NCBI GenBank assembly: GCA_036689235.1
Contig: CP144769.1
Coordinates: forward strand, 86,476-118,475
Length of the DNA stretch: 32,000 nt
Direction: 5' to 3'
From: Candidatus Saccharimonadota bacterium
Lineage (GTDB): Bacteria > Pseudomonadota > Gammaproteobacteria > Enterobacterales > Enterobacteriaceae
Positions 1 to 32,000 of this stretch are shown piece after piece; within the stretch, counting starts at the first letter, position 1, and the number at the start of each line of letters is the position of its first letter. The notes under the pieces were generated by a model. That model was not told the DNA's origin and made no database searches. It saw nothing but the letters and a program-made list of their open reading frames with translations. Position numbers and translations under genes: made by a program.

Positions 1-141
1 TTTATATATTTTTTTTTCATTATTTATTATAATTTTATTTTTTATTTGTTATTATTAATATATAAATTATTTTATTTAAGTTAAATATATTTTAATTTAT
101 ATTTTTAATAATATAAATTTATATTATTATTATTTATTAAT

Positions 142-1014
142 ATGACTAAAAATATTATTAATTCTAAATTATTTAATATAAATAGTTTAGATTCTTATAT
201 ATATAAGATTAATTCTTTACCTATATTATCTTTAGAAAAAGAGCATAAATTAATTACTAGATTTTATTATTATGGTGATTTAAAATCTATAAAAGAATTA
301 ATTTTATTAAATTTACGTTTTGTTATATATATAAGTAAAAATTATTCTGGTTATGGGTTATCTAGATTAGATTTAATTCAAGAAGGGAATATTGGTTTAA
401 TGAAATCTATAAAAAGATTTAATCCATTTTTTGGTGTTAGATTAATATCTTTTGCTATTTATTGAATTAAAGCAGAGATAAATAATTATATATTAAAAAA
501 TTGAAAAATTGTAAGAATTGCTACTACTAAATCTCAACGTAAATTATTTTTTAATTTAAGAAAAATTAAAAAAAAAATGGGTTGATTTAATAATAAAGAA
601 ATAAATTTTATTTCTAATAAATTAAATGTTTCTAAAAAAGATATAATAAATATGGAATATAGAATGTTTAGTAAAGATGTAGAAATAGATTTTTGTAAAA
701 ATAATTTATTTTATAATAATAAAGTATTTTTAAGTGTATTAGGAGATAAAAATTCTAATTTTGCTAATAATATAGAAATATATAATTGAAAAAAATATAT
801 TTTAAAAAAATTAAAAATAGCTTTGAGTTTATTAGATAAAAGAAGTAAATATATAATTATTTCTAGATGATTAAATAATAAAAAAAAAAAAACATTAAAA
901 AAATTAGCTAAATATTATTCAGTATCTGCTGAAAGAATTCGTCAAATAGAAAAAAGTGCTATGGAAAAAATTAAAATATTTTTAAAAAATGAAAATAATA
1001 TTTTAAAAAAATAA
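142..1014 (+). CDS. rpoH: RNA polymerase sigma-32 (heat-shock sigma factor RpoH), 290 aa with 5 in-frame TGA=Trp
   Basis: ATG at 142 and TAA at 1012-1014. I retranslated frame 1 through TGAs at 463, 502, 583, 787 and 868 with no TAA/TAG. It contains the RpoH-box-like 'TKSQRKLFFNLRK', region 2 'LIQEGNIGLMKSIKRFNP' and region 4.2 'YYSVSAERIRQIEKSAMEKI'. Confidence 0.93.
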
Positions 1015-1053
1015 ATATTATTTATTATTAATAATTTAAATTATAGGTTATTT

Positions 1054-1578
1054 GTGACTACTATATTAAGTGTTAGAAGAAAAAATTTAGTTGTTATGGG
1101 TGGAGATGGTCAAGCTACTTTTGGTAATACAATTTTAAAAAGTAATGTAAAAAAAGTTCGTAAATTATATTCAAACAAAATTATTGCTGGTTTTGCTGGA
1201 GGAACTGCAGATGCTTTTACTTTATTTGAATGTTTTGAAAAAAAATTAGAAATTTATCAAGGTCATATAATAAAATCTGCTGTTGAATTAGCTAAAGATT
1301 GAAGAACTGATAGAACTTTAAGAAGATTAGAAGCATTATTAGCTATTGCTGATATAAAATATTCTTTAATAATAACTGGTAATGGAGATATAATTCAACC
1401 TGAAAATAATTTAATTGCTATTGGTAGTGGAGGATCTTATGCTTTAGCTTCTGCAAGATCTTTATTAGAAAATACCAATTTAGATGCTAATTGTATAGTA
1501 AAAAAATCTTTATCTATTTCTGCTGATATATGTTTATATACTAATCATCATTTTACTATAGAAGAATTATATTATTAA
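1054..1578 (+). CDS. hslV: ATP-dependent protease subunit HslV, 174 aa, GTG start
   Basis: GTG at 1054 gives '[38 protein letters not shown]', the classic HslV N-terminus with the Thr nucleophile after Met. There is one TGA=Trp at 1300 and the stop is TAA at 1576-1578. It starts only 39 nt downstream of rpoH. Confidence 0.95.
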
Positions 1579-1597
1579 TTTTATTAGAGATTAAAAT

Positions 1598-2917
1598 ATG
1601 TATAATGAAATGACTCCTAAAGAAATTGTAAATGAATTAAATAAATTTATTATTGGTCAAGAAAGTGCTAAAAAAGCTGTTGCTATTGCTTTAAGAAATA
1701 GATGACGTAGAATGCAATTAAGTAAAGAATTTCGTAATGAAATTACTCCTAAAAATATTTTAATGATAGGTCCTACAGGAGTGGGTAAAACTGAAATAGC
1801 GCGTCGTTTAGCTAAATTAAGTAATTCTCCTTTTATTAAAGTTGAAGCTACTAAATTTACTGAAGTAGGATATGTGGGTAAAGAAGTTGATTCTATTATT
1901 AGAGATTTAGTAGATTATGCTGTAAAAATGATTAAAAATCAAACTATAGAAATAAATATATTGAAAGCAAAAAAATTAGCTGAACAACGTATATTAAATA
2001 TTTTAGTTGAGAATTTAGATAAAGAAAATAATAAGGAATATATTATTAAAAAAGATTCTATATTATATAAATTACGTAAAGGTTATTTAGATAATAAAAT
2101 TATTGATATTAATATTAATATTCCTTCTTTAGGAATAGAAATAATGTCTCCACCTGGTATGGAAGAAATGACAAATCAATTACAATCAATATTTCGTAAT
2201 TTAAGTAGTAAAAAAAAAAAAATACGTAAATTAAAAATTAAAGATGCTATGAATTTACTTATTGAAGAAGAATCTTCTAAATTAGTTAATTTTGATAATG
2301 TTAAACGTAAAGCTATTAATTTAGTAGAACAACAAGGTATTGTATTTATTGATGAAATAGATAAAATTTGTAAAAGAGGAGAAATAAGTGATTCTGGAGT
2401 TTCAAGAGAAGGTGTACAAAGAGATTTATTACCTTTAGTTGAAGGTTGTACTGTATCTACTAAATATGGTGTTGTAAAAACTGATTATATATTATTTATA
2501 GCATCAGGATCATTTCAATTTTGTAATCCTTCTGATTTAATTCCTGAATTACAAGGAAGATTACCTATTAAAGTAGAATTAAATCCTTTAACTAATAAAG
2601 ATTTTGAAAAAATTTTAGTTGAACCTAATATTTCTCTTACATCTCAATATAAAAATTTATTAAAAGTTGAAGGTGTTAATATAAAATTTACTAATGATGG
2701 AATAAAATCTTTAGCTAATATTTCTTGAAAAATTAATGAAAATACTGATAATATAGGTGCAAGAAGATTACATACTGTTTTAGAAAAATTAATGGAAGAT
2801 ATATCTTTTAATGCTAATAATTATAAAGATAAATCTATTTTAATAGATTCTAAATATGTAAATTTAAAATTAAATAATTTAATTATAAATGAAGATTTAA
2901 GTAAATTTATATTGTAA
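1598..2917 (+). CDS. hslU: ATP-dependent protease ATPase subunit HslU, 439 aa
   Basis: ATG at 1598 gives '[41 protein letters not shown]', with the W encoded by TGA. Walker A is '[17 protein letters not shown]' and Walker B is '[11 protein letters not shown]'. A second TGA is at 2726 and the stop is TAA at 2915-2917. Confidence 0.95.
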
Positions 2918-2998
2918 ATATTATTATTTTTTTTTATAATTTATTATAATTATTTATTTTTTTGATTATAATAAAATTTGAAATTTAAAATTATAATT

Positions 2999-3274
2999 AT
3001 GGAATTAAAAAAATGAAATAGAAATATAGCTATATATATAGCTTTTAAAAATGGTATTATTTTAAATATACATTATTGAAGAATAATATTTTATTTTAGG
3101 TTTTTTTATATTAAGAATAATATTATTCCTAATATAAGAAATTTATTAAATTTTTTAAATAAAAAATATAATTGTAATTATGATAGTTTTTATTTATTAA
3201 AATTATTTCCTAAAGGTTTTATTAAACAAATTATTAAAATTACTTGTTTACCAAGTAATATTAGATGTTTTTAA
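2999..3274 (+). CDS. Hypothetical 91-aa protein visible only under code 4 (two in-frame TGA); no family recognised
   Basis: ATG at 2999 to TAA at 3272-3274 is open if the TGAs at 3014 and 3077 are Trp: 'MELKKWNRNIAIYIAFKNGIILNIHYWRIIF...FPKGFIKQIIKITCLPSNIRCF'. It fills the hslU-rpmE gap on the same strand as its neighbours. I recognise no motif, and AT-rich DNA yields chance ORFs. Confidence 0.3.
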
Positions 3275-3302
3275 TAATATTAAAATTTTATATTAAAATT
3301 AT

Positions 3303-3515
3303 ATGAAAAAAAAAATACATCCAAATATATTTTCTTTAAAAATAAATTGTTCATGTGGTAATATAATAAATATTTATTCTACATTAAAAAATAATTTTTT
3401 TATAGATATTTGTTATAAATGTCATTCTTATTATACAGGTAAACAAAAAATCTCTTTTTCTAAAGGTAGAATAGAAAATTTAAGAAAAAGATTTAGTTTA
3501 ATTAATATTAAATAA
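3303..3515 (+). CDS. rpmE: 50S ribosomal protein L31, 70 aa
   Basis: 'MKKKIHPNIF...CSCGN...CYKCHSYYTGKQK...GRIENLRKRF' matches the L31 CxxC/CxxH zinc-ribbon pattern and the 'FYTGKQ' motif. Confidence 0.93.
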   Translation: MKKKIHPNIFSLKINCSCGNIINIYSTLKNNFFIDICYKCHSYYTGKQKISFSKGRIENLRKRFSLINIK

Positions 3516-3533
3516 TTTTAATAAAAATTTTAT

Positions 3534-4790
3534 TTATATTTTTTTAATTTTTATTTTTAAATTACTAAATTTTTTTATTATATTTTCATAACCTCTATAA
3601 ATATGGTGTATAGATTTTATAATTGTTTTTCCATATGCTATACATCCTGCTAATAATAATGTTATAGAACATCTTAAATCTTTTGCTATTATTGTTTTTC
3701 CAAATATTTTTTTTACTCCATAACATATAATTTTATTATTTATAATTTTTATGTTTGCTCCCATTTTTTTTAATTCATTTATATGAGAAAATCTTTTTTT
3801 AAATATATTTTCTTTTATTATAGATTTTCCTTTTGATATGCTATTTAATAATGTAAATTGTGGTTGCATATCTGTGGGAAAATAAGGATATGGATTTGTT
3901 ATAATATTAATTGATTTACATTTTTTATTTTTCATATCTAATTTAATAAAATCATTTTTTATTTTTATTTTTGCTCCGCATAATTTTAATTTTTTTAATA
4001 TTATTTTTAATAAATTAGGATTTGTATTATAACAAATTATTTTTCCTTTAGATATAGCTGATGCTATTAAATATGTTCCTGTTTCTATTCTATCTGGTAA
4101 AATTTTATATTCACATGATGATAATACTTTTATTCCATATATTATTATTATATTTGTTCCTCCTCCGTATATTTTAGCTCCACATTTATTTAAAAAATTA
4201 ATCATATCTATTATTTCTGGTTCTTTTGAACAATTTTTTATTATAATTTTTCCTTTTACAAATATTGATATTAATATACTAGTTATTGTTGCTCCTACAC
4301 TTTTTTTTTTTAATAAAATTATATTTGATATTATTTTTTTTTTTATTTTAGCTTTTATTATATTATTTTTATATTTTATTTTTATTCCTAAATATTTTAA
4401 TATATCTAAATGTAAATTTATTGGTCTATTTTCTATATTACATCCTCCTGGAGTATCTAAAATTATTTTATTACATCTTATTAATATTGTTGGTAATAAT
4501 CATATTGATGCTCTTATTTTTTTAATTAATTTTTTTGGAATATAGTTATTATTTATATATTTTGCGTTTATTATTATTATATTTTTTTCTTTTTTTATTT
4601 TTATACCTATTTTTTTAAATATTTTTAAAGTTATACTTATATCTTTTAAATTTGGTATATTTTTAATTATTATTTCTTTTTTAATTAATAAACAACTATA
4701 TAATATTGGTAAAGCTGAATTTTTTGATCCTGATATTTTTACTTCTCCTTGTATTTTATTTGGTCCTAATATTATAAATTTTTTTTTCAT
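3534..4790 (-). CDS. murA: UDP-N-acetylglucosamine 1-carboxyvinyltransferase MurA, 418 aa
   Basis: The two track ORFs (4500..4790 and 3534..4205) are in the same frame. My retranslation of 4206-4499 found no TAA/TAG, and the only break is a TGA at 4500-4502. The junction reads 'IRASIWLLPTILIRCNKIILDTPGGCNIENRPINLHL', equivalent to MurA 'RASIW..GPL..R......PGGC.IG.RP.DLH'. Confidence 0.93.
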
Positions 4791-5163
4791 ATTTATTATT
4801 TTTATTTTATTTTATTATTTTAAAATACATTTTTTTTTTCTTTAATTAAATTATTTATTATAATTTTATTTTTTTTTATTAAATATTATAGTATTATTTG
4901 TATTAATGAATTAAATATATATTATTTAATTATTATATTTATTTATATTTAATATATTATATAATTTGTTATAATTATTATAAATATATATATATGTATA
5001 TATATTAAAAAGAATGTATTATTTATGTTTCAATTATATATTTTATTATTTAAAAAAAATATTATAATATAAAATATAATTTTAAATTGTATTTGTTTAT
5101 TTTTATATTAATATATATTATTAATATTAATAATAATTTATTTATTTTTTATATATTTTATTT

Positions 5164-6090
5164 ATGAAATATAAATCTGCTTTTTTAAATAATATTAAAA
5201 ATTATTTAAATATTAAAAAAAATGGAGTATATATAGATTGTACATTTGGTTCTGGTTATCATTCTTTTGAAATATTAAATTATTTAAATAAAAATGGTAA
5301 ATTATATTCTTTTGATTGTGATCCTATTTCTATTAAAAAAGGAAAAAAAAAAATTAATGATTATCGTATAAAATTAATAAATGATAATTTTTCTAATTTA
5401 AAATATTATATAAATTATTATAATTTATATAAAAAAATTAATGGTATAATTTTTGATTTGGGATTATCTAATATTCAGTTAGATAATTCTAATAGAGGAT
5501 TTTCATTTTTAAAAAATGGTCCATTAGATATGAGAATGAATCAAAATTTAGGTTTTCCTTTAAAAAAATGAATTAATAATGCTAAAGAAAAAGATATTTA
5601 TAATGTTATTAAAAAATATGGTCAAGATTATAATTCTAAGAAAATATCAAAGAATATATTTTTATATTGTAAAAAAAATAAATTATGTACTACTTATGAA
5701 TTATCTAAAATTATTAAATATTCTATAAAATCTTATAAAGATTATAAAAGTAAAGCTAGAGTTTTTCAAGCTTTTAGAATATTTATTAATAATGAATTAT
5801 CTAATTTAAAAAGTTCTTTATATGAATCTTATAAATTTTTATCTAAAAAAGGTAGATTAGTTGTAATTAGTTTTAATTCTTTAGAAGATAAAATAGTAAA
5901 AAAATTTATTAAAAAGAAATCAGATAGTAATTATAATTTATTAAATGGTATTCCTTTAACTTTTAATCAAATTAAAAATTTTAATCCTTCTAAATTAATA
6001 AATTTAGGTAAATTTAAACCTTCTAAAAAAGATATTTTTAATAATTCTAGAATAAGAAGTGCTATATTAAGAGTTGCTGAAAAAATTTAA
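5164..6090 (+). CDS. rsmH: 16S rRNA (cytosine1402-N4)-methyltransferase RsmH/MraW, 308 aa
   Basis: The sequence shows 'GVYIDCTFGSGYHSFEIL', 'GPLDMRMN', 'ARVFQAFRIFINNEL' and 'GRLVVISFNSLEDKIVKKF', with C-terminus 'NSRIRSAILRVAEKI'. There is one TGA at 5569. I retranslated frame 1 to the TAA at 6088-6090. Confidence 0.9.
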
Positions 6091-6115
6091 TTTTTTTTTT
6101 AATAAGGAATTTTAT

Positions 6116-7615
6116 TTGAAAAAAAAATTTTTAAAAGATATTTTATTTAAATATTTTAATAAAAATATTAGTTTTCCTAAAATTTTTATAAATAATATAA
6201 AAATTGATAGTAGATTAGTTAAGAAAAATGATTTATTTGTAGCTTTAAAAGGTTATAAAGAAAATGGTAAAAAATATATTTACAATGCTTTATTAAATGG
6301 TGCAATAGCTGTATTAACTTATTCTAAAATAAATAAAAATTATTTTTTTTTTAATTTAAAATATAAAATATTTATTTTTTTTATTTATAAATTAAATAAT
6401 TTTTTATCTGAAATTATAGGTAATTTTTATAATAATCCAAGTAAAAAAATGTTTTTATTTGGTGTTACTGGAACTAATGGTAAAACAACTGTCGTTAATT
6501 TTATTTCAAATTGGATTAATTTATTAAATTATAAAGTTTCTGTTTTAAGTACTTTAGGTAATGGAATATATAATAATTTACATTATTCATTAAATACTAC
6601 AAGTTCTGTTTTAGATACTCAATTAGAATTAAAAAATCATTATAATATGGGTGCTAAATTTTCTTGTATTGAAGTATCGTCACATTCATTAGTACAAAAT
6701 CGTATAAAATCATTATATTTTAATTGTGCTGTATTTACTAATTTAAGTTTAGATCATTTAGATTATCATAAAAATTTTAAAAATTATGAATTAGCTAAAC
6801 GTAAATTATTTTTTGATTTTAATATTAAAAATTTAATTATTAATATAGATGATCCTATAGGATTTAAATGATTTAAAGAATTAAAAAGTGAATATGTTAT
6901 TCCAGTAACATTTAATAAAAAAAATATTATTTATTTTAAATATAGATGATTATATGTTAAAAAAATTATTTATTTTGGTTTTTTAAAAAAAGTTTATTTT
7001 AAATCTTTTTTAGGAAATGGTATATTAAATTTTTTTTTCCCTGGTAATTTTAATATTATAAATGCTATATTAAGTTTTACATCTTTATTATCATTAAATT
7101 TTAATATTTATGATTTATTAAATGTAAGTAAATATTTAGATTTACCTGAAGGTAGAATGGAATTTTTTTATCGTAAAAAAAAACCTTTATTTATAGTTGA
7201 TTTTGCTCATACTCCTATAGCTTTAAAAAATATTTTAATAGAATGTAGAAAATATTGTTTAGGTAAATTATGATGTATTTTTGGTTGTACTGGTAATAGA
7301 GATAAAAGTAAAAGACCTTTAATGGGTTATATAGCTAAAAATTATTCTGATATAGTTATTATTACTAATGATGATTTATATTTTGAAGATGAAGATTTAA
7401 TATTAAAAGATATTAAATCAGGTATAAATAATTTTAATAATGTTTATATTATATTAAATAGAATTTTAGCAATTAAATTTTCTTTTATAAATTCAAATTA
7501 TAATGATGTTATATTAGTTGCAGGTAAAGGTCATGAAAAATATAGTTTTTTTTTAAATAATAAAATTAAATATTCTGATAGATATTTTATAAAAAAAATA
7601 TTAAGGAAATATTAA
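6116..7615 (+). CDS. murE: UDP-N-acetylmuramoyl-L-alanyl-D-glutamate--2,6-diaminopimelate ligase MurE (start uncertain: TTG 6116 or TTG 6074)
   Basis: Frame 2 is open from 6074 to TAA at 7613-7615, through TGAs at 6869, 6947 and 7271. TTG at 6116 is preceded by 'AAGGAA' at 6104-6109; TTG at 6074 would overlap rsmH. Motifs are 'GVTGTNGKTT', 'EVSSHSL', 'FTNLSLDHLDYH', 'DFAHTP' and 'WCIFGCTGNRDKSKRPLMG'. Confidence 0.88.
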
Positions 7616-8967
7616 TGAAAAATTTAAGTTTATTAAAAATATCAAATATTACTAATTCAATTTTATTAGGAAAAAATATATATATTAAAAATATTTCTAT
7701 TGATACAAGAAAAGATAATATAAGTAATTCTTTATTTATAGTTATTAGAGGTATTTACAAAAAAGAGTTTTTATGTTTTGAAGCTATTAAAAAAGGTGCT
7801 GTAGCTTTACTTATAGATTTTTATTTACCTATATTTAAAATACCTTTATTAATAACTAAAAATACTAAAATAGCTTTAGGAAAAATATCTTCTTGGTTAA
7901 GAAAAAAATGTAATTCTAAAGTAATTTGTATTACTGGTAGTACTGGTAAAACATCTACCAAAGAAATATTAGTTAATATTTTAAAACAATCAAATTCTAT
8001 ATTATATAATCTTTATAATTTTAATAATGAATTAGGTATACCTATTACATTATTAAATTTACAATATTTAAAATATAAATATATAATCTTAGAATTAGGT
8101 AGTAATTCAATTGGAGATATTGATTATTTATCTAAAATAACTTTACCTAATATTTCTTGTATTACTAATATTTCTATTTCTCATTTAAATGGTTTTAAAA
8201 AATTTAAAAATATTATAATAGATAAAGGTAAAATTTTTAAATATTTATTAAAAAATGGAATTGCTATTTTAAATATTAATTATTTTTTTTATAATTATTG
8301 AAAAAAATATTTGTTATATAAAAAAAAAATATTTTATAATATTTTAGATTTTTATAAATGTAATGTATTTTTAAATAATTTTAAATTTAGTATTCTTGGT
8401 ACTTATTTTACTATTAATACAATATATGGTAAACAAAAAATATTTACTAAATTATTAGGAATTCATAATATTACCAATATTTTATTATCTATTATTTTAT
8501 CTTTATATTTAGAAGTAAATATAAAAGATATAAAATTAGGTTTAGAAAGTTTATTACCAATTAAAGGTAGATTATATCCTATATATTTAAATAAAAAAAA
8601 AATAATATTAGATGATTCTTATAATTGTAATCCTAGATCATTATATTTTAGTATAAATTTTTTACAAAAATGTAGTGGTTATAAATTATTGGTTATTTCT
8701 GATATGTTTGATTTAAGTTATATGTCTTTATATTGTCATAAATATATTGGAACTTTAATAAGAAAAAAATTTTTTATTGATAAAGTATTAAGTATAGGTA
8801 AATATAGTTATTATATTAGTAAATATAGTAAGATAGGTGAACATTTTAATAATTTTAATAAATTATTAATAAGAATTAAATATATATTAAAATGTAATAA
8901 TGAAATTATTATTTTAATTAAAGGTTCTAATATATTTAATATGAATAAAATAATTAATTTTTTATAG
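7615..8967 (+). CDS. murF: UDP-N-acetylmuramoyl-tripeptide--D-alanyl-D-alanine ligase MurF, 450 aa
   Basis: The ATG at 7615 overlaps the murE stop (TAATG). Motifs are 'ISIDTRK', 'ITGSTGKTSTKE', 'ILELGSNSIGDIDYL' and 'DDSYNCNP'. There is one TGA at 8299 and the stop is TAG at 8965-8967. Confidence 0.86.
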
Positions 8968-8974
8968 GTAAAAT

Positions 8975-10021
8975 ATGTTTTATACTACTTTTTTAAAATT
9001 ATTTTTATTTGATTTTTTTTTACCTTTTTTTTTATCTTTTTTAATATCTTTTGATTTAATAAAATATTTTATATTTATTTTTAATAATTTAAATTTTTTT
9101 CAAAATATACGTAATTTTTTACCTAATAATCATATTTTAAAAAATAAAATTCCCACTATGGGTGGTTTAATAATTTTAATTTGTTTTTTTTTAATTTTTT
9201 TTTTATTTTTTTATAAGATTTATAATTTTGATATATTTATATTATTTTTATTTTTTGTTTTAAATGCATTAATAGGATTATTAGATGATTGTATGAAATG
9301 TTTTATATTAAATTCTAGTGGTTTATCAATATTTAATAAATATATTTTGCAATCTTTTGTATCTATTTTATATATTTTTTATTTATATAAAAGAAATATT
9401 TTTTTAGATTCATTCTTTAATTTTTATTATTTAAAATTTAATATTAATTATATTTATTTTTTTTTATTATATTTTATTTTAATAGGAATATCTAATTCTG
9501 TTAATATTACTGATGGTTTAGATGGTTTAGTTGTTTTTCCATTAATTTTAAATTTCATATTTTTATTGATTGTATGTATTAATAAATATTTATTTATAAT
9601 TAATTTTTTTTTAGTTAATTATGAATATTTAATATTCATTAAATATTTAATTATATCTATTAGTATTATTATAGGTATATTATTTTCTTTTTTATATTAT
9701 AATTTTAATCCTGCTAAAATTTTTTTAGGAGATGTAGGTTCTTTGTCTTTAGGATTTATTTTATCGATTATTTTTATTTTATTAAAGAAAAAAAAATTTA
9801 TATTAATAAATAGTTTTATTTTTATAATTGAAATTATTTCAGTTATGTTACAAATTTTTTCATTTTATTTTTTAAATAAAAGAATATTTTTAATGGCTCC
9901 TTTACATCATCATTATGAATTATTAAATTATAAAGAAAAAAATATAGTATTTATTTTTTGATTTTTTTCATTTATTTTATTTATAATTTCTTTATTTTTA
10001 TATTTTAAAATTTATGTATAA
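8975..10021 (+). CDS. mraY: Phospho-N-acetylmuramoyl-pentapeptide transferase MraY, 348 aa
   Basis: This is a polytopic hydrophobic protein with 'KNKIPTMGGLIIL', 'GLLDDCMK', 'NSVNITDGLDGL', 'FLGDVGSLSLG' and 'MAPLHHHYEL'. There is one TGA at 9959 and the stop is TAA at 10019-10021. Confidence 0.9.
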
Positions 10022-11330
10022 TTATAATAACAAAAATATAGTTGTTTTAGGTGCTGGATTAACTGGTTTATCTTGTATAAACTATTTTATTTCATTAAAT
10101 ATATATCCTAAATTAATGGATTTTAATTATATTAATAATATTTCAGTACCTAATGGTATAGAATATTGTTTTGGATATTTAAATGAAAATTGATTATTAA
10201 ATTCTGATTTAATAATTATTAGTCCTGGAATATCTTCTTATCATTATTTAATTATTAAAGCAAAAAAAATTGGTATAGAAATTATTAATGATATAGAAAT
10301 ATTTTGTAGAATAAATAAAAAACCTATTATATCTATAACTGGAACTAATGGTAAAAGTACTGTTGTATCTTTATTATTTAATATATTTAAATCTTATAAT
10401 ATTAATGTATCTTTAGGTGGTAATATTGGTATTCCTGTATTAAATTTATTAAATAATAATAGTGATTTATATATATTAGAAATTTCTAGTTTTCAATTAG
10501 AATATACATATTCTTTAAAGTCTATTTGTTCTTGTATTTTAAATATTACTTATGATCATATGGATAGATATGTATCTTTTCAAGATTATTTTTTTTGTAA
10601 ATTTAAAATTTTTAATAATTCTAAATATTGTATATTAAATTTTAATGATAAAGAAATACTTTTTAAAAATATTTTAGATAGAAAAGTTATTACATTTGGT
10701 TATTATATAGGTGATTATTATATTAATGAAATAAATAACAATTTATATTTATCTAAAAATAATTATAATTATATAAATATAAAATATATTTATTTAAAAG
10801 GTATTTTTAATTATTTAAATATGTTAGTTGTTATTTGTATTTCAGAAATTTTTAAAATTCCTAAAAAAATTATTTTAAATAATTTAATTAATTTTAAAGG
10901 ATTATCTCATAGATTTTGTATAATTAAAAATAAAAGTAATATTTTAATTATTAATGATTCTAAATCTACTAATATAGATAGTACATTATCTTCTTTAAAT
11001 AATTTACCTAATATAAAAGGTAAAATATGATTATTAATGGGTGGTGATAATAAAAATGTTAATTTTAAAAAATTTTTAAAACCTAATTTATTATTTTATA
11101 AAAATTTATTTATTTGTTGTTATGGAAAAAGTAAGAATATAATATTTGATTTAATTCCTAATATTTCTTTTAAATTTAATTTTTTATGTGATATTATAAA
11201 ATTTATTTCAATTAATGTTAAATATAATGATATAATCTTATTTTCACCAGGATGTTCTAGTTTAGATCAATTTAATAATTATAAAGAAAGAGGTATAGAA
11301 TTTATTAAATTAATTAATAAATATTTTTAA
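10014..11330 (+). CDS. murD: UDP-N-acetylmuramoylalanine--D-glutamate ligase MurD, 438 aa
   Basis: The ATG at 10014 overlaps the mraY end by 8 nt. The sequence shows 'NIVVLGAGLTGLSCINYF', 'ISPGIS', 'ITGTNGKSTV', 'LEISSFQLE' and 'NITYDHMDRY'. TGAs are at 10188 and 11028. I retranslated frame 3 with no TAA/TAG. Confidence 0.88.
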
Positions 11331-11350
11331 TAAATTTTTATATTTTATTT

Positions 11351-12397
11351 ATGAAAATAAATCGTGTAATGATTATTACTGGTGGTACTGGTGGTCATAT
11401 ATTTCCTGGTTTAGTTATAGCTAAATATTTAAAAAAAAATGGATGTTTAATAAAATGAATAGGTAGTAAAAATAGATTAGAATCTATTTTAGTTCCTAAA
11501 TTTAATATAAATATTGAATGTATATATATTCCTTATTTTAAAAATTATATTAATTTATTTTATTATATTAAATCTATATATTTAATAATAAAAAAAATAA
11601 AGTTTTGGAAACCTGATTTAATTTTAGGTTTTGGTGGATACATATCTTTTTGTGGTATTATTTCTGCATGATTATGTAATATTAATAATATAATACATGA
11701 ACAAAATTCTATTTTAGGTTTTTCAAATAAAATATTATATTATTTTTCTACTAAAAAATTACAAGCTTTTCCTAATACTTTTAATTCTAATATTGCTATT
11801 ACTGTTGGTAATCCTATTAGAAAAGAAATATTATCTATTAAACCTCCTAATATTAGATTAATTAATCGAAGAGGTAAAATTAATATATTAATTATTGGAG
11901 GTAGTCAAGGTTCTGAAATTATAAATAATGTAATTTTTAAAATTATAAAAATTTTAAATATGAATAAATATTTATTTTTTCATCAAGTTGGTTTTTTAGG
12001 TTATAAAAAAAATATAAAATTAATAAATAGTATAAATAATATTAATAATTATAGATGTGTTAGTTTTATATATAATATACATAAATTTTATAGTTGAGCT
12101 GATTTAATAATATGTAGATCTGGTGCATTAACAATAAGTGAAATTAGTAATATAGGATTAGCTTCTATTTTAATACCTTTAGTTAATAAAGATAATCATC
12201 AATATTATAATGCTAAATTTTTATCTAAAAATAATTCTGCTATTATAATAAATGAGAATATATTAAATGAATTTTTATTAGCTAATATAATATTAAAATT
12301 AAATAGAAAAAAATTATTTAATATGTCTAATTTATCATATTTAAATAGAATAAAAAATCCTAATAAAAAATTTATTAAAGAAATATATAATATTTAA
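11351..12397 (+). CDS. murG: Undecaprenyldiphospho-muramoylpentapeptide beta-N-acetylglucosaminyltransferase MurG, 348 aa (absent from the standard-code ORF track)
   Basis: I retranslated frame 2 from ATG 11351 to TAA 12395-12397. It is open apart from TGAs at 11456, 11669 and 12104. The sequence shows '[20 protein letters not shown]', 'WIGSKNRLE', '[10 protein letters not shown]' and '[28 protein letters not shown]'. Confidence 0.88.
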
Positions 12398-12429
12398 ATA
12401 TATAATAATTAATATTATGAGATAATTAA

Positions 12430-13872
12430 GTGAGTAATAATAATTTGTTTTTTAATATAAATAAAAAAAGATTTGTTATACATTTTATTGGTATTGGTGG
12501 TGTTGGAATGTCATCAATAGCAGAATATATGTTATTATCTGGTTATAATGTAACTGGATCTGATATAAATTTTAATTATAGAATAAAATATTTATCTTCT
12601 TTAGGAATTAAAATATATAATAATCATTGTAAAAATAATATTTTAAAATGTAATTTAATTGTTTATTCTTCTGCTATTAATTTATTAAATGATGAAATTT
12701 TATTTGCAAAGAATAATAATATTCCTATAATATCTAGAATTGAAATGTTATATGAATTAACTAAATATAATTATTTAATTACTGTTATTGGTAGTCATGG
12801 TAAAACTACTACTACTTCTTTAATTTTTGATTTATTTTTAAATTATGATATGAAAATTAATTGTATAAATGGAGGTAATATAAAATCTATAAATTCTTAT
12901 ATTTATTTAAGTAATAGTAAATATTTTTTAATTGAATTAGATGAAAGTGATAATTTATTTACTTTATTAAAACCTACTATAGTTATTTTAACTAATATAG
13001 ATTATGATCACTTAAATAATTATAATAATAATATAAATAATTTAATTAATTCTTTTATAAATTATATAAATAAAATTCCATTTTATGGTTATCTTATAGC
13101 TTGTTTTGATGATAAAAATATTATATCTATTTTAAATAAAAATATTTTTAATTGTAAAATAATTACTTATGGTTTTAATAAAAAATCAAATTTTTTAATT
13201 AATAATTATAAACAAAAGAAAAATTTTAGTAATTTTGATTTATATATTAACAAAAAAAAAAAATATAATTTAAGTGTAAATATGTTTGGTAAACATAATA
13301 TTTCGAATTTAATTAGTTCTATAATTTTATTAAATCAATTTTATAAGTTAGATTTATCAAAACTTCAAGAAAAAATATATTTTTTAAAAGGTGTTAGTAG
13401 AAGATCTGAAATTATAGGTGAATTTTCTTTTTTTTATAAAAAACGTTTTTATAATAATATATTATTTATTTCTGATTATGGACATCATCCTACTGAAATA
13501 TATTATAATATAAATTCTATATATAAATCTTGAAATAGAAGAATAGTTATGGTTTTTCAACCTCATAGATTTAGTAGAACTAAATTATTATTAAATAATT
13601 TTGTAAATGTTTTAATTAAAGTTGATATTTTATTATTATTAAATATTTATTATTCTTATGAAGATAATTCTATATATAATATAAGTAGTAATAAATTATT
13701 TTCATTAATGTATGATTTATATAATTATAAAAATTGTATTTTATTAAATAAAAATTGTGATATTTTTAAATATTTGTTAAATATTATTATTGATAAAGAT
13801 ATTGTTTTATTTCAAGGTGCTGGAAAAATTGATTTACTTTTATATAGTTTTATTTGTAATTATGTAAAATAA
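12430..13872 (+). CDS. murC: UDP-N-acetylmuramate--L-alanine ligase MurC, 480 aa, GTG start
   Basis: Starts at GTG 12430. The sequence shows 'IHFIGIGGVGMSSIAEYML', 'GSHGKTTTTS', 'NIDYDHL', 'DYGHHPTEI' and 'FQPHRFSRT'. There is one TGA at 13531, and both track fragments are in frame 1. Confidence 0.9.
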
Positions 13873-13894
13873 AATTAATTTAATTATATTTATT

Positions 13895-14821
13895 ATGAAA
13901 TCTATAAATAATGTTGCTATATTTTTTGGTGGAACTTCTAATGAAAGAAGTATTTCTATAAAATCTGGTTATTGTATTTTTAAATGTTTATTAAAGAAAA
14001 ATATTAATATTTATCTTATTGATATAAAATATTTTTGTATAAATAGTTTTTTAAAAAAAAAAATAGATAAAGTTTTTATAGCATTACATGGTAAAATAGG
14101 AGAAGATGGAGTTATACAAGGTTTTTTAGATTTTTTAAAAATTCCATATACTGGAAGTGGTCTTTTTACTTCATCTTTATGTATTAATAAATATAATACT
14201 AAAAATTTTTTAAATAATTTTAAAATAAAAATTTTACCTCATGTATATATTAAAAAAATATATATTAATAATAATATTAATAAATTTTTTAAATTATATA
14301 AAAAAATTTTATTAAAATTAAATATTCCTTTTATAGTAAAACCTAATATTTTTGGATCAAGTATAGGATTAAATATTATTAATAATTTTAATGATTTTAA
14401 AAATTATTTTAGTAAATTTAATATTATTAATTTTAATAATTTTATTTTTGAAAAATATATTTTTGGTGATGAATATACTGTTAGTATTTTAAATAATAAA
14501 ATTTTATGTCCTATTAAAATTAAATATAAAAATAAAATTTTTAATTTTAATTTAAAATATGATTATAATAATTTTTTTTTTTCAATAAATATTAATAATA
14601 ATATTAAAAGAAAATTAATTAATATTTCTAAAAAAATATGAAATATTTTAAATTGTAAAGGTTGTATAAGAATAGATTATATAATTGATAAATTTGAAAA
14701 TATTTGATTTTTAGAGGTTAATACTATACCTGGTATGACTAATAAAAGTTTAGTTACTATTTGTGCTAAATATTCTAATATTGAATATTCTAAATTAATT
14801 TTAAATATATTATATAATTAA
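13895..14821 (+). CDS. ddl: D-alanine--D-alanine ligase, 308 aa
   Basis: The sequence shows 'VAIFFGGTSNERSISIKSG', 'ALHGKIGEDGVIQGFLDFLKIPYTGSG' and 'WFLEVNTIPGMTNKSLV'. TGAs are at 14639 and 14706 and the stop is TAA at 14819-14821. Confidence 0.88.
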
Positions 14822-14853
14822 ATTTAAATATTTTATTATAAAATATAATTTAA

Positions 14854-15153
14854 TTATAATTTATGATTTATTATTAATATTATATTTAATATTTTTGGAT
14901 GATTTATTTTTTTTATTATTTTATTTTTATTTTTTAATAAATATTTTTTTATAATATAATTATTTATTTTTATATAAATATTTTTTTTTTTTATATTTAT
15001 TATTTTGTATTTATTATATATTTTTTTTGGTAAAATATTTTTTATTTTGTTATCTATTTTTTTTACTAATTTACTTTTTATTATTAAAGATATTAGATTA
15101 TTTTTTTTATTATTTATAATATCTATTATTAATTTTGGTTTTTTATTTTTCAT
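14854..15153 (-). CDS. Small, very basic 99-aa protein divergent from secA; possible DUF721/DciA-like protein (tentative)
   Basis: The ORF is intact from ATG to TAA with no TGA. The C-terminal half 'LPKKIYNKYKIINIKKKNIYIKINNYIIKKYLLKNKNKIIKKIN..KILNIILIIN' loosely follows the DUF721 pattern: a segment like 'h..v......g.L.l.v....wa..Lr.....l...l', then a short beta strand. The position beside secA after the dcw cluster is where DUF721 sits in many non-enteric Proteobacteria. Low complexity makes this weak. Confidence 0.4.
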   Translation of the reverse strand: MKNKKPKLIIDIINNKKNNLISLIIKSKLVKKIDNKIKNILPKKIYNKYKIINIKKKNIYIKINNYIIKKYLLKNKNKIIKKINHPKILNIILIINHKL

Positions 15154-15262
15154 TTTTTTTTATATTTTATGATAATATATGTATTATATTTATTTAATAT
15201 TGTAAATAATATATGTATATTTTATTATTATAATTCATTTTATATAAATTTTATTAATTATT

Positions 15263-17770
15263 ATGTTTATTAAATTATTTTCATATATTTTTAATAATAA
15301 AAATAAAAAAAAAATTGATTATTTTTATTATATTATAAATAAAATTAATGATTTAAAAAAAATATTTTCTAAATATTCTGATTTTATTATAAAAAATAAT
15401 ACAGATGTATATTGTAAAATTTTAAGTTATAATAGAAATAATAGTGATTATATTTTGCCTTATGTTTTTGCTAATATATATGAAGCTATAAAAAGAATTT
15501 TTAAAATTGAATTATTTGATGTTCAATTATTAGGAGCTTTATCTTTATATTATGGTTATATTATAGAAATGAAAACTGGTGAAGGTAAAACTATTACTTC
15601 TACTTTACCTATATATTTTTATTCTTTATTTAAAAAAGGAGTTCATGTAATTACTATAAATGAATATTTAGCTAAAAGAGATTGAACAAATAATAGTAAA
15701 TTATTTAATTTTTTAGGTTTAAGTGTTGGTTTAAACTTATCTAATATGTCAATAGTAGAAAAAAGGAAATCTTATTTATGTGATATTACTTATGGTACTA
15801 GTAGTGAATTTGGTTTTGATTATTTACGTGATAATATGGTTTTATCTAAATATAATAAAGTTCAAAGAAAAAAATTATATTATGCTATTTTAGATGAAAT
15901 TGATTCTATTTTAATAGATGAGTCTAGAACTCCATTAATTATTTCTGACTTTAATAATAATAAAAATTATATATATAAGAAAATAAATAAAATTATATTT
16001 TATTTTAAACCTGTATGTAAAGAAGATTATAATTATAAATTAAATAATGGTGATTTTATAATTGATAAAGAAGTTAATCAAATTTATATTACTGAAAGTG
16101 GATTTATAAATTTAGAAAAAATATTTATAAAAAATAATATAATTAATGAAAATAAATTTTATTATAATATTAAAAATATAAATATTATTAGTTATTTTAT
16201 TTGTTTATTAAAAGCTTATTATATTTATAAAAAAAATATTCATTATTTAGTAAAAGATGGAAAAGTAATTATTATAGATGAAAATACTGGTAGGATGGTT
16301 CCTGATAGAAGATTATCAGATGGATTACATCAAGCTTTAGAAGTTAAAGAAAATGTTAAAATTAATTATGAAAATAAAATATTAGCTTATATAACTTTTC
16401 AAAATTATTTTAGTATTTATAAAAATATATGTGGTATGACAGGAACTGCTATAACTGAAGCTTCTGAATTTAATTTAATTTATAATTTAAATGTTATGGT
16501 TATTCCTACTAATAAATTAATGATTCGTGTTGATTATAATGATTTAATTTATTTAACAGAAAAAGAAAAAATATATTCTATAATAAATGATATAAAAGAA
16601 AAAAATATTAAAGGACAACCAATATTGGTAGGAACTACATCTATAAAAAAATCTGAATATTTATCTTATTTATTATTTAAAAATGGTATAAAAAATAATG
16701 TTTTAAATGCTAAGTATCATAAATTTGAAGCTGATATTATAGCTCAAGCTGGTAAATTAGGTTCTGTTACTATTGCTACTAATATGGCTGGTCGTGGAAC
16801 TGATATAGTTTTAGGTGGTAATTTAAATCAAAAAATATCTAATTTAAATAATATTGAAAATAATATAAATAAAATTAATTTAATTAAAAAAAAATGAAAA
16901 TTAAATAATGATAAAGTTATATCTTTAGGTGGTTTATATGTTATAGGTACTGAGAGATATGAGTCTAGAAGATTAGATAATCAATTAAGAGGAAGATCTG
17001 GTAGACAAGGAGATCCTGGTTCTTCTAGATTTTATATATCTATGGATGATTCTTTAATGAAAATTTTTTCTTCTAAAAATATAATATATTATATAAGAAA
17101 ATTAGGTATTGATTATGGTAAATGTATAGAACATCCTTGATTATCATTTTATATTAAAAGTGCTCAAAAAAAAATTGAGAGTCGTAATTTTGAAATTCGT
17201 AAATCTCTTTTAGATTATGATAATATATATAATGATCAAAGGAAAATAATATATTTTAAAAGAAATAAAATATTATATTCTAATAATATTTATAAATATA
17301 TATGTATTTATATTAAAAATATAGTAAATAATTTTTTATTTTTATATGTTAATAACAGGATATTATTTAATAAATATTATAATTATTTTGGTGTAAAAAT
17401 ATCAAATATATTATTTATTAATAATGATTTTTTTAAAATATATAGTATTATTTTAAATAAAATAATATTTTTTTTTAATATTGTTAAAAAAAAAATAAAA
17501 AAAAAAATTTTATTTAAATTAGAAAAGAATATTATGTTAAAAACATTAGATTTTTTTTGAACAGAATATTTATATATTATTGATAATTTAAAAGAAAGTA
17601 TAAATTTATGTATTTATTCTCAAAAAGAACCAAAACAAGAATATAAAATAAAATCTTTTAATATTTTTGTAAATATGTTAGATAATTATTATTATGAAGT
17701 AATAAAAATATTATTAAATTTACCTATGGAATATAATAAATTAATTAAAATTATTAATTTATATTTATAA
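15263..17770 (+). CDS. secA: Preprotein translocase ATPase SecA, 835 aa (no C-terminal zinc-binding tail evident)
   Basis: The N-terminus is '[16 protein letters not shown]'. Motifs are '[14 protein letters not shown]', '[21 protein letters not shown]', 'GMTGTA', '[14 protein letters not shown]' and '[20 protein letters not shown]'. I retranslated frame 2 through TGAs at 15683, 16895, 17138 and 17558 to TAA at 17768-17770. Confidence 0.95.
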
Positions 17771-17882
17771 TTTTATTTTTTTTTAATTATATATATAATA
17801 TATATATAATTTATGAAATTATAAATATTTTTTTAAAAAAATATTTAATAAAATTTATTTATAAAAATATTATTATAATAAT

Positions 17883-18977
17883 ATGTATTCAAAAATTAAT
17901 TTATCTTTAAAATGAAGACCAAAATTTTTTAAAGATTTTATTGGTCATAATAATATAATTGAAATTTTAATTAATAGTTTAAAATATAATAAAATACATA
18001 ATTGTTATTTATTTTATGGTTCTCATGGAATTGGAAAAACAAGTTTGGCTAGAATTTTTTCAAAAAGTTTAAATTGTATTAAAGGTATTAATTATAATTT
18101 TTGTGGTAAATGTATTAATTGTATAAATATTGATTTAAATAAATCTTCTGATGTAATAGAGATAGATGCTGCTTCACGTACTAAAATAGAAGATATAAAA
18201 GAAATTTTTGATAATATAAATTATTTACCAATTTATATGCGTTATAAAATATATATAATTGATGAAGTTCATATGTTATCTCGTTATAGTTTTAATTTTT
18301 TATTAAAAATTTTAGAAGAACCTCCAAAACATATAAAATTTATTTTAGCTACAACTGAAATTAATAAAATTCCTGATACTATATTATCAAGATGTATTTC
18401 ATTTTATTTAAAATCTTTAAGTGAAAAAAATATTATTAAAAGAATTAATTATATTTTATATAAAGAAAAAATAAAATTGGATATTAATATTATTAAAATA
18501 ATATCTTTATATTCTAATGGAAGTATGAGAGATGCTTTAAATTTATTAGATCAATTATTAATGTTGAATATAAATAATAATTTTTCTTTTAATAAAATAT
18601 ATTCTTTATTAGATATAGTTGATTATAAATTAATATTATTATTTATGAAATATTTATTTGAAAAAAATAATAAAATATTTTATTTATTAAATAAATTAAA
18701 TAATTTGGATATAAATTATAATAATTTTTTATTAATTTTAATTGAAAATTTTCATAATATATTATTATTATTTTTATATCCTAAATATAAATATTATTTA
18801 AATAAATATTTCATTAAAATTGATTATTTAATTAATTTAAAAAAAAAAATAAATTTAAAAGATATTATTTTTTATTATAAATTATTTTTATTATGTAAAA
18901 AAAATATTTTAATTATAAATAATAAAAGAATAATTTTTGAATTTTATGTTATTAGAGCTTTTATATATAATAATTAA
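17883..18977 (+). CDS. dnaX: DNA polymerase III clamp-loader subunit DnaX, short form (364 aa; roughly domains I-III only)
   Basis: ATG at 17883 gives 'LSLKWRPKFFKDFIGHNNII...YLFYGSHGIGKTSLARIFSKSLNC', with the W encoded by TGA at 17913. The zinc-module cysteines are 'CGKCINC'. Further motifs are 'YIIDEVHMLS' and the SRC motif 'TILSRC'. The stop is TAA at 18975-18977. Confidence 0.9.
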
Positions 18978-19049
18978 TATTATTTATAGTAAAGATTTAT
19001 TTTATTTGTTAATATATTATTAAAATATAAATATATAATAGGAATTTTA

Positions 19050-20936
19050 ATGAAAAAAGAAACTTATGTTTTTAAATCAGAAATTAAAGAATTATTAAAT
19101 ATAATGATAAATTCATTGTATTCTAATAAAGAAATTTTTTTAAGAGAATTAATATCTAATTCTTCGGATGCTATAGATAAAATAAAATTTTATAATATAA
19201 ATAATAAAAATAATAATGTAAATAATTTTGATGATGATTATTTTATTAAAATTTATATTGATGGGAATAATTTAGTAATAAGTGATAATGGTATTGGTAT
19301 GACTAAAAAGGAATTAATTAATAATTTAGGAAAAATTGCCAAATCAGGTACTAAAGAATTTTTAGATAAATATGTAAATTTAAAAGAAGAAAATAAAAAT
19401 AATAATATGATAGGTCAATTTGGTGTTGGTTTTTATTCTTCTTTTATGGTATCTAATAAGGTTATAGTTCATACTAAATCTATTATTGATATTAAAAATG
19501 ATGGTTATTTATGAAGTTCATATGGTCAAGGAAAATATAATATTATTAAAAAAAAAAAAAATAATATTGGTACTGACATTATATTAAATATAAAAGATTC
19601 TTGTAAAGAATTTTTAGATTATTCTAATATAGAAAAAATAGTAGTAAAATATTCAAATTATATTAATATTCCTATAAAAATTAAATATTTTGATAAAAAT
19701 AAAAATAAATATATTTTTAAAAAAATAAATAAATCTGAAGCTTTATGAATAAAAAATAAAAAAGATATTTCTAAAAAAGAATATATTGATTTTTATAATT
19801 CTTTAACTAATAATTTAGGAAATCCTTTAATTTGATCACATAATAAAATTGAAGGTAAAAATAATTATATTAGTTTAATATATATTCCTAGTATTTCTCC
19901 TTGGAATATTTGAAATAGAGATGAATATAAAAATGGAATTAAAATATATATAAATAGAATTTTTATAATGGAAGGTATTACCAAAATAGTACCGTTTTAT
20001 TTAAGATTTATTCAAGGTATTATAGATACTAGTGATTTATCTTTAAATGTTTCTCGTGAAATATTACAAGATAATAATTTTATTAATATTTTACGTGTTT
20101 CTATAACTAATAAAGTTATAAATATATTAGATAAATTATCTTTAGATAAAAATAAATATTTTATTTTTTGAAAAGAATTTGGTAATATTTTTAAAGAAGG
20201 TTTAGCTGAAGATGAAGTAAATCGTTATAAAATATCTTTGTTATTAAGATTTTGTTCTACATATTATTCTTCTAAAGATAAATATGTTTCATTAGAGGAT
20301 TATATAAATCGTATGTTACCTGGACAAGATAAAATTTTTTATATTATTTCTGATAATTATTCTTCTTCTTTTAATAGTCCTCATTTAGAAATTTATCGTA
20401 AAAAAAATATTGAAGTTTTATTAATGTTTAATAGAATAGATGAGTGAATGATGTCTTATTTAAATGATTTTAAAGGAATTAAATTTTATTCTATAAATAA
20501 AAGTGATATTAATTCTAATTCAATTATTTTAGATAAATCAAAAGTTATAAATAATAATGATAATAATTTAAGTAATTTTTTATCAAGAGTAAAAAATATT
20601 TTATCTAAACATAATATAAAAGATGTAATTTTAACTGAAAAATTAGATAATTTTCCCGTTGTTGTTACTACATCTTCTAATGAAATTAGTACTCAAATGT
20701 CTAAATTATTATCTTCAATTGGAAAATCTGTTCCTAATGTAAAATATTTATTAGAAATTAATCCTAATCATATTTTAATTAAATATATTAGTATTATTAA
20801 GGATACTTCTTTATTTAAAGAATGAATAAATTATTTATTTTATCAAGCTATATTAATAGAAACAAATTCTTTAAATAATCCTACTAAATTTATTAATATT
20901 ATTAATAATATATTATGTAAATTAATTGTTAAATAA
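19050..20936 (+). CDS. htpG: Molecular chaperone HtpG (Hsp90), 628 aa
   Basis: The four track fragments (19050, 19968, 20238, 20448) all lie in frame 3, and I retranslated the junctions. The sequence shows 'LYSNKEIFLRELISNSSDAIDK', 'DNGIGMTKKELINNLGKIAKSGTKEF', 'IGQFGVGFYSSFMV' and 'YINRIFIMEG...FIQGIIDTSDLSLNVSREILQ'. There are 8 TGA codons and an AGGAA RBS before the ATG. The stop is TAA at 20934-20936. Confidence 0.95.
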
Positions 20937-20960
20937 TATTTTTTTTTTTTTAAATAAAAG

Positions 20961-21030
20961 TAAATATATAAATATTTCATTATATAATATATAAAATATA
21001 TATTTATATTAATGAAATGTTATATATTTA
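20961..21030. terminator. Long imperfect palindrome (~70 bp) between convergent htpG and recA; candidate bidirectional terminator hairpin
   Basis: 20961-20971 pairs with 21020-21030 (11 bp). After a small internal loop, 20974-20982 pairs with 21010-21018 (9 bp), including the rare C20978-G21014 pair. Inner pairing continues to an AAA loop at 20994-20996. Confidence 0.4.
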
Positions 21031-21069
21031 AATAAAATATAAATTAAATATTATAATATTTTATTTTTT

Positions 21070-22077
<1,008 letters not shown>

Positions 22078-22201
22078 ATTTTATGTTATTTATCGTGTTA
22101 ATTTTATTATTATTATATAATATTTTTATTATTATGAAGTATAATGTATTTATTATATATTTTTTATTTAATTTGTAATTTTATTTTATATAAGTTTAAT
22201 T

Positions 22202-24892
22202 ATGTTTAAAAGTTTTAATGAAGTTCGTAATTTATTTATAAAATTTTTTAAATCTAAAGATCATTTTTTAATTGAAAGTAGTTCTTTAGTACCTAATGAT
22301 GATAGTTTATTATTTACTAATGCTGGTATGAATCAATTTAAAGATATTTTTTTAGGTTTAAAAAAAAAAATATTTGAAAAAGTTATTACTATACAACGTT
22401 GTTTAAGAGTTGGTGGAAAACATAATGATATAAATAATATAGGATATACATATAAACATAATACTTTTTTTGAAATGATGGGAAATTTTAGTTTTAATTC
22501 TTATTTTAAAAAAGAAGCTATTTTATATGCTTGAGAATTATTAACTTCTAAAAAATGATTTAATTTAAATAAAAATAAATTAATTATTACTGTAAATATT
22601 AATGATATTGAAACATATAAAATATGATCTAATATTTTAAATATTAATAAAAATAATATATTTTTAGTTGGAAAAAAATGTAATTATATAGATAATAAAT
22701 CTGAGAATTTTTGACAAATGTCAAATTTTGGTCCTTGTGGTTATAGTACAGAAATATATTATAATATTAATTCTATTATTAATATTAAAGATTTTTTATT
22801 ATATAAAGATACTAATAAATATTTAGAGATTTGAAATTTAGTTTTTATAGAATATAATATTATTAATAATAATAATATTATTAAATTATCTTATAAATCT
22901 GTAGATACAGGTATGGGTTTAGAAAGAATATGTTCTGTATTACAGAATGTTAATTCAAATTTTAATATAGATTTGTTTTTAGAATTAAAAAATAAAATTT
23001 CTATATTTTTAAATATTAAAATAAATGTAAAAAATATTTATATTTTTAATTTAATTTCTGATCATTTAAGATCTATTATTTATTTAATAATAGATGGAAT
23101 ATTACCTTCTAATGAATATAGAGGTTATATTTTACGTAAAATAATAAGAAGAACTTTGACATATATTTATTTAATTACTAAAAGTAAAAAATATATTTTA
23201 AATGAATTATTATATTATATAAAAGATTGATTTTTAAAATTTTATTTTTTTAAAAAAAAAGATATTTTTATTAAAATAAAAAATATTGTATTAAATGAAG
23301 AAAAAAAATATTTTAATAATTTATTAAATAATTTAAATATATTATATTTTTATTTAAAAAAAAAAAATATTAAAAATAATATTTTAGATGGTAAAATTAT
23401 ATTTTTATTATATGATACATATGGTTTACCTATAGATATAATAATTGAAGTTTGTAAATATAATAATTTTAAAATTGATTTAGAAAAATTTAATTATTTA
23501 TTAGATTTACAAAAAAAAAAATCTAAAAAATTTAGTAATTTTAATAAATATAAATATAATTTTTATTTATTAAATAATATAAATAGAACAAAATTTTTAG
23601 GATATTATATAAATTATTGTTATAGTAAAATTAATTGTATATTATATAATAATAATAAAATAAATTATTTTAATAAAAATAATGTTAAAATAATAATTAT
23701 TTTATCTCATACTGTTTTATATCCTAAATGTGGTGGTCAAATTAGTGATAGAGGAGTTATATATAATAATAATTTTAATTTTTTTATTTATAGTGTAAAA
23801 ATTTTTGGTGAATATATATTTCATATTGGAGAATTAGAATATGGATATATAAAAAAAGGTGATATTGTTAAAGTAAAATATGATTATAATTATAGATTTA
23901 ATATATCTTGTAATCATTCTGCATGTCATATATTATTATATGTATTAAAAAAGTTTTTTTCTAAAAATATTAAACAATGTGGTTCTTTAATTAAAAATAA
24001 TTATTTTTCTTTAGATTTTTATTGTGATTTTGATTTAAATAATTTTAAAATATATAAAATAAATAAAAAAGTAAATGAAATAATATGAAAAAAATTGTAT
24101 TTTTATGAAAAAAATATTAAAAAAAATAATTTAAATAAAAAATTTATTTTTTTTAATAATAATAAAAATATTCGTGTAGTTAATTTTGGTAATCTTATAA
24201 AAGATTATTGTTGTGGTACTCATGTTAATAATACTTATAATATAAATTTATTTATAATAAAAAAAAAATATAATATTTCTTCTAAAATTAAACGTATTAA
24301 AGCATATACTAATATATATGCATTAAAATATATAAATAAAAATTTATTTTTTCTAAAAAATATTTATAATTTATTATCAATTAATAGTAAAAATTTATAT
24401 AATAAAATATATTCTATAAAAGATAATGAGATAAAAAATAAAAATAATATTAAATTAATATATAATATATTAATTAAAAATATTTTATCTCAAATTTTAT
24501 TAAAAGATATTATAAAATTAAATAATAATAGTTTAAATATTTTAGTAAAAAGATTTTTTTATAATGATTTTTTAAATGAAAAAATATTATTTAATATAAT
24601 AAATAAATTAAAAATTAAATTTAATTTATCTTTAATAATATTTATATTAAAATTAAATAATATTAATAATTTAATTTTTTATTTAAATAAAAAATTATTA
24701 AATGATTTTTATTTAGATATATCTAATAATAATTTTATTAAAATAAAAAAATATAAGATAATAAAAAATATTAATTTTAGAATAGAATTTTTTAATATTT
24801 TATTTTTAGATAATGGATTTGATTTAAATAATATTATAAATTTTATAAAATTTAAATTATTAAATTATTATAAAAATATTATTATTAAATAG
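22202..24892 (+). CDS. alaS: Alanine--tRNA ligase, 896 aa
   Basis: I retranslated frame 2 across all gaps between the three track fragments and it is open. The sequence shows '[27 protein letters not shown]', '[33 protein letters not shown]', '[18 protein letters not shown]', '[11 protein letters not shown]' and '[11 protein letters not shown]'. Editing-domain motifs are 'NHSACHIL' and 'CCGTHV'. The stop is TAG at 24890-24892. Confidence 0.93.
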
Positions 24893-24912
24893 AGATAATA
24901 AGGGATTTAATA

Positions 24913-25104
24913 ATGCTTGTTTTAACTAGAAAAATTGGTGAAACATTAATTATAAAAAATGATATAATAATAACTATATTAGGTATTAAAGGTAATCAAA
25001 TTCGTATAGGTATTGAAGCTCCTAAAAATATTTCTATATATAGAAAAGAAATATATGTAAAAATTATTAAAAATAAAAATAATAAAAAATTATTAAATGA
25101 ATAA
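24913..25104 (+). CDS. csrA: Carbon storage regulator / translational repressor CsrA, 63 aa
   Basis: '[48 protein letters not shown]' is near-canonical CsrA. An 'AAGGGA' RBS lies upstream. Confidence 0.9.
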
Positions 25105-25119
25105 TTTAATTATTTTTCT

Positions 25120-25206
25120 GATGAGATGACCGAGTGGTTGAAGGTACTCCTCTGCTAAGGGAGAATACTTATTTAAGTATCGAGGGTTCGAATCCCTCTC
25201 TCATCG
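25120..25206 (+). tRNA. tRNA-Ser (anticodon GCU), class II with long variable arm, no encoded CCA
   Basis: The acceptor stem is GATGAGA/TCTCATC with discriminator G. The anticodon arm is CTCCT-CTGCTAA-GGGAG, giving anticodon GCT. The T arm is GAGGG-TTCGAAT-CCCTC. The gene is a G/C-rich island and sits where serV does downstream of csrA in E. coli. Confidence 0.9.
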
Positions 25207-25209
25207 TTT

Positions 25210-25282
25210 ACATCCGTAACTCAGTGGATAGAGTACTCGGCTACGAACCGAGCTGTCAGGGGTTCGAATCCTCTCGGATGTG
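25210..25282 (+). tRNA. tRNA-Arg (anticodon ACG), no encoded CCA
   Basis: The acceptor stem is ACATCCG/CGGATGT. The anticodon arm is CTCGG-CTACGAA-CCGAG, giving anticodon ACG. The T arm is AGGGG-TTCGAAT-CCTCT. It closely resembles E. coli argV and follows tRNA-Ser after only a 3-nt spacer. Confidence 0.92.
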
Positions 25283-25303
25283 TAAAGTATTATATTAAAA
25301 AAA

Positions 25304-26374
25304 TTAAAATTTTAAATCAAATCCTAATGATATATTATTATTTATATTTGATAAAATATTTTTATTTAATTTATTAATTTTATAATTTATATAACCAATT
25401 AATGATTTATTAAATTTATATATAGCTGTAATATTAAAGTATTTTTCTTTATTTATTAAATTTTTATTTTTTTTTATATATTTTTTTTTTTGTGTATATC
25501 CAATAATTGGAGTAAAACCAGATTTAAAATTATATTTTATTATAGTGCTAAAATAATAATTTTTATTATTATTATTTAATTTATTTAAATTATTTTCTTG
25601 AGTATATGTTGTTCCTATATATAATCTATTTAAATTAAATTTTAATCCAGTTGATCATATATTTTTTTTAATTATATTATTATTTTGTAAAATATTTTTT
25701 TTATTTTTAATATTTCTTTTAATTTCATATTTTTTTAAAGAATATGAAGTTGATAATTCAATTCCATATTTAGTTTTTAAATTATAAGTTATTCCTCATC
25801 CATTTTCATAAGATTTTATTATATTATTTATAGAATTATTTAAATTATTATTATTTTTCTGATATTGAAATATAAATTTTATATTTTTAAATAATGGTAT
25901 ATTTTTATTTAATAAAAATATTTTTTTATATGTTATTAGATTATTATTTATTCAAATTATATTATTTATTTTATTTTTATTATATGGAAAAATATTAGTA
26001 TATAATAATGTATTATTTATATTTTCATATTTTTTTCCATAACTTATATTTCCTAATTTATTATTTTTTATACCTATATAAAATAAATTTATTTTTATAT
26101 TATTTAATCTATTTTTTTTTTGATTATTAATTTTTAATATTGTATTTATTTTTCCAAATATAATTATATTTTTATTTAATTTATTTTTTCCTTTAATTAC
26201 TAAAGATAATGATTTGTTTTCATTTATATATTTTTTATTTGAGTATTCATTTAATAATAAACTATTAATATTTAATAAAATATTTTTATTTTTTATTATT
26301 GTAACAGATTTAGATGATTGTATAGTTAATAATGATATTATAATTAATGTTAATAAATTTTTAATTATATTCAT
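25304..26374 (-). CDS. General-diffusion outer-membrane porin of the OmpF/OmpC family, 356 aa precursor
   Basis: I retranslated through 4 TGAs from ATG 26374 to TAA at 25304-25306. The signal peptide is 'MNIIKNLLTLIIISLLTIQSSKS'. 'NIKINLFYIGIKNNKLGNISYGKKYENINNTLLYTNIFP' parallels OmpF '[38 protein letters not shown]'. 'WSTGLKFNLNRLYIGTTY' parallels 'WATGLKYDANNIYLAANY', and 'YFNITAIYKFNKSLIGYINY' is also present. The C-terminal residue is Phe ('FDLKF'). The gene is adjacent to asnS, as ompF is in E. coli. Confidence 0.8.
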
Positions 26375-26461
26375 TTTAAAATTTTCCTTATATTTGTTAT
26401 AATATATATATATATGTATTTAATTATATATTAATAATATAATAATATTAAATAATATTAA

Positions 26462-27802
26462 TTAAAAATTTATATATTTAGGATATCTTGGAAAAGGTAT
26501 AACATCTTTTATATTTTTCATATTAGTTATATACATTAATAATCTTTCTATTCCTAAACCAAATCCTGAATGTTTAATAGTTCCATATTTTCTTAAATCT
26601 CTATATCATCAATATTTTTTCTTATTTATTTTTTTTTCTTTTATATTTTTATCTAATAATTTTATATTTTCTTCTCTTTCTGAACCTCCTATTATTTCTC
26701 CTACATTTGGTAAAATTATATCCATACATGAAACAGTTTTATTATTTTTATTTTTTTTCATATAAAAAGGTTTTATTTCTTTTGGATAGTTTATTATTAT
26801 TATTGCTGATTTAAAGTATTTTTTTGTTAAATATATTTCTATTTCAGTAGGTATATCAATACCTCAAATAATTTTATTTTTAAATATATTTTCTTTATTT
26901 TTTATTATTTTAAATATTTCTTTATATTCTATTTTTATAAATTTTTTTTCTATTATATTTATTAAATATTTATCTTCATTTATTTTCGTATATTTAAATA
27001 AAAAATTTAAATCTTCGTAATTTTTTTTTATTATATTTTTTACACAATATGATAATATATTTTTTGATATTTTAATTATTTTGTTTATATTAGCCAATAC
27101 TAATTCTATTTCTAACATTCAAAATTCTGCTAAATGTTTATTAGTGTTAGAATTTTCTGCTCTAAATATTGGTCCTAAATTATAAACTTTTGATAATGAA
27201 CATGCATATGTTTCTAAATTTAATTGACCTGATACACTTAGATAAGATTTTTTATTAAAAAAATTTTTATTTTTTATTTTAAACATTTTACTATTTCCTT
27301 CTGTATCTAATGAAGTAATTATTGGTGTTGTTATTAAATAAAAATTTTTTTTTTGTAAATATTTATGAATATTAAATATTAATGTATTTCTTATTCTAAT
27401 TATTGATTGTATTAATGATGTTCTACATCTTAGATGTGAATTCTTTCTTAAATATTCTAAAGAATGATATTTTGCACTTATAGGGTATTTTTTTTGATTA
27501 TTAATTTTTCCTAAAATTTTAATTTTTATTGCTTTTATTTCTTTTTCTTTGTTTTTTTTATTTATTTTAACTTTTCCTTTTATTTTTAATACTCATCCTG
27601 TATTTATTTTATATATTTTTTTATTTTTTTTTATATATTTTTTTTTTATAATTATTTGTATAGTATTTATACATGAACCATCTTTTATATCTATAAAAAT
27701 TATATTTATTTTTGAATATCTAACAGATTTTACTCATCCATATAAATATATAATTTTATTTTTATTTATATTTTTTATTTTATTTATAGGTGTATAATTC
27801 AT
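26462..27802 (-). CDS. asnS: Asparagine--tRNA ligase, 446 aa
   Basis: I retranslated the complete minus-strand frame and it is open from ATG 27802 to TAA at 26462-26464. The sequence shows '[25 protein letters not shown]', '[24 protein letters not shown]', '[11 protein letters not shown]', '[26 protein letters not shown]' (WW encoded by TGA-TGA) and the C-terminus '[13 protein letters not shown]'. Confidence 0.93.
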
Positions 27803-27817
27803 ATTTATTTTTTGAAT

Positions 27818-28555
27818 TTATTTGTTATTTATTTTATATTTATCTAACCAAATACATTTATTATTTTTCTTTTTAATATATTTTAAATATTTTAAATGTT
27901 TTTTTATATATTTTTTTTTAATAATTTTATTTTTATTATTATTATTATTATTAATATATTTTTTTTTATTTTTATTTATATTTTTATTTATATTATTTTT
28001 TTTATTAAATATTATTTTATTTTGTTTTCTTGTCATATTTAAATAAACTATTGATAATAATTTTGCATCTAATAATGCTCCATGTTTTTTTCTTTTTGAT
28101 ATATCTATATTATATCTTTGACATAATGAATTTAAATCATTTTTTTTACCTGGAAATAATTTTCTTGCTAATAATAAAGTATCGGTAATTTTACAAATCT
28201 TTTTTATTTTTTTTATATTAAAATTTATTAATTTTAATTCATATTCTATAAATTTAATATCAAAATTTGCATTATGTATAATTAATTCTTTATTTTTTAT
28301 AAAATTAATTAATTTTTCTGCTATTTCAAAAAATATAGGTTTATTTTTTAGAAAATAATTATTTATTCCATGTATTTTATATGCTTTTTCATCTATTTTT
28401 TTTTTTGGGTTTATATAAAAATGTATAAAATTATTAGTTATTTTTCTATTTACTAATTCTATTGCTCCTATTTCAATTATTTTATGACCTACATAATGAT
28501 TTTCTATTAAATTAATTCCTGTTGTTTCTATATCTAATACGACTTGTTTATTCAT
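27818..28555 (-). CDS. dnaQ: DNA polymerase III epsilon subunit (3'-5' proofreading exonuclease) DnaQ, 245 aa
   Basis: The sequence shows 'VVLDIETTGIN', 'HKIIEIGAIELVNRKIT', 'LIIHNANFDIKFI' and 'HGALLDAKLLSIVYLNMT' (Exo I, II and III-epsilon motifs). The C-terminal tail is divergent and N/K-rich, ending '...CIWLDKYKINNK'. The gene lies 15 nt upstream of asnS and divergent from rnhA, as in E. coli. Confidence 0.9.
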   Translation of the reverse strand: MNKQVVLDIETTGINLIENHYVGHKIIEIGAIELVNRKITNNFIHFYINPKKKIDEKAYKIHGINNYFLKNKPIFFEIAEKLINFIKNKELIIHNANFDIKFIEYELKLINFNIKKIKKICKITDTLLLARKLFPGKKNDLNSLCQRYNIDISKRKKHGALLDAKLLSIVYLNMTRKQNKIIFNKKNNINKNINKNKKKYINNNNNNKNKIIKKKYIKKHLKYLKYIKKKNNKCIWLDKYKINNK

Positions 28556-28605
28556 TTTTTTTAAATTAGTTTATAATATTAATAAAATTAATTTTTATTA
28601 AAAAT

Positions 28606-29100
28606 ATGTTGAAAATAAATATTTATACAGATGGTTCATGTATTAATAATCCTGGACCTGGTGGTTGTGCTTCTATTATAAAATTATTTACAAAAAAAAA
28701 TAAAAAAGAAATTATATTAAAAGCTGGTTATTATTATACTACTAATAATAGAATGGAATTAATGGCTTTTATATTATCTTTAAAGTTTTTAATAAATAAT
28801 TTATATATTAATAATGATATTAATATATTTACAGATAGTAGTTATTTATATAATGGAGTTAATTTTTGAATTTATTCTTGAAAAAGTAATAATTGAAAAA
28901 ATTCAAATAATAAATTTATAAAAAATATAGATTTATGAAATTTAATATATAAAAAATTAATTTTATTTAAAAATAAAATTAAATGAAATTTATTAAAATC
29001 TCATAAAGGTAATTTTTATAATAATAAATGTGATAAAATTGCTTTTTTTTCTGCTAAAAATCCAAAATTTTTTGATTATATTAAATATATTTCTTTTTAA
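28606..29100 (+). CDS. rnhA: Ribonuclease HI, 164 aa
   Basis: The sequence shows 'INIYTDGSCINNPGPGGCA', 'TTNNRMELMAFILSL' and 'IFTDSSYL'. Five TGA codons then follow (28867, 28879, 28894, 28936, 28984), giving 'WIYSWKSNNWKNSNNKFIKNIDLW...IKW'. This aligns with E. coli RNase HI '[24 protein letters not shown]...IKW'. The stop is TAA at 29098-29100. Confidence 0.9.
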
Positions 29101-29512
29101 TTTAAAATAAAAAATAAAAAAATAAAAATAAATTACATTTATATTGTTAAATATAAAATATATTTTATATTATTTATTTTTTTTTTAATTATATTTTTAA
29201 ATTTTTATATATTTAATGTTATTTATTTTATTATTATATATATATATATTTATTAATTATATTAAATTATAATTAATTTTAAATAAATTATTATTTAATT
29301 ATATTATAATTTAATAATATATATATAATTTATTTTAATAATTTATTAAATAATTTGTTTATTATTAATTTTAATGAGTATTAAATTAATTATATTTATA
29401 TTATTATTTTTTTTTAAAAATTATATTTATAATTTAAAATTATTATTTAATTTATATTTATATATTAAAAATTAAATATAATTAAATTATTATTTTATAT
29501 GGAGTTTTTTTT

Positions 29513-30508
29513 ATGACTATTAGAGTAGGTATAAATGGTTTTAGTAAAATTGGTAGATTAATATTTTATAATTCTCAATATAGAAAAAATATTAAAGTAG
29601 TAGTTATTAATGATTTAATTGATATTAATGATGTTATTCGTTTACTAAAAGTTGATTTTATTAATGATAAAAAATTTAATAATAGTATAAAAATTATAGA
29701 TAATAATTTATTTATAAATAATAATAAAATTTATTTTACTTCTTATAGTAAACCTAATGATATTAAATGAAGTAAATTTAATGTTGATATTGTAATAGAA
29801 TCTACTGGTTTATTTTTAACTAAAAATTTATCTTATGGACATATTTTATCTGGAGCTAAATATGTAATTATGACTAGTTTACCTAATGATGATACACCTA
29901 TATTTGTAATGGGAATTAATAATCATAATTATAATGGTCAAAATATAATATCTAATGCTTCTCCTATTATTAATTGTTTAGCTCCTATAGTTAAAGTTAT
30001 TAATGATAATTTTGAAATTACTGAATCTTTTATAACTAATATATATTCATCTATTTATAATAAAAAAATAACTAGTAATCATTCATTAAAGAATTTATAT
30101 ACTTATAAAAGTATTGTTCCTGTATTTGATAAATCTATTAATTTTTTAAATTATATAATTCCAGATTTAAAAAATAAAATTATTGGTATGTCTTTAAAAA
30201 TATCATTTTTAAATATTTCACTTATAGATTTTACTGCTAAATTAAATTCTAATGTTACTTATGATGAAATATGTTCTTGTATGGAAGAAGCTTCTAAAAC
30301 TTATTTACGTGGAATTTTAGGTGTTATTTATGATAATAATTTAATTTTTAATAATTTATATAATAAAAAATTAGTTTCTATTTTTGATGCTAAATCTGTT
30401 TTAATATTAAATAATAATTTTATTAAATTTATATCATGATATAATAATGAAATAGCTTATTCTGAAAAAATTTTAGATTTATTATCTTATATATATTATT
30501 ATAATTAA
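29513..30508 (+). CDS. gapA: Glyceraldehyde-3-phosphate dehydrogenase homologue (GapA-like), 331 aa, intact ORF but catalytic Cys and His substituted
   Basis: The sequence shows 'MTIRVGINGFSKIGRLIF', 'VVVINDL', 'IVIESTGLFLT' and the C-terminal 'SWYNNEIAYSEKILDLLSYI' (W encoded by TGA at 30437). The active-site box reads 'SNASPIINCLAP' (29950-29985) instead of 'SNASCTTNCLAP'. The 'TTVHA' segment reads 'TNIYS'. Confidence 0.85.
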
Positions 30509-30514
30509 ATTTAT

Positions 30515-30559
30515 ATACTAATTTGAATTATTTATTTTTTTTAAATAATTCATTAGTAT
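30515..30559. terminator. Stem-loop between convergent gapA and the protelomerase-like gene; candidate bidirectional rho-independent terminator
   Basis: 30515-30522 pairs with 30552-30559 (8 bp) and 30525-30533 pairs with 30543-30551 (9 bp), with a 2-nt bulge between them. The loop is A+T8. The arms contain exactly two G/C positions each, and these pair with one another (C30518-G30556, G30525-C30551). Confidence 0.5.
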
Positions 30560-30562
30560 TTA

Positions 30563-32000
30563 TTATTCTATTATTTTTTTTTTAATTATTTTATATCTTC
30601 CATTTATTTTTTTTTGATTAATATATTTTGATATGTATTTTATATATTTTTTTATTAATATGGTATTGAATCCAAATTTTCTTAAAATATAATTATTTAT
30701 TAATGTATTATCATTATTAATAAGAATTTTTTTTGTTATTTCATGTATTCTATATGCATTTTTTCTTTTTATTATTTTATGTATTTTTTTATCTAGATTT
30801 AATATTTTTTTAAATCTTTTATTTTTTTTTATTTTGGGTTTTCATTTTTTTTCAAAATTTTTTAATTTAAATTGTTTATAATATATTTGACTATTTATAT
30901 TTTTATGTCCTAATATTTTATAAAAAAACATGTCTTCATCGTATTTTTTTCATTTTTTATCTTTTTTAAATCATTTTTTAAAACATATACGACTATATAT
31001 AGATCTAGTATCTTTATAAGTTCTTTTTTTATTTTGAAAAAATAATTTTGATCATCTATTAAATGGATTTGATAAATAATTACTTATTTGATAATTTTTT
31101 GATAAATATTTATTTTTTCTTTTATTTATCATATATATTATTTTTTTTAGTATTTTACTTTTTCTTAATTTTTTTATTTTTTTTAAAAATAATTTTGAAT
31201 TACATAATAAATATATTTTATATTTTTTTTTTTTATTATTATTTTTTGCTTGTCCTTTAAATTGTATTTTATTTTTTTTATTTATTAATTTAAATTTTCC
31301 TGTTTTAATTATTTCTATCATTCTTCTTCCAGATACTGCAGATAATGCAAATGATAATATTGATATTTTTTTTATATTATTAATTTTAAAATTATTATAT
31401 AATATATTATATATTTCTTTTATATAATTTTTATAATTTACTATAATTGTATTACTTTTTTTTTTTTTTATTTTATCATAAGATTTTTTTTTTGAAATTA
31501 AAAGTTTTCTTTTTTCTACTTTTAAATAAAATAATATTTCATGATTTATTTTTATGTTTTTTATTTTTTTCTTTAATTTTTTACCTTGTTGAATTTTATT
31601 TATTATATATTTATTTGAACTATATCATTTTTGATTTATAAAATTTTTTAATTCTTTTTTTCATTCTGGAAAAATTTTTATTGAATTTTTTATTATTTTT
31701 AAATTATTTTTTGTTGAATCTATTTTTATTTTATTAATTTTTTTTATTAAATTATTAATTAATTCTAATTTTAAATTTAATTTTCTTAATTTTATTTTTA
31801 TAATATTTATATTATTTATTTTATCTATAAAATTTATTTCTTTTTTATAATATGGAAAATTTTTTTTAATATAATTTATATTTTTTTTAAAACTATGATG
31901 TTTAATATTAATAAATTGTTTTCTTGATCTTGATATATATGTTATATAACTATTTATTGATAATTTTTTTTTCTTTAATTTTTTTTTAAAAATTAATGCT
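30563..32000 (-). CDS. Protelomerase / telomere resolvase (TelN/TelK-like tyrosine-recombinase-fold enzyme); 5' end lies beyond the window (about 479 codons visible)
   Basis: I retranslated the minus frame from 32000 down to TAA at 30563-30565. It is open with 6 TGA=Trp. Visible motifs are '...NSYITYISRSRKQFINIKHHSFKKNINYIKKNFPYY', 'IFPEWKKEL', 'NKIQQGKKL..KINHEILFYL', 'VNYKNYIKEIYNIL', 'FALSAVSGRRMIEIIKTGKF', 'IQFKGQAKNNNKKKKYKIYLLCNSKLF', 'SNPFNRWSKLFF', 'RTYKDTRSIYSRICF', 'KKWKKYDEDMFFYKILGHKNINSQIYYKQFKLKNF' and 'YRIHEITKKIL'. These parallel, in order, my recollection of N15 TelN: 'NAYMSRARKRF..LHHSFDKNINKL', 'VNHEVLYHL', 'AAVSGRRMIEIM', 'FSGQAKK', 'FNPWVKSFF', 'VYKDSRAIYARIAY' and 'DEDVFFMEILGHDDENTQLHYKQFKL'. 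Confidence 0.8.

Follow-up and report, generated by a model that had tools for sequence, protein, structure and literature searches.

Gene identity and surrounding signals

The window, a stretch of 32,000 nt, very probably derives from Candidatus Stammera capleta, a beetle-gut symbiont with a roughly 245-kb genome, genetic code 4 and a G+C content of 14.5%. Genomes of this genus hold only about 200 genes. Based on a table 4 translation, an ORF on the forward strand (29513..30508) is open over 331 codons and contains two TGA codons, read as Trp86 (29768..29770) and as Trp309 (30437..30439), the latter being the conserved Trp of S-W-Y. Both occupy columns in which GapA has a conserved Trp, in agreement with an earlier note on this DNA, which had described an uninterrupted 331-codon frame with two TGA=Trp, one of them at SWY.

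The encoded protein (P0001) has the two-domain GapA architecture, with Pfam matches to Gp_dh_N (PF00044; 90.1 bits, cut-off 31.7) and Gp_dh_C (PF02800; 88.3 bits, cut-off 24.4). It scores far under the cut-offs of both NCBIfam equivalog models for GapA, with 277 bits against 662 for NF011954 (PRK15425), which is less than half, and 225.8 against 367.2 bits for TIGR01534. The ORF is the sole Gp_dh_N match in the entire genome; gapA is thus single-copy, and this whole-genome profile search returned no second GAPDH. Orthology is indicated by best matches to gapA across all 44 genomes of the genus, and the gene order rnhA - gapA - protelomerase is common to this genome and the sister lineage X99. 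Two other families were considered and rejected. Epd (TIGR01532/PRK13535) gives 173.6 bits against a cut-off of 539 and 160.6 against 530.6, below the scores of the GapA models, and the Cys and His are absent; the ArsJ-associated GAPDH scores lower, with Cys and His likewise missing. A search of genome contigs for related loci returned only an unrelated Bacteroidota symbiont.

A Shine-Dalgarno-like GGAG (29501..29504, forward strand) was read 8 nt 5' of the ATG, in upstream DNA that is otherwise nearly devoid of G. Of 14 gapA copies examined, 11 have such a purine-rich motif (GGAG, GAGG or AGGA, 4–8 nt before the start), among them X99 and all of the eroded copies shown; in G044, G041 and G011 its place is taken by weaker runs rich in G (GGGG, GGTGA). 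The gapA and protelomerase genes converge, and an AT-rich hairpin of 18 bp (30515..30559; 7 + 11 pairs with a 2-nt bulge), probably a shared terminator, lies between them. Its RNA folds at -13.3 kcal/mol (z = -5.3), and X99 has the same hairpin at -13.8 kcal/mol (z = -6.0).

Loss of the active site and part of the NAD loop

Residues were paired by a gap-free HMMER alignment to the E. coli-type GAPDH structures 4p8r and 4lsm. In this alignment, the ORF segment SNASPIINCLAP pairs with SNASCTTNCLAP, so that Cys149 is replaced by Pro and Thr150 by Ile. The active-site box, TCT CCT ATT ATT AAT TGT, reads S-P-I-I-N-C instead of S-C-T-T-N-C; the earlier note had its content right and its position one nucleotide off (29959-29976), the box lying at 29960..29977 on the forward strand, with the Pro codon CCT in the nucleophile column at 29963-29965. 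As also proposed there, the general base His176 has become Tyr, with TNIYSS opposite TTVHAT and the codon TAT at 30044..30046 (forward strand). Shifting the register does not restore the nucleophile, since the Cys further downstream, in 'NC', falls on the position of the ordinary second Cys (Cys153). Sequencing error is excluded as well, because the codons TCT CCT ATT ATT AAT TGT and TAT are identical in the independently assembled sister.

The phosphate sites have decayed as well. In the STGAAKA stretch, which the earlier note had called unrecognisable, PVFDKSINF pairs with PSSTGAAKA, and the phosphate loop STGAA is lost. Degeneration extends over roughly residues 182-215 (30056..30157, forward strand), covering the S-loop and the phosphate site, with a 4-codon deletion that takes out the Arg195 region of the RGGR loop and with 'DKSINF' in place of 'STGAAN'. 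The S-loop, which lies at the tetramer interface, is thereby shortened. LKIS pairs with FRVP, turning Arg231 of the substrate phosphate site into Lys (AAA, 30197..30199, forward strand). Taken over the Ps and Pi sites, Thr150 and Thr179 are both Ile, Arg195 is deleted, Thr208-Gly209 are Asp-Lys and Arg231 is Lys. The Rossmann signature, thought earlier to be well kept, is so only in part: Asp32 and Asn313 are retained, and the NAD fingerprint reads G-F-S-K-I-G, GFGRIGR having become GFSKIGR (AGT AAA, 29543..29548, forward strand). Of these two changes, the Ser at the second Gly of GxGxxG (AGT, 29543-29545) is found in this genome only, and the Arg-to-Lys change is common to this genome and X99. 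The nucleophilic thiol and the general base are gone, as are both phosphate sites and a portion of the NAD loop. The ORF is therefore predicted to be no longer able to act as a glyceraldehyde-3-phosphate dehydrogenase and is annotated here as a catalytically dead pseudo-GAPDH.

The fold of the parent enzyme, on the other hand, is confidently modelled as retained. The AlphaFold2 model has a pLDDT of 87.4 and a pTM of 0.86, with only residues 183-197 below 50, and superimposes on E. coli GapA (1gad, 4mvj) with a TM-score of 0.93.

Pathway context

Genome searches found no pgi, pfkA, fbaA (class II aldolase), tpiA, pgk, gpmA or gpmI in this genome, and eno and pyk are the only glycolysis genes remaining. 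The suggestion that the organism has lost this glycolytic step therefore stands: pgk and tpiA are absent along with a second GAPDH, and eno is present. Transketolase, an alternative source of glyceraldehyde-3-phosphate, was absent in all five Stammera genomes tested, and no F1 ATP synthase subunit was found in this strain. According to the literature, Stammera lives on glycolysis and fermentation (PMC11059521). Since only enolase and pyruvate kinase are kept and no F1 ATP synthase subunit was found, this strain must rely on late glycolytic intermediates or ATP supplied by the host. For part of Stammera, the pathway loss thus changes the view of metabolism, and a label of 'type I glyceraldehyde-3-phosphate dehydrogenase' given to this ORF by an annotation pipeline would overstate the metabolism of the strain.

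Comparison across the genus

The comparison covered 45 genomes of the genus, with the present one designated G000. Exactly eight lack both fbaA and tpiA, namely G000 and its relatives G004, G014, G013, G009, G017, G054 and the truncated G007. In these same eight genomes (8/8) the phosphate and catalytic motifs of gapA are eroded, whereas all 36 complete GapA proteins from fbaA/tpiA-positive genomes keep SCTTNC, His176, RGGR, STGAA and FRVP. An apparent break of gapA in G015 is only a run of N in the assembly and is uninformative. A single origin of the eight genomes was rejected (AU test, p = 0.008); as they do not form one clade, erosion of the active site and loss of the pathway probably happened twice.

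The relatives and X99 (P0002) carry the same orthologue at the same genomic position as G000 and, like it, show erosion that followed the loss of upper glycolysis and is restricted to the active site. Over 55 active-site residues, eroded copies differ from their closest intact relative by 35-80%, compared to 9-11% for intact copies. For the NAD-binding domain and the remaining catalytic domain the divergence is 18-35% where the copy is eroded, reaching up to 41% in X99, compared to 19-23% in intact ones. Erosion is thus confined to the active site, with the rest of the protein diverging at near-normal rates. The replacements vary among lineages, residue 149 being Pro, Ser or Asn and residue 176 Tyr, Arg or His, and a natural Cys149Ser occurs in four Stammera lineages.

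G000 and X99 are the most eroded of the series. Intact Stammera GapA proteins have 125 invariant columns, of which 47 have changed in G000, the NAD loop included. The six full-length relatives, unlike G000, keep the NAD loop and are under an approximately three-fold stronger constraint (omega 0.10-0.18 vs 0.46). Three of them (G017, G054 and G009) also differ from G000 in that Cys and His are still present, and their GapA may retain some dehydrogenase activity. In G007, gapA is missing its first 90 codons and lacks a start codon, which indicates that the gene can be dispensable. In G000 and X99, gapA may be on its way to loss.

Selection on the open frame

X99, the closer sister lineage, was assembled independently from two public runs, SRR23946981 and SRR23946969. 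Its gapA is unbroken and shares with G000 the changes Cys149Pro, Thr150Ile, His176Tyr, Arg231Lys and Arg10Lys as well as the loop deletion. Because the inactivating codons are common to both lineages, both frames have stayed open since the two split. Between them, 13 synonymous and 73 non-synonymous codon differences were counted; control genes for X99 were limited to two partial neighbours.

Omega was estimated under a branch model with our own MG94xHKY F3x4 likelihood, using eigendecomposition. It is 0.048 on intact gapA branches and 0.14 on fbaA/tpiA-negative branches, where omega = 1 is rejected (2dlnL = 261). Values for the seven eroded relatives are about 0.10-0.18, similar to those of pyk and eno in the same lineages (0.08-0.25). 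On the terminal branches of G004 and G014, which by parsimony postdate the loss of Cys (AGT/AAT codons), omega is 0.096 (2dlnL = 119), and retention of gapA in these two genomes spans approximately 2.5-3.2 neutral substitutions per codon. The sub-clade of G000 and X99 is more relaxed than the other eroded copies (0.46 vs 0.14, p = 5e-7), at an omega of 0.455.

The main rival explanation starts from this relaxation. It holds that gapA in the G000/X99 lineage is a young pseudogene, already neutral, which by chance has not yet received a stop or a frameshift; the earlier note had likewise offered a gene 'freshly inactivated and not yet broken'. That this copy is the most eroded one, with its NAD loop affected, agrees with such a view, as do the deletion of its pathway partner pgk, an omega three times as high as in the other eroded copies and the truncation seen in G007. 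Nei-Gojobori (NG86) estimates of approximately 0.9-1.1 for pairs including G000 gapA also point in this direction, and are counted as a caveat only, given that the method is visibly biased in a 14% G+C genome, inflating pyk to 0.5-0.6 and eno to 0.3. Against neutrality, omega = 1 is rejected by maximum likelihood for the sub-clade (2dlnL = 9.9, p = 0.0016) and for the pairwise comparison of G000 with X99 (omega 0.37; 2dlnL = 8.2, p = 0.004), although the rejection depends on the model and is modest for branches taken one at a time (p = 0.009 to 0.03). With a nonsense hazard of approximately 10.5 per unit of neutral branch length, 4-7 stops are expected under neutrality since the split and none is seen, so that the chance of both frames staying open is 0.0006-0.02. 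All indels on the two branches are in frame, and the ribosome-binding motif is retained. For comparison, a true pseudogene, pgk of G017, was shredded by at least three frameshifts, at least four stops and a deletion of approximately 65 codons on a branch of at most 0.38, comparable to the terminal branches of G000 (0.30) and X99 (0.41). A young pseudogene is thus disfavoured and, in our judgement, unlikely.

A probable pseudoenzyme with a proposed non-glycolytic role

With a frame that is unbroken and looks expressed, and with purifying selection that is relaxed yet real despite dead catalysis, gapA of G000 is best read as encoding a pseudoenzyme, and it probably serves a non-glycolytic role. 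Of the readings put forward in the earlier note, this one is now better supported than a fresh inactivation, as the substitutions predate the split from X99 and recur there with an omega below 1, and the relatives are under still stronger constraint. The computational checks suggested in that note, on alignment columns, orthologues, dN/dS and the other glycolysis genes, all left the finding standing. The following course of events is proposed. Glycolysis was dismantled by deletion of pgi, pfkA, fbaA, tpiA, pgk and gpm, leaving enolase and pyruvate kinase. GapA would by then have had a second, non-glycolytic role, which would have become its only one and for which the GAPDH fold would have been kept. 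This role may be structural or one of binding and, in most relatives, probably still uses the NAD-binding domain. We infer that the protein is made in the symbiont and has a role there; G000 and X99 both preserve indirect signs of expression, namely the GGAG motif and the hairpin of the probable terminator. A supplement of the Stammera transcriptome preprint (10.1101/2023.12.12.571295), whose data come from Chelymorpha alternans, does not mention gapA.

The same constraint could also arise when the protein has no positive function at all. Strong constitutive expression of gapA would make a truncated or misfolded product costly, and selection would act on foldability. Such an explanation is consistent with a constraint found throughout the fold except at the active site, with the near-isosteric Ser that replaces Cys in four lineages, with the kept expression signals and with the few regulators of Stammera (10.1101/2023.12.12.571295). 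A promoter-killing mutation or a deletion would, however, end this cost at once, and fbaA, tpiA, pfkA and pgk were cleanly deleted in the same genomes; moreover, gapA was retained in two independent lineages, in G004 and G014 over the long span given above. Selection on foldability only is therefore regarded as improbable.

Still less probable, to the point of being hard to maintain, is a neofunctionalised enzyme, in which the scaffold would support a different chemistry with no need of the Cys/His pair or the phosphate sites. The almost unchanged NAD-binding domain of six of the eroded relatives and the possible residual activity of G017, G054 and G009 would fit this idea. Its weakness lies in the replacements at residues 149 and 176, which differ from lineage to lineage and track the G/C-to-A/T mutation bias instead of converging on a new catalytic set, and in the damaged NAD loop and shortened S-loop of G000, the latter modelled as disordered. 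An artefact, be it an error in sequencing or assembly, use of the wrong genetic code or another functional GAPDH located elsewhere, can practically be dismissed in view of the identical codons in two independent public runs of the sister lineage, the position of both TGA codons on conserved Trp columns and the one Gp_dh_N match in the whole genome.

Possible separation of catalysis from a second function

Extending the pseudoenzyme reading to the whole group, GapA might have an essential, catalysis-independent function in these Enterobacterales-derived symbionts, with natural separation-of-function alleles that evolved at least two times independently. This broader proposal is put forward tentatively, as one that could well fall either way. 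After deletion of fbaA, tpiA and pfkA, the active site would have decayed along the mutation bias, while the remaining fold would have stayed under selection as strong as that on pyk and eno. The series would then run from the near-intact G054 over the Cys-to-Ser copies of G004 and G013 to G000 with its Cys-to-Pro and His-to-Tyr changes and loop deletion. If true, this graded series would map the parts of GAPDH that are needed by the hidden function.

Moonlighting roles of GAPDH are much discussed, and non-glycolytic binding and surface roles have been reported for bacterial and eukaryotic GAPDH. Because GAPDH is essential, such roles are difficult to disentangle from catalysis. As reviewed in PMC8256278, every glycolytic enzyme moonlights in some organism. 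The role proposed for the ORF resembles these cases in that the fold serves a non-glycolytic job. Known moonlighting GAPDHs, however, are active enzymes with an added role, whereas in the ORF evolution has removed catalysis and would have left only the presumed second role. In the literature on Stammera GAPDH and glycolysis and on GAPDH pseudoenzymes, no description of this phenomenon was found. The genus offers a natural series of single-copy gapA genes that are without catalysis or pathway and yet constrained, and this in genomes that visibly shred genes of no use. Should the protein be made, it offers a ready tool for finding the non-glycolytic function of GAPDH, a search already narrowed by the parts that stay conserved, namely the NAD domain and the fold away from the active site.

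Compared to E. coli-type GapA (PRK15425/NF011954, TIGR01534; PDB 1gad, 4mvj, 1s7c), the ORF is orthologous by best hits and fold, with approximately 38-40% identity over the full length, a single 4-residue gap and the same two domains. Unlike these proteins, it is without Cys149, His176, Thr150, Thr179, the Arg195 loop, Thr208-Gly209-Ala210 and Arg231, has the second Gly of the NAD loop replaced, falls below both equivalog cut-offs and has no surrounding pathway. The engineered Cys149Ser and Cys149Ala GAPDHs of Geobacillus stearothermophilus (1nq5, 1npt), which are among the structural matches to the AlphaFold2 model, have likewise lost the nucleophile with the fold intact. Those mutants are laboratory point changes with the other sites kept, whereas the erosion of the ORF is natural, multi-site and evolutionarily old.

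Inactivation of GapA in G000

The gapA ORF (29513-30508, +) holds 331 codons and is open under translation table 4, as the earlier note had read it, with two TGA codons (W86 and W309) that both sit on conserved Trp columns in a HMMER alignment to E. coli-type GAPDH structures. The G+C content of the window is 11-19%, and every long ORF in it needs TGA as Trp. Both GAPDH domains of the product, P0001, are above the Pfam threshold, and the protein scores well under the NCBIfam GapA equivalog cut-offs (277 vs 662 bits and 226 vs 367 bits). Residues (GAPDH numbering) were assigned from the full-length alignment, which has one 4-residue gap. It places Pro in the column of Cys149 and Tyr in that of His176, bearing out the proposed loss of both catalytic residues; further replacements are found at Thr150 (Ile), Thr179 (Ile) and Arg231 (Lys). 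The phosphate-binding stretch STGAAKA had been described as lost, and 'FDKSINF' is indeed aligned there. The RGGR/Arg195 loop is shorter by four residues. Since the downstream Cys of 'NC' corresponds to the usual Cys153, no shifted register restores the nucleophile. Two details need correction: the active-site box spans 29960-29977 and not 29959-29976 as reported before, a shift of one base, and the Rossmann signature is only partly 'well kept', with GF and IG of the NAD loop GFGRIG retained and GR replaced by SK (GFSKIG). P0001 is unable to act as a GAPDH.

The window (G000:C1:86476-118475) belongs to an assembly of 245,433 bp (contigs of 239.9 kb and 5.6 kb, 14.5% G+C), which was compared with 44 other species-level genomes of the genus, having main contigs of 212-326 kb, 1-3 contigs and TGA=Trp in most. 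Candidatus Stammera capleta, a pectinolytic symbiont in the foregut of tortoise and hispine beetles, has code 4, genomes of 216-340 kb and 1-2 plasmids of 2.5-9 kb (10.1101/2023.12.12.571295). G000 matches this published description and very probably represents this organism. Upstream of gapA lie secA, dnaX, htpG, recA, alaS, a porin, asnS, dnaQ and rnhA; downstream is a convergent protelomerase-like gene (30563-31999, -), the product of which resembles a tyrosine-recombinase or protelomerase-type protein. Both in G000 and in its sister lineage X99, a GGAG precedes the ATG of gapA and a hairpin is common to gapA and the convergent gene. In seven relatives (G054, G053, G016, G023, G024, G055 and G041), just 190-1700 nt separate gapA from the beginning of the main contig.

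Gp_dh_N has a single match in the whole G000 genome. Loss of the glycolytic step had been suggested earlier, and this agrees with the gene content: the PGK and TIM families (pgk and tpiA) were not found in the G000 genome, nor were class II aldolase, gpmA, gpmI, the PFK and PGI families or transketolase. Outside the window, enolase (eno, C1:134331-135170) and pyruvate kinase (pyk, C1:131786-132760) are both intact. Intact relatives, G041 and G044 among them, carry pfkA, gpmA, pgk, tpiA and fbaA; pgi was looked for in G041 only and is present there. The completeness estimate of G000 is 85%, on par with small-genome relatives, and since the absences match whole-clade patterns, they are not assembly holes. 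The glycolysis of G000 is dismantled, with only enolase and pyruvate kinase left. F1 ATP synthase alpha/beta was not found in G000 either, the sole ATP-synt_ab match being Rho (C1:226737-227348). ATP may be obtained only via pyruvate kinase from host 2-phosphoglycerate/PEP, or be imported. Stammera has been described as reliant on glycolysis and fermentation (PMC11059521), and energy-metabolism genes vary among the smallest Stammera genomes (10.1101/2023.12.12.571295).

Erosion of GapA across the genus

Every gapA copy in the 45 genomes was extracted, together with pyk and eno as controls. A gapA match is present in 45/45 genomes. An apparent gapA loss in the fbaA/tpiA-positive G015 was rejected, the break after residue ~130 being an N run in the assembly (L053, G015:C1:110834-116300), and this copy was left out as uninformative. 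Both fbaA and tpiA are missing from exactly eight genomes (G000, G004, G014, G013, G007, G009, G017 and G054). All 36 complete GapA of fbaA/tpiA-positive genomes keep GINGFGRIGR, S-C-T-T-N-C, His176, RGGR, (S/T)TGAA and FRVP/FRIP, and the phosphate-site loops are eroded in 8/8 fbaA/tpiA-negative genomes, a perfect pairing in the motif table. Within these eight, Cys149 is replaced by Pro (G000), Ser (G004, G013, G007) or Asn (G014) and retained in G009, G017 and G054; His176 is replaced by Tyr (G000, G014, G007) or Arg (G013) and retained in G004, G009, G017 and G054. The G013 protein, having lost both residues, is full-length (motif SSTSSTTNCLAT). The gapA of G007 is without its first 90 codons, i.e. 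the entire NAD fingerprint, and without a start codon (L054, G007:C1:117000-123500); what is left is an open frame of 244 codons with 84% identity to G009.

The loss of upper glycolysis is gene by gene and different between lineages. The pgk gene has been deleted from three genomes (G000, G004 and G013), survives as a shredded remnant in G017 and is intact in G014, G007, G009 and G054. It thus appears intact despite fbaA/tpiA loss in G009 and G054, and in G014 and G007 despite both this loss and a GapA without nucleophile. In two of these four genomes gpmA was looked for, being absent from G009 and present in G014. Full pgi genes are found in G054 and G009 and none in G000; G014 has just a 15.8-bit remnant with an internal TAA (G014:C1:207266-207442).

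Selection on gapA

Residue differences were counted relative to G044, the closest intact relative. At the 55 active-site residues (148-152, 174-215 and 229-236), the best-conserved part of intact GapA, the intact copies of G016 and G050 differ by 9-11% and the eroded copies by 35-80%. The corresponding values are 19% and 18-32% for the NAD-binding domain and 21-23% and 19-41% for the rest of the catalytic domain. Among the 36 intact GapA, 125 columns are invariant. Of these, 15-16 are changed in G009, G017 and G054 and 21-34 in G004, G013 and G014, nearly all within residues 124-242 in these six genomes. The erosion is restricted to the active site.

The dN/dS ratio (omega) was estimated with a purpose-written maximum likelihood (ML) branch model (MG94xHKY, F3x4 frequencies, code 4). 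Intact gapA branches have an omega of 0.048 and fbaA/tpiA-negative branches one of 0.14 (omega=1 rejected, 2dlnL = 261). On the terminal branches of G004 and G014, which follow the Cys loss by parsimony, omega is 0.096 (omega=1 rejected, 2dlnL = 119). With pyk at 0.085 and eno at 0.082 on the same branches, the catalytically dead GapA of the relatives is as strongly conserved as working enzymes are. The omega of pyk approximately doubles on fbaA/tpiA-negative branches (0.077 to 0.169, 2dlnL = 21) and that of eno shows a small increase (0.086 to 0.114), which suggests a clade-wide relaxed selection or composition shift, not one of gapA alone.

G000 has the most eroded gapA, with 47/125 invariant columns changed, including G11S, R12K and R19Y in the NAD domain. 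Its terminal branch, without X99, has an omega of 0.43, below 1 (2dlnL = 6.8, p = 0.009) and above that of other eroded branches (2dlnL = 14.0). A young pseudogene is the main rival explanation for this genome, albeit an unlikely one. The earlier note had called for dN/dS values and orthologues with the same substitutions, and both are provided by X99, which is nearer to G000 than any of the 44 other genomes. Its GapA (P0002, 325 aa, 75-77% identical to P0001 in a database search) lies on identical Logan contigs of two runs (SRR23946981 and SRR23946969). Cys149Pro, Thr150Ile, His176Tyr, Arg231Lys, Arg10Lys, the loop deletion and 'KSINF' are common to both, down to identical codons (TCT CCT ATT ATT AAT TGT, and TAT); the inactivation is therefore older than their split. 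For the whole G000+X99 sub-clade, omega is 0.455 and not 1 (2dlnL = 9.9, p = 0.0016), with 0.40 on the stem (2dlnL = 5.2 vs omega=1) and 0.50 on the terminal branches (2dlnL = 4.6); equality with other eroded branches is rejected (p = 5e-7). Between G000 and X99, gapA has 13 synonymous and 73 non-synonymous codon differences (omega 0.37; 2dlnL = 8.2 vs omega=1), compared to 6 and 9 for the rnhA flank (omega 0.07) and 17 and 12 for the protelomerase flank (omega 0.05). Nei-Gojobori values for G000 gapA pairs are ~0.9-1.1 (pyk 0.5-0.6 and eno 0.3 by the same method); as this method misses synonymous change where third positions are nearly all A/T, the ML values are preferred, and the result depends on the model. 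By these ratios, purifying selection acts on the eroded genes; it is strong in the relatives and, in G000, relaxed yet significant.

Frame survival bears on the pseudogene explanation as well. In the fitted model, ~3% of neutral gapA substitutions would yield TAA/TAG, a hazard of ~10.5 per unit neutral branch length. Given post-split branches of 0.30 (G000) and 0.41 (X99), or 0.16 and 0.22 with omega forced to 1, 4-7 stops are expected under neutrality, and the chance of both frames staying open is 0.0006-0.02, frameshifts not counted. Both frames have remained open since the split, and no indel seen disrupts the reading frame (relative to G017, +1, -4 and +1 codons; a further -4 and -1 in X99). 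The pgk of G017 (L101, G017:C1:179600-181900) is a clear pseudogene and a neutral benchmark of decay speed in the clade: compared to the intact 403-codon pgk of its sister G054 (L102), it has at least three frameshifts, at least four stops and a ~65-codon deletion, all acquired on a branch of at most 0.38. This agrees with the nonsense-hazard model and shows that unselected genes here break fast.

Fold and possible role of P0001

An AlphaFold2 model of P0001 (55-sequence alignment) has a pLDDT of 87.4 and a pTM of 0.86, with pLDDT <50 only at residues 183-197, the shortened S-loop, and matches E. coli GapA with a Foldseek TM of 0.93. We infer that P0001 is made in the cell and serves a non-catalytic role. 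The NAD domain is nearly untouched in six relatives, so it is probably the Rossmann domain or the fold as a whole that serves this role. Selection merely against a costly misfolded product is a very unlikely explanation, fitting poorly with the clean deletion of neighbouring pathway genes and the very long retention of gapA in G004 and G014. A literature search found no description of a Stammera GAPDH, nor of a GAPDH pseudoenzyme. The dead GapA is probably a pseudoenzyme, and one of unusual source: it derives not from a duplicate but from a housekeeping orthologue, present in single copy, whose pathway was lost.

Origin and direction of the changes

In the pyk+eno tree, G044, fully intact and fbaA/tpiA-positive, falls inside the eroded group: ((G004,G014),(G044,(G013,((G007,G009),(G000,(G017,G054)))))). 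The topology is the same under LG+G and a site-heterogeneous model, and a single clade of the eight fbaA/tpiA-negative genomes was rejected (AU p = 0.008). Going by pyk and eno, the loss of upper glycolysis and the erosion of GapA probably each happened twice; the active-site erosion follows the loss of fbaA and tpiA, in probably two lineages. The replacements common to eroded GapA are all G/C-to-A/T changes (Pro to Ser, Thr to Asn, Asp to Asn, Gly209 to Ser then Asn, and Ala210 to Ser in four lineages), as expected of mutation bias once constraint is lifted. In the G004/G014 lineage, the Cys149 codon TGT became AGT and later AAT; in G013, G007 and G000/X99 it separately became TCT, which in G000/X99 changed further to CCT. 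Ser, near-isosteric with Cys, was adopted on every Cys149 loss.

Six early-branching genomes (G002, G003, G019, G021, G057 and G060) have no in-frame TGA in gapA, pgk and eno and may still be on the standard code; the tpiA of G019 has one in-frame TGA.

What the first reader, a model, noticed from the sequence alone, without database searches (positions are those of the whole stretch)
30563..32000. TelN/TelK-type protelomerase gene sitting among core housekeeping genes of a tiny code-4 genome: possible hairpin-telomere (linear replicon) system
The minus-strand ORF carries the ordered catalytic set of a tyrosine-recombinase-fold telomere resolvase. These are Arg in 'AVSGRRMIEI', Lys in 'FKGQAK', Arg in 'YKDTRSIY', His in 'ILGH', and the putative Tyr nucleophile in 'QIYYKQFKL'. 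It also has the long N-terminal region ('SRSRKQF..KHHSFKKNINY', 'INHEILFYL') that distinguishes protelomerases from Xer/integrase enzymes. As far as I recall the N15 TelN sequence, the blocks are collinear and in places near-identical ('SGRRMIEI', 'DED.FF..ILGH......YKQFKL'). The gene is not a fresh acquisition. Its base composition is indistinguishable from its neighbours, and TGA encodes Trp at positions where TelN also has Trp ('NPW'/'NRW', 'PRW'/'KKW', 'RTW'/'KKW', 'PDW'/'PEW'). It also shares a G/C-compensated terminator hairpin with gapA. An intact, host-adapted protelomerase in a genome this reduced argues for selection. The simplest function is resolving replicated hairpin telomeres of a linear chromosome or linear plasmid. 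I am not aware of this being described for such reduced symbionts. No phage genes are visible on the 3' side; the 5' side is outside the window.
Basis: partly seen in the sequence, partly recalled or inferred. Interest (0 to 1): 0.92.

Follow-up and report, generated by a model that had tools for sequence, protein, structure and literature searches.

The report
Protelomerase and hairpin telomere in Stammera
The gene is an intact phage-type protelomerase in the tiny genome of the tortoise-beetle symbiont Stammera, sitting next to its palindromic target at a place where many independent assemblies stop or fold back, so this symbiont's chromosome is most likely linear with hairpin ends, which no paper in the searchable library mentions.

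Summary
Window 30563-32000 (minus strand, UGA=Trp) encodes residues 37-514 of a 514-aa TelK/TelN-type protelomerase. It matches the TelK crystal-structure sequence at E=2.4e-86 and three TelK Pfam domains, and has no Xer/integrase hit. All five catalytic residues are invariant.

The window comes from Candidatus Stammera capleta (GCA_015142155.1, contig JADDOK010000002.1). That 181,818-bp contig is centred exactly on a 56-bp palindrome 29 nt upstream of the tel start codon, 165 nt past the window end. The two arms mirror each other perfectly over the 14.3 kb I could check.

The site core (TATAC-N4-GTATA) lies at the same offset from the dyad as in N15 and phiKO2 telRL. In 17 Stammera assemblies examined, contigs fold back through this site, stop within a few nt of its centre, or break before reaching it. 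None joins the two arms. GC skew flips there, and the locus lies at 0.47-0.49 of records rotated to oriC.

Tel is intact in at least 13 divergent strains, with dN/dS 0.27-0.45 in close pairs. Some strains carry tel plus cspE on both ends (terminal inverted repeats); others keep one copy or a pseudogene.

Best reading: a linear chromosome with hairpin telomeres kept by a domesticated phage protelomerase. Physical proof is still lacking, and no held paper reports this.

The parts
30563..32000 (-). tel: protelomerase CDS, residues 37-514 plus the stop codon (30563-30565). The gene runs off the window. Outside the window, in window-equivalent coordinates: start codon at 32105-32107; 56-bp telomere palindrome at 32137-32192; dyad at 32164|32165 (L008 6364-6419, dyad 6391|6392).
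31544..31900 (-). TelK_muzzle domain (aa 70-188).
   Evidence: Pfam PF20849, 57.7 bits against a cut-off of 27.
30872..31450 (-). ResT/TelK catalytic domain (aa 220-412).
   Evidence: Pfam PF16684, 84 bits against a cut-off of 27.
30623..30823 (-). TelK_stirrup domain (aa 429-495).
   Evidence: Pfam PF20818, 31.6 bits against a cut-off of 27.
31322..31324 (-). Codon for Arg262, the second R of SGRR (= TelK R275).
   Evidence: invariant in all 17 aligned sequences.
31244..31246 (-). Codon for Lys288 in GQAK (= TelK K300).
31004..31006 (-). Codon for Arg368 in KDTR (= TelK R383).
30905..30907 (-). Codon for His401 in ILGH (= TelK H416).
30878..30880 (-). Codon for Tyr410 in YYKQFKL, the predicted nucleophile (= TelK/TelN Y425).
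   Evidence: Y425 is named as the catalytic Tyr of TelN in bioRxiv 10.1101/2025.06.15.659773.
30515..30558 (.). Hairpin between the convergent genes gapA and tel (TACTAAT..GAATTATTTA / TAAATAATTC..ATTAGTA), probably a bidirectional terminator. The same element sits near the ends of both chromosome arms in other strains.
   Evidence: -14.9 kcal/mol, z=-4.6, 0 of 200 shuffles fold as well; conserved in L002, L003, L004, L007, L012, L013, L014, L016, L018.

Best explanation
The window is the last 32 kb of one arm of the chromosome of Candidatus Stammera capleta, and that chromosome is a linear duplex with covalently closed hairpin ends.

The gene encodes a domesticated N15/phiKO2-type protelomerase (Tel). 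Replication starts at an oriC in the middle of the chromosome and runs to both ends. Copying around each hairpin turns it into a 56-bp inverted-repeat junction: outer box TGTAACATAT, an 8-nt spacer, inner box TATAC (TATAT in one clade), then a 4-nt centre.

By analogy with TelK/TelN, a Tel dimer binds this palindrome. Tyr410 of each subunit cuts one strand a few bases either side of the dyad and forms a 3'-phosphotyrosyl link. Each free 5'-OH then attacks the link on the opposite strand, which regenerates two hairpin ends without any cofactor.

Shown here: the gene, its domains and its catalytic residues; purifying selection; the palindrome next to the gene and its homology with phage telRL; contig ends and fold-backs at the dyad; GC-skew reversal there; terminal inverted repeats.

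Inferred: the hairpin ends themselves, enzyme activity and the cleavage positions.
For: Enzyme.
- TelK match at E=2.4e-86, three TelK-specific Pfam domains, and nothing else at E<=1.
- The catalytic pentad is invariant.
- The protein aligns to TelK residues 2-531. TelN lacking 540-631 is reported to keep full resolution activity.

Host adaptation and selection.
- 13% G+C; 6 TGA=Trp codons, 5 of them at TelK Trp positions.
- 13 full-length orthologues at 58-85% identity.
- dN/dS is 0.27-0.45 in close pairs, like dnaQ. Meanwhile the window's own gapA has lost its catalytic Cys and His.

Target site.
- A perfect 56-bp palindrome lies 29 nt from the ATG. N15 and phiKO2 telRL lie 164-165 nt from their genes.
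- TATAC..GTATA occupies the same positions relative to the dyad as in N15/phiKO2.
- The 10-mer ATATGTTACA occurs only at these sites in all Stammera loci fetched.

Topology.
- The window's contig (181,818 bp) has the dyad at 90,909|90,910. It is a perfect mirror over the 14,347 bp per arm that could be checked.
- Fold-backs that extend into each end's own flank: L004 (2 ends), L006 (3.4 kb), L007, L012, L013 (2 ends), L014 (2 ends), L021.
- Contigs ending at or within about 5 nt of the dyad: L005/L024, L015, L016/L017, L018, L022. Three of these are from the independent Logan assembler.
- No contig joins the two arms through one site.
- Every one of the 11 CP1447xx/CP1448xx records fetched has an NNNNN gap at this locus. 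Those records were MEGAHIT contigs rotated to oriC by GC skew.
- The locus sits at 0.47-0.49 of record length.
- GC skew changes sign there in 11 of 11 loci.

Terminal inverted repeats.
- cspE is present on both arms in L005 and L015, and as a pseudogene in L006.
- A 2,040-bp Logan contig runs from the hairpin through tel. Its last 419 bp are 100% identical, in inverted orientation, to the end of the other arm.
- A tel pseudogene lacking the catalytic domain sits on the second arm of L002.
Against: - No physical evidence was available: all topology evidence comes from assemblies, not reads or gels.
- The depositors call several records 'complete genome'. They treat the chromosome as one that can be rotated to oriC, and do not mention linearity.
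- For the window's own strain, only one chromosome end was seen.
- The tel gene of CP043987.1 (L007) is split by a frameshift. This could be a sequencing error or a real loss.
- The inner box is TATAT rather than TATAC in one clade, so the match to phage telO is not absolute.
- The Pfam TelK_N domain is not detected.
Confidence: 0.85

Rival explanations
1. The chromosome is circular and carries a telRL-like palindrome. The fold-backs and contig breaks are assembler artefacts caused by that palindrome. Tel has no role in chromosome topology, either because it is a relic or because it acts elsewhere, for example on the small plasmids.
For: Palindromes do disturb assemblers. The authors reported single chromosomal sequences and set oriC on them. 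The plasmids could not be examined: the PLSDB search with the site found nothing.
Against: - A 56-bp palindrome cannot by itself produce a 2 x 90.9 kb mirror contig, or make each site symmetric 9-43 nt into its own flank.
- Each genome shows two sites with different chromosomal flanks, never one site joining the two flanks.
- Three assemblers or pipelines stop at the same nucleotide positions.
- An active protelomerase with its site on the chromosome would cut it in any case. Tel keeps all catalytic residues under purifying selection.
Confidence: 0.07
2. The chromosome exists in both forms. It is circular for part of the life cycle, with a fused telRL, and is linearised by Tel only under some conditions, as N15 switches between a circular intermediate and a linear prophage.
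For: CP043989.1 (L013) has the two sites abutting without a gap. Telomere resolvases can in principle run the reverse, fusion reaction (general knowledge).
Against: The L013 join consists of two complete fold-back palindromes placed side by side, not a single telRL. No assembly contains a single site flanked by the two different arms.
Confidence: 0.06
3. The gene belongs to an N15-like linear phage-plasmid, or to a recent prophage, that was mis-binned or recently inserted. It is not a host function.
For: The closest homologues outside Stammera are protelomerases of enterobacterial phage-plasmids: N15, phiKO2 and PY54.
Against: - No phage or plasmid genes lie nearby. The neighbours are gapA, rnhA, dnaQ, asnS, cspE, ruvC and aspS.
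- The gene has 13% G+C and host-code UGA=Trp.
- It is found at the same chromosomal locus in strains down to 58% protein identity.
Confidence: 0.01

Closest known systems
N15 TelN/telRL and phiKO2 TelK/telRL (protelomerases of enterobacterial linear phage-plasmids)
   Same: - Same muzzle, catalytic and stirrup architecture.
- 32-33% identity over about 510 aa, with identical R-K-R-H-Y residues.
- The target is a 50-56-bp palindrome just upstream of the gene, with TATAC..GTATA at the same offset from the dyad.
   Different: - Chromosomal and host-adapted (code 4, 13% G+C), with no other phage genes.
- Lacks the C-terminal ~110 aa, and TelK_N falls below the Pfam threshold.
- The central 4 nt are ATAT or AATT instead of GCGC, and the outer boxes differ.
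- The site lies 29 nt from the ATG, against 164-165 nt.
- It would maintain the host's only chromosome, not a prophage.
Engineered Escherichia coli with a linear chromosome (Cui et al. 2007: N15 tos/telRL inserted in the terminus region plus TelN)
   Same: A TelN-type enzyme, one site placed opposite oriC, and two roughly equal replichores ending in hairpins. In E. coli such cells are viable and no longer need dif/XerCD (as summarised in bioRxiv 10.1101/2025.06.15.659773).
   Different: Stammera would be a natural, long-standing version in a 0.21-0.31 Mb genome, with terminal inverted repeats carrying tel. Whether Stammera has lost dif/XerCD was not tested here.
Agrobacterium tumefaciens C58 linear chromid with TelA
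   Same: A cellular (non-phage) replicon with hairpin telomeres made by a resident telomere resolvase that is inherited vertically in a clade.
   Different: TelA is a different, smaller branch of the family without the TelK muzzle, and it serves a secondary replicon. In Stammera the enzyme is TelK/TelN-type and the replicon is the main chromosome.
Borrelia linear chromosome and plasmids with ResT
   Same: A main chromosome with hairpin telomeres, a central origin, replicated-telomere junctions resolved by a tyrosine enzyme of the same catalytic-domain family (PF16684), and exchange or decay of terminal segments.
   Different: ResT lacks the muzzle and stirrup domains and is encoded on a plasmid. 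The telomere sequences are unrelated.

Membership tests
TelK/TelN-type protelomerase | ResT/TelK catalytic domain (PF16684) above the gathering score | tested here: met
   84 bits against a cut-off of 27, aa 220-412.
TelK/TelN-type protelomerase | TelK-specific muzzle (PF20849) and stirrup (PF20818) domains | tested here: met
   57.7 and 31.6 bits against a cut-off of 27. Collinear alignment to the TelK structure sequence at E=2.4e-86.
TelK/TelN-type protelomerase | Catalytic residues R275, K300, R383, H416 and Y425 (TelK numbering, recalled from memory; Y425 confirmed) | tested here: met
   R262, K288, R368, H401 and Y410 are invariant in 14 Stammera and 3 phage sequences.
TelK/TelN-type protelomerase | TelK_N N-terminal domain (PF22853) | tested here: inconclusive
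   No Pfam hit at E<=0.01, whereas TelN scores 160 bits. However, 69 residues precede the muzzle domain, and phrog_5272 aligns from aa 3.
TelK/TelN-type protelomerase | C-terminal domain (TelK 532-640, TelN 540-631) | tested here: not met
   The protein ends at TelK position 531. The domain is reported dispensable for resolution and end protection, so this is not disqualifying.
TelK/TelN-type protelomerase | Palindromic target next to the gene, with a core related to telO | tested here: met
   A 56-bp perfect palindrome 29 nt from the ATG, with TATAC-N4-GTATA in register with N15/phiKO2.
TelK/TelN-type protelomerase | Cleaving-joining activity that yields hairpin ends | not testable with these tools
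   Needs recombinant protein and a synthetic site.
Bacterial linear replicon with hairpin telomeres | Each end reads as an inverted repeat of its own flank, and nothing bridges the two ends | tested here: met
   At contig level only: 11 fold-back instances, 5 strains where contigs stop at the dyad, and no bridging contig. Read-level data were not available.
Bacterial linear replicon with hairpin telomeres | Physical linearity and covalently closed ends (PFGE, exonuclease resistance, snap-back) | not testable with these tools
   Experimental.
Bacterial linear replicon with hairpin telomeres | Ends coincide with the replication termini of an internal origin | tested here: met
   GC skew flips from + to - at the junction in 11 of 11 loci. 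The locus lies at 0.47-0.49 of records rotated to oriC.
Xer / phage-integrase tyrosine recombinases (PF00589) | Phage_integrase catalytic domain profile match | tested here: not met
   No such family appears at E<=1.
N15-like phage-plasmid (prophage) | Linked phage or plasmid genes (repA, sopAB, repressor, structural genes) | tested here: not met
   Only housekeeping genes lie within 6-10 kb on either arm.

The most novel reading that the evidence does not exclude
Stammera's sole chromosome has been a hairpin-ended linear replicon since before its strains diverged, a symbiosis dated to the Paleocene by its describers. It is kept by a captured phage protelomerase placed at the former replication terminus. 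The ends began as terminal inverted repeats carrying cspE and tel. Decay of one or the other copy then moves tel from one chromosome end to the other between strains. Linearity may also have made chromosome-dimer resolution and termination functions dispensable, which would have helped extreme genome reduction.
Probability: 0.35. Interest if true: 0.9.

Novelty: new member of a known kind. Interest (0 to 1): 0.8.

Why it matters
The tiny genomes of obligate insect symbionts are treated as circles, and Stammera records are deposited and analysed that way. A linear, hairpin-ended chromosome of 0.21-0.31 Mb would be the smallest known, as far as I am aware.

It would also be, to my knowledge, the first main chromosome kept by an N15/TelK-type phage enzyme. 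That makes it a natural counterpart of the engineered linear E. coli.

It would show that a gene captured from a mobile element can become a core maintenance function. Here it survives tens of millions of years of genome erosion, while a glycolytic gene next to it (gapA) decays.

There are practical consequences. The deposited assemblies contain artefacts at this locus: 5-N joins, mirror contigs, duplicated palindromes, a mis-oriented fragment and a chimeric end. The two ends are also evolutionarily mobile.

The claim can be tested directly with existing reads and simple bench assays.

Tried and rejected
I worked around this by using dnaQ, which has no TGA, to find the window's contig.
- A self-BLAST at low identity was swamped by AT-rich noise. 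I repeated it at >=78% identity.
- PLSDB search with the 64-nt telomere site found no match, so the plasmids remain unexamined.
- NCBIfam has no model for this protein. This probably explains why the sources give the gene no name.
- The sigma-70 promoter scan upstream of tel gave 24 hits against 26 expected, which is uninformative at 13% G+C. I make no promoter claim.
- The Cell 2017 and Current Biology 2020 Stammera genome papers are not held, so I cannot exclude that they mention linearity.
- Ten full-text searches and four in-paper searches found no link between Stammera and protelomerase, telomere, hairpin or linear chromosome.
- Look-up of P0022, the 252-aa cluster representative on a 239,864-bp contig, failed.
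- Considered and rejected: Xer/integrase (no profile hit), prophage contamination (housekeeping context), and a chance palindrome. Outside the telomere sites, the longest palindrome found in the window has 16-nt arms with up to one mismatch allowed.
Full report
**1. What is in the window**

The window is 10-24% G+C throughout. Between 30563 and 31999 the minus strand is open only if TGA is read as Trp: 6 TGA codons and no TGG.

The 478-residue product matches three Pfam families above their curated cut-offs: ResT-TelK_cat, TelK_muzzle and TelK_stirrup. It matches nothing else at E<=1, so there is no Phage_integrase/Xer hit.

Against the sequences of all solved structures, the only hit is the phiKO2 protelomerase TelK (2v6e). 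The E-value is 2.4e-86, collinear over query 4-463 and TelK 72-535. PHROG 5272 matches at 5e-111, and NCBIfam has no model.

Five of the six TGA codons align with Trp in TelK and the sixth with Phe. The gene is therefore read in the host's code.

**2. Whose genome it is, and what lies just beyond the window**

A scan of species-representative genomes found relatives only in Candidatus Stammera capleta, the pectin-digesting symbiont of tortoise beetles.

dnaQ is one of the few window genes without TGA, so I used its product to find the window's own contig. It is GCA_015142155.1, JADDOK010000002.1, 181,818 bp. Locus L008 maps to the window as window = L008 + 25773.

The complete gene is 514 aa. 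Twenty-nine nt upstream of its ATG lies a perfect 56-bp palindrome:

TATTGTAACATATATAATAAATATACAT|ATGTATATTTATTATATATGTTACAATA

Its dyad is at L008 6391|6392, which is window-equivalent 32164|32165.

That dyad corresponds to record position 90,909|90,910, exactly half of 181,818. The two arms are perfect reverse complements over all 14,347 bp per arm that I could check. Both the length symmetry and the checked stretch indicate that the deposited contig is one chromosome arm read out to this site and back along the other strand.

**3. The site is a phage-type tel site**

I fetched the annotated telRL sites of N15 and phiKO2, and the PY54 palindrome, and aligned them on the dyad.

| Source | Sequence around the dyad |
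|---|---|
| N15 / phiKO2 | CCCATTATACGC\|GCGTATAATGG |
| Stammera (window strain) | AATAAATATACAT\|ATGTATATTTATT |
| Stammera, divergent strain (L006) | TATAATTATACAA\|TTGTATAATTATA |

TATAC/GTATA occupy the same positions relative to the dyad. Only the central four bases have drifted, from GCGC to ATAT or AATT.

As in the phages, the site lies immediately upstream of the gene: 164-165 nt in N15 and phiKO2, 29 nt here.

Across Stammera strains the outer box TGTAACATAT is invariant. The 8-nt spacer and the centre vary, and the inner box is TATAT in one clade. The 10-mer ATATGTTACA occurs nowhere else in the Stammera DNA fetched.

**4. How assemblies behave at this site**

I examined 23 Stammera loci (L001-L008 and L012-L024) plus the window itself. 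They come from 17 Stammera assemblies, and four of them (L017, L020, L022, L024) are Logan assemblies of public runs.

(a) Fold-backs. The palindrome extends past the core into the reverse complement of that end's own flank, in some cases including the CAT of the tel ATG. These are L004 (two ends), L006 (3,436 bp, with the whole tel gene duplicated in mirror), L007 (at position 1 of the record), L008, L012, L013 (two ends abutting), L014 (two ends) and L021.

(b) Contigs that stop at or within about 5 nt of the dyad. These are L005/L023/L024, L015, L016/L017, L018 and L022.

(c) No telomere recovered. L001 is fused to about 850 nt of GC-rich foreign DNA. L002, L003 and L019/L020 are the others.

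(d) In no case does one site join the gapA arm to the cspE/ruvC arm.

All 11 CP1447xx/CP1448xx records fetched carry an NNNNN gap exactly here. Their methods say that MEGAHIT contigs were rotated to an oriC found by GC skew. So the gap marks the original contig ends.

The locus lies at 0.47-0.49 of record length. GC skew changes from positive to negative across it in 11 of 11 loci. In the window, the cumulative skew rises toward the site.

A hairpin end also explains how short reads can fold back. A Y-adaptor ligated to the single open end of a hairpin-terminated fragment gives one amplifiable strand that reads flank-tip-reverse flank (inference).

**5. The gene is maintained**

The word-indexed search found 13 full-length orthologues (493-524 aa, 58-85% identity) on contigs of 212-314 kb, plus one fragment.

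An exhaustive scan of 1.84 billion cluster representatives found only 187 relatives. Nothing falls between the Stammera group (>=55% identity for the full-length representative) and phage-type proteins (<=38% among full-length hits).

R262, K288, R368, H401 and Y410 are invariant in all 14 Stammera proteins and in TelN, TelK and PY54 Tel.

Nei-Gojobori dN/dS for tel is 0.27-0.45 between the closer strains and below 0.8 in all pairs. This is similar to dnaQ (0.19-0.54).

In contrast, the neighbouring gapA of this strain gives 0.75-1.06. It has also lost its catalytic Cys (to Pro) and His (to Tyr).

Stammera Tel aligns to TelK 2-531 of 640. TelN lacking residues 540-631 is reported to retain full resolution activity and hairpin protection. 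The missing C-terminal domain therefore does not argue against function.

**6. Terminal inverted repeats and end-swapping**

Tel is always transcribed away from the site, but the arm that carries it differs between strains.

| Arrangement | Loci |
|---|---|
| gapA-> <-tel \| (tel on the gapA arm) | window, L012, L016-L018, L019-L022, L002, L003 |
| cspE-> <-tel \| (tel on the other arm) | L001, L004, L007, L013, L014 |

Three strains show both arrangements.
- L005/L023 and L015 have cspE on both arms.
- L006 has an intact cspE on one arm and a decayed one on the other, with the tel-downstream spacer 93.7% identical between arms.
- In the CP144825 strain, a 2,040-bp Logan contig runs from the half-site through tel. 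Its last 419 bp are 100% identical, in inverted orientation, to the end of the other arm, and the contig stops where the arms diverge. This is the expected picture of a collapsed terminal inverted repeat.

L002 carries a full tel on one arm. On the other arm it has a tel pseudogene that has lost the catalytic domain.

L004's tel-less end keeps the palindrome plus a sequence resembling the tel leader and start codon.

A conserved terminator-like hairpin sits near the end of both arms; in the window it is at 30515-30558.

The simplest account is an ancestral terminal inverted repeat, [cspE-> <-tel hairpin], at both ends, followed by loss of one copy or the other. This is inference.

**7. Mechanism, rivals, novelty**

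The best explanation (confidence 0.85) is a linear chromosome with hairpin telomeres resolved by Tel, as in N15. The site lies opposite oriC, as in the engineered linear E. coli of Cui et al. 2007, where dif/XerCD became dispensable (as summarised).

The rivals are a circular chromosome with assembly artefacts, a mixture of circular and linear forms, and a mis-binned phage-plasmid. The symmetry of each site's own flanks, the two distinct ends per genome, the housekeeping context and the selection on tel all disfavour them.

No paper in the searchable library links Stammera to protelomerase, telomeres, hairpins or linearity. The two main subscription-journal genome papers could not be read.

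The kind of system is known: Borrelia ResT, Agrobacterium TelA and the N15 family. I therefore rate this as a new member of a known kind, but in a very unexpected host and role.

Noticed in passing
window 29513-30508 (+), gapA: The ORF is intact, but the catalytic Cys is Pro (SNASPIINC instead of SNASCTTNC) and the active-site His is Tyr. GFGRIGR has become GFSKIGR, and there is a 4-aa deletion. dN/dS against other strains is 0.75-1.06. GAPDH therefore looks to be decaying in this strain. CP043989.1 (L013) also has Cys replaced by Ser.
   Followed up: partly
L001 1-850 (CP043985.1, last ~850 nt of the record): GC-rich, non-Stammera sequence is fused to a 5'-truncated tel gene at the contig end. 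It looks like host or retroelement DNA, so the end of a record labelled 'complete genome' is chimeric.
   Followed up: no
L007 126-1606 (CP043987.1): The tel gene is split into two reading frames (126-986 and 1070-1606). This is either a homopolymer sequencing error or a real pseudogene. If real, that strain would need another tel copy.
   Followed up: no
L003 9948-11668 (CP144815.1): A fragment holding tel(aa 230-505)-> <-gapA(aa 92-335) lies inverted between rnhA and cspE, next to the NNNNN gap. It is probably a mis-oriented piece placed during scaffolding.
   Followed up: no
L012 5790-5922 (CP144768.1): About five tandem copies of a 29-mer (TATTATTCAATTTGTTAAATTTTATTTTA) lie at the end of the cspE arm, directly before the gap. 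A subtelomeric tandem repeat is unusual in so reduced a genome.
   Followed up: no
L002 8900-9912 (CP144817.1): A second, diverged tel copy (82% nt identity to the other copy) keeps residues ~29-247 and the last ~70 codons but has lost the catalytic domain. It is a pseudogene on the arm opposite the intact gene.
   Followed up: partly
window 31554-31850 (+): A 98-codon ORF lies antisense inside tel and is rich in Phe and Ile. It is most likely a by-product of the extreme A+T content, not a gene.
   Followed up: no
window 5164-14821 (+): Going by their order and leading residues, the ORFs here look like a complete cell-wall synthesis cluster (rsmH, murE, murF, mraY, murD, murG, murC, ddl), retained in this ~0.25 Mb genome. 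secA, dnaX, htpG, recA and alaS follow. The mur/ddl assignments were not checked against profiles. recA is relevant because homologous recombination would create dimers in a circular chromosome.
   Followed up: no
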